A stretch of 64,000 nt of DNA, taken from contig CAWBAT010000006.1 of the NCBI GenBank assembly GCA_963786955.1, positions 928,001 through 992,000 on the forward strand, in the 5' to 3' direction. This document shows, in pieces, positions 1 through 64,000 of the stretch. The position numbers were made by a program, and so were the translations under genes. The number at the start of each line of letters is the position of its first letter. The stretch's first letter is position 1. Below the pieces are notes generated by a model. It was given only the letters and a program-made list of their open reading frames with translations, was not told the origin of the DNA and did no database searches. The DNA is from an uncultured Acidimicrobiia bacterium (lineage in GTDB: Bacteria > Acidobacteriota > Terriglobia > Versatilivoradales > Versatilivoraceae).

Positions 1-677
1 TGGAGATTCCCATACCTTATGGTGAACGGTCGGGTCGGTCTAAGTTAAGTGTGATCAAGGACGGCACCCGATTTCTGAAGACTATTCTTTGGACAGCGCT
101 TCAGTATAACCCGGCACGAATTATGGAATTGGCCGGATTTGGAGCGCTCACCCTTGCCGGATTAATCGGGTTGCTCTTGATCATTGCCCGGGTTCAAGGG
201 ATTACAACTTTAGGACCATGGGGCGTGTTTGCAGTATTCACCAGCCTGGTAATGTCGGTGGGCGGCGTCAGCGTTTTTTCGCTGGGGATCTCCTTCAACT
301 ATCTTGTTGCTTTGTTCCACGAACGACCAATCCGGCAAGCGAGCCTAGTGGCCAGAATCATGGGTCCCTCGCCAGAACAGCACTTCGGCTGGATCGGTCT
401 GGGCTTATGTATTATGGGAACTATCTTTGCAAGTGCCAGCTTGCTGCTAGGATTTCATGGCTGGGAGATCACTCGGCTGTGGCTATGGCTCTTGGGTAGC
501 GCTCTCTTCCTCCTGGTGGGTATCCAATTGACACTTTTCTGGATGTTGATTCGGGTGCTGGGCACCTTAATCGAGCGGGAGGAAAAAATTGGGGAAGATT
601 TAATGGTCGAAGAAATTCCAGTGTCTCCAATCAATGCCACTCAGCGTCCTCTGATGACTGGGTCCGGCCTGCACTAA
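1..677 (+). CDS. GT2 (DPM1/GtrB-like) glycosyltransferase, C-terminal part; gene starts before the window
   Basis: The frame is open from base 3: EIPIPYGERSGRSKLSVIKDGTRFLKTIL, the typical C-terminal motif of polyprenol-phosphate GT2s, followed by about 4 TM helices. Confidence 0.8.
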   Translation, partial: EIPIPYGERSGRSKLSVIKDGTRFLKTILWTALQYNPARIMELAGFGALTLAGLIGLLLIIARVQGITTLGPWGVFAVFTSLVMSVGGVSVFSLGISFNYLVALFHERPIRQASLVARIMGPSPEQHFGWIGLGLCIMGTIFASASLLLGFHGWEITRLWLWLLGSALFLLVGIQLTLFWMLIRVLGTLIEREEKIGEDLMVEEIPVSPINATQRPLMTGSGLH

Positions 678-704
678 ACTGGCTTAACGTGAAAGGAGTC
701 TGCT

Positions 705-2432
705 TTGAAACTATCCAGTGCTGACCAAACCGGAACCCTCAACGACTTGAGGCATAATTTGGGAACTCGTCCTGTGAGGTCTTTGAAATCCGCTCAGTTT
801 CCCGATGCTGGTGCAGCCGTCAGGAATCTTACTCCCGGTCGATCCAAACAGGCAGTGGATGTTTTGCTTGTCAACCCACCTTCGCCCGACGGCGGAATTT
901 GGATTCGCACACAGCACCGTGTTGGGCGGCGAAGCCGGGAAGAAATGGTCTGGCCTCAGTGCTCGCTGGCCCAACTGGCCGCGATGCTCCAGCCCACCTA
1001 TTCGGTAGCCATAGTCGACGCGATCGCTGAAAGGATGAGCTGGAGTGAATTTGAGGCCCTGTTGCGACAAACGTCCCCCAGGTATTACCTGACCCAGGCA
1101 ACCGCCCCAACTCTGACAAACGACATGTATGGCGTGATGCTTGCCAAAAGTCTTGGCGCAAGAACTATTGCGTTTGGTACCCACGTTACGCCCATGCCCT
1201 TTGAGACCATGCGGGATTACCCAGCCCTGGATTTGATCCTCAGGGGTGAACCTGAACTCACATTTCGGGAATTGATCGATGGACTCGATGGAAAGTACTC
1301 GGGTCAGCCTGACTGGCTTGTCCGGCTCTTAAAGAAGACTGACTCCCAATGGCAACCTCCCGTTTCTCGGATTCAGTCACAAGACCGATTGGATCTTTCC
1401 GGAATCAAGGGACTTGTGTGGAGAAATCAAGGAGAAATACAACAGAATGTCGACAGAGGCTTCATTCCAAACCTGGACGACCTGCCGTTGCCGATGTACG
1501 ATCGCCTTCCTCTCGAAGCCTATCGTATGCCGCTCATGAAGGGACCGTTTTGTTTCGTGTTGACCAGCCGGGGTTGCCCCGCAGGATGTAAATACTGCAT
1601 CAAACACGTTTCTTACCAGTGGTCCGTGAGGCTACTGTCTCCAGAACGTATTCTGCAGGAAATTCGCATTCTGTATGACATGGGGATTCGAAATATTCAC
1701 ATGTATGCCGACCTGTTCACGGTGAACCGTGAACAAGTCATGGGCCTTTGCAACTTAATATTAGAGGAGAACCTGAAGATTAGATGGACCTGCAACAGCC
1801 GCGTCGATTACGTCGATGAGGAGATGTTGACACTGATGGGACGAGCGGGTTGCTGGATGATTGCCTGGGGCATAGAAAGTGGGAATGAAATCATCCTGAG
1901 AAGGGCGGCTAAAGGGGCTAATCCGAAAAAGGCCCACCAGGCTCTTACTTGGGCGCGAAAAGCGGGAATCAAAAACTGGGGCTACTTCATTATTGGATTG
2001 CCAGGAGAAACCGTAGAGACGATTCGCGAGACCATTGATCTCTCGAAGAGCCTCCCATTGGAGATTGCTCTCTTTCATGTGGCCGCTCCTTATCCGGGAA
2101 CACCCTTTTTCTTTGAAGTGGTTGAGAACGGTTGGTTTAAAGAGGGGACCCAATGGGAACAGGTGGACATGGATAAGGGGACGGTCCTGCAATACGAGAA
2201 TCTTTCGGCTGAAGATCTGCTGTATTGGCAGCGCCGCGCCTTTCGAGAATGGGCATTTCGCCCAGGGCCCGCCTTCACTTACTTGAAGATGCTACTAAGC
2301 GATCCCCGAACATTTAAGCGTGCGGTTCAGGTTGGCATAGATCACCTTCGTTGGGCGTTTGGCGGTTCTAAACCGTCGGCAAGTCATGAGTCAGTCGGGG
2401 GCGGCACGACCGTCGAAAAGCAATATTCCTAG
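705..2432 (+). CDS. Cobalamin-binding radical SAM enzyme (HpnJ-like, class B)
   Basis: N-terminal B12-binding region (LLVNPP...SLAQLAAML...GTHVT...RGEPE), SRGCPAGCKYC CxxxCxxC motif, GIESG, YFIIGLPGET and PYPGT motifs. Confidence 0.88.
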   Translation: MKLSSADQTGTLNDLRHNLGTRPVRSLKSAQFPDAGAAVRNLTPGRSKQAVDVLLVNPPSPDGGIWIRTQHRVGRRSREEMVWPQCSLAQLAAMLQPTYSVAIVDAIAERMSWSEFEALLRQTSPRYYLTQATAPTLTNDMYGVMLAKSLGARTIAFGTHVTPMPFETMRDYPALDLILRGEPELTFRELIDGLDGKYSGQPDWLVRLLKKTDSQWQPPVSRIQSQDRLDLSGIKGLVWRNQGEIQQNVDRGFIPNLDDLPLPMYDRLPLEAYRMPLMKGPFCFVLTSRGCPAGCKYCIKHVSYQWSVRLLSPERILQEIRILYDMGIRNIHMYADLFTVNREQVMGLCNLILEENLKIRWTCNSRVDYVDEEMLTLMGRAGCWMIAWGIESGNEIILRRAAKGANPKKAHQALTWARKAGIKNWGYFIIGLPGETVETIRETIDLSKSLPLEIALFHVAAPYPGTPFFFEVVENGWFKEGTQWEQVDMDKGTVLQYENLSAEDLLYWQRRAFREWAFRPGPAFTYLKMLLSDPRTFKRAVQVGIDHLRWAFGGSKPSASHESVGGGTTVEKQYS

Positions 2433-3867
2433 GAGTTTTCTCATTTCTCAGCCTGTAGAATTGTTGCGTACGAAGAATTGCAAGGCGTGGACGGCACTGG
2501 TGTGCATACTTTTAGCGGCTGTTTCGGCTGGCCTGTCCCTTCCCATTCAAATCTACCTGATGATCATCGGTGGGCTCGCTACTCTTGGTACTGTTCTGGT
2601 TGCCCTTCTCGTTCAGACCAGGAATCCCACGCTGGGATTTGCGGGCCTCATTTTGACAGCGGCGGCGTTTCCATTCGAATTTCATGGCCCATCCAAATCC
2701 ATTCTGAGTTTCCCCTTTTTGATTGCAACCTATCTCTGTATAGGGTGGATTGTGGCACTTCTCGCCCGCAGTCACCATCAAGGGCTCGACTCCTCCCGCG
2801 TGGTGTATGCGGTGCTGGCTTTCATGATCGCGTCCATTATTTCTTTTGTGGCTGGACAGTATCCGTGGTTTCCAGTGGAGGGTGCGCCGTTGGGGGCTCA
2901 ATTGGCGGGTTTGGGACTCTTTCTTTTATCCGGCGGGCTCTTTCTGGCTGTCGGACATCAAGTCAGGAATCTTGCCCAGCTGAGGTGGCTTACCTGGTTG
3001 TTCCTGGGTGCAGGAGCGGTGAGCTGTTTTGCAGATGTTTTCTGGCTGGACTTCGTGAGCCGATGGACAAAGCCCGGATCCCTTGGCAGCCTGTTTTGGA
3101 CATGGCTTGTGGCTTTGAGTTTTAGCCAGGCCGCCTTCAATCTGCAATTGTCCCGGGCCACGAGAATATCCCTATACTGTTTGACTGGGCTGAGCCTTTA
3201 TCGCGGTTTTTTTCAATCCTTCGACTGGGCCTCTGGCTGGCTGCCACCACTGATTTCATTCGGAGTTGTCCTTTTCTTCCGGTTACCTAGAATTGCTCTA
3301 GGTCTGGCCTTGCTAGCAGCTCCATTGGGTTTGTTTCTTTCCACGGTATTACGGGAAGCCGTTGATGCCCATGAGCGATATAGCCTTTTGACCCGACTTG
3401 AAGCCTTGAGTGTATTAGGGGATGTTTTAGAAAAGAGTCCATTGATTGGTCTGGGCCCGGCCAACTACTTCCATTACGCAGCATTATTCCCAATCCTTGG
3501 ATGGTATACGAATTTCAGTTCTCATAACAACTACGTGGACTTGCTTGCACAAGTAGGCTTACTTGGTTTTCTTGCTTTTTGTTGGTTTATTTTTGAAATG
3601 GTTCAGTTGAGCTTGCGTGTGTACTCTTCCGTGCCTGGTGGCTTTGCACAGGCCTATCTTATTGGTTCCATAGGTGGTTTGGCCGGATCATTAGCTTCCG
3701 GGATGCTTGCCGACTGGATCATCCCTTTCTTCTACAATATTGGCATCCGGGGGTTCCGTTCGAGCTTATTGTTCTGGGTCTTCCTGGGAGGAATCCTCGC
3801 ACTGAAGCGAATTGTCTCCAATCCATTGGATGAACTAGAGCATTCGATGTCTTGTGAACCGCTTTAG
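2359..3867 (+). CDS. O-antigen ligase/Wzy polymerase-like membrane protein (start uncertain)
   Basis: Many TM helices. Periplasmic loop ...SPLIGLGPANY...SHNNYVDLLAQVGLLG matches the Wzy_C/O-antigen ligase motif. Confidence 0.82.
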   Translation: MAVLNRRQVMSQSGAARPSKSNIPRSFLISQPVELLRTKNCKAWTALVCILLAAVSAGLSLPIQIYLMIIGGLATLGTVLVALLVQTRNPTLGFAGLILTAAAFPFEFHGPSKSILSFPFLIATYLCIGWIVALLARSHHQGLDSSRVVYAVLAFMIASIISFVAGQYPWFPVEGAPLGAQLAGLGLFLLSGGLFLAVGHQVRNLAQLRWLTWLFLGAGAVSCFADVFWLDFVSRWTKPGSLGSLFWTWLVALSFSQAAFNLQLSRATRISLYCLTGLSLYRGFFQSFDWASGWLPPLISFGVVLFFRLPRIALGLALLAAPLGLFLSTVLREAVDAHERYSLLTRLEALSVLGDVLEKSPLIGLGPANYFHYAALFPILGWYTNFSSHNNYVDLLAQVGLLGFLAFCWFIFEMVQLSLRVYSSVPGGFAQAYLIGSIGGLAGSLASGMLADWIIPFFYNIGIRGFRSSLLFWVFLGGILALKRIVSNPLDELEHSMSCEPL

Positions 3868-3873
3868 GTACGG

Positions 3874-5061
3874 ATGCGCATCCTCTTCCTTTCTCAGCTT
3901 CTCCCGCTGCCCCTGGATGCCGGTCCGAAGATACGAGCATTCTACGTATTACGCTACTTGGCCGAAGCAGGTCATGAGCTGACACTCTTGTGTTTCACTC
4001 GGCCCGGAGACGATGAGCGGAACCTCCAACGGCTCCGTGGAATTTGCCATTCTGTTGAGACTGTTCCCCTGATTCGGTCGCGATCCAAAGATTTCTCCAA
4101 TGGACTTCATAGCCTCTTTTCAGCAACTCCGTTTCTTATTCTTCGGGATCAATTGCCATCGATGCGGCAAAAACTTGAACAGATCATGAACCGCCGCTCA
4201 TTTGACGCGCTGCATGCCGATCAACTCTGGATGTCTCCTTACATCATGGAAACCAGTGGCCCCTCTCTCAAGGTATTGGATCAGCACAATGCGGTCTTCA
4301 TGATCCCACGCCGGTTGGCGGACTGCACGGGCAACCCCCTTGCAAAAGCTCTCTTGCGCGAAGAAGCATCAAAGCTCGAGACCTTCGAGCGCCGTGTTTG
4401 CAAAATATTCGACCGAGTTGTCTGGGTCAGCAAAGAAGACCAGAAAGCTGTAGGCTCCCCGGGTGAAGACCAGCACTCTCGGGAATGTATTATCCCAATT
4501 GCCACCGAGCCTTTCACAAAGCTGCCCTTGCGACGCCAACAACCTTTTCGAGTGACTTTCGTGGGTGGTATGCATTGGCCACCCAACGCGGAAGGAATAG
4601 CCTGGTTTGTTAATAAAGTCTGGCCCAAGGTGACTCTTGCTGCGCCATCGGCAGTACTGACGCTGATCGGAAAAGGAACACCCAAAAAGCTTAGCCGCCT
4701 AGGACGGGGGTCGAATGTGGAGGTAGCGGGCTATGTGCCCAATCTCGAGCAGTATCTCTCCGAGACCGCAGCCTTTATCGTCCCTCTCCGCTCTGGTGCT
4801 GGCATGAGAGTCAAGATTCTGGATGCGTGGTCGTGGGGATTGCCAGTCGTCTCGACTTCATTGGGGGCCGAAGGGATAAAAATCGCCGCTGGTGAAAATC
4901 TGCTTGTCGCTGATGACGAGGAGTCCTTTGCGAATAGTCTTATCCAGGTGATGAGGGACCGTAACCTGGCCCGAAGACTTACCGAAAACGGGCGCACGAC
5001 GGTTGAGACACTTTACAACTGGAAAACTGTTTATAAGGCATGGGATCAAATCTACCACTGA
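3874..5061 (+). CDS. GT4 glycosyltransferase
   Basis: MRILFLSQLLPLPLDAGPKIR start; GGMHWPPNAEG and VPLRSGAGMRVKILDAWSWGLPVVST motifs. Confidence 0.9.
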   Translation: MRILFLSQLLPLPLDAGPKIRAFYVLRYLAEAGHELTLLCFTRPGDDERNLQRLRGICHSVETVPLIRSRSKDFSNGLHSLFSATPFLILRDQLPSMRQKLEQIMNRRSFDALHADQLWMSPYIMETSGPSLKVLDQHNAVFMIPRRLADCTGNPLAKALLREEASKLETFERRVCKIFDRVVWVSKEDQKAVGSPGEDQHSRECIIPIATEPFTKLPLRRQQPFRVTFVGGMHWPPNAEGIAWFVNKVWPKVTLAAPSAVLTLIGKGTPKKLSRLGRGSNVEVAGYVPNLEQYLSETAAFIVPLRSGAGMRVKILDAWSWGLPVVSTSLGAEGIKIAAGENLLVADDEESFANSLIQVMRDRNLARRLTENGRTTVETLYNWKTVYKAWDQIYH

Positions 5062-6356
5062 AGATACTCTACGTTGTGCCCTATGTGCCCAGCCGTATCC
5101 GAACGCGTCCGTTTCATCTGATCAAAGCCCTCGCTTCGGAAGGACACCGAATTACACTGGCCGCATCCTGGACCAAACGGGAAGAATTTGCTGCGTTTCA
5201 GGAATTGGTCGGCCTTGAAAGTATTTTGGCCGAAAGAATTGCATTCAGCCGATCCCTGTGGAATTGCTTATGGGCTCTTCCCACGGCTCGTCCATTTCAG
5301 GCATCCTATAGCTGGTGCCCACAACTCGCCAAACGCATAACCGGCCTATTCAAAACAGAGGTTTTTGATGTTGTTCATGTCGAACACTTGCGCGGAGTTC
5401 GATATGCATTGCTTCTCAATGAAATCATCAAAGCCAGCAGCCACAAGCGGCCTCAACTGGTTTGGGACAGTGTTGATTGTATTAGTGGGCTGTTTCGTCA
5501 TGCAGCTCAAGAGAGCTCCACACTCCGGTCTCGGATCGCTGCCAGGCTCGAACTTGGTCGAACGGAGCAGCTTGAGGGATGGCTCACCACGCAGTTTGAC
5601 CGAATCCTCATGACCTCAGACTCGGACCGGCGCGAACTCCTGAAGTTGGCTGCCTATTGGCATCAGCAGAATGGAAATGGCAAAGCAGGCTTATTGGCTT
5701 CCCGCATCACGGTTGTCCCTAACGGCGTCGATCTGGAGTACTTTTCCCCAAGCGGAGAAGCCAGGGAGCCACTCACCTTGGTGATATCCGGCAAGATGAG
5801 CTACCACGCAAACATCACGGCAGTGCTGCGTTTTGTCAAAGAAGTAATGCCGAAAATCTGGGCCGCACTTCCTGAAACTCGGCTTTGGATTGTCGGGAAG
5901 AACCCTTCCCGGGCAATTCAGAAGCTAGGCATTCCCTGGGAGGAGAGCCAGAATATGAGTATCTCGCGAAATGGCAACAGCGAAACACGAATTCAGATCA
6001 CGGGTACTGTGACGGATATTCGGCCTTTTCTTCGCAGAGCGACTGTTGCTGTGGCCCCCATTCAATATGGTGTCGGCATTCAAAACAAAGTTCTCGAGGC
6101 AATGGCCTGTGGGACGCCGGTTGTAGCAACTCCCCAGGCGGTATCTGCTCTTCACGTGCAGTCGGACCGGGACCTCATCATAGCCGAAAACCCACAAGAC
6201 CTCGCAGACTCCATTATTTCCATGTTGAAGAATCCAAAACGTCGACTGAGATTGGGTCTGTCGGGTAGAAAGTATGTCGAACAGCAACACGAGTGGCGCT
6301 CCATTGCGCGCGATTTAACCGCGATTTATCAAGATGCCAGCTGTCATGTATCTTAA
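5040..6356 (+). CDS. GT4 glycosyltransferase
   Basis: VVPNGVD, GKMSYHAN and APIQYGVGIQNKVLEAMACGTPVV motifs. Translationally coupled to the upstream gene. Confidence 0.9.
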   Translation: MGSNLPLKILYVVPYVPSRIRTRPFHLIKALASEGHRITLAASWTKREEFAAFQELVGLESILAERIAFSRSLWNCLWALPTARPFQASYSWCPQLAKRITGLFKTEVFDVVHVEHLRGVRYALLLNEIIKASSHKRPQLVWDSVDCISGLFRHAAQESSTLRSRIAARLELGRTEQLEGWLTTQFDRILMTSDSDRRELLKLAAYWHQQNGNGKAGLLASRITVVPNGVDLEYFSPSGEAREPLTLVISGKMSYHANITAVLRFVKEVMPKIWAALPETRLWIVGKNPSRAIQKLGIPWEESQNMSISRNGNSETRIQITGTVTDIRPFLRRATVAVAPIQYGVGIQNKVLEAMACGTPVVATPQAVSALHVQSDRDLIIAENPQDLADSIISMLKNPKRRLRLGLSGRKYVEQQHEWRSIARDLTAIYQDASCHVS

Positions 6357-7857
6357 ACATTCTCAGGCCACTAAGGACTCAGCTGCACAAGCAGTCCCCC
6401 CTGCCCCGCCGCTTCCCAGAAGAAAACTACAGGAGGGGCGGAGACGACTGCTTCTACCCAGAAACCGCACCTTGTGGGCCATCATCCTTTTGGGAGTGTC
6501 ATTAAGAGTCGCTTCAGCCCTCTACCAAGGAAATACCGTAGCGGCGATGCCCGGCGTTTTTGACCAAATCTCTTACCATAAATTGGCGCTACGTGTTTTG
6601 GGAGGAAACGGCTTTAGTTTTGATACCGGCTGGTGGCCGGCCACGCCCGCAAATCAGCCAACGGCGCATTGGAGTTTCTTATATGTCCTTTTCCTTGCTG
6701 CCATTTATTTGGTTACGGGACCAATCCCACTTGCAGCCCGGTTGATTCAGGCAGTTTTGACGGGTATTCTCATGCCTCTGATCACCTGGCGGATTGGCCG
6801 AAGGTTATTTGGTCCCAAAGTTGGCCTGGTATCCGCTGCACTGACCGCGTTCTATGCATATTTCGTTTATTATGCCGGGGCGTTGGTAACGGAATCGTTC
6901 TTTATCCTTGCCATATTATGGGCCTTGGATGTCTCGACGGCTTTGGCCGATTCTTCAAACCCCCTTTATTGTAAACGGGAGGTGAAGCCTTGGGTCTATT
7001 TAGGGCTCGCCTTTGCATCAGCAGCTCTTCTCCGCCAAACCATCCTCCTCCTCGTTCCGTTCGTTCTTGCGTGGATTGCCTGGCAGGTACACCACCGAAC
7101 CTCCTCTAAAAGTCCCCTCTTAGGAGGAGAAAGATGGCTTCAGCCTTCAGGGGTGGGTCGGTCCACGAAGACGCCTGTAGTCCCGCTTTTGAGCCGCATG
7201 ACATTGACCGTTTTGATAGTTTTCGCCTTCATTCTGCCCTGGACGGTCCGAAATTATAGGGTTTTTGGTCAATTCGTCCTGCTCAACACCAATGCCGGAT
7301 TTGCCTTTTTTTGGGGGAATCACCCTATTCATGGAAGTGAGTTTATTCCCCTATTGCCCGGGAACAGAACGACCTACGGGGCTTTGATCCCTGAGGAACT
7401 GCGCGGGTTCAACGAGGCCCGATTGGATAGGGCACTCCTTTTGCGCGGATTAACATTTGCACGAGAGGATCCGGCTCGCTACATACGACTTTCCATCAGC
7501 AGGGCCAAGGAATTTTTCAAATTTTTGCCGTCCCAAAACTCTGGAGTGGCAAGCAATTATGCCAGAGTCCTGTCGTTCGGACTTTGTTTCCCTTTCATCT
7601 TATTTGGTTTGATTTTGGTTGTTCCCTGTTGGAAAGGATGGGGAAGCCCACAATACTATCCAGGTGCGGTGCTCCTCTTCTTTGTTTCGGCAGGCTACAC
7701 CCTTATTCATCTAATGACCTGGAGCCTTATCCGGTATCGTCTCCCGGTTGATGCCATCACCATGCCCTTTGCAGCATTTTCCATGGTATACGCGTACGAC
7801 CGCGTTTTCGGTGCCACCCAATTCGCTCGCGTTCTCCTGCCGCGACCAGTCGACTGA
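6334..7857 (+). CDS. GT-C fold membrane glycosyltransferase (ArnT/PMT-like)
   Basis: Multi-TM protein with DQISYH loop, LVTESFF, PWTVRNYRVFGQFVLLNTNAGFAFFWGN and C-terminal RYRLP motifs. Confidence 0.8.
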   Translation: MPAVMYLKHSQATKDSAAQAVPPAPPLPRRKLQEGRRRLLLPRNRTLWAIILLGVSLRVASALYQGNTVAAMPGVFDQISYHKLALRVLGGNGFSFDTGWWPATPANQPTAHWSFLYVLFLAAIYLVTGPIPLAARLIQAVLTGILMPLITWRIGRRLFGPKVGLVSAALTAFYAYFVYYAGALVTESFFILAILWALDVSTALADSSNPLYCKREVKPWVYLGLAFASAALLRQTILLLVPFVLAWIAWQVHHRTSSKSPLLGGERWLQPSGVGRSTKTPVVPLLSRMTLTVLIVFAFILPWTVRNYRVFGQFVLLNTNAGFAFFWGNHPIHGSEFIPLLPGNRTTYGALIPEELRGFNEARLDRALLLRGLTFAREDPARYIRLSISRAKEFFKFLPSQNSGVASNYARVLSFGLCFPFILFGLILVVPCWKGWGSPQYYPGAVLLFFVSAGYTLIHLMTWSLIRYRLPVDAITMPFAAFSMVYAYDRVFGATQFARVLLPRPVD

Positions 7858-8049
7858 TCTGTCCAAGAATGAATCCCCCATTCCGCAAGGAAGCTATAGG
7901 CAGATCAGTTCTGTCGCTCGAATTGCTTCAATGCTACAGGGGCGATCATTGGAGAGTCGCGGTGTAGACTGCCGACACCTTATTTTTTGACTGTACTTTA
8001 ACTAAATTTTGCGAATCGGGCTAGGGCTCTACTAGGAATCTAAAAACAC

Positions 8050-9546
8050 ATGGAAGTTCAGATCCGCAGCATACCGTTTGTCCAAACAGTGGCTTCCTGC
8101 CCTGAGGCGCCGATTCTCTCTCTGAGATACCAGCGTCTTATCCTGAAGGCAGGGTTGATACTGAGTGATGTTCTTGCGTTGGGCCTTGCCTTTCGAATCG
8201 CTTACTGGATGCGATTTGACCTGCAGGTGACTGCTGCGCCGGGTGTTTTACCTAACCCTGAGTTCTACCCAAGTCTGGCAGCATTGTTGATCCCAATCTC
8301 GCTTCTGGTGTTTGTCCCGTTCAAGCTTTATGAGCCCCACGTACTCCTCGGTGGAGTTACGGAGTATTCCCGGGCATTCAATGCGTGCACTGCAGCAACG
8401 ATGATAGTTGTTCTGGCAACCTTCTTCTTCCCGCAGTTCGTAGTGTCTCGGATGTGGGTGATTTCGGCTTGGTTTTTTTCATTTGTTTTCGTGTTGTTCA
8501 ACCGCTTCTTATGTCGCCGGTTGGCCTATGCGGCGCGTCAAAGAGGGTATCTCCTCACTCCCGCTGTTATTATTGGGACGAACGAAGAGGCTGTGATCCT
8601 GGCTGCCGATCTGAGCCGCTGGCAAGCTTCCGGACTCCGCTTAATCGGCTTCGTGTCAAGCAACAGCCCGGAAGACAGAGACGAGAGCCTCGTTCTTCCC
8701 GTCCTTGGCTCCACAGGCGAGATCCATAGGATCATCAAGGAACACGCAATTGAAGATCTCGTCGTTGCCATAACAGCCTTGAAACGAGAGAATCTGTTGC
8801 AGTTGTGTGAAGAAGTAAACTCTTTTCCCGATGTCAACTTGAGACTCTCTTCAGGTCTCTACGAACTTCTCACAACACGGGTTAGCGTGAGAACGATGGG
8901 ACCTGTCCCATTGTTGAGCCTGAGCAAAATCCGACTAGAACCGGCAGAAGTTTATGTCAAAACCATATTGGAGTACGCGCTCGCCGTTGTGGCCTTGCTG
9001 TTAATGTTTCCTCTCTTTCTTTTCATTACGCTATTGATCAAGATAGATTCTCCCGGCCCGATAGTCTATCGCAGGAGGGTCCTCGGCGTGTCAGGGAAGC
9101 AGTTTGATGCTTTTAAGTTTCGGACGATGCATACAAATGGGGATGATTTATTGAACCACCACCCTAGTCTATTACAGCTGTTAAGAGTTAATCATAAACT
9201 AAAGGAAGACCCGCGCATCACTAAGGTGGGCCGCTGGCTAAGAAAGTACAGCCTGGATGAATTACCACAACTGTTCAATGTCCTGCTAGGTCAAATGAGC
9301 CTCGTGGGTCCGCGCATGATCACATCGGCTGAGGCCGCGAAATATGGTCGCCACAAGCTCAATCTCTTGACGGTCAAGCCGGGTATTACTGGACTCTGGC
9401 AGGTATCGGGCAGGTCCGAGCTTTCCTATGAGGAGAGGGTCCGGCTCGACATGTATTATGTCCGCCATTACAGCGTGTGGCTCGATCTGCAAATTCTCTT
9501 TGTTCAAACCATTCCAGCAATTGTCAGAGGTCACGGAGCCTACTAA
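8050..9546 (+). CDS. Undecaprenyl-phosphate sugar phosphotransferase (WcaJ/WbaP-like priming transferase)
   Basis: N-terminal TMs and a CoA-binding-like domain; FKFRTM, DPRITKVGRWLRKYSLDELPQLFNVL.GQMSLVGPR and KPGITGLWQVSGR motifs. Confidence 0.95.
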   Translation: MEVQIRSIPFVQTVASCPEAPILSLRYQRLILKAGLILSDVLALGLAFRIAYWMRFDLQVTAAPGVLPNPEFYPSLAALLIPISLLVFVPFKLYEPHVLLGGVTEYSRAFNACTAATMIVVLATFFFPQFVVSRMWVISAWFFSFVFVLFNRFLCRRLAYAARQRGYLLTPAVIIGTNEEAVILAADLSRWQASGLRLIGFVSSNSPEDRDESLVLPVLGSTGEIHRIIKEHAIEDLVVAITALKRENLLQLCEEVNSFPDVNLRLSSGLYELLTTRVSVRTMGPVPLLSLSKIRLEPAEVYVKTILEYALAVVALLLMFPLFLFITLLIKIDSPGPIVYRRRVLGVSGKQFDAFKFRTMHTNGDDLLNHHPSLLQLLRVNHKLKEDPRITKVGRWLRKYSLDELPQLFNVLLGQMSLVGPRMITSAEAAKYGRHKLNLLTVKPGITGLWQVSGRSELSYEERVRLDMYYVRHYSVWLDLQILFVQTIPAIVRGHGAY

Positions 9547-9549
9547 ACG

Positions 9550-9620
9550 GTAGGGACGGGCACCCTGCCTGTCCATTCGTGTGATTCGTGGGCTTTGTCT
9601 TCTTGGCGTTCTTGGCGGTT
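9550..9620. repeat. Composite intergenic repeat: GTAG hairpin plus two solo periodic motifs
   Basis: GTAGGGACGGGCACCCTGCCTGTCC (9550-9574), ATTCGTGTGATTCGTGGG (9575-9592) and CTTTGTCTTCTTGGCGTTCTTGGCGGTT (9593-9620) directly abut one another. Confidence 0.6.
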
Positions 9621-9717
9621 AGACTTGTTTTCGCCGCTCTTAAACCAGGACTTCAAATCACAATCAACTCACCATTTTGAGACTACTCATCAAAACCACC
9701 AAGGAGCTCTTCAATAA

Positions 9718-10665
9718 ATGAAAATACTGGTCACAGGAGGAGCCGGCTTCATCGGTTCCCACATTGTAGACGCTTACTTGTCCGCCGGCCACGAGGTCTC
9801 GGTGGTAGACGACCTGTCATCAGGTTTTCGGCACAACCTACCAGAAGGCGTTCTTCTCTATGAAGTCGATATTCGCGGCAGCCAGCTAGCGGAAGTCTTT
9901 GATGCCGTGAGGCCGGAAATTGTTAATCATCAAGCGGCCCGGGCTAACGTTCGAGAGTCATTTGAGAAACCGTTACTGTATGCGGATGTCAACGTCCTCG
10001 GTTCCGTTAACGTCCTTGAGTGTTGTCGGATGTATAGGGTAAGAAAGGTGATCTATGCTTCCACCGGCGGAGCTGTCTATGGAGAACCTCAAGAGTTGCC
10101 GGTTTCGGAGGACCACCCCATCAATCCCCTGGATCCTTACGGTGCCAGCAAGCATCACGTTGAACACTACTTGCAACTCTATAACGTTAACTTCGGCATT
10201 CGCTTTACGGCTCTTCGCTATCCAAATGTTTACGGTCCGCGACAGGACCCCTTTGGAGAGGCGGGAGTGGTAGCCATCTTCACGGGCCAAATGTTGGATG
10301 GTCGTCAGCCCGTCATTAACGGGGCCGGAGAACAGCAGCGGGACTTCGTTCATGTTTCCGACGTAGCCAAGGCTAGCGTTTTGGCTCTAGATAAGGGTGA
10401 CAACGAGATTCTCAATATCGGCAGTGGCGCCGGGACATCGGTGAATACGATCTTCAAAACTCTCGCCGAATTGACCCACTTTCGAATGCCAGCGGTTCAC
10501 AGTCCGGCCAAGAAGGGAGAAGTCTACAAGATCTTCCTCCATTCAAATCGAGCTCAAAAAACGCTGGGCTGGCAACCCGAAATGTCGTTGAGACAGGGCC
10601 TTGCCGAAACGGTTGAGTTTTTCCGCAACGCCTTGCTGCCCGAAAGCATGGGAAACCTCCCTTAG
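9718..10665 (+). CDS. NAD-dependent epimerase/dehydratase (UDP-glucose 4-epimerase-like)
   Basis: MKILVTGGAGFIGSH, STGGAVYG, YGASK, RYPNVYGPRQ and RDFVHVSD motifs; AGGAG RBS upstream. Confidence 0.93.
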   Translation: MKILVTGGAGFIGSHIVDAYLSAGHEVSVVDDLSSGFRHNLPEGVLLYEVDIRGSQLAEVFDAVRPEIVNHQAARANVRESFEKPLLYADVNVLGSVNVLECCRMYRVRKVIYASTGGAVYGEPQELPVSEDHPINPLDPYGASKHHVEHYLQLYNVNFGIRFTALRYPNVYGPRQDPFGEAGVVAIFTGQMLDGRQPVINGAGEQQRDFVHVSDVAKASVLALDKGDNEILNIGSGAGTSVNTIFKTLAELTHFRMPAVHSPAKKGEVYKIFLHSNRAQKTLGWQPEMSLRQGLAETVEFFRNALLPESMGNLP

Positions 10666-10821
10666 CCGAGACTTGTTACCGAGAAGTGGGGACATCGCCT
10701 TTGTCTCCCTTGACAAGGGGGACTGACAGGGGGGTCCTTCCTGGGATTCGCTTCTTTATTATCAGCGAATTCCTTATGCCGTCAGTGGCGGCGCGTAAAG
10801 TGCTTGGAATGAGAATTCGAA

Positions 10822-12039
10822 ATGCCTGAAAAACGACAACGCGTTATCTTGCTTGTGCTCGACAGTGTTGGTTGCGGCGATGCACCAGATGCCGCGGCAT
10901 ATGGCGACGAGTCCTGCAACACTCTTGGCAATATTGCGCGAACTGTTGGAGGCTTGAAATTACTGAACCTGGCAAACATGGGCTTGGGCCACACAACCGA
11001 CATCGTGGGGGTTCCACCCTCAGATAAGCCCATTGGCGCCTACGGGCGTTTGACGGAGGTCAGCGCTGGGAAGGACACCACGACAGGGCATTGGGAGCTG
11101 GGTGGAGTCATCCTGGAAAAACCATTCCCTGTGTATCCCGCAGGCTTTCCGGTTGATTTCATCGAAGAGTACGAGGAACGTATCGGAAGGGAAACTCTCG
11201 GCAACTATCCAGCTTCGGGCACAGAGATCATCAAAGAGCTTGGCCCAGAGCATCTGCGCAGTGGCAGGCCCATTGTCTACACCTCAGCTGATAGCGTATT
11301 TCAGGTGGCTGCACACGAGGGCATTATTCCTGTTGATGAGTTATATCGTATCTGTCGGATTGCCCGTTCGTTGCTCACTGGTAAACATGCCGTTGGTCGG
11401 GTCATTGCCCGTCCATTCCTGGGTCAACCGGGGAATTTTCAACGAACGGAAAGACGACGGGACTTTAGCCTTGAGCCCCCGGACCCCACGATCTTGGACG
11501 TCGTCAAATCGTCAGGGCTCGACGTCATGGGTGTAGGGAAAATCGAAGACATCTTCGCCCACCGCGGGTTAACGATGAGCAACCATGCCGGTAACAATAT
11601 GGCGGGATTTGATGCCATCCTTGGATATATGGAAATGGATAAACCAGGTCTCGTTTTCGCGAACTTGGTTGACTTCGACGCTCTGTATGGTCATCGCAAC
11701 AACCCGAGCGGATACGCAGCCGCGCTGGAAATTTTCGATCGGCGTTTGCCGGAAATAATGCTCAGAATGAAGCGTGACGATGTGCTCATCATTACTGCCG
11801 ATCACGGTAACGATCCCACAACCAAAGGCACCGATCACTCCCGCGAGCGTGTGCCACTTCTGGTCATGGGGGAGCTGATTAGGCCGAACGTCAACCTGGG
11901 CACGCGCGAAACTTTCGCCGATGTTGCTTCCACGATCGCAGACATTCTAGGCCTCCCCTGGATGGGTCACGGGAATTCCTTTGCTCGAGACATTCTGTCA
12001 CGAGAAACCCAAGCACTAGCATCTGCCCAATTTGTCTAG
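10822..12039 (+). CDS. deoB: Phosphopentomutase
   Basis: [19 protein letters not shown] (catalytic Thr), [35 protein letters not shown] and [16 protein letters not shown] motifs. Confidence 0.95.
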
Positions 12040-12121
12040 CACCCATATTCCCTTCCTCAGTTGAGGAGAAGTTCAGGGGTGGTTGTCCTCACAGATGATT
12101 CTAGCAACATCTAAAGAGCCT

Positions 12122-13300
12122 ATGAATATTTTGTTCCTCTCACGCTGGTACCCTGATCCGCCAGACAACGGCTCTAAGATGCGCATCTTCAACATACTGC
12201 GCGCTCTTTGCGAACGGCACAGCGTTACTCTACTCAGCTTCTTCAATCCTGGAGAGAACCTTCCGGCAGTCAACTATCCGAGCCCAGCACCAAAGGAGAT
12301 TCATGTCTGCTCATACCAGGAATTTAACCCACTTAGCCGTCGCGCGCTGCAAGGTTATTTGAGTTGTACGCCTCGCTACCTGGTGGACACCTATCGCCCG
12401 GAGATGGAAGCTCTCATCCGCTGGGCAATTCAAAAGAACCGGTTCGATCTCATTATTGCTTCGCAGCTATCGATGGCGTCCTACTTTAAGTACTTTCAAG
12501 GAATTCCCGCAATTTTCGAGGAAGCGGAACTTGGCATTTATTATCCAGATGAGGTTCAAGGGGGCCTTCTCTGGAATCGAATGAAGCGAAAACTTACCTG
12601 GGCAAAACATCGCAGGTTCATGGAACAAGTGCTCCAGAATTTCAAGCTGTGCACCGTGGCGTCAGAGGTTGAATGCAAGTTGCTTTCTGAGGCTGCCCCT
12701 TTCTACAGACCGGTGCATGTGGTTCCGAACAGCATCGATGTGGATGGGAGCTGCAGCAGATCGACCGTCAAGATTCCCGGCGCGTTAATATTTACCGGAT
12801 CACTTCGTTTTGCACCCAACTTCCAAGCGATGACGTGGTTCCTGCGAGATATTTATCCGAAGATTAGGTCCGAATTACCCTCTGTTCGACTAACGATTAC
12901 TGGAAGCCCAGGTTCCCGTCCGTTGCCACCTGCCGTAGACGTCGTGCAGACCGGTCGGATACCCGACGTACGCCCCGTGGTGGCAGCAGCGTCCGTCAGT
13001 GTAGCACCCATTCTTACTGGCGGTGGAACTCGTCTCAAGATCGTTGAGGCGATGGCGGTCCGCACACCAGTAGTCGCCACCACCAAGGCTGCTGAAGGGC
13101 TGGAAGTGAGAGACGGCGAGCATCTTTTAATTGCTGACACAAATGAAGACTTCGCCCGATTGGTGCTTAAACTTCTTCACGAACCATTGTACGCACAAGC
13201 CGTTGCTGAAAATGCGTTCAGGTTGGTCCAAGCTCGTTACAACTGGAAAGTCGTTCTCCCACATTTCATGCAACTCATCGATCAAACAGCTTATTCATGA
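12122..13300 (+). CDS. GT4 glycosyltransferase
   Basis: MNILFLSRWYPDPPDNGSKMR start (ATG 12122); APILTGGGTRLKIVEAMAVRTPVV motif. Confidence 0.9.
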   Translation: MNILFLSRWYPDPPDNGSKMRIFNILRALCERHSVTLLSFFNPGENLPAVNYPSPAPKEIHVCSYQEFNPLSRRALQGYLSCTPRYLVDTYRPEMEALIRWAIQKNRFDLIIASQLSMASYFKYFQGIPAIFEEAELGIYYPDEVQGGLLWNRMKRKLTWAKHRRFMEQVLQNFKLCTVASEVECKLLSEAAPFYRPVHVVPNSIDVDGSCSRSTVKIPGALIFTGSLRFAPNFQAMTWFLRDIYPKIRSELPSVRLTITGSPGSRPLPPAVDVVQTGRIPDVRPVVAAASVSVAPILTGGGTRLKIVEAMAVRTPVVATTKAAEGLEVRDGEHLLIADTNEDFARLVLKLLHEPLYAQAVAENAFRLVQARYNWKVVLPHFMQLIDQTAYS

Positions 13301-14508
13301 AGAGAGAGCCGACAAATCAAGACTTGAGAAATCCAATGAGTACAATTCCATTCAATCGGCCGACCATTGTTGGCAAGGAACTCTATTATATTTCCAAAGC
13401 CATTCACGAAGGCCACTCGGCAGGGGATGGAAATTTCACCAAGAAGTGCCATGACTTTCTGGAACGAGCGCTCGGTGTTCCCAATGTGCTGCTAACAACT
13501 TCCTGTACCGATGCCCTGGAAATGTCCGCTCTTTTGTTGGAGATCGGGCCAGGTGACGAGGTAATCGTCCCATCCTTCACCTTTGTCAGCACGGCCAATG
13601 CTTTTGTTCTCCGCGGGGCCAAACCCGTTTTCGCAGACATCCGTCCCGACACGCTGAACATGGATGAAACACAACTGGGACACTTGATCTCGCCGAACAC
13701 CAAGGCCATCGTACCTGTACATTATGCCGGCGTGGGCTGTGAAATGGACAAGATCTGTGGCATTGCTTCCCGACATAACATAGCTGTAGTTGAGGACAAT
13801 GCCCACGGCTTGTTCGGCAAATATAAGGGTAAATACTTGGGAACCTTTGGCGCTTTCGCCACGCAAAGCTTTCACGAAACAAAGAATTTCATTTGCGGGG
13901 AGGGCGGTGCGCTTGTCATCAACGATCGAAAGTACATTGAACGTGCCGAGATCATTCGCGAAAAGGGCACCAATCGGGGGCGTTTCTTCCGCGGCGAAGT
14001 GGATAAGTATACCTGGGTGGACGTGGGCTCCAGCCATCTTCCCTCCGATCTGCTCGCCGCTTTTCTTTACGCTCAACTGGAAGCCCGGGAGGAGATTCAA
14101 GCCAAACGCCGCAAAATCTGGGAATACTATTATGAAAACCTTAATGAGTGGGCAGAGATTCATGATATCCGCCTACCGGTCGTTCCCAGCTATTGCGAGC
14201 AACCGTATCACATGTTCTACCTGCTCCTGCCTTCCTTGGATGCTCGGCAGGCGCTCATTGAGCACTTGAAAGCAAGCAACATTTACAGTGTTTTTCACTA
14301 CCTACCTTTACATCTTTCTGATATGGGACGCCGGTTTGGCGGAAGACCAGGTGACTGCCCAGTGACAGAAAGCGTGAGCGATCGCCTGTTACGCTTGCCG
14401 TTCTATAACAACATGACAGAGTCTGACCAGGAAAGAGTGGTTAGTGCCATTAAAGCGATGCCTGTCCGTGTCCTCCGTAGCACTCTTCGTTTGGCCTCCC
14501 GAGCCTGA
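13297..14508 (+). CDS. rffA: dTDP-4-amino-4,6-dideoxygalactose transaminase (DegT/DnrJ family)
   Basis: IPFNRP, TTSCTDALEM, VHYAGVGCEM, SFHETKN (PLP Lys) and EKGTNR..FFRGEVDKYTWVD motifs characteristic of WecE/RffA. Confidence 0.92.
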   Translation: MKREPTNQDLRNPMSTIPFNRPTIVGKELYYISKAIHEGHSAGDGNFTKKCHDFLERALGVPNVLLTTSCTDALEMSALLLEIGPGDEVIVPSFTFVSTANAFVLRGAKPVFADIRPDTLNMDETQLGHLISPNTKAIVPVHYAGVGCEMDKICGIASRHNIAVVEDNAHGLFGKYKGKYLGTFGAFATQSFHETKNFICGEGGALVINDRKYIERAEIIREKGTNRGRFFRGEVDKYTWVDVGSSHLPSDLLAAFLYAQLEAREEIQAKRRKIWEYYYENLNEWAEIHDIRLPVVPSYCEQPYHMFYLLLPSLDARQALIEHLKASNIYSVFHYLPLHLSDMGRRFGGRPGDCPVTESVSDRLLRLPFYNNMTESDQERVVSAIKAMPVRVLRSTLRLASRA

Positions 14509-14599
14509 CACAGTCGGCACTCTGTCCGCACTGATACCAGGCAATTCGAGAATGTCTCTCTCTTTTCCGTAATTTGAAAATCGAAGGAAGCCAGAAGTC

Positions 14600-15577
14600 T
14601 TGATTATCACCCAAACTCCATTGCGAATTAGTTTCTTTGGCGGCGGAACCGATTTTCCCCAGTTCTTCCTCCAGGAAGAGGGCCATGTCCTGAGTTCGGC
14701 GATCAACAAGTATATCTTTGTCATCATCAAGAAGAGGTTCGACGCCAAACTGCGAATCGGCTATACGAAGACCGAAATCGTAGACAACATTGATGACATT
14801 CAACATGAGCTGGTTCGCGAGTGTCTTCGCAAGACCGGAATTCGAAAAGGGGTAGAAATCACGACAATGGGAGACATTCCCTCCTCTGGCTCAGGTATGG
14901 GGTCTTCCAGTACCGTGACGGTGGGTTTGCTCAACGCGATGTATCATTACCTCAACGAGCCAAGGGAACCTGAGACTCTAGCCCGAGAGGCATGCGAGAT
15001 TGAGCTGAATATTTTGGGAAAACCCATAGGCATGCAAGATCAATACATCGCTGCATACGGGGGCCAGCGTTTCATCTCTTTTGCCCGGGATGGGCGGGTC
15101 GTTGTCGAATCGCTCGGCCTGGAGGACGAGTCTTGGCGGCGTCTAAGTCAAAACTTGCTGCTTTTCTTCACCAATGGCACTCGCAAAGCGGAAACCATAC
15201 TGTCAGAGCAAGTGAGCAACATCAATCTGAAGCTCGACATCCTGAGAGAAATGAAGAAATTGGCCTTCATCGCCAAAGAGAGCCTGAGATCTGGCTCCTT
15301 TGAAGATTTCGGAAGACTGTTGCATGAAGGGTGGCAACTCAAGAAACAAATGGCCAGCAAGATATCCAACGGTATGATTGATGAAATCTATCAAAGCGCG
15401 TTGAAAGCCGGTGCTGTGGGCGGCAAGATTACTGGGGCGGGAGGAGGCGGATTTCTGTTGCTCTACTGTCCTCCGGACCGCCAGCAGGCTGTCCGCACTG
15501 TTCTTCGAACTCTGCCCGAACTCATATTCAATGTTGAACGGGCTGGCACCAAGGTGATTTTTGACTATTCCCGTTAG
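14600..15577 (+). CDS. hddA: GHMP kinase, D-glycero-alpha-D-manno-heptose-7-phosphate kinase-like
   Basis: [29 protein letters not shown] and [12 protein letters not shown] motifs; co-located with gmhA and hddC homologues. Confidence 0.85.
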
Positions 15578-15766
15578 ATCGCTCGAACAATTGCATTGGG
15601 TAGCGTGCGAGGCGCGCAGTGCCGGGGAAAAAGGTGCAAGGCTGGATTATTAGAATACCAAGGAAAACGAAGTTAGGAATACGTTAGTGGACAGTCGCCT
15701 GCTCTTTACCGTGCAGAGTCCACAGATGCTCCAAACAACGAACGGTTTTAAAGGAGGACTAGAGCC

Positions 15767-16888
15767 ATGTGGCTTGCCGCTGTGATCATCGTCAGCATAT
15801 GCATGATATTGGCCCCAGAAGTTTTGGGGCAGAAGAAGAGTGAAAATGCCAAACAGTTGCGTGCCTGGTCCCTGAAATCGGGTCCCGGGGCCCCCCATAA
15901 CATCCTTCCTTCCGGTGAGATAAGCCAAACGACCGAAACGGCTCCGTTTCTTCGCATACCCAAACTCTCCTCGGATTATTTACTTGGTGAAGGAGACCGG
16001 TTAGACATCAAGATCGTTGGAGGCGGCGGGCTCAACGACTCACTCCAATCATTTACCATCAGCAATTCCGGCGAAATCTCAATTCCCTATCTCGGACCTG
16101 TTCAGGCCGCCGGTTTGACCTCTGGACAACTAGAAGAAAAGGTTTCCTCGCTCTTTACCGAAAAGCAGCTTCTCAAACAAGCAGATGTGCTCGTGTACAT
16201 TACTGACTATAAGGCTAAGCCATTCTTCATCACTGGCGAGGTCGATAATCCCGGTGAGTACATCATGTCGCAGGATCTGACGCTCATGGAGGGGATTTTG
16301 ATGGCTGGGGGAATCGACCCGGGAGCCGATAGTTTTGGTTATCTTCACCGGCGGAAATCCCGGGGAGAACCTAATCTGGAGCCCGCTCGTGCAGCACGGA
16401 ACCCTTCCGTTGGAGAACCCGGTGTGGAAGTGATCAAGATCGATCTAAGACCGCTGAAGAAAGGGGGTGTCCCAAACCCCGACATCCTGCTTCGAAAAGG
16501 AGATGTCCTGGTGATTCCAAAGAGCCGGGACATGCGCTTTTACGTGGTTGGGGACGTCAGGTCACCGGGGGCAGTGGAAATTCCTCCACCTCCGGAGAGA
16601 GCAATCATGGTGTCTCAAGCGATCGCCCAAGTGGGAGGGCCCAGCAAGACGGCAAAGATGAGCCAGGGGATGCTCATACGTTATAACGAGAAAGATGGCA
16701 GCCGGGAGGAGAAGAAAGTTGATTTTGCTGCCATACTGAAGGGCAAACAACCCGATTTTGAGATTCGTCCTAACGACATCATATTCATCCCAGGCAGCAA
16801 CGTGAAAACGCTCGGATACGGCCTCTTGGGGGCAGTTCCAGGGGCTGTCCAATCAGCTTCCACACAAAATATGTCAGTCCGGCATTAA
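15767..16888 (+). CDS. Polysaccharide export protein (Wza/OPX-like, Poly_export + SLBB domains) 1
   Basis: Signal peptide, DYLLGEGDRLDI, GEISIPYLGPVQAAGLT, GEVDNPG and SLBB repeats. Confidence 0.88.
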   Translation: MWLAAVIIVSICMILAPEVLGQKKSENAKQLRAWSLKSGPGAPHNILPSGEISQTTETAPFLRIPKLSSDYLLGEGDRLDIKIVGGGGLNDSLQSFTISNSGEISIPYLGPVQAAGLTSGQLEEKVSSLFTEKQLLKQADVLVYITDYKAKPFFITGEVDNPGEYIMSQDLTLMEGILMAGGIDPGADSFGYLHRRKSRGEPNLEPARAARNPSVGEPGVEVIKIDLRPLKKGGVPNPDILLRKGDVLVIPKSRDMRFYVVGDVRSPGAVEIPPPPERAIMVSQAIAQVGGPSKTAKMSQGMLIRYNEKDGSREEKKVDFAAILKGKQPDFEIRPNDIIFIPGSNVKTLGYGLLGAVPGAVQSASTQNMSVRH

Positions 16889-16971
16889 GCCATTCTAACT
16901 ACCAATAGAATCCCGACTCATATGGCTGCAAGCGCTCAATTGATATAGCCGAAACGGTTCAAGGAGGAATA

Positions 16972-17961
16972 ATGCATTGTCTCATACTTTTGTTTTTGAT
17001 GGTTTGTCCGGCTTTTCCGCAAGAGTTGAATAAACAGTCAGAAACGGAGTCGGCTCTGCAAGACCAGAAGGATTATCACCTGGGCCCTGCCGATGTTTTG
17101 ACGATTAGTGTGGTTGGATTGAAGGAGTTTACTCAACCACTGCAACCTTGGTTAGAGATCGTCGTCAGCAACTCCGGAAAGATTCACGTTCCATTTGTTG
17201 GCATTCTTAACGTCAATGACATGACACCTTCTGAGCTCGAATCCGAAATTACCCGCAGGCTGCGAGAACGAGACCTGGTGAAACAGCCTCAGGTCACCGT
17301 CCGAGTAAAAGATTATCGTGGCCACACCATCTACATCATCGGGGAAGTCATGCAGCCGGGGCAGTACTACATGAGAGACGACATGTACATGCTGGATCTG
17401 ATCGGTTTGAGTTTAGGTATCCCCACAGACGGCGTCATGTATTTGTATCGGCGCAGCCCCACTCAGACAAAGACGAAGGAAAGTGAATCCGATACCCAAC
17501 CAGCAACGGGGGAAACCGCCGTAGCCGAAGCCATTAAAATAGACATTAAAGCGCTGGCGGAAGGAAATCGGCCGGACTTAAACTTTCGCCTCCAAGGCGG
17601 CGATGTTCTCTACGTTCCATTTAATCGGCCCAAGTACTTTTATGCCACTGGAGACGTGCAAAATCCGGGCTCTTTTGAAATTCCTCCCAGCCGTCAACTC
17701 CTGATCTCCCAAGCCATTTCTTTTGCAGGTGGACCCACCAAAACAGCCAAAATGAGCAAGGGGTTCCTCGTGCGATACGATCAAGCGGGTACTCGACAAG
17801 AGATGGCGGTCGATTTTGCAGCGATCCTCAAAGGCAAAGAACCGGATTTCCCGGTGATGCCGAATGACATTCTTTTCATTCCCGGAAGTAACGCGAAGGA
17901 ATTGGGCTATGGCCTTTTGAACATAATACCCACTATCGCAACCATGTCTCTCGTTTATTAG
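16972..17961 (+). CDS. Polysaccharide export protein (Wza/OPX-like) 2
   Basis: Signal peptide, DYHLGPADVLTI, GKIHVPFVG and GEVMQPG motifs; AAGGAGG RBS; paralog of the upstream gene. Confidence 0.88.
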   Translation: MHCLILLFLMVCPAFPQELNKQSETESALQDQKDYHLGPADVLTISVVGLKEFTQPLQPWLEIVVSNSGKIHVPFVGILNVNDMTPSELESEITRRLRERDLVKQPQVTVRVKDYRGHTIYIIGEVMQPGQYYMRDDMYMLDLIGLSLGIPTDGVMYLYRRSPTQTKTKESESDTQPATGETAVAEAIKIDIKALAEGNRPDLNFRLQGGDVLYVPFNRPKYFYATGDVQNPGSFEIPPSRQLLISQAISFAGGPTKTAKMSKGFLVRYDQAGTRQEMAVDFAAILKGKEPDFPVMPNDILFIPGSNAKELGYGLLNIIPTIATMSLVY

Positions 17962-18139
17962 TGCTTGTTAGCAAACGAAATTATCTGCAGCGAATTTCCG
18001 ACAGTGCTGTTCTGAATGTCCTTCTACCTGAAGAGCAAATCGACCATTAGAAAAATGCGCGTAGGACTCTTCTCCCGCCGAGGAGATGCATATTCCCGAA
18101 CAGAGTAAGGAAATGATAGACAATTGAAAAAGGAGATCT

Positions 18140-18799
18140 ATGGATTTCATTGATGGATATCTTCGAGAGACTCAAAGAGTTCTGGCCGAGATGCCCAATG
18201 TAGCAATCATTCAGGTAGTTGGTCACCTGTTTGAAGCCTGGAAACACGGCAGGCAGGTCTTCATCTTCGGGAATGGTGGAAGTGCCTCCACGGCCTCTCA
18301 TATGGCGAATGATCTTTCCAAAGCAACGATCGTTTCGGGGAAGCAGCGAATGAGGGTCATCTCTCTGACCGACAACATTTCGATAATCACAGCCTGGGCT
18401 AATGACAGTTCTTATGAGTGGATCTTCAAGGAGCAATTGGAGAACCTCTTAGAAGGCGGGGATTTGGTCATTGGCATCAGCGCCAGCGGAAATTCTCCCA
18501 ACGTGCTTCGAGCCATGGAATTCGCCATGGATCAGGGTGCCGTTACCATTGGGTGGACAGGTCGCTCCGGTGGCCGCCTTAAAAACATGGTCGATCTTTG
18601 CGTCCATTCTCCCACCGATGACATGGGAATGATTGAGAGTACGCATTTGGTCCTCGACCATCTGGTTACAGGGGCGCTTCGAACATCTATTGAGACTGGG
18701 AAGATGATCCGGGGCCTCCCTGAAGCAGTCAGCAAGCGGGGTAACGGCAACGGTCATCGCCATATAGCCCTTTCGCTGGCTGCTCGTCGAGGAGGCTAA
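18140..18799 (+). CDS. gmhA: SIS-domain phosphoheptose isomerase
   Basis: FGNGGSASTASH, TAWAND.SYEWIF.EQL, ISASGNSPNVL and IESTHL motifs. Confidence 0.82.
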   Translation: MDFIDGYLRETQRVLAEMPNVAIIQVVGHLFEAWKHGRQVFIFGNGGSASTASHMANDLSKATIVSGKQRMRVISLTDNISIITAWANDSSYEWIFKEQLENLLEGGDLVIGISASGNSPNVLRAMEFAMDQGAVTIGWTGRSGGRLKNMVDLCVHSPTDDMGMIESTHLVLDHLVTGALRTSIETGKMIRGLPEAVSKRGNGNGHRHIALSLAARRGG

Positions 18800-18859
18800 A
18801 AGCTGTGTTGTTCTGCCGCTTTTGCTCTGTCTTAACTCCTTTCTAAACGGAAAAGGATC

Positions 18860-19606
18860 ATGAAGGCTTTCTTGTTGGCTGCTGGTTTGGGATCGCGGCT
18901 GCGTCCCATCACAGACCGGATCCCGAAGTGCCTCGTTCCCATTGGCGGTCAACCACTCCTCCAAGTTTGGCTGGGGCTTCTGGCAAAGCACGGTGTCCGG
19001 GAAGTTTTAATCAATACCCACCATCTTGCTGAACAAGTGCATGTGTTCGCATCAGGCTGGTTTGGTAATCCCAAGGTGCGCCTCTCTCACGAGGAGGTGC
19101 TTCTCGGGAGTGCGGGAACCCTGGCGAGAAACTGGGATTTCATTGCCGAAGAGGAGAGTTTCCTGGTGTGCTATGCCGACAACCTTACGAACATGAATCT
19201 CACTGAACTGGTCCAATTTCATCAAAAACATCGAGGATTAATTTCGTTGGCCTTGTTTCCCTCGACTAGGCCCCAGGAATGTGGAGTGGCAGAGATGGAC
19301 AGAAGTGCTCTGATCACCAGTTTCGAGGAAAAACCAACTGCTCCGAAATCATCGCTTGCCAACGCGGGCGTCTATGTGATGCGAGCGGGAGTCCGCTCTC
19401 ATTTGCCACTCTCGAAACCTGCAGACATTGGTTTTGACTTACTGCCGCGGTGTTTGGGTCAGATGTACGGTTGGCTGTGGCCGGGCTTGCTTATCGACAT
19501 TGGGAATCCCCGAGCCTATGCGCGCGCTCAGGAATTGTGGCCTGGGAAACAAATCACTTCAGGGCTGCCAAATGGCTGCTCAACGGGGTTGTGCTTCTTT
19601 GATTGA
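18860..19606 (+). CDS. Sugar-1-phosphate nucleotidyltransferase (HddC/mannose-1-P guanylyltransferase-like)
   Basis: LLAAGLGSRLRPITDRIPKCLVPI, LLGSAG, FEEKP and DIGNP motifs. Confidence 0.88.
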   Translation: MKAFLLAAGLGSRLRPITDRIPKCLVPIGGQPLLQVWLGLLAKHGVREVLINTHHLAEQVHVFASGWFGNPKVRLSHEEVLLGSAGTLARNWDFIAEEESFLVCYADNLTNMNLTELVQFHQKHRGLISLALFPSTRPQECGVAEMDRSALITSFEEKPTAPKSSLANAGVYVMRAGVRSHLPLSKPADIGFDLLPRCLGQMYGWLWPGLLIDIGNPRAYARAQELWPGKQITSGLPNGCSTGLCFFD

Positions 19607-19735
19607 CTTGGGCTCCAGTAAGAAAAGAGCCCAGGGCTCTAGAGTCTGCTTCTCAACCAGGGACCACAACAAAAGCTTGAATTCAGGTACTGGGAACAAT
19701 ACTGGGTGCCACAAACACGAATACGAGTTTGATCA

Positions 19736-21037
19736 ATGAAAACTGTCATCCAGTTCGAATGCGTATCCAAACGATATATGCTTGGCCTAACTCGCACCAG
19801 CCTGCCTGCATTCATATCCGGGAGGCTTCGGGAGTCGTTTAAGCGGGCTCCGCAGACGTCTTCTGATCAGCAGGATCTCTGGGCGCTGAGAGATGTAAGT
19901 TTCGATTTGGAACCCGGTCAATCTCTAGCACTCGTTGGAGCCAATGGAGCTGGCAAGACAACCGTCCTCAAACTGCTGGCAAACATCACCAAACCGACTT
20001 CAGGGTGTTTGACGGCCCATGGAAAACTTTCAGCGCTTATTGAACTGGGTGCTGGTTTCCACCCGGACCTAACAGGTCGGGAGAACATTTTCCTGAATGG
20101 TGTGATCCTGGGACTCAGCCGAAAGGAAATTGAGAATCACTTTGACGACATTGTGGCTTTCTCTGAACTTGAGCGCTTCATTGATACGCCGGTGAAGCGA
20201 TACTCATCGGGCATGATCGTCAGGTTAGGTTTTGCGGTCGCTACGTGTATTGAACCTGAAATCTTGCTCATCGATGAGGTCCTGGCGGTTGGGGATGCGT
20301 CGTTTCAACAGAAATGCCTGGGGCGGATTCGCTCATTGGTCAACAACGGTACCAGCATCATTTTCGTGTCACATAATTTTTACCTGGTCCAAGCCGTTTG
20401 TAGTAACGCTCTATATTTGCAAAAAGGAGAGGTGAAGCATTTCGGGACCACCAAAGATGTGATTGATGCCTATGAGCGGGACCTTCATCTTGAGCGAGCC
20501 CGAAGGTTCAAGCCGAGACCTTCGGAAATGACTGAGGAAGACGTTGGCATCGAACCCACTCAGGTTGAGGTGCTGAACGGGGATGGATCAACAGCAGAGA
20601 TTCTTGCCAGTGACCAGCCAGCTCAAATTCGAATCCATTACAATGCCTACAGATCACTTGGTAAAGCTCAAGCCTCAGCCTTTATCATACGCTCAGACGG
20701 TTTAACTTGTTGCATGATGCGGACCAAACTCGATGATTTCGATCTGGTTATCGAGCATGGACACGGTGTGATCACCTTGCATTTGGAACCGCTGCAGCTT
20801 GTCAGTGGGAGTTACTTTGCTGAGGTCTGGTTCCTGAATGAAAGCGATTCCATGGGTCTCATGTCAAAGGCAGGCAGATCAGACTGGTTTTCCGTGAAAG
20901 GGTCTGCCTTGAGCTATGAGGATAGCGTTGGCATCTTTGAGCCCAAGACTCGGTGGAGTCATGATGGCAATGGGCAAATAGGCAACACGGGTGACTTTGT
21001 CAAAGTAACCATGGATTCTTTGACTCGGATTGGCTGA
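19736..21037 (+). CDS. wzt: Polysaccharide ABC transporter ATP-binding subunit with C-terminal Wzt_C domain
   Basis: GANGAGKT, ELGAGFHPDLTGREN, YSSGM and LLIDEVLAVGD motifs, plus a C-terminal Ig-like extension. Confidence 0.93.
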   Translation: MKTVIQFECVSKRYMLGLTRTSLPAFISGRLRESFKRAPQTSSDQQDLWALRDVSFDLEPGQSLALVGANGAGKTTVLKLLANITKPTSGCLTAHGKLSALIELGAGFHPDLTGRENIFLNGVILGLSRKEIENHFDDIVAFSELERFIDTPVKRYSSGMIVRLGFAVATCIEPEILLIDEVLAVGDASFQQKCLGRIRSLVNNGTSIIFVSHNFYLVQAVCSNALYLQKGEVKHFGTTKDVIDAYERDLHLERARRFKPRPSEMTEEDVGIEPTQVEVLNGDGSTAEILASDQPAQIRIHYNAYRSLGKAQASAFIIRSDGLTCCMMRTKLDDFDLVIEHGHGVITLHLEPLQLVSGSYFAEVWFLNESDSMGLMSKAGRSDWFSVKGSALSYEDSVGIFEPKTRWSHDGNGQIGNTGDFVKVTMDSLTRIG

Positions 21038-21135
21038 ACCGAAGAGTAGAGTAATCCGATGAAGTCTGAGACCGAGATTCTGCGAGAAGATTTGAAGATC
21101 AGATTGAAGAAATAATTCTACTGACACCAGATCAA

Positions 21136-21927
21136 ATGCTCCTCGAGATATTCGCATTCCGGAAGATCTTTCAATCCCGAGACCTGCTCTGGGAATGGAC
21201 TTCCCGAAACATTCGGGCCCGCTACCAGCAATCAGCCCTGGGCTGGCTCTGGGCGGTCATTCAGCCGGTTGCCCAGGTAGCCATCTTCACCATTATCTTT
21301 ACGCGGCTCGTGCCAATCAACACGGGTCATATTCCTTATCTGCTCTTTTCTTATGTGGCCATTGTTCCGTGGACACTCCTGGCTATGGCTCTGCCGGATA
21401 TGGCTAATGCTCTGGTTGATAACATGACCCTGATCACGAAGATTTACTTTCCTCGTGAAGCCCTCCCGATTGCAGCCTTACTGGCTCGATTAATGGATTT
21501 TGGGGTTGCGGCCATCCTGATTGTTATTCTGCTGCTGGTTTATAGAGTCCCGGCTTTTCCTCTCGGCTGGCTGTATCTTCCACTAATCCTGGCCATTGAA
21601 CTCGTTCTGATCCTGGGATTGGGATTGGCCTGCGCCGCTCTCAACGTCTTTTTCCGCGATGTTCGATCCTTACTGGTCCTCGGCTTACAGGTGGGGTTCT
21701 ACGCTTCACCGATTATCTACCCGGTTTCGCTGGTGCCAGCATGGCTTCGCCCGATCTATTTCCTGAATCCGATGGCTGGGGTAACTGCGGCCTTCCGCGA
21801 TGTCTTGCTGGAGGGCCAGTTGCCTGGACCTTACCTTGCGCAGGCTGCCCTGGTTGCCCTGCTTGTCTTCCTGGCCGGGTACTGGTTCTTCAAACGGGTC
21901 GAATTCCAAATTGCGGATATCGTGTGA
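21136..21927 (+). CDS. wzm: Polysaccharide ABC transporter permease
   Basis: RYQQSALGWLWAVIQP, LITKIYFPRE, FYASPIIYP and LNPM motifs; 6 TMs. Confidence 0.93.
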   Translation: MLLEIFAFRKIFQSRDLLWEWTSRNIRARYQQSALGWLWAVIQPVAQVAIFTIIFTRLVPINTGHIPYLLFSYVAIVPWTLLAMALPDMANALVDNMTLITKIYFPREALPIAALLARLMDFGVAAILIVILLLVYRVPAFPLGWLYLPLILAIELVLILGLGLACAALNVFFRDVRSLLVLGLQVGFYASPIIYPVSLVPAWLRPIYFLNPMAGVTAAFRDVLLEGQLPGPYLAQAALVALLVFLAGYWFFKRVEFQIADIV

Positions 21928-21941
21928 AGAACGAGGGGCCG

Positions 21942-23360
21942 ATGAACTCTCCGAAAGTCAGCGTCGTCATTCCAGCCTACAACGGTGCCGAATTTCTGGG
22001 GGAAGCTATCCGAAGTGTTCTCGGGCAGACTTACCCAAACTTCGAGATTATTGTCGTTGATGATGCTTCACCTGACAATTCTGCCGAGATCGTCCGGGGG
22101 TTCGATGATCAGCGACTCATATACTTAGCCCACAAAGTAAACCGGGGTGCAGTCGCAGCCAGAGAGACAGGTGTCCGGATCTCTACCGGTGAAATCATAG
22201 CATTCCTCGACCAGGATGACTTGTTTCACCGGGCAAAGCTTGAAACTCATGTCGCATTCTTGGCTAAGCACCCCGAGGTCGGCCTAACGTACAACTCTCG
22301 GTTCGAGGTGCGGGATTCATCGAATACGATTTGTGGACTGTGGAGACCCGCACCGACCCTGTCTCTGGCGGATCTGGTTGTTGGCTTCCCCATTTCCCCA
22401 AGCGACACAGTCATCAGGCGTAGTTGGGCCTCAGGTGACCACATTTGGGATGACAGCTTCGCCTTTGAGGGCGAAGAGGTCATTTTCAACGGCCACGAGA
22501 TTGTTTTTGGGGGGCGCTTGGCGCTTGCCGGCTGTCAGTTCGCTCATGTTGGGCGGGCACTTAACTATCGACGTTTTCACACAGACCGGAAGCTCACAAA
22601 AATCAAAGGTCGCTGCAGAGCTGAACTCGCCTGCCAGCAACTAATCTTCTCTGACCCTCGCTGTCCTGCTGAGGTTCTGGCGCTTCGTAACATCGCGTTC
22701 GCAAATCTCCATTTGATATGGGCATTCGAAGCGTTCTTTCAAGGTGAAACTCCTTTAGGGCAAGAATTGCTCCGGAATGCTGTTCAATTGAAACCATCCC
22801 TTCTGGAGAGTAAGCCTTGTGAGCTAGTCAACGCATTAACTGTGACATGTTCCTCGTTCCAGAGAGACGGTTTCGAAGGTCTACTGCAAAAGGTCCTCGC
22901 AAACCTCCCCCCTGAACTGGCTCAACTCGCGGAGCAGCATGATTGGGCCATCGCCCGCGGGTACCTGCTGAAAGCAACTCAGGCGACGATGTGGGACCGC
23001 GCGGAGGACGCCAGGACCTGTTTCGATCGTGCATCCGACTTGGGAGCCCAAATCGATGAGTCCTTCGTACAATCGCTGACCGCGCAGTTGATGGACCATG
23101 AGGCAGAGTTCGGCATTCAACGCTCCAGGGCTGTGATTCAAGCACTGATTCCAAATCTGAAGAGGTTTGGAGCGCGACGCGCCCTACGCAAGTTCAACGC
23201 ATGTTATTGGATCAACCAGGCATTTCAGAATAGCCGCATGGGCAATCACCACGCAGTCACAAGGAACGTTCTTCGGGGACTTTCTAACGACCTCAGCTAC
23301 CTGGCCAATCGGGGGGTTCTCGCCATCTTGTTTCGCTCGCTTTATCGGAGGTGCAAATGA
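21942..23360 (+). CDS. GT2 glycosyltransferase with helical C-terminal extension
   Basis: Start reassigned to ATG 21942 (GAGGGG RBS): MNSPKVSVVIPAYN...VVDDAS...FLDQDD. Confidence 0.9.
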   Translation: MNSPKVSVVIPAYNGAEFLGEAIRSVLGQTYPNFEIIVVDDASPDNSAEIVRGFDDQRLIYLAHKVNRGAVAARETGVRISTGEIIAFLDQDDLFHRAKLETHVAFLAKHPEVGLTYNSRFEVRDSSNTICGLWRPAPTLSLADLVVGFPISPSDTVIRRSWASGDHIWDDSFAFEGEEVIFNGHEIVFGGRLALAGCQFAHVGRALNYRRFHTDRKLTKIKGRCRAELACQQLIFSDPRCPAEVLALRNIAFANLHLIWAFEAFFQGETPLGQELLRNAVQLKPSLLESKPCELVNALTVTCSSFQRDGFEGLLQKVLANLPPELAQLAEQHDWAIARGYLLKATQATMWDRAEDARTCFDRASDLGAQIDESFVQSLTAQLMDHEAEFGIQRSRAVIQALIPNLKRFGARRALRKFNACYWINQAFQNSRMGNHHAVTRNVLRGLSNDLSYLANRGVLAILFRSLYRRCK

Positions 23361-24163
23361 CGACGGCTGCACAACGAAGTTTGGCTGGTTATGCTGACCA
23401 ACAGGTTAGCTATCAAGATCTGGAAATTTCCCCAGATGATGCCCGTTGCCAGTATCTCGATTGGGATTCCAGTTTCTTTGGATATCGGATCGCGCGCGTG
23501 GCTGCAAGCCGGCTCGACGTGAGATCCGCCAAGGAGATTCTCGAGTGGTGCGCTGGCTGCAAGATTGACTGCCTTTATTTTCTGGCAGATGCCGATGATG
23601 ACGCCACAGTTCGATTGGCGGAGGAGCACAAGTTTCACCTGGTCGATATCCGCGCCACTTTCGAAAAGCGGCTGGATGGCAGTCTGTGCGAGCGCGATCA
23701 GTGCTGCTCTGCCCTCGTTCGAGCGCACACCACTTCGGACATTCCCGCGCTGAAACACATTGCACGTGTCAGTTACCACCACACTCGCTTCCATTACGAC
23801 GTTCATTTCCCTCCCGAGCGGGCCGACGCGATGTATGAAACGTGGATCGAAAAAAGTTGCAACGAATATGCCGAAACCGTGCTGGTAGCCGATGTTGAGG
23901 GGAAACCTGCCGGTTATGTTTCGTGCCATCTCCTGGAGAAATCCATGGGACAGATTGGGTTGATTGGAGTCAGTCCGGACTGCAAGGGAGCAGGTCTGGG
24001 CCAAACACTGGTCAATGAATCGCTGCGCTGGTTCGCCGGCAGAGGCGTGAACCGCGTCCGTGTTATCACTCAGGGCAGGAACCCCCAAGCTCAGCGCCTC
24101 TATGAGAGAAGTGGCTTCGTGACGGAGGCCCTTCATCTCTGGTATCACCGCTGGTTTCTGTAG
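23357..24163 (+). CDS. rffC: dTDP-fucosamine acetyltransferase (GNAT, WecD/RffC-like)
   Basis: LDWDSSFFGYRIA, TRFHYD..F...ADAMYETWI and VITQGRNPQAQRLYERSGF...WYHRW motifs; ATGA overlap with the upstream gene. Confidence 0.85.
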   Translation: MTTAAQRSLAGYADQQVSYQDLEISPDDARCQYLDWDSSFFGYRIARVAASRLDVRSAKEILEWCAGCKIDCLYFLADADDDATVRLAEEHKFHLVDIRATFEKRLDGSLCERDQCCSALVRAHTTSDIPALKHIARVSYHHTRFHYDVHFPPERADAMYETWIEKSCNEYAETVLVADVEGKPAGYVSCHLLEKSMGQIGLIGVSPDCKGAGLGQTLVNESLRWFAGRGVNRVRVITQGRNPQAQRLYERSGFVTEALHLWYHRWFL

Positions 24164-24233
24164 CAGGCCAACGACTTCAAGACCCATTCCCGATGCCCGA
24201 TTTCAACCCCTGCAGGAAGAGCGAGGTCCGACG

Positions 24234-25568
24234 ATGAGAATTTGCATGGTCTTCTATGACATGCAGGATTTTGGTGGGTTAGAGGAGTACGCAGTTTCCC
24301 TGGCAATTGGTCTGCAGAAACAGGGGCACCAGGTTAGCGCGCTCTCTGCTGCCTGGGTGCCAACAGACAATCAGTATTTGCGCCGATTCCGCGAACATCG
24401 GGTGCCGCTGGCGCAACCTCCACCTTGGCTTTCCCATCCTGCCTCGCACTGGCCCACCAAAGAAAAGACACTGGCGTCGGTCATGTGGCTATTGGGCCCG
24501 ATGGTCTTCTTGCTGGGTACGGGTCTTTACTTGCGGAGGACCAATTCCTGGAGAAAGTGCTTGAGCAGCGCTCAGGGTTGGCTGCGGAGGCAGATGATGA
24601 CCCGGGTCATCGGGCCGGATCGGCGCAGGCTTCTGGCTCGCTTCCTTTTGAGCTGGTGGCGGATGCGCTGGCGTCCGAATCTTTTGCATATCCACGGTTA
24701 TACCACCAACCTCTTGTTTGCCATCGATTGGGCACATGCCAGAGGAGTTCCCGTTGTCTACGAAGAGCACCAAACTCCGGATGCGCAGTTTAATTGGTGG
24801 AAAGACTTTCAAAAGAGCATTAACAAGGCAAGCATGGTCGTGGCGGTCTCAGAAGAGAGCGCGAAGGCCCTAAGAGCTGTGTGTGGTGTCACCCAGCCGA
24901 TCGCTATAATTGGCCCGATCGTCTCGGATCCAATCCAGCCAGGCGGATACAATAATGGCAGAAGCAGAAACCATTCTGGACCTTTGCACGTTACCACGCT
25001 GGCTCGCCTCTACGTGACCAAAGGGCTCACCTTTTTGCTCGAGGCGATGGCACAGGTTCTGGTGACCCATCCGGCCACCCAGTTCCGGGTCTACGGAGAA
25101 GGGTCGCTGCGCGAGGAGCTACTAGCGTATTCCCACAAGCTTGGACTGGATGGAGACGCCATCTTTGTGGGCGCCTTCACGGAAAGAGCAGCATTGTCGA
25201 AGATCATGGCGCAGACCGACCTCTTCGTGATGTCTTCCGTACTCGAAGGACAGCCTCTTGCTTTGGTGGAGGCCATGGCTTATGGATGTCCGATCGTGGC
25301 CACCCGCGTGGGTGGAATTGCTGAGCTGATAAGCGACGGCATCAACGGGCTATTGTGTGAACCATGCAACTCTGCCTGTTTGGCTCAACAGATCAAAACC
25401 CTGATTGAGGATCCCGTTCAACGGCAGCAGTTGGGCAGGGCTGCGCGTCGCTCTTACGAGCAGGGGCCCTATCAGCCGGTATCCGTTTGCGATCGTTTCA
25501 TATCACTCTACAATGAAGTACTCCTGTCGCATCAGCTCAAGCCTGTAAGCCCGATAGCTGACAACTAG
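24234..25568 (+). CDS. GT4 glycosyltransferase
   Basis: GGLEEY, ARLYVTKG and SSVLEGQPLALVEAMAYGCPIVATRVGG motifs. Confidence 0.9.
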   Translation: MRICMVFYDMQDFGGLEEYAVSLAIGLQKQGHQVSALSAAWVPTDNQYLRRFREHRVPLAQPPPWLSHPASHWPTKEKTLASVMWLLGPMVFLLGTGLYLRRTNSWRKCLSSAQGWLRRQMMTRVIGPDRRRLLARFLLSWWRMRWRPNLLHIHGYTTNLLFAIDWAHARGVPVVYEEHQTPDAQFNWWKDFQKSINKASMVVAVSEESAKALRAVCGVTQPIAIIGPIVSDPIQPGGYNNGRSRNHSGPLHVTTLARLYVTKGLTFLLEAMAQVLVTHPATQFRVYGEGSLREELLAYSHKLGLDGDAIFVGAFTERAALSKIMAQTDLFVMSSVLEGQPLALVEAMAYGCPIVATRVGGIAELISDGINGLLCEPCNSACLAQQIKTLIEDPVQRQQLGRAARRSYEQGPYQPVSVCDRFISLYNEVLLSHQLKPVSPIADN

Positions 25569-25682
25569 AACGTACATCCTCCCCCTTTTCGGCGGGCTTA
25601 CTTCCTGCTTCCCAGAGAACGAGAATGTTTTGCGATTGGATTGTTCGGACGGCTCAAATGAGTCGGAACGATAAGGTTACAC

Positions 25683-27032
25683 ATGAGCGCCATCGTCGAG
25701 AAAGATCGTTGCTGCACACAAGCGAGATCCGACATTAATAGATTGTCTTGCGGCCCTTGGCGCATTGCTATCGGGGTGCCCGATTGGCAGCCGCTATTCG
25801 ATGTAATGAATGGCAAGCCCGCGAACGCGACCTATGTCCTTCAAAGGTATGTAGCCGACGGACTGAAGGCAAGAGGCCACAGCCTGACACTTATGGCCCC
25901 GCGTGACCTTGAACAGATGGTATGTACAACAGACCCGCAGACACCCAGCGCCGCCGCTCAAACCTGGTCGCGAAGTCGTTGGTTTGACTTTGTCAGCAGA
26001 GGCACCTGGCACTTGCAGCAATGGCTGGGCGTTCCCTATCTCAACGTGTTTTCAAACTACCGTCGTTTGGACGCATGTCTGCAGTCCCTGCCTGGACACG
26101 ACGTGGTTTATGAACGTCATGGCCTCTACAGGTCAGGTGTGGCGATGGCATGTAGGCGGCTCAAGCTTCCTTACATGATATTTTTTGAGGCTGACGAGAT
26201 CCTAGAATTTGACTTCATGGGTAAACCGATCACCGGATTACTGCGCAAGCGGGCGATTCAGGTGATGCATTACAACCTGAGAACAGCAACACGAATCATC
26301 TGCGTTTCTGAGGCCTTGAAGCATCATTTAGTCGTCAGGTGGAGAGTGGCCGCCGAAAAGATTCTCGTGTTTCCGAATGGTGTTGATGTTCAGCGGTTCC
26401 GGCCCGACAAATCAGCCAACTTCAAAGTTCGAAGCACGCTGAGGTTGGAGACTAACCCGCTAATTATCTTCGTGGGTAATTTTTACGCCTGGCACGATGT
26501 CTCGACGCTGCTAGAAGCGTTTTCCCGGTTGATAAACGTGAAACCTGAAGTGCGCTTGCTCCTCGTGGGAGATGGAGACCTGCGCCAGGCAATGGTGCAG
26601 CGTACGATCGACCTCGGCATACAGTCGTCAGTGCGATTCACTGGCTTGCTGGCTCATGCCGAGGTGCCCGAACTGATGGCCGCTGCCGATGTGGCCGTCG
26701 TGCCATACCCGGTCATGAAGCACGATCTATGGCTGTCTCCGCTAAAGCTCTTCGAGTATATGGCTTCGGGTACGGCCGTCGTCGCGTCGCGAGTGGGGCA
26801 GCTCAAAGATGTCATTCAAGACAATCACAACGGCCTGCTAGTCCCGCCGGGAAATGCTTCGGCGATGGCAGCGGCCCTGAAAAGACTGATTGATGATCCG
26901 ACTCTGCGTTTACGGTTGGGGCAACAAGCCAGAAAAGATGCGGTGCGAAAACATTCGTGGGACGAGTACCTTTCCCGCTTGGAAAAGGTCTTCGGCGCGG
27001 TCATCGCTGGTGAGGCGGTCATCCAGATCTGA
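25683..27032 (+). CDS. GT4 glycosyltransferase
   Basis: PNGVD, FVGNFYAWHDV and SPLKLFEYMASG motifs. Confidence 0.9.
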   Translation: MSAIVEKDRCCTQARSDINRLSCGPWRIAIGVPDWQPLFDVMNGKPANATYVLQRYVADGLKARGHSLTLMAPRDLEQMVCTTDPQTPSAAAQTWSRSRWFDFVSRGTWHLQQWLGVPYLNVFSNYRRLDACLQSLPGHDVVYERHGLYRSGVAMACRRLKLPYMIFFEADEILEFDFMGKPITGLLRKRAIQVMHYNLRTATRIICVSEALKHHLVVRWRVAAEKILVFPNGVDVQRFRPDKSANFKVRSTLRLETNPLIIFVGNFYAWHDVSTLLEAFSRLINVKPEVRLLLVGDGDLRQAMVQRTIDLGIQSSVRFTGLLAHAEVPELMAAADVAVVPYPVMKHDLWLSPLKLFEYMASGTAVVASRVGQLKDVIQDNHNGLLVPPGNASAMAAALKRLIDDPTLRLRLGQQARKDAVRKHSWDEYLSRLEKVFGAVIAGEAVIQI

Positions 27033-27278
27033 ATTCTCACGTTTGCCCGCGACATTACCTCATCTTTCCCATCATCGAACAGAAATGACCGGGCGTTGAC
27101 CGTCTTATCTCAAGCATGCCGCAAGCGGGCCTCTCCTAATCCTCACGAGGCTTGAGTCACCAGGTATTCAGTTTCCAAGTCGACAGGCTACGTATTCAAG
27201 GAAGACAATTGCCGATGGTTGATTCAAAAGTTCCAAACCGTCCAACCGGAACGGCAAACCACTTGAAAAGAGACTATT

Positions 27279-29760
27279 GTGAAAATTCTCTTTCTTTCCA
27301 ATTTTTATCCACCGTATAGCATCGGCGGATACGAAATGTTGTGCCTCGAAGTCGTTGAGGATCTGGCCAGACGAGGGCACGAAGTCGCGGTCCTCACGAG
27401 TACCTATGGAGTTGCTCACGAGTTCATAGATGGGTACGTCCACCGCCTACTGACACTTGAAAGCGATCTCCATTTTTATGGAAGGCGCGAGGCTTGGGGT
27501 TACCCCCTCAGGAAGAAGCGCAATCTGCAGCACCTTCGACGACTGATCGACACAGAGCAACCAGACTTGGTGTTTGTCTGGGGCATGTGGAATCTCTCTA
27601 AGAGTCTGGCCCTAGAGGCCGAAGCATTGATGGGAACTCGCGTGGTCTACTACCTTGCCAACCCCTGGCCCATCGAACCCAACATGCATCAACGCTATTG
27701 GGATATGCCGGCCCGGACAGCGTTTGGCCGGCTTGTAAAACCTATTTTGCGTCTTCCAGCGCGTCTTTTACTGAGGGCAGAATGGGAGCGAATCCCTCTG
27801 CGATTCGAGCATGCGCCTTGCTGCAGCCAGGCGCAAAGAGATCAATTGATTCACTCTGGAGTGCCGCTGCAAGATGCGCCAGTAATCTATGAAGGTATTG
27901 ACTTGAGACCATATCTGGCCCAGGCAGAGCAACGAAGCAATCGGACTGGGAACGGGACACTGTCGCTGGTCTTTGTTGGCATCCTGGCAAAACATAAGGG
28001 AGTCCACACAACGATCGAGGCGCTCACTCATCTGTCCTGCGCTGACCGAAAGCGGGTCCATCTCACGATTCTGGGTTCGGGACATCCGCAGTATGAGAGC
28101 TTTCTGCGGGGCTTGGTGACAAAACGCCAGTTGTCTGACTTCGTCTCTTTCCACGATCCCATCCCGCGTTCTGATCTGCCGGCTTTCTTGGGAAGGTTCG
28201 ACGTGTTGTTGCTTCCATCGATCTGGGCAGAACCGCTGGCGCGCATCATGCAGGAGGGGCTCGCCAGTGGCATGGTTGTGATTGGTTCGGCCACAGGCGG
28301 GACGGCAGAAACGATTTGTCATGGTGAAAATGGGCTGCTCTTCCCTGCAGAAGATGCCGCTGAACTGGCGCGGCAGATCGGGTGTGTACTGGGCAATCCG
28401 GCATTACGTCATGCGCTCACCGAAGCCGGGCGCCGCACAGCCGTCGACAAATTTGAATTACAGAGAATGGTAGATGAACTTGAAGGCTACTTGGAACACA
28501 TCAATGCTACTGCCTTCGGTGATTCAAGAGAGAGAGACAACCCTCTGGTCAGCATCATCATCCCTAATTTCAATCATGGCCCATTCATTGCGGACGCAAT
28601 CCGCTGCGTTCTGAACCAGGACTACCGTAGTTTCGAAATTATTGTGGTTGATGATGGTTCAACCGACAACAGTCGCGAAGTTGTGGCGGAGTTTGGTGAA
28701 CAAGTTCATTATATTTGGCAAGAAAACCAGGGCCTGTCGGCTGCCCGCAATACCGGCATTCAAGCCGCCAAAGGAGCCTACATCGCCTTACTGGACGCTG
28801 ATGACATGTACGAGCCAAATTTTCTGAGCACCCTAATGAAAGCTCTTCAAGAAGATCCCAGGCCGATGGTATCCATTGTGGCTATCAGTTTGTTGATCAC
28901 TTGAATCGTCCTTTACCTCAGATAGAGGCTCGCTCAATTCCAGAAAGTGAACTATTTCAGGCGCTAGCCGATGGAGATTTCCTGGTTCCTGAAGCGATGC
29001 TGGTTCGCCGGAGTTGTTATGACAGCGTGGGGGCATTTGATGAAACTCTGCGCGGCTTGTGAAGATTGGGATATGTGGCTCAGAATCTCGAAGCAGTATT
29101 AAGATTATTGGGACCACCCGAATTCTCACGCGCCATCGGATTCTACCTGGCAGCATGTCGACCGACCCGGTTCGAATGTTAACCAGTCGTCTGGCTGTCC
29201 TGAAGAAACACTTTGGGAAGGAGCCAGGAGACGAGGAGAAAACAGTCAGCGCAAGACGACGAGCCTATGGACGGGCTTATCTTGGATCAAGTGTTGAGTA
29301 TCTGCAGCACGGGGATAGAGAACGCGCCTACGAATGTTTTCAGAAGATGGCTAAAGTGTGTCCAAACCTGTTGACCCAGCTGGACACGTTTTACCAGTTA
29401 GGTTGCGGAGACCAGCCCAAGGGACATATGGGGGATTTCGCATCTCTTGACTTGCAGAGCAACAGTCTAGCGCTTTTGCAGATGCTTGTCAGATTGTTTG
29501 CAAATCCGGATACCAGAATCAGACTAGCCAAGTGCCAGCGCCCGGCTTATGCCCAGGCTTATTTCGCTCTCGGCCTGCTTTATTACGGATCTCGGAAGCT
29601 CCCTGAAGCCAGGCATTTTCTCTGGTCCGCCGTGATCACTAACCCAAGATTTGGACTCAAACGTCAACTTGTGTTGACCTGGGCAAAATCATTGTTGAGC
29701 CCTAAATTGCTTAACCGATTTAAAGTTAGTGGTAAGCGCGAGAAGAGATTCGCTTGCTAG
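27279..29760 (+). pseudogene. GT4-GT2 fusion glycosyltransferase interrupted by three frameshifts (pseudogene or assembly error)
   Basis: GT4 domain (LPSIWAEPLAR) followed by a GT2 domain (VSIIIPNFN...LLDADD). Continuity with paralog 39186-40433 requires shifts near 28860, 29054 and 29100. Confidence 0.8.
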
Positions 29761-29913
29761 TTATTATTCACTTTTTCTAACTCGCCAAGGAAGTTGCAGT
29801 TGATCGCCTGACCTTTGCAACCACAATTAACGCCTTCTCGGCGCTTGGATCCCGGTCCGCCTGCTCTTTATTTCCAACTTCTATCCCTCCTATGGATTGG
29901 GCAGAGATGAACA

Positions 29914-32900
29914 GTGGTGCCAGGATTTAGCAGAGAGGCTCAGTGCGACCGGAAGAGAACTTCTGGGCATATGATTCAACGGATGCACAAAGGAATTCGT
30001 AAATTAGGGACTGGTTGGCTTCTTGTGGCCGTATTGGGGTTCTTGTTTTCTGAATCCCTCTATGCACTTCAAGGAAACGTGTATGTGCTCAATGGGAGCA
30101 GTCGCGACGCCTTCACAGCGGAAATTAACGGCATAACTGTCAAGACTGCCACGGTGCAGGCCATTGACGATTCCATCGCGTCCATGATACCGGGCGCGAC
30201 CGAAATCCTGAGTCAGTCACCGGCTGGTTCTTACGCCGTTGACGTCACGGTGAATGCGACTCAAACACGCCCCATTCACCCGCTCTTTTTTGGATTTAAC
30301 CTGAGTGACATGGCCTTCGGCTATACGGAAACGGAGTTTGTAAAAAGACTCAGGGACCCTCGTTATGCCGCTTTGCTTAGCAAGCTTCGTCCTGGTCTAA
30401 TCCGGTATCCCGGAGGGTCATTTGGGGAAATCTTATGGGACCGAAGCAACACGCAATCTCCCATTTCTCCCAATCAAGTCCTGCGCGCCCAGGATTTAGA
30501 CGACCTGGTCGTACTGTGCCGGAAAACGGGGGCCACGCTCTATATCCAGATCCCCCTAACGCCGGGAGGCGAGAACAACTGGGCGGATTTTGCGGCTTAC
30601 TGTAATGAGAAAAGCTACAGCGACGTGGTCTATATCTCTTCCGGCAATGAAAACCATATCTGGTTAGGTGGTGATTGGAGTGCCGACACCTATGTGGCCA
30701 ATTTTAAAAAGTATTACGACGCCATGACCGCCCTTCGTCCCGGGCTCATTTTCGGGCTGCCGGAAGCCTGTAACGTTGGAGGCCCATCGGTTTTTGACAA
30801 GGCGTGGGTAGATCCTATTCTACAAAAGCTCGCGGCCGCAAATTATAAGGCCGGCCTAGTCACTAGCCATCTGTACCATTTTTATGGTGGGTTCGACAAC
30901 ACGCTGGATAATTTACTACAAAACATGGGCGTCTATTCATCTGCCACAGCAGATCTAGTAGCCTCGCGTAATCAATACAATCCCAACGCACTCGCCATGT
31001 GGACGGAGTTCGGGCCCACCGTCGGTGTCCCGGATCGCAGAATCTTCAACAGTGTGGGGACCGCGCTTTGGGGAGCAGATGCAATCGGTCGAGTCGCACG
31101 GGCTGGCGCGGATGGCGTTTTGTTCTATCGGCTGAGTTGTCCGAAAGATTTCGCATGGCCTTCCGCTGCATTTGCCAGTGATTTGTCAGAGGTTTACCCA
31201 CTGACCCTGACTTACTTGATGTTTGGACAATGGTGGGGCAAGGATTGGGTGTTGAATGTCAACTCAACCGATGACTCGCGCTTGAGCGTCAATGCATCTA
31301 CGGACAACGATCACGTGTATGTGATGCTGATTAACAAAACTGCCAGCCAAGATCTGTTGACTCGCGTCACTGTCACAGCTAGCAACCGGTCATATTACCT
31401 CTCTCGCAGCTGCCCCGCGCATTCGATTACTCTCGTGTCGTTTACCAAACAGGAACACGCGCCATCTAAGCTCGTCGTCACTGCCAGTCCCAAGATCTTA
31501 CTGTCAGACGGGAAGAGCACAAGCCTTGTCACGGCTAAAGTGATGGATGATCTGAACAATGTCATAACAACATCGAGCGCCACAGTGGTCTTTTCCCTGA
31601 GCGGTTCTGCCGGCGGAAGTCTTAGTGCAACGAATGTTCCTGCTAGTAACGGAGTTGCTACGGTGACTTTTTCTGGAGGCACTAGCCCCGGGAAAACTAG
31701 CGTAACCGCTACATCCCCTGGCCTGACGTCAGGCGTCACTGAGCTCACGCTGGTCATGAACAACGCCCCGACCTCGCCTTCTAATCTGTTGTGTAATGGG
31801 CTCGTAAATCCGACAGGGGTAAAGACTTACCACCCGGATTTTTCCTGGGCTTTTAATGACCCCGGGGACACGGAATCGGCCTTTAGAATTCTGGTGGCGG
31901 ACAGCCAAGCCAGTATCGACAACAACGCAGGGAATGTATGGGACAGTGGGAAGAAGAGTTTAGGCGGCACAACAGTGAAGTATGAGGGTTCGAGGCTGAA
32001 ACCAGGGATTACCTACTACTGGAAAGTCATAACCTGGGACAGCTATGACGTACAAGGCGCCGTGTCTAATGCAGCGCTTTTTAGCACAAGTAACGCACTG
32101 GAGAATCATGCTCTCCGGTTCAATGAAACAGATACTGATTGGCTTCATTCAGTATTTGTGCGGTACAACAGCAGTCTGGACATCAATGCCGGGAACTCTA
32201 CTGGTCTTACCGTGGAGATGTGGGTGAACCGAACCGACATGTTAACGAATGCAGCCGCATATTTTTCTCGATTCGCCGATGGCAATACAGGCTATTGGAT
32301 GGGAATCGATAACGCCCAGAAGGTGACAATGGTCATCGGAAATTCTAGACAAGTATACACCCAGACTTCCTCCGTTGATTTGAGTTCCGGAGCCTGGCAT
32401 CACTTAGCGTGGGTAATCCAGAAAAGTAATAACCAAGGGAGAATTTTCATCGACGGGGTTGACCGAACCGCTAATCCTGGTGCGACGGTCCCGATGCCAA
32501 CCTCCGTCCCTTATTACAACGCCTATATCGGATATAACATTATCGATTCACGTACCCATGCCATGATCGATGAAATAAGGGTATCCAATGCAGCCCGGTA
32601 TACCAGCAATTTCAAACCACCTGCAGGACCTTTCATCCCGGATGCCAACACGAAGGGCTTATGGCATCTTGACGAAGGGAGCGGTGAAGTGACATACGAT
32701 GCCTCCGGGAACGGGAACACAGGAACATTTATCGGGAATCCGGTGCCAGTCTGGGTAACCGGCTATCCAACTGAATCTACGGGCCCTTCAATTAGCGTGA
32801 CTTCTCCGGATGGCGGCGAAATATGGGGAGTGAATTCTACCCAGACAATAACGTGGACTAGCAGCGGCAGCCTGGAAAATGTCAATGTGGAATTCAGCAC

Positions 32901-34815
32901 AGATGGAGGTCAGGGGTGGACCAAGGTGGCCTCAAACATTTCCAATTCGGGCAGCTACGGATGGACGGTTTCGAATACCCCCTCGACTACCTGCAGAATC
33001 CGCATTACTGATGTTGGCGGAACAGTATCTGATTCCAGTGACGGAAATTTTACCATTACGAACGGTTGCACTTATTCCCTCAGTTCCGCAACCGTCCACT
33101 TTGATGGCTCCGGAGGGACCGGCGATTTGAAAGTGACGTCAGGAAGCAGCTGTAGTTGGACAGCGGTTAGCAACTCTGCTTGGATTTCCCTCACATCGTC
33201 TGGAAGCGGCAGCGGCAACGGGATTGTAAGCTATTCTGTGGATACAAACGGATCCACATCTTTACGCACGGGTACTCTGACTGTCGCAGGTCAAACGTTC
33301 ACGATAATCCAAGCTGGTATTGGGGGCAACACCGCAACCACTCTCTTTGTTCCAGTATTGCTTTCCCTAAGTGGCGCGGGTGGTTCTTTCTATTCTACGG
33401 AACTGACATTCACCAACCGGGGGACCACAACCGCACAAATGGAATTCGAGTATGTCGCAGCCTTCAGCACGGGCAGCGGTACGGCAAGCACAATTCTGCC
33501 TCCAGGCCAGATGATAGTTTCAGACTCCATCTCTTACCTGAAGAGTCTTGGAATTCAAATTCCGGAATCCGGAAATAGGGGTGGCACCTTGCGGGTTAGC
33601 TTCTCGGACCTCAGCTCGCCTTCAGCAGCGAGTATTAATGCGCGGACGACAACACTGGTCAAGAGCAGTGATGGCAATCTGTTGGGACGCGCCGGTCTAG
33701 CTTATCCGGCAATTCCAGTCAGCACCGCTCTAAATGCTCCTGTTTATATTTGCGGATTGCGCCAGAATGCTACCGACCGGTCCAATGTGGCCTTCCAAAA
33801 TATGGGGACTACGGGCGACGGGAATATTACGTTGAGGGCGACCGTCTTCGATGGAAGCAGTTCCTTCTCCAAGGTTTTGCCTTCCATAGTGCTAGAACCA
33901 GGCGCCTTTAATCAGATCGGTGGCGTGTTGGCATCTAATGGTCTATCTTTGACCAACGGCTACGTAAAAGTGGAGCGGACGAACGGTACGGCTTCTTATT
34001 ATGCTTATGGAGTCATCAATGACCAGGCCAATTCCGACGGTTCACTAGTGATCCCCAAATCGGCCAATACGGCACCAGTTGCCGGATTGACCTTGCCAGT
34101 CATCGTCCAGACCAGCACCTTTCTGAGTGAGCTTGTTTTGACCAATTTTTCCAATCAAGCCCGCAACGTTAACTTCACGTTTGTGGCCGACGCCGTTACT
34201 ACAGCGGACAAGACGGCACATTTTACGATTAACCTCCCGGCCGGGCAGCAACAGATTATTCCGGATATTTTCGCCTATATGAGAGATAAATCGGTGGAGG
34301 GCATTGGGCCTGCAGGAACTACTGCGGCCGGAGCTTTGTTTGCCACGGCTGCCGGTGGGGATCTCAGTGGTGTGGTTTTGGGTGCCAGGACCTCAGCTTC
34401 AGGCGACAGTGCGGGGGGACGCTTCGGGCTCTTTTACACCGCCGTTCCTTATGGTCAGGCTTCTATTGACAGCGCATGGGTATTTAGCCTGCAACAGAAT
34501 TCGGAAAACCGAACTAACCTGGCCATTGTGAACACGGGTGAGATTGATACGAGCGATGATATTTTTGCTATCGACCTCTATGATGGCGAGACCAGCACAA
34601 TTGTGAAGACCTTGAATTCCGTAGTCGTGCGGGCTCATGGCTGGATTCAGATCGGGACAATTCTTAATAATGCCTCTGGAGTCCAACACGGTTATGCTGA
34701 AATCCGGCGTACGTCGGGAAACAATCCGTTTATTACCTACGCCGTGATAAACGATGGTGCCAGTCCCGGTCTCCGAACGGGTGATGGCGCCTACATAAGC
34801 AGCACTAGAGAGTAG
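29914..34815 (+). CDS. Large secreted multidomain protein: clan GH-A glycoside hydrolase + Ig/FN3 + LamG + BACON-like + repeated C-terminal domain
   Basis: Signal peptide after ATG 29971/29983; RYPGG, GNEN and WTEFG (GH-A catalytic pattern); YYWKV (FN3); WHHLA...IDEIRVS (LamG); CSWTAVSN..WI (BACON). Confidence 0.78.
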   Translation: MVPGFSREAQCDRKRTSGHMIQRMHKGIRKLGTGWLLVAVLGFLFSESLYALQGNVYVLNGSSRDAFTAEINGITVKTATVQAIDDSIASMIPGATEILSQSPAGSYAVDVTVNATQTRPIHPLFFGFNLSDMAFGYTETEFVKRLRDPRYAALLSKLRPGLIRYPGGSFGEILWDRSNTQSPISPNQVLRAQDLDDLVVLCRKTGATLYIQIPLTPGGENNWADFAAYCNEKSYSDVVYISSGNENHIWLGGDWSADTYVANFKKYYDAMTALRPGLIFGLPEACNVGGPSVFDKAWVDPILQKLAAANYKAGLVTSHLYHFYGGFDNTLDNLLQNMGVYSSATADLVASRNQYNPNALAMWTEFGPTVGVPDRRIFNSVGTALWGADAIGRVARAGADGVLFYRLSCPKDFAWPSAAFASDLSEVYPLTLTYLMFGQWWGKDWVLNVNSTDDSRLSVNASTDNDHVYVMLINKTASQDLLTRVTVTASNRSYYLSRSCPAHSITLVSFTKQEHAPSKLVVTASPKILLSDGKSTSLVTAKVMDDLNNVITTSSATVVFSLSGSAGGSLSATNVPASNGVATVTFSGGTSPGKTSVTATSPGLTSGVTELTLVMNNAPTSPSNLLCNGLVNPTGVKTYHPDFSWAFNDPGDTESAFRILVADSQASIDNNAGNVWDSGKKSLGGTTVKYEGSRLKPGITYYWKVITWDSYDVQGAVSNAALFSTSNALENHALRFNETDTDWLHSVFVRYNSSLDINAGNSTGLTVEMWVNRTDMLTNAAAYFSRFADGNTGYWMGIDNAQKVTMVIGNSRQVYTQTSSVDLSSGAWHHLAWVIQKSNNQGRIFIDGVDRTANPGATVPMPTSVPYYNAYIGYNIIDSRTHAMIDEIRVSNAARYTSNFKPPAGPFIPDANTKGLWHLDEGSGEVTYDASGNGNTGTFIGNPVPVWVTGYPTESTGPSISVTSPDGGEIWGVNSTQTITWTSSGSLENVNVEFSTDGGQGWTKVASNISNSGSYGWTVSNTPSTTCRIRITDVGGTVSDSSDGNFTITNGCTYSLSSATVHFDGSGGTGDLKVTSGSSCSWTAVSNSAWISLTSSGSGSGNGIVSYSVDTNGSTSLRTGTLTVAGQTFTIIQAGIGGNTATTLFVPVLLSLSGAGGSFYSTELTFTNRGTTTAQMEFEYVAAFSTGSGTASTILPPGQMIVSDSISYLKSLGIQIPESGNRGGTLRVSFSDLSSPSAASINARTTTLVKSSDGNLLGRAGLAYPAIPVSTALNAPVYICGLRQNATDRSNVAFQNMGTTGDGNITLRATVFDGSSSFSKVLPSIVLEPGAFNQIGGVLASNGLSLTNGYVKVERTNGTASYYAYGVINDQANSDGSLVIPKSANTAPVAGLTLPVIVQTSTFLSELVLTNFSNQARNVNFTFVADAVTTADKTAHFTINLPAGQQQIIPDIFAYMRDKSVEGIGPAGTTAAGALFATAAGGDLSGVVLGARTSASGDSAGGRFGLFYTAVPYGQASIDSAWVFSLQQNSENRTNLAIVNTGEIDTSDDIFAIDLYDGETSTIVKTLNSVVVRAHGWIQIGTILNNASGVQHGYAEIRRTSGNNPFITYAVINDGASPGLRTGDGAYISSTRE

Positions 34816-34927
34816 AAGGGATTCTGCTCAACTGAAATTCCAAAGTCCCGACCATTCTGAGCAGAAAAGGGTGAAGGATAAATTTGACAAGCAATCAAAT
34901 CTTAGCTGGCGCTATAGGGAGGATGTA

Positions 34928-37900
34928 ATGTTGCTAAATCGAATCCGGCACATTCTGGTCAAGCCTTCAACTATATTGACCACCGTCCTGCTCCTGGCCA
35001 CTAATTTGCTTACGCTAGTTCCTCAGTCAACTGATCCAATTCCTGGCTATCTGAGCCAGATCAATCAGAGCAACCTGAGCACTGTGGCGACTAATCTGGT
35101 TAACTTGTATGGCCCTCGCCGGTGGGACTTCTTCAGCCCGTATGTGGGTGGCAATTGTACATTGGGCACAACCGTCTACCCGAAAAACACCATTGAAATG
35201 TCCTCGGACTATGTCAAGGGGCTGTTCCAAGCAATGGGCTACTCAGCGGCATCGATTACCATGGAGGAGGTGCCGAATGGCGATGGGCATAACGTCTATG
35301 TCACTAAGGTCGGTAGCACCTATCCCAACATATACATCGAGTTCGGCGGGCATCTGGACTCGGTATCTGTATCACCTGGCGGCGCCGATAATGCCTCTGG
35401 ATCTACTGCGGTGATTGAACTGGCCCGTGTGCTCAAAGATTACCCCAACCGCTATTCGATGCGCTTCATCTTGTTTGTTGCCGAGGAGGCTGATCCTCGA
35501 TTTGGGACGGTATTTTTTGGGTCGTATATTCATATTCAGCAGGCTCTGGCACGAGGCGAACAAATCAAAGCTGGGCTCGTGATGGACCATATCGGCTGGC
35601 CGGACCCGGGAGATCCAACCGGGTATATGAATGAAGTCTCATATAATGGCACGGAGTCAGAACGTATCGCTGACCTGTTCAACCAAGTCAGGACAGACTA
35701 TGGGATTGTAATTGGTTACGGTAAAGACAATGCCATTCAGAACTCTGACGAGCATTCCTATTGGGACTTAGGACAAACGGCCGTCAGCAGTGGCGGGGGC
35801 TAGTTGTACTACCGTCCCAACTATCACGGATGCGGAGACACAGTTTCGAATATCAATTTCACCAATGTCTTGCGCTCAGCCCAGCTGAATTTGGCGGTAG
35901 GTCTCAAACTTGATGCCGAAGGAGCGGGGCCTTCGATCAGTTCGATCAGTCCGAATAGTGGGCCAACGACGGGAGGTCAGACGGTGACTATTACGGGGAC
36001 CAATCTGAGCGGGACGACAGGGGTAAGCTTTGGGGGGACTGCGGCAACGATCATTGGGACACCATCGGGGACACAAGTGGTGGTGGTGACACCGGCCCAT
36101 GCAGCTGGGTCTGTAAATGTAGTGGCAACGACTCCCGCTGGCAACGCGACTTCGACAGGCGGTTACGCCTACATTGCCAATAACCCGGTTCCTTCGACAA
36201 GTAGCATCATTCCTTCGTCAACATCGGCTGGTGCTGCTCCTTTTGCCCTTGTGGTCAATGGGAGCAACTTTGTCAGTGGTTCTGTTGTGCAATGGGGCGG
36301 GTCGGCTCGCACGACCACGTTTGTTTCGTCGACCCAGCTGTTGGCAGGTATTTTGGCCACAGACATAGGTAGTGCTGGAACTGTACCAGTAGTCGTATTC
36401 AACCCGTCCCCAGGCGGTGGAACTTCAAATACGCAGACCTTCACGATTACATCTGCCGGTAGCAATCCGGTTCCGACCACGACAAGTTTGAGTCCCAGTT
36501 CTGCCGTAGCGGGGGGGCTGGGTTCACGCTGACGGTGAATGGGACCAATTTTGTGGCGGCTTCTGTGGTGCAATGGAACGGATCCGCTCGCACTACATCT
36601 TCTGTTTCGGCCACTCAGCTGACGGCCGCCATTGGGCCGACGGATATAGCCACGGTTGGGACAGTGCCGGTCACCGTGTTCAATCCAACGCCGGGCGGGG
36701 GTACTTCCAATGCCCAGACGTTTACCATTTCCAGTGCTCCGAGCAATTTGGTGGCGGCTTATGGGTTTGAGGAAGGGAGTGGGACCAGCACGGCCGACGC
36801 GTCCGGCAACGGGAATCTCGGAACCATCGCCAACGTCACCTGGAGTTCAGCAGGGCGTTTTGGCAATGCCCTTTCCTTTAATGGGACCAATGCCTGGGTC
36901 ACGGTCAATGATGCCAACTCACTGGATTTGACCAATGGAATGACTCTTCAATCCTGGGTGAATCCTACGGCCTTAAGTGGCGGTTCCAATGCTGGCTGGC
37001 GGACAGTGATTCTCAAGCAGCAGACCAGTGATTTGGTGTATGGATTGTATGCCAATACCGACCAAAACCGGCCGAGTGGGTATATCTACATCGGCGGTGA
37101 ATTGGATACCGTGGGGACCACCCAATTGCCGCTCAACAGTTGGACCCATTTGGCGACGACGTATGATGGCTCGACATTGAGGCTTTTTGTCAATGGAGTC
37201 CAAGTCAGCAGTAGGGCGGTAACAGGCAATATCGCTCAATCAACCAACCCATTGCGTATTGGTGGGAATGCGCTATGGGGCGAATATTTCAGCGGGCTGA
37301 TTGATGAAGTGCGCGTTTACAGTCGGGCTCTCAGCCAGACGGAAATTCAAAACGATAGGGATGCCCCAGTTGGCGGGAGTTCCGGTAATCCGACTCCGAC
37401 GATCACGACCATCAGTCCCAATAGCGGGACGACGGCTGGCGGGCAGAGCTTGACCATTACGGGAACGAATCTCCTCGGGACGTCGGCGGTCACCTTCGGC
37501 GGGACGGCCGCGACAATCAACGGGACGCCGACGTCAACCCAGGTCATGGTGACGACGCCGGCCCACGCTGCTGGAGCCGTGAATGTGGTGGTGACAGCAC
37601 CGACCGGCAGCGCGACTGCGACGAATGGCTACACCTATGTGGCCGGGCCCACGATCACGACCATCAGTCCCAATAGCGGGACAACGGCTGGCGGACAGAG
37701 CGTGACCATTACGGGAACGAATCTCCTCGGGACGTCGGCGGTCACCTTCGGCGGGACGGCCGCGACGATCAACGGGACGCCGACGTCAACCCAGGTCTCG
37801 GTGACGACGCCGGCCCACGCTGCTGGAGCCGTGAATGTGGTGGTGACAGCACCGGGCGGCAGTACGACTGCGACGAATGGCTATACCTATGTGGCCGGGC

Positions 37901-39111
37901 CGACGATCACGACCATCAGTCCCAATAGTGGGACAACGGCTGGCGGACAGAGCGTGACCATTACGGGAACGAATCTCCTCGGGACGACGGCGGTCACCTT
38001 CGGCGGGACGGCCGCGACGATCAACGGGACGCCGACGTCAACCCAGGTCGTGGTGACGACGCCAGCCCACGCTGCTGGAGCCGTGAATGTGGTGGTGACA
38101 GCACCGGGCGGCAGTACGACTGCGACGAATGGCTACACCTATGTGGCCGGACCGACGATCACGACCATCAGTCGTCCCAATAGCGGGACGACGGCTGGCG
38201 GGCAGAGCGTGACCATTACGGGAACGAATCTCCTCGGGACGTCGGCGGTCACCTTCGGCGGGACGGCGGCAACGATCAACGGGACGCCGACGTCAACCCA
38301 GGTCATGGTGACGACGCCGGCCCACGCTGCTGGAGCCGTGAATGTGGTGGTGACAGCACCGGGCGGCAGCACGACTGCGACCAATGGCTACACTTACTTG
38401 ATCTCCACTGGTTCCCCACCAGTGATCAGCTCATTCACTCCGACCAGCGGGACCGTTGGAACGCTGGTAACGCTGACCGGAAGTGGCTTTACAGGGACCA
38501 CCAGCGTGATTTTCAACGCCACATCAGCTCCTAGCTTCACAGTCGGCTCGGACACCCAGATCACAGCCACCGTACCCGCTGGTGCAACTAGCGGCAAGAT
38601 TTCCGTAACTAATGCTGCCGGAACTGGCCAAAGCAGCACGGATTTCAAGATCAACCTGCTCCTGAATGCCAGTTTTGAAATCGATGCTAACGCTGATAGC
38701 AGACCAGATAGCTGGACAAGTAGTAACCGATTTACCCGGAGTAATGCCGTGCCTGCCGTTAATGACAGCTATGTGGGAAGACACTTCGCCACCAACAACG
38801 CCAATTACAACATTACTCAAACTATCAGCAACCTGACGGCGGGAACCATGTACAACTTCACTGGCTCGGTCAACATTCCTGCCACCAGCGATTCCTTCTC
38901 ATTTACATTGGACGTACGCTGGCGCAATGCGAGCAACAATGTCATTAGCACGACCACAATCAAGAGTTACACGGCCTCTACCAACGGCGGATGGGACCAG
39001 GCTTTGGCGAACCTGATCGCGCCGGCAGGGACGACCAATGCCCTCGTTCGCATGGTCGTGACGAGTCTTAATGCAACCATCTATGTCGACGATTTCCTCT
39101 TTGGCCCATAA
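34928..39111 (+). pseudogene. Secreted M28 metallopeptidase + IPT/TIG repeats + LamG + CBM-like protein, split by an in-frame TAG and a G7 frameshift
   Basis: GHLDS, GADNASG, AEE and SDEHSY motifs, then TAG at 35801 followed in frame by [10 protein letters not shown]. One extra G at 36511-36517 joins the frame to ORF 36535-39111, giving about 1390 aa. Confidence 0.8.
37396..38400 (+). repeat. Four near-identical 252-bp tandem repeats encoding IPT/TIG domains
   Basis: Units start at 37396, 37648, 37900 and 38152 ([17 protein letters not shown]...ATNGYTY). The fourth has a 3-bp insertion (TISRPN). Confidence 0.95.
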
Positions 39112-39185
39112 GAGTTAACGAGAATCTTGAATACTCACCCTTGCTTGTTTTCATTGTTGAAAAATGAAGCGAGAAGGTCCATAAA

Positions 39186-40433
39186 ATGGCAAACTTGGTC
39201 AGCGTAATTATTCCGAATTACAACCATGCTGCTTACGTTGGGGATGCCATACGTAGTGTTATCGGTCAAACATACCGGAACTTGGAAATCATTGTTGTAG
39301 ATGATGGCTCGATAGACAACAGCCGGGAACTGATCTCTAAGTTCGGCAGCCGGGTGCGTGCAATCTGGCAGGGAAACCGAGGACTTTCTGCGGCACGCAA
39401 TGTTGGAATCAGGGTCGCCAAGGGTACATATGTCGGGGTGCTGGATGCCGATGATATGTATGAGCCAAATTACCTGAGCACGCTCGTACCTATTCTTGAT
39501 GCAAACCCAGAATCTCAAGCAGTCTATTGCGGTTATCAATTTGTGGATCACCTGAACCGGCCTTTACCCCAGCGGGAAGCCCGCTTGGACCAAAATGGCC
39601 AGCTTTATCAGGCACTCGTTGAAGGAAATTTTCTGGTTCCGGAATCAATGTTAGTACGCAGGCATTGCTACGAAATGGTTGGGCCCTTTGATGAGACTCT
39701 TCGAGCACTTGAGGATTTGGACATGTGGCTCAAAATTTCGAGCCGATTCAATGTATTGAGTTCTACTGAAATCCTCACCCGTCACCGCGTCCTGCCGGAC
39801 AGCATGTCTGCCGACACAAACCGGCAGTTTGAAAATCGACTGGCTGTCATGCGGAAGCATTTTGGATTAGAGCCTCCCCGATACTCTGAGTGGACTGAGA
39901 CTCAAAGGTGGGCTTACGGTCATGCGTATCTAACTTCAACAGTTGAATTTCTTCAGAGTCGCAACCAAGCCCGCGCTTATGATTGCTTGCGTGAGATGGC
40001 AAAGATTTACCCGGAGCTGCTGGTTCGATTCAACACCTATTTTCAGCTAGGCCTCTGTGATCAACCAAAAGGCTATATGGGGGACCTGAAGAACGTCAAC
40101 ACCCAGCGAAATGGTCAAATCCTTTTCGCTCTGCTTGACGATCTATTCGGTGAACCCGACTTGAAACCGAAGCTGAAAGGTTATCGGAGAACAGCTTATG
40201 CGAATGCGTGTTTTGCTTTGGGCACAATAAGCTATGGGGGAAGACGTTTCAGGGATACTAGACGCTTCTTGTTAAGGGCGGTGAGAGAAACTCCGAAGCT
40301 ATTGTTAAATCATACCCTTGTTTTGATGTTCCTGAAGTCGCTTGTAGGTGTGAGGTTCGTTAACTGGCTGAAGCTAAAAAGGCAGCAGGTGATGTCCGGC
40401 CATCTTTTCGCACTTTTCTGCCGGACCGAGTGA
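39186..40433 (+). CDS. GT2 glycosyltransferase with helical C-terminal domain
   Basis: VSVIIPNYN, VVDDGS, GLSAARN, LDADD and EDLDMW motifs. Confidence 0.92.
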   Translation: MANLVSVIIPNYNHAAYVGDAIRSVIGQTYRNLEIIVVDDGSIDNSRELISKFGSRVRAIWQGNRGLSAARNVGIRVAKGTYVGVLDADDMYEPNYLSTLVPILDANPESQAVYCGYQFVDHLNRPLPQREARLDQNGQLYQALVEGNFLVPESMLVRRHCYEMVGPFDETLRALEDLDMWLKISSRFNVLSSTEILTRHRVLPDSMSADTNRQFENRLAVMRKHFGLEPPRYSEWTETQRWAYGHAYLTSTVEFLQSRNQARAYDCLREMAKIYPELLVRFNTYFQLGLCDQPKGYMGDLKNVNTQRNGQILFALLDDLFGEPDLKPKLKGYRRTAYANACFALGTISYGGRRFRDTRRFLLRAVRETPKLLLNHTLVLMFLKSLVGVRFVNWLKLKRQQVMSGHLFALFCRTE

Positions 40434-41686
40434 TGCGAATCCTATTCCTTACCAATCTCTATCCGCCTCACGATATTGGTGGTTACGAACAATCGTGCCA
40501 GGAGGTGGCAATACGGTTGGAAGAACGTGGTCACGACGTTCGGATTTTGACAAGCCGTTACGGCGTGAAATCGGAAATTGACGGGGTTGAAAATGTCCAC
40601 ACTAGGAGGTCTCTCTATCTCGAAAACGATTTGGACTACTACCGTCCACTGGATTTCTTTTTGAGGCGGTCTGCCAGAGAACACACTAACCTTCAGGAAC
40701 TAAAGCAAACGCTTGAAGAATTTCGTCCTGCCGTGGTCATGGTGTGGGGAATGTGGCAGCTTTCTCACTACCTCCCTTATTGGGCCGAGCACTGGATGCC
40801 AAACCGTGTGGCATATTACATAGGTTCTTACTGGCCGGTGGACGCCGACCCTCATTCTACTTACTGGCATTTACCAGCCAGACAATTTGCGACAGAGCTG
40901 CTCAAGAAGCCGCTACGGTCCGTCGCATTCAACCGATTGCGAAGGGAGGGTTACCCACCTCGACTGCAGTTTGAACACGCTTTGTGTTGCAGCAAGTATG
41001 TGCGGGATATACTCGTGAAGGCTGGCAAACTCCCGAGCAGTTCGGGTGTTTTGTACGGCGGCATCGACCCCAACCCCTTTATGGTCCCTCCAATCAATGG
41101 AAATGAGCTTAAGAAGAGACCATTGCGTTTGCTCTACTTTGGTCGTTTGATTCATGACAAGGGGGTCCACACTGCTATACAGGCGATTGGCCTGTTGAAA
41201 CAGCATAAACTTGCCGATCAGATCGAACTGACAATCTTAGGGAGCGGGCATCCAGAATACGTTGCCCAACTGCGAAATATGGTCGCTGACCTTGACCTTG
41301 CCGATCGGGTTCACTTTATCGATAAGGTATCCCGGAGTGAAGTTCCTGATTGGCTAAGGCGCTTCGATGTATTTCTCTTTACATCCATTTGGCCCGAGCC
41401 ATTTGGCAGAACTATCGTCGAGGCTATGGCTGCCGGCCTGATTGTCATCGGCTCAGATGTTGGGGGTAGCCAGGAAATTTTTCAGGAGGGTTATGACAGC
41501 AAGCTTTTGTTTCAACCTGAAGATTATGAGGCTCTAGCGGATCGCATCACGCAGTTAATCAACGATGCTGAGCGGCGAAATCGTCTGGCGCAGCTTGGGA
41601 GGCAGTTGGTGCTACAGCGGTTTACATTAAGGCACATGGTCGACCAAATTGAATCTCATCTCTTCGAAATTGCCAGTCAGGACTAA
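40430..41686 (+). CDS. GT4 glycosyltransferase
   Basis: RILFLTNLYPPHDIGGYE, GRLIHDKG and SIWPEPFGRTIVEAMAAG motifs. Confidence 0.92.
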   Translation: MMRILFLTNLYPPHDIGGYEQSCQEVAIRLEERGHDVRILTSRYGVKSEIDGVENVHTRRSLYLENDLDYYRPLDFFLRRSAREHTNLQELKQTLEEFRPAVVMVWGMWQLSHYLPYWAEHWMPNRVAYYIGSYWPVDADPHSTYWHLPARQFATELLKKPLRSVAFNRLRREGYPPRLQFEHALCCSKYVRDILVKAGKLPSSSGVLYGGIDPNPFMVPPINGNELKKRPLRLLYFGRLIHDKGVHTAIQAIGLLKQHKLADQIELTILGSGHPEYVAQLRNMVADLDLADRVHFIDKVSRSEVPDWLRRFDVFLFTSIWPEPFGRTIVEAMAAGLIVIGSDVGGSQEIFQEGYDSKLLFQPEDYEALADRITQLINDAERRNRLAQLGRQLVLQRFTLRHMVDQIESHLFEIASQD

Positions 41687-41692
41687 ATCCTC

Positions 41693-42982
41693 ATGCGCGT
41701 ACTCTTTATTTCCAACTTTTATCCTCCCTATGGATTGGGCGGATATGAACAGTGGTGCCAGGAAGTAGCAGAGAGGCTCAGTGCGAGGGGCCATGAGATC
41801 CTTGTTCTTACGAGCCGGCATGGTGAACCTCATGTCCCGGAAAGGCCAGGCCTTGCCGTCGCTCGTCAGTTATATTTGGAAATGGAACTGGCCTCCAGCC
41901 AAAACCCGCTTGTATTCTTTGCTCAACGGAAGAAAAGAGAACGTGAGAACCTGGCATGCCTGAGGCGCCAAGTGGCCGAATTTGCACCCGATTCCATCGT
42001 GATTTGGGGAATGTGGAATTTACCGCGGTCGCTAGCGGCCCTGGCTGAAGAATTTTACCCGAATCGGACCGTTTACTACTTTGGCGATTACTGGCCGAAG
42101 CTGCCTAATCAGTGGTGGAATTATTGGCAGACTCCTGCCCGGAGTAGACTCACCTATTTCCCAAAGCGATTGCTTAGGTTGTATGCCGAGAGACTTCTCA
42201 AAACAGAAACCGTCTCAACGCTTTCTTTTCCACATGCGCTCTTCCCAAGTGAATTTCTATATCGTGCCTATCAACAAGCGAAGATCAAGGTGGGCCAGGC
42301 TCATGTCATTCAAGGAGGTGTGGACACCGAACCCTTCCGTCGAACCGCGCTAGATAGACTTCTATCAAAGTCGAGAGATCCCATCCGGTTACTCGTTGCG
42401 GGTCGTCTGGTTGCCGACAAAGGCATTCATACTGCAATTGAAGCGCTTTCTATCCTGACTCGGGAAAACAAAGGACGTCAATTCCATCTCACCATTGCTG
42501 GCACTGGCGACGAATCACATATTACAAGTCTGCATAATCTCGTAAGTAAACTGGAATTGGGCAAGCAGGTCTCTTTCTTAGGTGCAGTCGCGCCTCAGGA
42601 AATGCCCGCCTTATACTGCCGGCACGATCTATTTGTCTTCCCTTCAATCTGGCAAGAGCCCTTTGGTCGTGTTCTTGTTGAAGCGATGTCTGCAAGGCTG
42701 CCTGTCATCGGGACGGCCGTTGGAGGCGCTGGCGAAATCTTGCGGGACGGAGAGACTGGGCTCGCTTTTTCACCGGGCGACTCTCAAGGGCTAGCTGCTC
42801 AAATTACTAGACTAGCTGAGGATAGTAACCTTCGCGATCGATTGGCTAGTCAAGGACAAGCATTTGCTCGGGCCCAGTTCGATATTTCACGGATGGCAGA
42901 GGCAATTGAGCAATATCTCGGACAAGTGGTTTACGAATGTCGAATCCGGGAGAGAACCAACCAACCCCAAGTCGCTTTCTAG
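41693..42982 (+). CDS. GT4 glycosyltransferase
   Basis: RVLFISNFYPPYGLGGYE, GRLVADKG and PSIWQEPFGRVLVEAM motifs. Confidence 0.92.
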   Translation: MRVLFISNFYPPYGLGGYEQWCQEVAERLSARGHEILVLTSRHGEPHVPERPGLAVARQLYLEMELASSQNPLVFFAQRKKRERENLACLRRQVAEFAPDSIVIWGMWNLPRSLAALAEEFYPNRTVYYFGDYWPKLPNQWWNYWQTPARSRLTYFPKRLLRLYAERLLKTETVSTLSFPHALFPSEFLYRAYQQAKIKVGQAHVIQGGVDTEPFRRTALDRLLSKSRDPIRLLVAGRLVADKGIHTAIEALSILTRENKGRQFHLTIAGTGDESHITSLHNLVSKLELGKQVSFLGAVAPQEMPALYCRHDLFVFPSIWQEPFGRVLVEAMSARLPVIGTAVGGAGEILRDGETGLAFSPGDSQGLAAQITRLAEDSNLRDRLASQGQAFARAQFDISRMAEAIEQYLGQVVYECRIRERTNQPQVAF

Positions 42983-43100
42983 TAATGGCTCGATAACAGA
43001 GCCACCGCCTTGTCGATTAGCCCAACCTCTTTCCTAGTGGAAAATTTGTACAGCAGGGCAGTGTGAAAGTTTGCCACGATTATCAGCATCCCTACAATAG

Positions 43101-45761
43101 GTGCCCTTGTTTTCGCAAATTGGTTGCTTTGGGTCCACCGATCAGTCAGATATCACTGTTATGACTGCTAGATATGTTGGCTCTAGGTTAAAGCAGCAGG
43201 AATCAGAGAACACACCCTCGTGTCAAGGTCTTCGGAGACAAACTGTTCTCATGTGGGGGCTGCTGCTATCGGTTCCATGGTCGGGGAGCTGCCTTATCCA
43301 AGGGTCGCCTATTATTTCCAATGTGTCCTCCCATCGCGAGGTCGGCAAATATGAGAAATTCGAGATCGCCTTCAACATTACCGGAACCGTAGCCAAGAAC
43401 TTGCAGTTACCTTATGATCCGGCTCCACCCAGTGGGATTGATCCATCCTACGACGGTCATAAAGGCATCAGTGTCGATGCAGAATTCTCACCAGATAATT
43501 GGCAGACGGTGTATCGTCAGCCTGCCTTCTTCTATCACTACTACCAAGATGGTGGGGTCAAGCCGAGTTGGGATGGGCATTCCCATGAATGGTACTATCC
43601 GACAGGAAGAATCGGCTGGAAGGTGCGTTTTTCTCCCAACCAGGTGGGGACCTGGCAGTACAGGGTTAAAGCGGTCGATGCTCGTGGCTCAACAACCTCT
43701 GGAGCATATCTATTTACGGTGAATTCTTCCGCGAAGAAAGGCTTTGTCCGGGTTAGCAAGAGAGACCCCCGTTATTTTGAGTTTGAGGATGGTACACCTT
43801 TCCTGAGCCCAGCTCTGGAAGTGCCGTTCGGGTCATTATTAATAGACCCAGTCAACTCTAACCAACCTCGACTTGCTGATCAACAACGAGACCATATTAA
43901 TCTAAACCGGGATTGGGTGAGCCAACTTTACGGGTCAGCCTGGTCCCAGTGGCTCGGTGGTCGAAACCTTTATGACGGATATCTTCCTAGAGCCGGATTA
44001 GTGCCATTTCATGATTCGATCCGCAACCGTGACCTGATGACCATGTACATCCAGTATCCACAGGATTGGTTTGACGCCTGCCAGTGGGAAGGTTGGCATG
44101 GTGCCGAAGCTGTCAAAACAAATACGACCTACAAGCTGATGATCAAATACTGGGGGTATGATATTACGGGCCCGCGCGTTGCGGGAAAAACCCAGTTTGG
44201 CTTGATCGGAAAGATCACCCCAGGCTCGGCGGGCAACTGTTATGAACCAGGGACCGGAATTGTAGTCACCAATCATGGAGGGAATACGTCCGATTGGGGA
44301 ACTATTGAGGGGACTTGGTACTCCGGCAGCAACAACTTCCTTCCGAAGGTTTCTCTTGGACTTGAGAACGTGACTCAGGGTAAGGCATTCGTTCTCTCCA
44401 TCTCCCTGAAAGAGGTGCTTGGAGCCGGACAGTATGGACCGGAGATCTTGCACGAATCATCTATGGAATACGAGTTGAATTTCCCCGATCTTGGGCTCTA
44501 TGCCATGGACAAGTACGTAGAGTTGGCAGAGGCACATGACATTTACCTCAAGCTTGTCATCATGGAAAAAAATGACCTCATCTATAAAAAGTTGGCTGAT
44601 GACGGCACGTTCGCCAAGGAAGACAATTCGGGTGGGTTTTATGGCTTGGGCCGTGGCATGAACAAGACGCGCTGGCTGCAGCAGGCCTGGTGGCGATATG
44701 CACAGGCGCGCTGGGGGTATTCGCTAAGTATCCATTCGTGGGAGCTCACCAACGAGGGCGACCCGTTCCTGACCAAGCACTGGGAGATGACAGATGAATT
44801 CGGCAAATTCATGCATTGTGGGGCATTCGGTGTAATGGTAGGTGCTGGGGATTCCAAACCTTGTACCTTGGAACATCCTAACCGGCATATGGTGACGACC
44901 TCCTTTTGGCACAGCTTCCCAGGTTACGACTCACAATTGGGGAAAGGCTTTTGGGGGAACCCGAAGTACCCAAATGTCGACTATGCTGATGGTCACGCTT
45001 ATATTGCCACAAGCCCCGCCCCTGATGCCGACAAGATCCTCATGCAAGAGGACGCGGCTTACTATCATCTTTGGCACAGCAAAGAATGGGGGGGGTGGAA
45101 ACTGAAGTTCCCTGTAGTGCGGGGCGAAGCAGGAATGGTTCCCTATAATGGGAGTACGGATGACTGGGCGGGACTCGGGCTTCAAAAAGATACTCAAGGG
45201 GTGTGGTACCACGACTTTTTGTGGTCGAGTTTGGATAGTGGGGGATTGTATGAGACTTATTGGTATGGTGTTCCTCACGTCTACGACGCGGGTGTCTATG
45301 ATCATCGGCCTGCGGCCCTGACGTTAAACAATTTTATGAGAGGCGTCCCTTTGAATAATGGACTTTATCGGGACCTGGCCGCGGCGGTGTCGGCACCGAA
45401 CTTGCGCGTGGTAGGCCAGAAAGACCTAAAGAACGGGAATGCTCATATGTGGATCCAGAACAAGAACCATACATGGAGGAATGTTGCCCAAGGGGCGAGC
45501 ATTCCGCCAGAGTCAGGGATGATCCGAATCGGGGGGTTTGTCCCAGGCAAAAATTACGCACTTGAATGGTGGGACACTTACAAGACGACGGGACAGGTAA
45601 CATCCACGCAATTGATCACTTCAGCGTCCGACGGAACATTAACAATTTCGGTCCCGCCGCTTAAATCCGATATAGCCTTGAAGATTTTTGCTAACTCCAT
45701 CTCACTCCCCCCTGCGAATGGGGTAGACCTTTCATCTGAAATGAGCCTGAAAAAACCATGA
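43101..45761 (+). CDS. Secreted DUF5060-type clan GH-A glycoside hydrolase-like protein (start uncertain)
   Basis: VGKYEKFEI and WKVRFSPNQVGTWQY (DUF5060-like); RYAQARWGYS.SIHSWELTNE acid/base motif; RGEAG; C-terminal EWWDT Ig-like domain. Confidence 0.7.
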   Translation: MPLFSQIGCFGSTDQSDITVMTARYVGSRLKQQESENTPSCQGLRRQTVLMWGLLLSVPWSGSCLIQGSPIISNVSSHREVGKYEKFEIAFNITGTVAKNLQLPYDPAPPSGIDPSYDGHKGISVDAEFSPDNWQTVYRQPAFFYHYYQDGGVKPSWDGHSHEWYYPTGRIGWKVRFSPNQVGTWQYRVKAVDARGSTTSGAYLFTVNSSAKKGFVRVSKRDPRYFEFEDGTPFLSPALEVPFGSLLIDPVNSNQPRLADQQRDHINLNRDWVSQLYGSAWSQWLGGRNLYDGYLPRAGLVPFHDSIRNRDLMTMYIQYPQDWFDACQWEGWHGAEAVKTNTTYKLMIKYWGYDITGPRVAGKTQFGLIGKITPGSAGNCYEPGTGIVVTNHGGNTSDWGTIEGTWYSGSNNFLPKVSLGLENVTQGKAFVLSISLKEVLGAGQYGPEILHESSMEYELNFPDLGLYAMDKYVELAEAHDIYLKLVIMEKNDLIYKKLADDGTFAKEDNSGGFYGLGRGMNKTRWLQQAWWRYAQARWGYSLSIHSWELTNEGDPFLTKHWEMTDEFGKFMHCGAFGVMVGAGDSKPCTLEHPNRHMVTTSFWHSFPGYDSQLGKGFWGNPKYPNVDYADGHAYIATSPAPDADKILMQEDAAYYHLWHSKEWGGWKLKFPVVRGEAGMVPYNGSTDDWAGLGLQKDTQGVWYHDFLWSSLDSGGLYETYWYGVPHVYDAGVYDHRPAALTLNNFMRGVPLNNGLYRDLAAAVSAPNLRVVGQKDLKNGNAHMWIQNKNHTWRNVAQGASIPPESGMIRIGGFVPGKNYALEWWDTYKTTGQVTSTQLITSASDGTLTISVPPLKSDIALKIFANSISLPPANGVDLSSEMSLKKP

Positions 45762-47056
45762 GCCTACGTGTGCTTCTAGTTGGTCCGCCCGACCCACATT
45801 TCGAAGATCTCAAAGCTGCTCTAGAGCAAGCCGGATTCTTGACTAAGACTGCAGCCAATGGAATCGACGGGCTCAAAGCCGGCTGCGATTTTAGGCCCCA
45901 TCTCGTTATCTCGGAAGTCGTCTTGAGCGGAATGGATGGACTCGAGTTTTGCTCCCGAATCAGCAAAGCGGAAGGATTTCACACCCAAGTCATCTTTTAT
46001 TCACGGTCCTATCGCGACGCAAAATCGCGTGGCGAAATCATCCACAACCACGGCGCCCTTCACTACTTTGTGAATCCATTTCAAAAGGGCGACCTTTGGG
46101 AAGCAGTCACAAATTCGCTCAATGAAATGGATCCTCAAAATGAAAAAGTTAAGGTTAAAGGAGAGCAAGCTCTTTCCCAGCATGAGAATTCCAGAAATTT
46201 GAGGACGGGCGCGCAATGGCCTGTGGAAACAGCATCAGGAGCTGAATATGGGACCCCCGAACCTAGCCTAATTAAAACGACAACTGCTTTAGCGGATCAT
46301 TCCCCTCCTCCCCCACCAAAACTAAGAAAACTAGAGGTCCCATCTCCCATATCGGAAAGCCCACCGCAAGTTAAGACCATCGGATCCGGATTGCGTCAAA
46401 CTGAAACCCCAGCCATAGCTCTAGAGTCGTCTTTCTTGGTCGCCTTCGAGAACAAGGCACGCTCAATCCCAAAACTCAGAAAGATGATGACCCAGCCAGG
46501 GATGCTCCCCAAGACTAAGATTCGACCATAATCTCCGGCCTGCGATGAATCTCCTAGAATTCCTGTAATTCCAATTGCCGGTGAACCAGTAGTTGCCCTT
46601 CCTCGAGAACTTCCTTTTTCTCGAAGAACACCTGTCCTCATCGGTGGAATGGTAGTGATTGTGGTATTGGCATTTTCTGTGACCACTCGGTTCTGGACAT
46701 CTCGACTGGATCGGCCTGCAGTTTCAATCCCAAATTCAGATTTTCCCCAATCATCGGAAAATCAGACTTCGCCTCTGAACGAAGACAAATTGGAGATTTC
46801 AGCGGCTCCGACCGCCTTAATGCAGCCGACAAGATCAGACGCCGAAGCCAGCGGGGCCGTGATTCAGTGCTTGAAGAATTCGAAATCGGATCAGCCTAAC
46901 CCTCACTCGACCTCTGCAGTCAAGCATCCGGATCAGCGGCAACTTAGAGAACTCGGGAGGTCGAAACACGAGGGACCTTCTTCTTCGAGCTCCGTGGGGT
47001 TGGTGATCAACGACGTTAGCCTCGCGAAAAGGCAGCTCTTTAGAGCCACATTGTAA
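45758..47056 (+). pseudogene. Pseudo-receiver domain + Pro-rich linker + TM protein, with in-frame TAA at 46529 and probable truncation at the IS
   Basis: Receiver fold (RVLLVG...PHLVISEVVLSGMDGLEFC). The frame after TAA 46529 stays open into ORF 46649-47056, which has a TM segment (VLIGGMVVIVVLAFSV). Confidence 0.6.
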
Positions 47057-47088
47057 CAATAAGATGCCTTGGGCCGCCACTCCCCGAA

Positions 47089-47900
47089 TCGCGCAAGCTA
47101 AAATGTAACTCTGCAGCTCTGCCTCCGGCGACTGCTGTCATTCGCTGAACCTCACCGACATCCACACCACCTGGGTCGAGACGCGTGCCGTGCTAGGCAA
47201 AGGGCAAGAAGGAGTTCGTTGCGCCATGGAAACCATCCGTCAAGCGTTACCGTTTAAACTGCTGGGCATTGACTCCGACAACGGCTCGGAATTTATCAAT
47301 GCTCATCTCTATCGCTATTGTCAGGCCCTCGAGATCCAATTCACTCGTGGCCGTCCTTACAAGAAAGATGACAATGCTCACATCGAGCAAAAGAACTGGA
47401 CTCACGTGCGTCGCCTGTTAGGCTACGAGCGTTATGATTCTCCCACCGCCTTGGAGGCCCTCAACGATCTCTACTCCCACCCCCTGCGGTTGTTTCAAAA
47501 CTTGTTCCTCCCCTCGGTGAAATTGCGACGCAAGATTCGAGTCGGCTCGAAACTAAAACGGATCTATGATTCGCCTCAGACTCCCTTCCAACGTGTGTGT
47601 GCCTCCAAACAGGCCATCCCCGCTAAAGTCGCTCAGCTCCAACATTGGCGGGATACGCTGGATCCTTTCGAGCTCTCTCAGCAGATTGAACAAAAACTGG
47701 AGCAGATCTTTCAACTCAGCCGCTCTCAAACAGTTTCTAAAGACGTCGGTGATCCACAATTTTCACAGTTTTCCACAATCATTCACAGAAAGAAAAAAGA
47801 ACCAAAAAAGAAAGAATGAAGGACTGCTACTACGATCTCGGGTTACATTTTATTTTGCTCTATGACTATTCTCAAAGTTACATTCTTAAATTGCGTGACA
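47089..47900 (+). mobile_element. Internally deleted DDE (rve integrase-core) insertion element
   Basis: Transposase remnant about 47112-47819 (SLNLTDIHTTWVE...DSDNGSEFIN...RGRPYKKDDNAHIEQKN). The right end has two GTTACATT sites and ends ...GTGACA at 47900; an inverted site GCAAGCTAAAATGTAAC lies at 47093-47109. Confidence 0.8.
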
Positions 47901-48436
47901 GGCTCCCCGTTTAGCCAAAGAATCCGCACTACTGCAGCCATCCTCTGTCACTCCCGCCTTCCTCTCCTCTCCCAAACATTGCTCTAATCTTCTGGCTCCC
48001 TTTCAGCTTCAATATTCCTCTTAGTAAGCTAGGTCAGAGCTGCTATCAACTCGATCAAACCTGTGGGGGAGCCTGTTTGTCTCTCCAGGCAGATCAATCA
48101 TCAGTGACTCCAGGTCTGACCGTGTTCCGAGTCTTTCACCAAGAGTCTTTCCACTGGACGTTGTGCAGTGCCCTTTCCAGGTGCTACAAAGCAGTCTAGC
48201 CATCTAATTTTCACAGGCTAGCGGCTTCGCTTCAATGCCTGGGGGTTCTCGAACCATGCCGCACTTCCCCTTAACCTACGAACCTATGTATGCACAGGGA
48301 GAATCCGCTTTGGGATGATGGATCTTCTTTGGAAGTGAAGGATTCTTGCAAATGCTTTTTGTACGGCATTGACTGCCGGGCGGATGTCTATTAGACTCAC
48401 CTTCACGCAATTCAAAAGAGAAGGAGAAACGTACCC

Positions 48437-49567
48437 ATGCGACGACGAAAAAGCTTCTTGGTTGGCAGTCTGGTCATCTTTTACGGATTGATGAATTCGA
48501 TCACGCCCATCCAGGCGCATCGAGCACTGAATTTATTAGTTGAGAACCCACCGCAGGCGCCTACCTACCCTGCAGTATCCTCTTCGGCCCCCGGGATCAG
48601 CGGCCAGGGGAAGTTGCGATTCAAGTTGCTCTATACCTCCGACCTTCTCCCCGAAGCGGCCAAGAAGGTGTTGATTTCCGCTCATGGCGGCTTTGCCGTG
48701 GATCATCGTGGCGGAAAGGAAGAAACTTATTTTTCTTTGCCTGGAGCCGGGATTCTCCAGATCAGCGCCGACATGAAGAACGTGCAACTGCTGGAGACTG
48801 CAGCCGACATGAAGACTCTCAATCTGCATAACACCAAGATCTGGTATAGCAAAGAGGGGACTGCGTATTTGGCTTTTCCCGCTAACGATGCAGGAAAGGT
48901 CTTCACAACGAGTGTTGATGGAAAATTGCTTCACACGCTCAACACTCCAACCGCAGCGGACAACTTTGCAATTCCGGCAGTCACCGATTATTTTGCCGGG
49001 AAGGGCAATTTTGTTCCAACAGACGTGGAGTATCTGGATGGGCTTTATTACATCGCTACAGGGTATTCCGCCCTCGACTACATCTTGACGGCACGGATTA
49101 CGAATCTGAATCCCTTTATGGCCATTTGGAATGATCTGGCTTTTGGCGGGAAAGGAACCGGACCCGGCCAGTTCGGAACTGCCCACGGCATTACGATCCC
49201 ACCAGGTACGCAACGCATCGATATAGCCGATCGCCCCAATTCAGAAATTGATCGGTTTACCCGCTACGGACAATATCTCTCCACTCTCAAAATGCCCATG
49301 GGCTCATTGCCTTGCGACATTGATTTCTTAGATCAATACGCGGTCGTTGCCGCTCTCGATGGGCCAGACAAAAGCAAAGGCGCGCCTGTCTACCTCCTCC
49401 AGAATGACCAGCTTGTTTCCACGATCATGCCTAAGGAAGATCTTGGGCTGATTAACTTCAAACACAACCATAATGCTGTCCTTCGCAAGGCGGGGAACAA
49501 ACTCTATATCATCGTCCAGGCCTGGAATCCGGGAGACTTTGCGATTCTGGAACAAGTGACGGAATAG
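48437..49567 (+). CDS. Secreted NHL-repeat/beta-propeller-like protein
   Basis: Signal peptide; AAGGAG RBS; GGKGTGPGQFGTAHGITI and IADRPNSEIDRF NHL-like motifs. Confidence 0.65.
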   Translation: MRRRKSFLVGSLVIFYGLMNSITPIQAHRALNLLVENPPQAPTYPAVSSSAPGISGQGKLRFKLLYTSDLLPEAAKKVLISAHGGFAVDHRGGKEETYFSLPGAGILQISADMKNVQLLETAADMKTLNLHNTKIWYSKEGTAYLAFPANDAGKVFTTSVDGKLLHTLNTPTAADNFAIPAVTDYFAGKGNFVPTDVEYLDGLYYIATGYSALDYILTARITNLNPFMAIWNDLAFGGKGTGPGQFGTAHGITIPPGTQRIDIADRPNSEIDRFTRYGQYLSTLKMPMGSLPCDIDFLDQYAVVAALDGPDKSKGAPVYLLQNDQLVSTIMPKEDLGLINFKHNHNAVLRKAGNKLYIIVQAWNPGDFAILEQVTE

Positions 49568-49726
49568 ATTGCTAAAGAAACCATTCTCCCAGCCGGATCA
49601 AAAGTGGAGCAGCGAAGTCCGCCGTTTGGCGGGCTTCGCTCTCCCCTGATGTGCAGGCCCCCTTGTATATTCTTTCTCGAGTAGGGAATGTGAAAGAATT
49701 GGGTTCGGTGTCGCTCTTCGAGTGGT

Positions 49727-49924
49727 CCCCTTGGTTAAGGGGGACTCCAGGGAGTAAGGTAGGGCGGTCTCGCTGAGACCGCCGACTCCACTTTGGGTAT
49801 GGCGGCGCGCACGGCGTGCGCGCCCTACCAGAGCGACCACCCCCTTGCCCCCTCCTTAGCTAAGGAGGGGAACCAAAATTGAATTCCTTCACACCTCCCC
49901 TCTCCCGCGCTGGGGAGAGGGGAG
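49727..49924. repeat. Mosaic of palindromic REP-like elements
   Basis: CCCCTTGGTTAAGGGGG (from 49727), GTAG doublet 49759-49828, ACCACCCCCTTGCCCCCTCCTTAGCTAAGGAGGGG 49836-49870 and CTCCCCTCTCCCGCGCTGGGGAGAGGGGAG 49895-49924. Confidence 0.8.
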
Positions 49925-50189
49925 CCAAAATTCTTTATCTTGCCTGGAGGGTGGAGCTCTGCGACGCTTGCTTGGTAGCGATAGGCCTCCTGGCCTGTCG
50001 AGCCCTAGGTCTCGCGGGAACTCGACCAAGGCCGTTCTCCTGCTCAAAGACCAGCAGATTAGAACACTGGTAATTTCTCCAAACTCCCAGTAGCATATTT
50101 TTATCTCACTGGACGAATAGTGGATCCTCTCTTTCCAGTGTTTCTACCCCATTCTTAGAAGAACCCCAATCTCTGCGAGGGATGCATTC

Positions 50190-52022
50190 ATGGTCACGAT
50201 CAAACTCGAAAGTAAATCCAGATTCGTTTTCTTTTCTGCACTCACCTTGGCATTATTGTCTAGCGCAAACCTGCCGCAAACAATTCATTCTCAGGAAACT
50301 GCTCCAGGAGAACATAAGAAAGAACAACTCCAGACATTTGCTCTGGAAACCTATGCCCGGCGCAGCTTCAATTATTGCAACCGCATGGTGGGCAAAGACG
50401 GCCTGCCCTACTTTAACATCTTCTGGACGGAGCCCGCCGAAGCCGCCCACGATTGGCCGGATTTCGGAGATGGGATGCCTCGTCAGTTTCAGGCTGTCGT
50501 GATGGCCCGGCATATGACCGGTGAGACTTTGCCCATTGAAGCGGTCTGGCGGCAGAAGATCCTCAATCTGATCGATCCGGAGACTGGACTACTCACGCGG
50601 CCTCAGACAAGCTACTCGAAAAAGGTTACAGACGAAGGCGATCAGGCGCTCGCTCTTTACGCGCTCGTGACAGCTTATGCCGACAAACCCGATGAAGAGC
50701 TAAAAAGAATAATTTTTAAGATGACGGATGCCTTGCTTGACCGCGCCCTGAAGGGAAACATCGACAAAAAGAATTTCACCCGAGGATTCATTCTCAAAAG
50801 TCTCATGGCATGCGTTCGGGTGCTCGGCTACGAGCCGGCCTTGCGGCTTGCCGAGATCAATATCCGATTGGTCTTTGACGATAATCCATTGTTTACGCCT
50901 GACAACACTTTCAAGCACGGTGGCCACATGCACGGGAATCTGCGCACGTTGGTCGGGGCCGCAGATTATGCGCTATACGTCAAAGACCCCGTGCTCTACA
51001 GCCGCGTGCATGCGCTCTATCGTTATGTCCGGTCAGAAGCCACCCGATTTGGGTTTCTTCCCGAAGTCATCGGACGCAAAGGGGACATCGTGGGGACCGA
51101 GACCTGCGCCCTCATGGATTACGTTGGCCTGGCGGTTACCTTGGCCAACCATGGTCATCCTGAATATTGGGGTGATGTCGAGCGGTTCGTTCGCAACCAA
51201 CTGGTAGAGAGCCAGGCCCATAACTTGGTCTGGCTAAAATCGGACCCGGCCCGACCAGATACTGGGCAATTCACTTGGAACGACATCGCCGGGCGGATGG
51301 AAGGCGGATGGGCCGGTTGGAGTTCGCCGACTCACTTGCTCGCCGCTCGCGAAAGTCTCGACCACCATTGGGGAGGCCCTGAATTGCACGGCAAGACGCG
51401 AGCCTTCCAGAACTGCTGCGGTGGATCAGGCATTCACGCCCTGTTTATTGCGTGGAAGAACGCGGCCCGCTTCCGCGACGGCACTCTATCGGTTGACCTC
51501 CATATGGATAAACAGTTGCCGCAAGCCGAGATCCGGAGTTATCAGCCGTTCAAAGGATTGCTGACCATTCATATGAAAGAAACTTGCGCCGTGCGTGTGC
51601 GTATCCCCGATTTTGTCGAAGCCAGTACCGTGGTCGTGGAAGCGAATGGAGCCAAAGTGCAGGCAAAGGCTTTCGGAAATTATCTCGATCTGGGGCAACG
51701 GTCACCAGGTGAATTGATAAGAATAAGTTACCCGCTCCCTGTCACGTCTGAAGAGGTTGAAATCGGAAATCCAGGCTTCCGGCATTATCGCTATCGGGTC
51801 ACTTGGAAAGGGGATACGGTCATCCGGATGGAGCCGCTGGGGAAGGAATATACGACAGGCTATTCCGAATTCGACAATAAGCAGGTACCCATCTTTTACG
51901 GGAATGAGGGGCCAAGTCCGCTTTATCAACGCAAACAGTTCGAACTTGATACGGAGCCGTCGCCCTCAGCACTTTACAACGACAATGGAACTCTGGATTT
52001 CTGGGCGAACTTAGGAAAATGA
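50190..52022 (+). CDS. Secreted GH127/GH146-like (DUF1680) glycoside hydrolase
   Basis: Signal peptide; GHMH, ETCA, ERFVRNQL and NCCGGSG Cys/Zn motifs; VRVRIPDF beta-sandwich. Confidence 0.7.
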   Translation: MVTIKLESKSRFVFFSALTLALLSSANLPQTIHSQETAPGEHKKEQLQTFALETYARRSFNYCNRMVGKDGLPYFNIFWTEPAEAAHDWPDFGDGMPRQFQAVVMARHMTGETLPIEAVWRQKILNLIDPETGLLTRPQTSYSKKVTDEGDQALALYALVTAYADKPDEELKRIIFKMTDALLDRALKGNIDKKNFTRGFILKSLMACVRVLGYEPALRLAEINIRLVFDDNPLFTPDNTFKHGGHMHGNLRTLVGAADYALYVKDPVLYSRVHALYRYVRSEATRFGFLPEVIGRKGDIVGTETCALMDYVGLAVTLANHGHPEYWGDVERFVRNQLVESQAHNLVWLKSDPARPDTGQFTWNDIAGRMEGGWAGWSSPTHLLAARESLDHHWGGPELHGKTRAFQNCCGGSGIHALFIAWKNAARFRDGTLSVDLHMDKQLPQAEIRSYQPFKGLLTIHMKETCAVRVRIPDFVEASTVVVEANGAKVQAKAFGNYLDLGQRSPGELIRISYPLPVTSEEVEIGNPGFRHYRYRVTWKGDTVIRMEPLGKEYTTGYSEFDNKQVPIFYGNEGPSPLYQRKQFELDTEPSPSALYNDNGTLDFWANLGK

Positions 52023-52055
52023 ATAGGTGTGGCGAAGCATTCGTGAACGAATGGA

Positions 52056-52099
52056 GTAGGGGCGAAGCATTCGTCAGCCGACAGATGCTTCGCCCCTAC
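52056..52099. repeat. GTAG-bounded hairpin REP-like element
   Basis: GTAGGGGCGAAGCAT-N14-ATGCTTCGCCCCTAC perfect 15-bp stem; partial direct copy at about 52027-52044. Confidence 0.8.
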
Positions 52100-52304
52100 T
52101 ATCTCACTTGGCCCGGTAAAACCAATCCCCTGCCCTTAAGATACTTCTGCATTTTGCGTTATAATATTATAGAAATACCGAAGCTCAAACTACCCTTTCG
52201 GCCTCAATTCAAGTGGAGGTTTCGAGCTCGTTTGCGGCTTCAAGAAGAACTTCATTCGATTGCTAGCATGCACGATCAAGCGAGCCACCCTGAGGAGGAG
52301 TAAA

Positions 52305-53615
52305 ATGAAATCACGCGAAACGTTGGGAAAAATGTTAGATCAATTTCAGATTTCTCGAAAAGTCTATATTGTATTGGGAATCCTTTGTCTCTCCATATCA
52401 CCCGTACGAGCCCAAAACGAGAGAAGAGCTGACCTGTCAAATCTGGTCGTGATTGGCGATTCGCTGGCGGCCGGATTTCAAAACGGTTCCCTTTTGGATG
52501 TGCAACAAGTTCATGGGTTCGCATCACTTGTAGCCGCTCAAGCCCAAGTGCAGTTACCACTGCCTCTCATCGCCTTCCCAGGAATTCCAAACGTAATTAC
52601 CAGCGTTACTCTCGGCCCTCCCCCGGTCATCCAAACGGCACCAGGTGTTTCGACGGGCAGGACCAATCCGCTGGTCCAGCCTAAAAACCTGGCAGTCCCT
52701 GGGGCAACCGTCCAGGATGCCCTGACTACGAGGCCCACCTGTATACCTGGGAGCCCTACCATAACAGACTTAGTGCTAGGGCTGCCCGCACCATGTCTGG
52801 GTCTCGGATTCCCTCTAAGCCAGATTGAATGGGCAGAGGCGTTGCATCCAACAACTGTCATCGTGTGGTTGGGTAGTGAAGATGCATTGAAAGCCGTTTT
52901 CAGCGGAACCAGTGCAGCTCTTACCCCACCCTCCGCTTTCGCGACTGCGTACGCCGAAGTGATGGTCAGGCTGGCAGGCACTGGCGCAAAATTGGTAGCA
53001 GCCAATGTCCCTGATGTTACGGATATTCCATATCTCACCTCGGCTCCTGTTGCCGCAAACTTGTTCGAAGTCCCGCCCCAGCTGTTCCAGCTGTTCTTGA
53101 TCAAGCTTGGAATTGGCCCAGCCGATTTGCTCACTCCGGATGCTTTTGCATTGATTGGACCTATTTTGCTCAATCAGATTCCTGGACCGCTACCCTCTAA
53201 CGTTGTTCTGGATGCAACAGAAATCCTGGCAATCCGTTCGACCACGCAGGCTTACAACGAAATTATTGCGAATCAGGCGGGTGCACGCGGTGCTGCTCTT
53301 GTCGACGTCGCAGCACTCTACAATTCCATCAAGGCCAAAGGTGTCGTGGTAGGAGGGCAGCGGCTTACGGCGGATTTGTTTGGCGGCATTTTTTCGTTGG
53401 ATGGTATTCATCCAACCAATACCGGATTCGCCATCATCGCCAATGAATTCATCAAAGCATTGAATACCTCTTTTACCGCTGGAATCCCGCCTCTTCCCGT
53501 GCGTCAGATACAAAAAGACGACCCTCTCGTCTTTCCCGGAGTCGGTCATCCTGCTTCAGCTCTGGGGGTTATCAGCCCCACAATAGTTCAATCGCTACGC
53601 TCAGTCTTACGGTAG
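52305..53615 (+). CDS. Secreted SGNH/GDSL hydrolase
   Basis: GAGGAGG RBS before ATG 52305; IGDSLAAG block I, NLAVPGA and FSLDGIHP block V. Confidence 0.88.
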   Translation: MKSRETLGKMLDQFQISRKVYIVLGILCLSISPVRAQNERRADLSNLVVIGDSLAAGFQNGSLLDVQQVHGFASLVAAQAQVQLPLPLIAFPGIPNVITSVTLGPPPVIQTAPGVSTGRTNPLVQPKNLAVPGATVQDALTTRPTCIPGSPTITDLVLGLPAPCLGLGFPLSQIEWAEALHPTTVIVWLGSEDALKAVFSGTSAALTPPSAFATAYAEVMVRLAGTGAKLVAANVPDVTDIPYLTSAPVAANLFEVPPQLFQLFLIKLGIGPADLLTPDAFALIGPILLNQIPGPLPSNVVLDATEILAIRSTTQAYNEIIANQAGARGAALVDVAALYNSIKAKGVVVGGQRLTADLFGGIFSLDGIHPTNTGFAIIANEFIKALNTSFTAGIPPLPVRQIQKDDPLVFPGVGHPASALGVISPTIVQSLRSVLR

Positions 53616-53669
53616 GGCGGTCTCGCTGAGACCGCCGAGCTTGCGGCGCGCACGGCGTGCGCGCCCTAC
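53612..53669. repeat. GTAG REP doublet (second copy)
   Basis: GTAGGGCGGTCTCGCTGAGACCGCC and GGCGCGCACGGCGTGCGCGCCCTAC are identical to the arms at 49759-49828; lies between convergent genes. Confidence 0.88.
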
Positions 53670-53681
53670 CCACTGCAGCCT

Positions 53682-55973
53682 TCATGCTAGGCTCAGGTAA
53701 AGGGCCATATAACGATCCACCGAAGGAATGAAGATCCGTGTGCGACCTCCACGACTCTGTATTTCCAGGGTCTGTTTTTGAGGCCAGACAGTCTCTGCAC
53801 CGGTTAACTTCAGCCGGTCAGAATCGAGCCAGAGCTCAACCCCGGAAGAGCCGCTATATTTGCCCTTGGTAGCCAATTCGACGGCGTTGAGGATTTGCAC
53901 CAGGATGAAGCGTTTGCTCTTCGCATAGAAAAAAGTTCCATGCACATACTCCGTGAAAGGAACGGGGATCAACTCAGCGATGGGATTCGGATCGAGCTGC
54001 TGCATCAAGCTTGGAATCCATTCCCGAATCCAGAACGGGCGATCCGTAATTCCCCACCCTGTAGCGGAATGGATGGCACGGAAAACGGGAGCCCCGATGT
54101 ACAACGCCCGGCCTTGGCCAAATTTGTTATAAACCGCACCGGGTCCGGCGGTTTCAGTCCCCGGGGGCGGCGCCCCCCAGTTGAACCACTTGTCCTTGGG
54201 CAGATCTTCAACCATGACTGGGAGCCGGAAACGCATTACTTCCTCGGCGGTTGTCCGCCGCAGTTTAAGGAAAGATCCAGGCAGCCCTACGGTCCCATCG
54301 GATATCGGTTTTGCCAAAGGGTGTCCGGCTGATTCCAAATAGACCGCGACCATCCCTTCCTTAAATTTCCCATCCTGATCATAAGCATACTTGCGTTCTT
54401 CCGAAACCAGATCGACACCCAAAACATCAGCCAAAGGAAAATTGGAGCGTGGCTGAAAATGTTCATCCAATAGCCCGCACTTGTAGCTGGCCACAAGCGT
54501 CCCTCCCTTCCTGACCCACTCTCGAATGAGCGCCACGTGGGAGTCTGAGAGAACATCCACCTCCGGCAACACCAGCGAATCAAATTGTTCGAGCAATGGA
54601 CCGGAAAGACGGATCTCGGGAATGCTTTCGACCGGACGTCCAGCATAGACCAGCGTTTCCAGAGCCCCGGTCGCCGACTGCCGAAAATCCAAAGGGCGTT
54701 TCTGCCGATCCAGTTCTTCCCGGGTGGTTTCGCTGTAAAGCATCGCCGTGCTGTAGACCGGCTCCAGCCCTTCCAAAAGACCATCCACTTGACGGACATC
54801 TTCCCAAGCTTCCTTCGCCACCTTAAACCAACGAGTGGAATACCCCTGCCCATCAATGTCGCTTAACACCGGCGCATTGCCGACGAAAAAAGTTCTGGCA
54901 TTCTGAACAATCAAAGCATCCGCCTGCACTCGAGGGACAACTCCAGGATACTTGTCCACGTAGCCAAATTGGGTAAAAACGCCGGCCTGATAGTCGGGAC
55001 GACCCCAGCCGCGGGCGAGGATCGATCCCAGCGAGATTCCTGTATTGGTCGTAACCGGTTCATTATAGATATAGCTCACTTTTTGCATGATGGAGTTAGG
55101 GAACTGCTCAGGGCCGCCGTTTAGCGACAGGGGGATCCCAGGCCGGTGTTTGCGAGCAATCGCTAAAATCGCATCTAGCATTTCATTCGTGGTTCGGCGT
55201 TGATGCCACTGGTAACGGCGTTCCCATCCTTCGCGCGTCTTGAACCCTTCACGATAAGGGTCGCCCGGATGGTCTTGGTTCCAAGCCTCTTCGGTATACC
55301 GGCAGAAGCAAAAAGGATCTAACCCTTGACTGTGGTACATCCAGAACTGGATGCCAAAAGAATCCAAGAAAAGCATGTCGCTGGGATAATGGGAGAAGAT
55401 CTCCTCCATCATGCCCAACACAATCTGGCGGTAAGGGCTGTCGAGACAGACAATAGGCCAGCGGAGTTTTTGTTGTTTGCCTTCCTGGTTCACCCAGCCC
55501 CAATCCGGGTGGCTGTGTACGATCTGGTGGTTGAACTGCAAGCTGTAATAGGTGACAGCAGAGATGCCCTTTGCATGGGCCAGCTCAACTTCCTTCCCGT
55601 AAAGATCGAAGGTCAAGTTGGGGTGGCGTACGGATACCTGGGTAGGATAAAAAGCATATCCCCAACAATCCTGCGAATAGAACATGATAGATTCGGCCCC
55701 GGCCTCCTGAGAGGCCTGTAATGCGGCCTCCAAGTTGATATTGAACTTTGCCTCCGGCGGAACCTGAAATTCCCACTCCATCATGCGATACGTCTTTTGG
55801 GGGGAAATCATCCCCACTTTCTTGTGATTCGCCAGCAACTTGGTGAGTTCGGGGTAGACAGATTGGCTGCTCCCGGCCAAAACTCTCGGAGACACCAGGG
55901 CTGCTGCTGCCCCAGTGCTGAGGAATTGGAGAAAACTGCGGCGGCTCGGCCCAAATGGAATGCCATGAGGCAT
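53682..55973 (-). CDS. Tat-exported glycoside hydrolase (GHL6/alpha-L-fucosidase-like) with beta-galactosidase trimerisation-type domain
   Basis: SRRSFLQ Tat motif; GYAFYPT..HPNL, HPDW, VCLDSPY and MLFLD motifs; LVLPEV...WVRKGGTLVASY. Confidence 0.75.
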   Translation of the reverse strand: MPHGIPFGPSRRSFLQFLSTGAAAALVSPRVLAGSSQSVYPELTKLLANHKKVGMISPQKTYRMMEWEFQVPPEAKFNINLEAALQASQEAGAESIMFYSQDCWGYAFYPTQVSVRHPNLTFDLYGKEVELAHAKGISAVTYYSLQFNHQIVHSHPDWGWVNQEGKQQKLRWPIVCLDSPYRQIVLGMMEEIFSHYPSDMLFLDSFGIQFWMYHSQGLDPFCFCRYTEEAWNQDHPGDPYREGFKTREGWERRYQWHQRRTTNEMLDAILAIARKHRPGIPLSLNGGPEQFPNSIMQKVSYIYNEPVTTNTGISLGSILARGWGRPDYQAGVFTQFGYVDKYPGVVPRVQADALIVQNARTFFVGNAPVLSDIDGQGYSTRWFKVAKEAWEDVRQVDGLLEGLEPVYSTAMLYSETTREELDRQKRPLDFRQSATGALETLVYAGRPVESIPEIRLSGPLLEQFDSLVLPEVDVLSDSHVALIREWVRKGGTLVASYKCGLLDEHFQPRSNFPLADVLGVDLVSEERKYAYDQDGKFKEGMVAVYLESAGHPLAKPISDGTVGLPGSFLKLRRTTAEEVMRFRLPVMVEDLPKDKWFNWGAPPPGTETAGPGAVYNKFGQGRALYIGAPVFRAIHSATGWGITDRPFWIREWIPSLMQQLDPNPIAELIPVPFTEYVHGTFFYAKSKRFILVQILNAVELATKGKYSGSSGVELWLDSDRLKLTGAETVWPQKQTLEIQSRGGRTRIFIPSVDRYMALYLSLA

Positions 55974-56132
55974 GATGGTCCTCCTCTAAAAGTCTCCTGA
56001 AATCATATGAAATATGACCCAAAAATCATCGCATTGCGCGTCTGCGTCTTCCCGTGGAATACTCCTCTTTATCAGAAGAGCCCGTCGGTGGGCAGATTTA
56101 GTACTGCTTTTCATAAATACGGTGACAATAAC

Positions 56133-56185
56133 GCCGGGTCGGTGACCCGGCCTACAACTTTGTAGGCCGCGTGCCCCCACGCGGC
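56133..56185. repeat. Back-to-back GTAG REP-like hairpins
   Basis: GCCGGGTCGGTGACCCGGCCTAC, a 6-nt linker, then GTAGGCCGCGTGCCCCCACGCGGC. Confidence 0.7.
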
Positions 56186-56315
56186 GCCTATTCCAAAGAA
56201 ACGTCACCGGATTTATGAAAAGCAGTACTTAGGCCGGAGCAGTGAGGAACCGGATGAGCCCTCGGGAATCGCCACTCGACACGTTGGGGGAGTTGAGAAT
56301 AATGACGGCATATCA

Positions 56316-56750
56316 CTAGACCCGGTGCGTATCAGCCCGCCAGTTCTGGATTGCCTTTTTGATGGCATCTTCAGAGAGACTTTCAGCCGCTGCTTTTTGC
56401 GCCAAGGCAACAAACTCCCTGTCAGAAGCAAAACGCAGGGCGATGATCTGGCGAATGGTCAACTTGGGGTCCAGCAATTTTCCCGTATGCACATAATGAC
56501 GAAAGTTCTCTTCGGCTCGAATCGCACGATCCTGGGCCTTCAACGCGAATATGCGGCAGAAGAAGAACAACAGCAGCAGACAAATCATAATGACAACGAT
56601 CAAGGAGGCACTATAGATTCGCTGATGATCTCCCAGAGAATGGTAAAGATTGACGATGGAACCTATAAACGTGAGAACAATGAGTCCGAAAAGGACGAAG
56701 TGGAACAGCGGGACAAAACGTCGATGATTCGCGTAGTTTTGCGTTTCCAT
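56316..56750 (-). CDS. DUF6526-like small membrane protein
   Basis: QNYANHRRFVPLFHF, two TMs, AQDRAIRAEENFR, QIIALRFASD and IKKAIQNWRAD..RV motifs. Confidence 0.75.
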   Translation of the reverse strand: METQNYANHRRFVPLFHFVLFGLIVLTFIGSIVNLYHSLGDHQRIYSASLIVVIMICLLLLFFFCRIFALKAQDRAIRAEENFRHYVHTGKLLDPKLTIRQIIALRFASDREFVALAQKAAAESLSEDAIKKAIQNWRADTHRV

Positions 56751-56876
56751 AGATAGGCTCCTGTCTTACTGTGAATTTATGTTACAGCCCGGAGTATATC
56801 ATGTCCCAAATTTCTGTGCGGCGTCGCAGAGCTCCGCCCTCCAAAGGTGAGACATTCAGGGCCGTGATTCTTATTT

Positions 56877-57599
56877 TTAGTTTCCAAGGAAGACATTCAA
56901 CGTCAATCCGGCAACGTTTAAATGATTCGGAGTGGAATGGGAAGTATTTTGGTGCAAGTAATAGCCATCCAAAGCCCAATGGCGCTTGAATTGAAATTGC
57001 ACGCCAAAGGAATATTGGTTTTGAACCCAACTGTCATATCGAGTGTCATAGAAGAGTTCACCCCAGGCATAGGGATCAAACCGAATATGATGTACCAGGA
57101 ACGCCCGCTCAAGAGTCAAACGGTTTCGGTAACGGGTGGAATACTCCCCATTGATGAACCGCAATTCGACAAGGTTCCGATCTGACAACAACAGTCCATA
57201 GCGAGGATAAAAGCGTGGCGTGCCTTCGATGAGAACCCTGTTTTCATCGCTGGGACTCTTTTGCTCCTGTGTCGTTTGCCAGTAATTGATAGCCAACGCC
57301 AAAGACAAAATAGTTTTCCTTGTCACTGTCATAATGGGGCCGATGTTCTCGATTCACCGGCTTCAACTGAAAGTTAACTTGTGCGCCTTCAAACCATTGT
57401 AAATAAGAGGATTCACTCGCTGGTCCGAGTTCCACCCTATCAGGTTTAATCTCATGCCTGGTTCGAGCCGGACGTAGGCATCCGCCTCTGACCAAAGTTC
57501 TGCCCATGTTTCTGGCTGCTGGGCACGGGCGTTCGACGAAAAAGTCAGGAGAAGCAGAAAGCAGCCACTCAGTTGTAAAAGGATTCTTCTCCCAGCCAT
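56877..57599 (-). pseudogene. DUF2490-like outer-membrane beta-barrel protein, frameshifted
   Basis: Signal peptide from ATG 57599; three overlapping frames joined by shifts at about 57410-57445 and 57285; ENR, DRN..E.R, RYRNR and E.FYD motifs; aromatic C-terminal strand. Confidence 0.72.
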
Positions 57600-57611
57600 A
57601 GAATTTTTTTT

Positions 57612-58825
57612 AGCCACAAAAAGGCACAAAAGTCGCAAAGAGGTTACGGGGTCTTTTTGGCATCATGTGGCCGTCATTTCTAGTTGAGTCTCTTTCGATC
57701 CCTAAGCTTCAAAGATAATTACTGTTTCGCCTTCAATCCTACCTTACAAGAACGATACGCCAACATATGGAGCCCTTTTACTTTTATCTTGTTTTGCGTT
57801 TTTTGCGCTTCTTTGCGGCTCAAAAGTTTTAGCCGCAAAAAGGCACAAAAGTCGCATAGCGACGACGCAAATTTCTAGCATCACTTCGTCATGAATACTT
57901 AACAAGCCCAACTGGATCCATGGGCTTAAAAGATAGATATTGTTTAGACTTCGATCCCGCCTTACAGGAACAATACGCCAACATATGGGGCCCTTTTACT
58001 TATTTCTCTTTTTGCGTTTTTTGCGCTTCTTTGCGGCTAAAAGAATCTTGGGCGTAAAAAGGGCGTTAAGAACAGCTACCCTTTCGTCAAAACGTATTTG
58101 TGAATCTCTAATTTGGGTGCACCAAAATTGATGAGTAATCCGTGCTCAATTCGGCAAGCACGCAAATAACCCAAGATTTGAGCAATATGCTCCTCGGCTA
58201 TCGCCTTACAGGCTTTCAATTCAATAATCAAACAAGCCTCAACAAATAAGTCCGCACAATAGTCTCCCAATACTGTTCCATCTTCATCAATGACCTTCAA
58301 AGGGAATTGCTGATCGACCTTCAACCCTTGGTTGCGCAGGCGATGAGCCAGACCATTCTCATAAACCTTTTCTAGATGCCCATGCCGTAAATATTCATGG
58401 AGGGCAAAGCTGGTTTCCCTTATCTGGTCACAAAGTTGGAAGATGGGATCCTTCATTCATTCTGCCCGCTCAGCTTTTTATTGCTCAAAGGAATTATTGG
58501 CCGCAAAAAGGCACAAAAGTCGCAAAGGGACGACACAAAATTTCGAACAACACATGCTAGTAAGTCCTAATCAAATCCATCAAGATTTAACTCAAACAAT
58601 GACTAGGGATCGTTTCCTCTTGGATCTTGCCTCAGATAAAAGATAGAGCAATAAAATGGGATCCTTGTTTCATTTCACTTCTTGCGCTTTTTTGCGACTC
58701 TTTGCGGCAAATGAATTTTGGGCCACAAAAAGGCACAAGAAACGCAAAAATGGTAAAGGTCTTTTCCGGCAGCTTCGTAGCCTTCCCTCTGTGCCTCTTG
58801 CGCTTTTTTGCGACTCTTTGCGGCT
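57612..58825. repeat. Array of inverted-repeat-bounded units around the GxxExxY gene
   Basis: Forward arms at 57612, 57831, 58499 and 58721 (RGCCRCAAAAAGGCACAARARWCGCAWAR); reverse arms at 57792, 58010, 58681 and 58797; spacers of about 150 bp are mutually homologous. Confidence 0.92.
58076..58456 (-). CDS. GxxExxY protein (PD-(D/E)XK nuclease superfamily, PDDEXK_3)
   Basis: GHLEKVY signature, ADLFVE...IIELK nuclease motif, HIAQILGYL and GLLINFG. Confidence 0.92.
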   Translation of the reverse strand: MKDPIFQLCDQIRETSFALHEYLRHGHLEKVYENGLAHRLRNQGLKVDQQFPLKVIDEDGTVLGDYCADLFVEACLIIELKACKAIAEEHIAQILGYLRACRIEHGLLINFGAPKLEIHKYVLTKG

Positions 58826-58849
58826 GAAGAAGCAGTCGCAGCGCCAGTT

Positions 58850-58873
58850 GTAGCCGGGGACGTTGACCCCGGC
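58850..58873. repeat. GTAG REP-like hairpin
   Basis: GTAGCCGGGGACGTTGACCCCGGC stem-loop right after the array. Confidence 0.55.
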
Positions 58874-59015
58874 CGGCCCCAGCGGGGCCAGCTAATACAC
58901 GGACTTTTGCAACTTAGTACTTGTCTGAATGGTTTTACTTCAATGCCTCGGTGATGCAGCACAACGAAGTGGGACAGCGACAGCCTGCCGAGTTGTTACT
59001 CCTGCGCAAGCTGCT

Positions 59016-59771
59016 TCAGGGTGTGGGGACTACTCGATAGTAGACGCCGTTTGCGCCATAGGACGGCTGGAACCAGGTGTTGCCCAGTATGTAATAGGTT
59101 GTGCCGTTGACGGTAGCAGGGGCAGAGCCAACCGGCAGCGTCGCATAAATCCCGCCCATCACGTAAGCGGTGCTTGCCGCAGCCGCCCCGGCTGCGACAC
59201 CGGCGCTATAAGCGGTGGCGGTATTGGCACTGCCGGCAGCAACTCCGGCACTGTAGGCACTGCTCGTGGCTGCAGATGTTTTGGATGAGGCAACGGCCGC
59301 TCCGACCACGGCACCCGTAACGGCAGCGCCTGCCACCGCCCAGCCGCTGACGCAGTTGTAACACCCTGTTCCGTAATGAACCACTGTGGTCGGTGGATGG
59401 TATCCATAGTAGGCAGTAGGCGGATGGTATCCATAATAAGGCGTGGGAGGATGATACGCGGTGGCGCCATAGGGGGTGGTATGGGTCGCGCCATATCCGG
59501 CTTCGCCCGATGTGGTTCCTCCGTAGGTGTTCGTGTGGGTTGTGCCCCCGCCGTAGGCGTGCGACGTGCTGCCGCCGTACTCGTTAGTGTGAGAGCTACC
59601 CTCTCCATAGGTGTGCGACGTGCTGGTGCCATAGGCGCTGCTGTGACTCGTGGAACCATAACTGTGCGAGGTGCTGCCGCCGTAACGGTTCGCATGCGAG
59701 TAGGCTAAAGCTGACTCGCACGGTACGAGCACAATCATGAAACTTAAAATACAAATGACGATAGCTTTCAT
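59016..59771 (-). CDS. Secreted low-complexity His/Tyr/Gly/Ser/Thr-repeat protein with DUF6515-like C-terminus
   Basis: Signal peptide; repeated (H)xYGGxTS/T units; YHPP repeats; hydrophobic Ala/Gly segment; C-terminal TLP...VNGTTYY...WFQPSY...YRVVP; GGAGG RBS. Confidence 0.75.
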   Translation of the reverse strand: MKAIVICILSFMIVLVPCESALAYSHANRYGGSTSHSYGSTSHSSAYGTSTSHTYGEGSSHTNEYGGSTSHAYGGGTTHTNTYGGTTSGEAGYGATHTTPYGATAYHPPTPYYGYHPPTAYYGYHPPTTVVHYGTGCYNCVSGWAVAGAAVTGAVVGAAVASSKTSAATSSAYSAGVAAGSANTATAYSAGVAAGAAAASTAYVMGGIYATLPVGSAPATVNGTTYYILGNTWFQPSYGANGVYYRVVPTP

Positions 59772-59790
59772 ATTTTATTCTACCTCCTCT

Positions 59791-60684
59791 TTACTTTTTC
59801 TCCGCTTTGGATGGGGTTGGCTTGGCCTTCTTCGGAGGCTTCGCGCCTGGCGACGGTGCCGGGTTTGGGTGGGCAAACGGGATCCGCTTTGCATTGGCAG
59901 CGCTCGATGATCCAAAGGCATCCGCCGGGACAGTCAAATCAAGTTTCCAATCCGAAAGCAGCAAGTTGTGGCGCAGTCGCTCCGGATCGTCGAGGTACAC
60001 TGCATGAATCAACCGGGGCAGCTTGTCTTCAGTTCCAATGAAGACCTGTGCGAACACCCCGTCGCCGGCGTAGGCCACGATATCCGTCGTCGTGTCCCCA
60101 ACAATATGGGATTGGCCGACGTAGTATGCCAACTGCAGCCCCGGGGCCAGATCCTTGTAGGGGTCTGTCACAATCAAGTCGGTAAAGGGAAAATAAATCG
60201 CCGCAGAACGGTAGGCGGCTTCCAGCGTCGCGTCGATCGTGGGCGGCGCATCAGCCACGGCCAGCAGATTCTCGACCGGCGCAAAGGCCATCATGACCTT
60301 GCCGTCGTAGTAAAACTCAGAAGCCGGACCATCCCCAGAGAGGATCACCCGCAATTTGTCAGGCCGCTGCAGAGTGACTAGGAACTTGTTGGCGAAAGCA
60401 AGAGGATGACCCTGGCGGCTCGGGCTCTCAAAAGTTTCCACTGCCGTAAACGCCATCGTCCGGGCCGCGGCCAGGCGGCTGCTCGTGGCCTTCAGAATCT
60501 CGACCGCTTTGGGCTCGAGATCCGGCTTGGGCTGGGTTGCAACCGGCTTCTTGGCTGGGACAGCCTTTTTCTGGGTTGCTGCTGGTTTCGAAGATTGCGG
60601 TGGGGCCTGGGCGTTTGCTGTGGCAAGGAAAAGGCTCAATACCATCGGCATCATCCAACTTAGGAATTTATTTCGAATCATCAT
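59791..60684 (-). CDS. DUF2092 periplasmic protein (LolA-like fold)
   Basis: Start ATG 60684 with GGAG RBS; signal peptide; LQRPDKLRV, FYYDGK, APPTID and FPFTDLI motifs. Confidence 0.8.
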   Translation of the reverse strand: MMIRNKFLSWMMPMVLSLFLATANAQAPPQSSKPAATQKKAVPAKKPVATQPKPDLEPKAVEILKATSSRLAAARTMAFTAVETFESPSRQGHPLAFANKFLVTLQRPDKLRVILSGDGPASEFYYDGKVMMAFAPVENLLAVADAPPTIDATLEAAYRSAAIYFPFTDLIVTDPYKDLAPGLQLAYYVGQSHIVGDTTTDIVAYAGDGVFAQVFIGTEDKLPRLIHAVYLDDPERLRHNLLLSDWKLDLTVPADAFGSSSAANAKRIPFAHPNPAPSPGAKPPKKAKPTPSKAEKK

Positions 60685-60728
60685 GGTTCTCCACGAGTAA
60701 GAGAATCGAGGTCTGTACTGGAATTCAA

Positions 60729-61021
60729 TCACGGAATCATCCCACATTCAAACATTTTGTTGGCGATGGGAGGTGCAACTTTATTGATGAATACGGTGCG
60801 CATCTGCGGATCGTTCTTAAGTAATCCGATGACTTTTTGTTCTTCAGTGCTCGGCGGGGCCTTTTGGCTTTTCTTCACCCACAACTGCTCGCAAGTCGAC
60901 TGCTGGTACTTTTGAATAACCTGTTAGCAACCATATCCAAGATCGGATATTGGGGAAGGGCCGGGCCAACCAAAAGCAAAGTGGGAATTAAGGGGATCAG
61001 GAGAATAAGTCTCTTGCTCGT
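60729..61021 (-). pseudogene. Small secreted two-Cys protein missed by the ORF track (ACG start, 1-bp deletion near 60921)
   Basis: Manual translation: SKRLILLIPLIPTLLLVGPALPQYPILDMVAN/VIQKYQQSTCEQLWVKKSQKAPPSTEEQKVIGLLKNDPQMRTVFINKVAPPIANKMFECGMIP*. Confidence 0.7.
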
Positions 61022-61300
61022 GGCTAATTCCGTGGGCCGGTCCAAGCGGCGAAAATTTTAAAGTAAAGAGAATCTTGCGGTGACAAAGTGAGGAGCCGGA
61101 CTGGCTATTGCGTGTTACGTTTCCCCAATGGAATTGTGCTGAAGGCACCTACAGAGTTTGTGAGGAAGATTCAGGAGTGCATCGCAAAGTTGGAGGAGGC
61201 TCGTTTGGAAAAGTTTCGCAAGAAGTGATTGGTGAAGGGAAGATGGGAATTCCCCCTTGTATATTCATTCCGGAGTTAGGAATGTGCAAGAATTGGCCAG

Positions 61301-61331
61301 CCCCTCTCCCACGCGCTGGGGCGAGGGGAGC
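61301..61331. repeat. CCCCTCTCCC...GAGGGGAG palindromic repeat
   Basis: Near-copy of 49895-49926; a related hairpin lies at about 61529-61570. Confidence 0.7.
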
Positions 61332-61720
61332 CGATAACGCAATTTGGGGTTCTATTCAGCGCACGGGAGCTAAATATTTTTATATTTTGCCGAGCTAGAG
61401 CTCAGAGGGTTGGAGACCTTTCAGGATTTGTGGAATTGGTGAATGTGGGTTTGCCGAGACCGTCACTGGAGTATCTCCATCTTGAATTGAAGAGTGATTA
61501 TCCGCGACACTTTTTCAGGTTTTCGGCTCTCCTCTCCCCAACGCGGGAGAGGAGTTGGAGGTGAGGGGGGCACTACGAGGGGAAATTGTCACAAAATCTA
61601 CTGCATTTCTATTAGCAGGCTTTTGACCCCCGCGTGGGTCTAGCCCGTGACCGCATGGACATGGCGCTTTTCATCCCAATGTCACCGTTTCACGCATCGG
61701 CAAAGTTCCGACACCTGATC

Positions 61721-62304
61721 TCATTCTTCAACAATCTGGTCGTCCTTGCTCTGCGACCAGACTATTAAGACACAAGTCATGGAAAGGGTTACTGCAGACA
61801 GAATTATACTCAGTGTCGTCGCAACCGCTAAATTAAGACTAAACCGGCCGCGGAGCAGACCTGTCATCCACATGAATGTGAAAGGAACGGCAGGAGAAAC
61901 CAAGGTTCAAAAAGATTACGAGTCTGCCTGAACCATGGGCAGACCCCGACACTTCTCCACGAACCTTTGAACCTATTTCTAGGCCAACCCACCAGTGGCA
62001 AGTGTTCCCCTCGTAACGTCCCCTCTTTGGCTTGCTGGCCCAGGAACCGGAGATATCCTCGAACCTGGTAGCTTTGGTAAAGCATCACGAATGCGGAGAG
62101 CGCGACAAGCGTCCCGGCAAGTTCAAGCCATAAATCCGTGGATGCTCCGCTCCTTGTCCCCGAGACGTGTGCGTTGGCGATAAACCCTTCACCGACCAGC
62201 AACCACATGATGCGGTGATTGGTTACGTTGTCTTCATGGCAGATCATTTCACGGATGACCGTCGGACACTGCTCCTGTCGGATGTCGTACAGGGTATCGC
62301 TCAT
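61721..62304 (-). CDS. Hypothetical membrane protein, probably one gene split by a 1-bp frameshift near 61880
   Basis: Start overlaps the GH13 stop. PWFLLPFL continues as FTFMWMTGLL...TM helix if one T is added. Confidence 0.5.
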
Positions 62305-63779
62305 AAGGCACACACCTCGAACACGTGGCATTTCCAAGGTCCCAATTCGACATACAAACCCGCATCCCGCATCTCACTCCCGCCTCGGTCGTAGGTTTCA
62401 CCGGACAGAATATCGGTGAGACGCCATTCCTTTCCGCGCAGCTCGTCCCACGGCACATGGACGCGCGCCTGGGCGGCTTCTTGCCGGAAGTTGATGACGA
62501 TCAGGTAGCGCTCATCGTTCTTAACCCAGCACCAGGTAAGAATATTCTGGCAGCTCTGGTTGTCGGGCCAGCCGCTCCTCTCGCAGAGACGCCATTCACC
62601 ATTCCGAAAAACATCTCGATCGGTCCCTTTCAGGAGGCGCTCGTAGAAAGCCCTGAGGTCCTGATCGACTGGCTCTGTCGGGCGACGCCCCAGAAACACA
62701 GGCAACCTAACCTTTCTTCCCTCGAATTGCCCCTCGTGAAGCAGCTTTGCCCCCATGAGCGTGAGTGTCGCGACTGCTGCAGCGCGTCCTTTTCCGGATA
62801 GAAAAGTGGCCGCGGCCCGGGGCTCGTCATGGTTCTCAATGAACCGGACCATCTTCTCCTGGTACGAAAAATCCGCCAGCAGGTGTTGACGCACGGTCTC
62901 GGGGTCAGCATGCTCCATCCGGTCATAGAGCTTCTTATCGTAGCAGTAATCAAAACCCTGTTGTTGCAGTTCCCACTCGAGGTCCCAGTAGGCTTCGGCA
63001 ATGAACTTAAACTCCCTATGCTTTCCTTGGATCGCCGGTATCACTGTCCTCCAGTAGTCGTTGACTGGTTTTTCTCCGGCACGAGCCCCCCAGGTACGTT
63101 CGAAAATATAGTTGAGCAGGAGCATCGCCATGTCGCACCGGATGCCGTCACACTGATCCGCGATTTCCGAGACCGTCTCAATCACCGCCTTTCGGAGCCC
63201 CGGCTGGAAGGCGTTGAGTTGGAGCACATCAGGCCATGCCGGGAAATAGGGATCCCGGCCGCAGGCAAACACCTTTCCTCCCGCCTCGATAAAGGAAGCC
63301 GGATCGTTCCTCGCATCGTCGGCGTTCCCCTGCACGAAGTATTCCGGATGAGTGCTAACCCAGGGGTGGTCCGGCGCCACGTGGTTGGGAACAAAATCAA
63401 GGATAAGCCGCAAGCCGCGTTCAGCGAGCCTACTTCGTGCGACTGCCAACCCCTTCGGGCCGCCGAGTTGCTCATCAACGACGTAGCGGCGCACACAATA
63501 GGGCGAGCCCACATTGTCCTCAGCTGAAAAATCGGCGAGGGCTCGCCGGAAATCCTCAAGAAGCCCCTTGTTGCGCATGGAGATCTCGATCCCGGCAGGG
63601 CTCCGCTCCCACACTCCCATGAACCAAACGGCGTCAAAACCATTGGAGGCTATGGCATCCCACTCCTCGTCAGGAACCGTGGCGAGAGTCACAGTCTTTT
63701 TATATCTCCGGCTCAACTCACACAACCACACCCACGTATTGATCTCGTAAATGACTGGATGCTTGGACCATGTTTTCAT
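62301..63779 (-). CDS. GH13 alpha-amylase family glycoside hydrolase
   Basis: LDFVPNH (region I), DGIRCDMAM (II), AEAYW (III) and ENHDE (IV) motifs; GGAG RBS. Confidence 0.93.
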   Translation of the reverse strand: MKTWSKHPVIYEINTWVWLCELSRRYKKTVTLATVPDEEWDAIASNGFDAVWFMGVWERSPAGIEISMRNKGLLEDFRRALADFSAEDNVGSPYCVRRYVVDEQLGGPKGLAVARSRLAERGLRLILDFVPNHVAPDHPWVSTHPEYFVQGNADDARNDPASFIEAGGKVFACGRDPYFPAWPDVLQLNAFQPGLRKAVIETVSEIADQCDGIRCDMAMLLLNYIFERTWGARAGEKPVNDYWRTVIPAIQGKHREFKFIAEAYWDLEWELQQQGFDYCYDKKLYDRMEHADPETVRQHLLADFSYQEKMVRFIENHDEPRAAATFLSGKGRAAAVATLTLMGAKLLHEGQFEGRKVRLPVFLGRRPTEPVDQDLRAFYERLLKGTDRDVFRNGEWRLCERSGWPDNQSCQNILTWCWVKNDERYLIVINFRQEAAQARVHVPWDELRGKEWRLTDILSGETYDRGGSEMRDAGLYVELGPWKCHVFEVCAL

Positions 63780-64000
63780 CTCATCTCCCTCTCGACGCCG
63801 TGGGCGAGCAATTTGAAGAAAGGTGGCTCCATCGAGCCGACAGTCTGGATGAAGATGCGTTGACCGTGCCTGATTTCTCCGCTACGGCCGATCTCTATAA
63901 TGTAGTGGATAATATCAACGATATTCGCATCATTCCGGTTAGTGCTGTTGACCTCTATGCGCTTTTTGGTGTTGCTCTAATTCCGGGGATCCCGGTCGTA

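Follow-up and report, generated by a model that had tools for sequence, protein, structure and literature searches.

What kind of genetic element is a small nuclease gene that lies among several copies of an inverted-repeat unit? The question is raised by positions 57608-58829 of the window (the whole 64,000-nt stretch of DNA that was analyzed), where four inverted-repeat units flank a 126-aa GxxExxY gene of family PF13366. An earlier note on this DNA had proposed a REP/RAYT-like system in which the GxxExxY protein amplifies or mobilizes the units.

All four units were found where the earlier note had placed them, with homologous but diverged spacers (Table 1). Each is built of a purine-rich left arm of ca. 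28 nt, an interior, and an inverted arm. The left-arm family has four copies with start-to-start spacings of 219, 668, and 222 nt, and the right-arm family also has four. The arm pairs of the array are 19-34 nt long and 79-83% complementary, with an internal period of ca. 10 nt. The spacer at 57697-57824 aligns with that at 57915-58042 at 84%; units 1 and 2 are 76% identical over 220 nt, units 3 and 2 are ca. 68% identical, and the right arm of unit 4 equals that of unit 3 (100% over 29 nt). Because the arms reach 4-5 A/T bases further outward, leaving ca. 2 nt between neighboring units (pair I3), the units abut and are not joined via the 10-12-nt A/T linkers that had been described. A remnant at 58017-58062 aligns to an arm junction at 72% (family D4, 72-74%).

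Table 1. Coordinates (in the window) of the array and of an adjacent repeat.
Feature	Positions	Strand	Details
Gene-less unit 1	57608..57825		Left arm 57613-57641, interior ca. 150 nt, right arm 57792-57819 (arm profile)
Gene-less unit 2	57827..58042		Arms 57832-57860 and 58010-58037; inverted pair I2, 30 nt, 83% complementary
Gene-bearing unit, decayed arms	58047..58494	-	Remnants ca. 58048-58075 and ca. 58460-58492 around the gene
GxxExxY / PDDEXK_3 gene	58076..58456	-	126 aa; PF13366, E 5.6e-30; sits in the 668-nt gap
Gene-less unit 3	58496..58713		Arms 58500-58527 and 58680-58708
Short gene-less unit 4	58718..58829		Arms 58722-58749 and 58796-58824; interior 46 nt
GC-rich palindromic dispersed repeat, REP-like	58847..58921		Different from the array and outside it

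The arms were judged not to be a product of chance, since a degenerate arm pattern matched 20 times in the 5.65-Mb genome and only 2 times as a reversed control. An arm profile run over the genome gave 33 matches at E ≤ 10, eight of them within the array. The GC-rich repeat beyond the array recurs six more times in this genome (92-95% identity), with more distant copies in the sister species; repeats of its family are where another family of GxxExxY elements has inserted in this genome. Searches of Rfam over 57000-59500 returned no family at gathering score (microRNA-like noise with E up to 10), and five other element loci returned nothing besides one tRNA. No promoter-like sigma-70 site was found in 57300-59100, and the neighboring genes all have the same orientation as the nuclease gene. 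Four sediment-metagenome DNA runs yielded only short pieces, most of them 88-95% alike, plus four poorly supported joints whose sides measured <30 nt; no conclusion is drawn from these.

Traces of the gene were found in the gene-less units. In the interior of unit 1, unit positions 95-134 (40 nt) align to the middle of the GxxExxY gene (z 7.2-7.6 vs. shuffles), and 58653-58674, beside the right arm of unit 3, repeats the start-codon region of the gene (58440-58461) at 86% (family D6; z 4.3). Comparison of the interiors of units 2 and 4 to shuffles gave no significant match to the gene. Because gene fragments are kept inside gene-less units, such units are the products of deletion or decay of gene-bearing units.

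The history of the locus was traced in a sister species of the same genus (G002), which has the same locus with the same flanking genes. One gene-less unit comes first there, followed by the gene with intact arms and by another gene-less unit, after which a DDE transposase gene has been inserted; the locus thus holds two gene-less units vs. four in the window, and its two units keep the 3' end and the middle of the gene. The arms lie directly around the ortholog (locus L015, arms 2969-2998 and 3413-3444, gene 3014-3394), and therefore the gene of the window counts as a fifth unit, one with decayed arms of its own. In all, a single gene-bearing unit and four gene-less derivatives make up the array. 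The earlier picture of two units on each side of a lone gene is accurate in that no other PF13366 gene lies in the window, but the gene is a unit in its own right and one of 20 PF13366 matches in the genome, 14 of which are full or near-full. The window and sister proteins are 92% identical, with dN/dS 0.117 at dS 0.32; the array is therefore old and vertically inherited, with its protein under purifying selection. The inheritance has been vertical since before the split from the sister species, and the array changes mainly through local duplication, deletion, and arm decay. In a paralogous neighborhood on contig C5 (80-85% identical), one lone arm was found at the matching place, and a DUF1254 gene is located where the array would be.

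The window protein matches PF13366 over residues 7-119 at 104.5 bits (curated cut-off 22). Its PD-(D/E)XK catalytic set is intact (E29, D69, E79, K81); among 10 aligned paralogs, E29, D69, and E79 are invariant and K81 nearly so, and the catalytic residues are kept in nine of the ten. A sequence search for a solved relative found no close one. In the AlphaFold model (pLDDT 94.6), the nearest folds of the PDB are Cas4 SSO0001 (TM 0.58), the nuclease domains of AdnAB/AddAB, and the archaeal Holliday-junction resolvase Hjc, all with TM ≤0.59, and the model indicates that the protein is a minimal PD-(D/E)XK nuclease. Strong purifying selection at a static locus, as seen for this gene, is at least as compatible with a gene that is useful to the host or addictive as with a transposase. 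One source describes PF13366 as a family of unknown function with “multiple transfers” between lineages (PMC3424549), and another names the GxxExxY domain next to a reverse transcriptase (PMC8934634). Full-text searches of the literature outside subscription journals turned up no paper tying the family to repeats.

The association of gene and arms was then surveyed in the rest of the genome. At a strict threshold, eight of the 14 full or near-full PF13366 genes had bracketing or adjacent inverted arms of 8-10-nt subrepeats; a further five, in which arms lie within the ends of the ORF or hairpins on both flanks, were recognized by eye. About 13 of the 14 full-length copies in this genome have arms, and the copy at C3:228356 had none by the strict threshold or by eye. 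The closest paralog (63% identical) has two gene-less units, 95% alike, on either side. The cassette type begins with a short leader arm of about three tandem 8-10-nt subrepeats, continues with a PD-(D/E)XK nuclease ORF of ca. 125 aa that starts at or within ca. 20 nt of the leader arm, and closes 3' with an inverted copy of this arm.

Arms were expected in the earlier note to recur elsewhere in the genome, and they do, also where there is no gene. The 9-nt type (the nonamer family) gave 45 matches in 31 loci, eight with a PF13366 match and 23 without; the window type gave 20 matches at E ≤ 1 (eight in the window); the octamer type was found solely at its own two gene loci. Gene-less arms sit between housekeeping genes, far from any gene copy: other clusters of window-type arms neighbor genes for transaldolase, phosphoglucomutase, and a histidine phosphatase, and contig C2 carries a gene-less array of four units with window-type arms. 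In the sister species, elements of the octamer and 9-nt types are found at places that are not orthologous. Periodic-arm pairs with spans of 300-1700 nt formed 23 clusters in the genome. Five of them hold GxxExxY genes or fragments and seven hold four-helix-bundle genes; the other 11, with longest ORFs of 85-468 aa, look like ordinary genes between separate hairpins, or chance pairs.

For a wider sample, 80 loci of the octamer subfamily were fetched with one subfamily alignment; six were too near a contig end, leaving 74 that could be evaluated. Their proteins are 66-87% identical to this genome's copy and come from >12 phyla (the loci derive from Terriglobia, Planctomycetota, Verrucomicrobiota, Chloroflexota, Desulfobacterota, Gammaproteobacteria, Nitrospinota, Lentisphaerota, and Armatimonadota, among others). 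A bracketing inverted repeat scoring at least 12 was present in 62 of the 74 loci, and one scoring at least 16 in 44, as compared to 3/128 shifted windows in the same loci and 0/74 shuffled flanks. The supposition that GxxExxY genes are tied to inverted arms of their own was thereby borne out. The 27 most compact octamer elements measure 417-455 nt, and their left arm ends at the start codon or within ca. 10 nt of it. In 16 of the 62 loci, the best pair was of opposite polarity; such pairs are arms of neighboring units, as in the window. Of 301 genomes sampled from the phylum, 14 contained the clade of the window protein, and 12 of 16 loci had arms of periodic short units.

Arm type follows the protein tree, a point that the earlier note had proposed to test. 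At eight variable positions of the octamer arms, agreement was 0.68 within an element vs. 0.44 between elements, a value reached in 0 of 5000 permutations; 33 of the 74 elements could be registered for this comparison. When mapped on a quick maximum-likelihood tree (62 proteins), arm period required 11 changes (shuffled mean 20.6, minimum 16) and the arm core word 29 (shuffled mean 39, minimum 33). Because kinship alone can give such clustering, this result is read as co-inheritance of gene and arms and not as evidence that the protein recognizes its arms. Across phyla, the gene and its arms behave as one traveling unit. Of 72,556 plasmid records, five had a relative, none closer than 54%, and plasmids are therefore no evident vehicle in that collection. 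Co-orientation with neighboring ORFs (upstream 38/60, downstream 40/56, from a crude stop-to-stop ORF call) was no higher than is usual from gene clustering.

Movement is documented directly for the nonamer family. In this genome (G000), it comprises four full copies of ca. 650 nt and five internally deleted copies, 85-93% alike; among the latter are two pairs with identical breakpoints within the pair and different loci. Two of the deleted copies, on contigs C4 and C7, have flanks that join directly in the sister species (86-92% identity); this genome has 411 and 431 extra bases at those sites, i.e. insertions with empty sites in G002. Beyond its periodic arms, the family carries one more short inverted repeat at its termini. 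A GC-rich palindrome core stands on both sides of the element in seven of nine copies and on one side in C8:196387 and C6:1065566. At the first empty site, the core (ca. 13 nt) is present once; the second is more complex, with an extra palindrome copy in this genome. The nonamer family has inserted at new sites with a duplicated target, non-autonomous derivatives included. That symmetric nuclease cuts in the palindrome would fit the duplicated core is speculation. The outer ends of the family had no occurrence elsewhere in the genome, and thus no other ORF is linked to them. In the nonamer-family proteins, the catalytic lysine is replaced by glutamine; the paralog at C3:250934 has an intact site and similar arms. 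Given the replaced lysine and the additional outer repeats, nonamer mobility may rest on the ends and an enzyme acting in trans.

The filled and empty sites that the earlier note had suggested comparing among close relatives thus exist for the nonamer family, at two sites; for the window and octamer arm types, no target duplication or empty site was found. No clean junction was obtained in empty-site searches for the octamer elements, one full nonamer copy, and one further derivative, owing either to excessive divergence of the flanks or to other DNA between them. The claim that units are amplified or mobilized holds in the same measure: nonamer derivatives have been copied to new loci, but the window array has been passed on vertically, with local duplication and decay.

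The closest described relative of this cassette type is the ORF-bearing intervening sequence of 23S rRNA genes (S23p/PF05635; Coxiella burnetii, Leptospira; ca. 430-445 nt). Common to the two are a size of ca. 440 nt in the cassette, terminal inverted repeats around one small ORF, which would form a stem of 27-30 bp in the cassette and form one of 27-28 bp in the intervening sequence, and an arm of about three tandem short repeats just before the start codon. For the Coxiella element, PMC4990558 gives a length of 428-444 nt, a 28-bp terminal inverted-repeat stem, and three tandem heptamers ahead of the ORF start; it reports RNase III cuts within the stem, regards the element as selfish, and cites earlier suggestions that elements of this sort are mobile or are remnants of transposons. 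The systems differ in their protein, a PD-(D/E)XK nuclease here and a four-helix bundle there, and in the subrepeat period (8-10 nt vs. 7). None of the 97 GxxExxY loci examined matches rRNA (the 23S gene of this genome is at C5:357151-360105).

The PF05635 genes of this genome also have intervening-sequence-like arms outside rRNA. At seven of the eight loci, inverted arms with a period of 7 nt enclose the gene in a span of 480-710 nt; the arms of the eighth are weak. Since four-helix-bundle genes stand in equivalent arms, arms of such kind need no nuclease inside. In predicted RNA folds of an octamer unit (z -4.7) and of the gene unit of the sister species (z -2.4), the arms close the unit with a long terminal stem in which the ribosome-binding site and the start codon are covered. 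Unit 1 folded alone as RNA, from either strand, was unremarkable (z -1.8). On the gene sense strand, the arm mismatches include 41 G.T vs. 29 A.C (p 0.19), and 49 of 119 are not wobble; there being no significant wobble bias, RNA-level selection is not demonstrated.

Other known systems were compared in the same manner. With insertion sequences and MITEs, the elements have in common terminal inverted repeats, a duplicated target, multiplying internal-deletion derivatives, and presence or absence between close species; all of these traits are seen in the nonamer family; the window arm type shows inverted repeats only. Unlike insertion sequences, they carry no transposase of a known class, the GxxExxY protein being encoded by the sole ORF, and the target duplication is a palindrome core of ca. 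13 nt, seen in one family only. At 440-650 nt, a whole element is shorter than the autonomous insertion sequences known. Further comparators are TnsA of Tn7, Rpn-type nucleases, insertion sequences that target REP sites, and the fold-back inhibition of hok mRNA. In free-standing homing endonuclease genes, too, a small nuclease gene is nearly the whole element, but they have neither inverted arms nor multiplied gene-less derivatives. By analogy to the nuclease-driven retention described for TnpB (PMC10690162), it is conceivable that GxxExxY elements spread or are retained by a cut followed by repair from an element copy.

Several class assignments were considered and rejected. Integron cassettes, i.e. 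promoterless compact ORFs beside imperfect palindromes, were set aside on the grounds that arms lie on both sides of the ORF and that units begin and end with arms. Membership in the REP/RAYT (REPtron) class was rejected because the gene of the array is PF13366 and not a Y1 HUH transposase (PF01797), and the repeat was not taken for an independent short palindrome of the REPtron kind because the units keep gene fragments and the gene-less nonamer copies are internal deletions. What the elements share with REP/REPIN sequences and their RAYT is a palindromic repeat that is dispersed yet linked to a single small gene among its copies; in some GxxExxY families, the gene-less copies outnumber the genes. 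The differences lie in the fold and chemistry of the enzyme and in arms that touch the ORF, with gene-less units that are deletion derivatives. The Y1_Tnp genes of this genome also lie elsewhere: PF13366 is the sole gene of the array, where no HUH gene was found, and the nearest of the 23 Y1_Tnp matches on this contig is ca. 87 kb away. By coordinate, 11 of the 23 coincide with other, non-periodic inverted-repeat pairs.

Taken as a whole, the locus is best explained as an old, partly decayed array of a selfish gene cassette, to which RNA-stem and nuclease steps are proposed to belong; this composite reading is held with somewhat better than even confidence. That the whole is a selfish mobile cassette family is, as a separate statement, very probable. 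In the proposed mechanism, the two arms would pair in a read-through transcript to a 27-30-bp stem that hides the ribosome-binding site and the start codon and serves as a substrate for RNase III; the stem would allow insertions between genes to be tolerated, in line with what has been published on the S23p intervening sequence of 23S rRNA. For this step, which is argued from analogy, we regard the prospects as evenly balanced; most likely, on the same analogy, the arms would let a read-through transcript shed the unit. The encoded nuclease would open target or donor DNA, upon which the unit would be copied or moved, gene-less units using the nuclease in trans. Movement of units by the nuclease is plausible, and we place the odds of this step somewhat short of even. 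The most far-reaching form of the proposal is tentative and on balance improbable: GxxExxY would be the motor of the smallest autonomous bacterial mobile elements known (ca. 440 nt), a repeat- or structure-specific nuclease that recognizes its own periodic arms or a palindromic target and moves full and gene-less units alike, and would make up, together with the four-helix-bundle cassettes, one super-class of “armed cassettes” tolerated via RNase III excision. The nuclease could instead be cargo, with the arms or outer repeats moved in trans by an enzyme of the host or of another element, the protein kept for defense, addiction, or repair, and the four-helix bundle a second cargo. This alternative, which we consider unlikely, would account for the recurrence of the arm design around a protein that is unrelated and not a nuclease, for a dN/dS of 0.117 at a locus unmoved since the species split, for the many gene-less arms (23 of the 31 nonamer-type loci lack a PF13366 match), and for a mobile family that combines a lysine-to-glutamine catalytic change with separate outer terminal repeats. 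It is opposed by units that contain no other ORF, by the outer ends of the mobile family, which in this genome occur only on GxxExxY elements, and by the retention of catalytic residues in nine of ten aligned paralogs; nor would one shared vehicle enzyme predict that each protein clade keeps its own arm type.

The REP/RAYT-like system of the earlier note, in its strict form, would make GxxExxY a dedicated single-strand hairpin transposase that multiplies the palindromes flanking it. Palindromic units with and without the gene, clustered around the gene and also dispersed, and the copying of derivatives are what such a system would produce. It was not upheld, and we deem it very unlikely: the array has no HUH gene, and its arms are built like the terminal stem of an intervening sequence, abutting and partly overlapping the ORF instead of flanking it at a distance. 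The gene-less units are products of deletion from the gene unit and not an independent repeat serviced by it, and the genome has Y1_Tnp matches (23), of which the 11 mentioned above pair by coordinate with inverted repeats of another, non-periodic sort. Most improbable of the readings weighed is one with no mobility at all, in which the arms lock the translation of a toxic nuclease gene by 5'-3' pairing and local tandem duplication gave rise to the array. The stem over the ribosome-binding site and start codon in both predicted folds would suit such a lock, and so would a window array that is vertically inherited with changes in copy number only. For the family as a whole, this reading is contradicted by the insertions with empty sites in the sister species, by the same element at non-orthologous loci there, by proteins 66-87% identical with the same arms in >12 phyla, and by gene-less arms between housekeeping genes far from any copy; it could describe the role of the arms between moves.

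The cassette type is widespread and, it seems, undescribed. PF13366, a large, multicopy orphan family, becomes a testable system with a defined DNA architecture and with insertion events that have empty sites, and it is tied to the 30-year-old puzzle of the ORF-bearing rRNA intervening sequences. For annotation, the cassettes account for many intergenic hairpin arrays and spurious low-complexity ORFs. If the super-class of armed cassettes is true, it would account for the 7-10-nt tandem repeats that are dispersed in many phyla and would provide a function for two large orphan protein families. If the nuclease drives the movement, it would represent a transposase or homing enzyme of a new kind, carried by an element of extreme compactness, and it may serve as a small sequence- or structure-specific tool.

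Seven of the eight PF05635 four-helix-bundle genes in the genome that holds the window sit between inverted arms built of 7-nt subrepeats (see table); none of the PF05635 genes of this genome lies inside a 23S rRNA gene.

Coordinates of features in the window, elsewhere in its genome (C3–C9 and C2, contigs) and at the orthologous locus of the sister species (L015, contig C13)
Feature	Sequence	Position
DUF2490 gene	window	56877-57638
DUF2490 ORF piece	window	56877-57332
DUF2490 ORF piece	window	57244-57507
DUF2490 ORF piece	window	57363-57638
Palindromic repeat	window	58847-58921
251-aa protein	window	59016-59771 (-)
Second neighbourhood (L016)	C5	17500-23500
PIN-gene array (L001 1400-3800)	C4	772400-774800
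DUF2490 ortholog	L015	2029-2781
DDE_Tnp_1_4 gene	L015	3751-5148
Armed PF05635	C8	452283-452862
Armed PF05635	C6	465898-466478
Armed PF05635	C5	11711-12427
Armed PF05635	C4	382375-382863
Armed PF05635	C3	167424-167943
Armed PF05635	C8	340563-341042
Armed PF05635	C6	456711-457232
Y1_Tnp example	C2	96286-96966
Y1_Tnp example	C8	30464-31603
Y1_Tnp example	C3	281169-282259
Y1_Tnp example	C9	203622-204146

The entire neighbourhood of the GxxExxY array is present twice in the genome, at 80-85% identity, and the duplicated genes encode DUF6526, DUF2490, DUF2092 and a 251-aa Gly/Tyr/His-rich protein. Where the window has the array, the C5 copy carries a single isolated arm together with a DUF1254 gene. 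The 251-aa protein of the window, whose paralog sits in the duplicated region, begins with a signal-like segment and contains extended repeats rich in Gly, Tyr, His and Thr; no Pfam match was found for it. To the left of the array, the DUF2490 gene is broken by frameshifts into three overlapping ORFs, and its sister-species ortholog is a single 250-aa ORF; the frameshifts reflect either a pseudogene or assembly errors. In the sister species, a DDE_Tnp_1_4 transposase gene, not in the window, is inserted immediately after the array.

The GC-rich palindromic repeat of the window (73 nt) has six more copies in the genome (92-95% identity) and more distant ones in the sister species. The GxxExxY elements whose arms have a 9-nt period use palindromes from this family as their insertion target.

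Other repeats were also observed. On C4, a PIN-domain gene and its small upstream partner, a VapBC-like pair, lie within a 2.4-kb array that is strand-asymmetric, A-rich and composed of 10-13 direct repeats of ~137-151 nt; these include arm-like words of 7 nt and 10 nt, for which no inverted partner was found. A genome-wide list features at least four additional families of abundant hairpin repeats, whose unit lengths are 129, 162-170, 74-76 and ~190 nt; they are spread across all contigs and have no sequence kinship with the periodic arms.

Y1_Tnp (RAYT-like) matches number 23 in this genome. By coordinate, 11 of them fall within inverted-repeat pairs of a different, non-periodic kind, which makes it probable that genuine REP/RAYT-type systems exist here alongside the armed cassettes, i.e. 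small ORFs between inverted arms of short periodic subrepeats.
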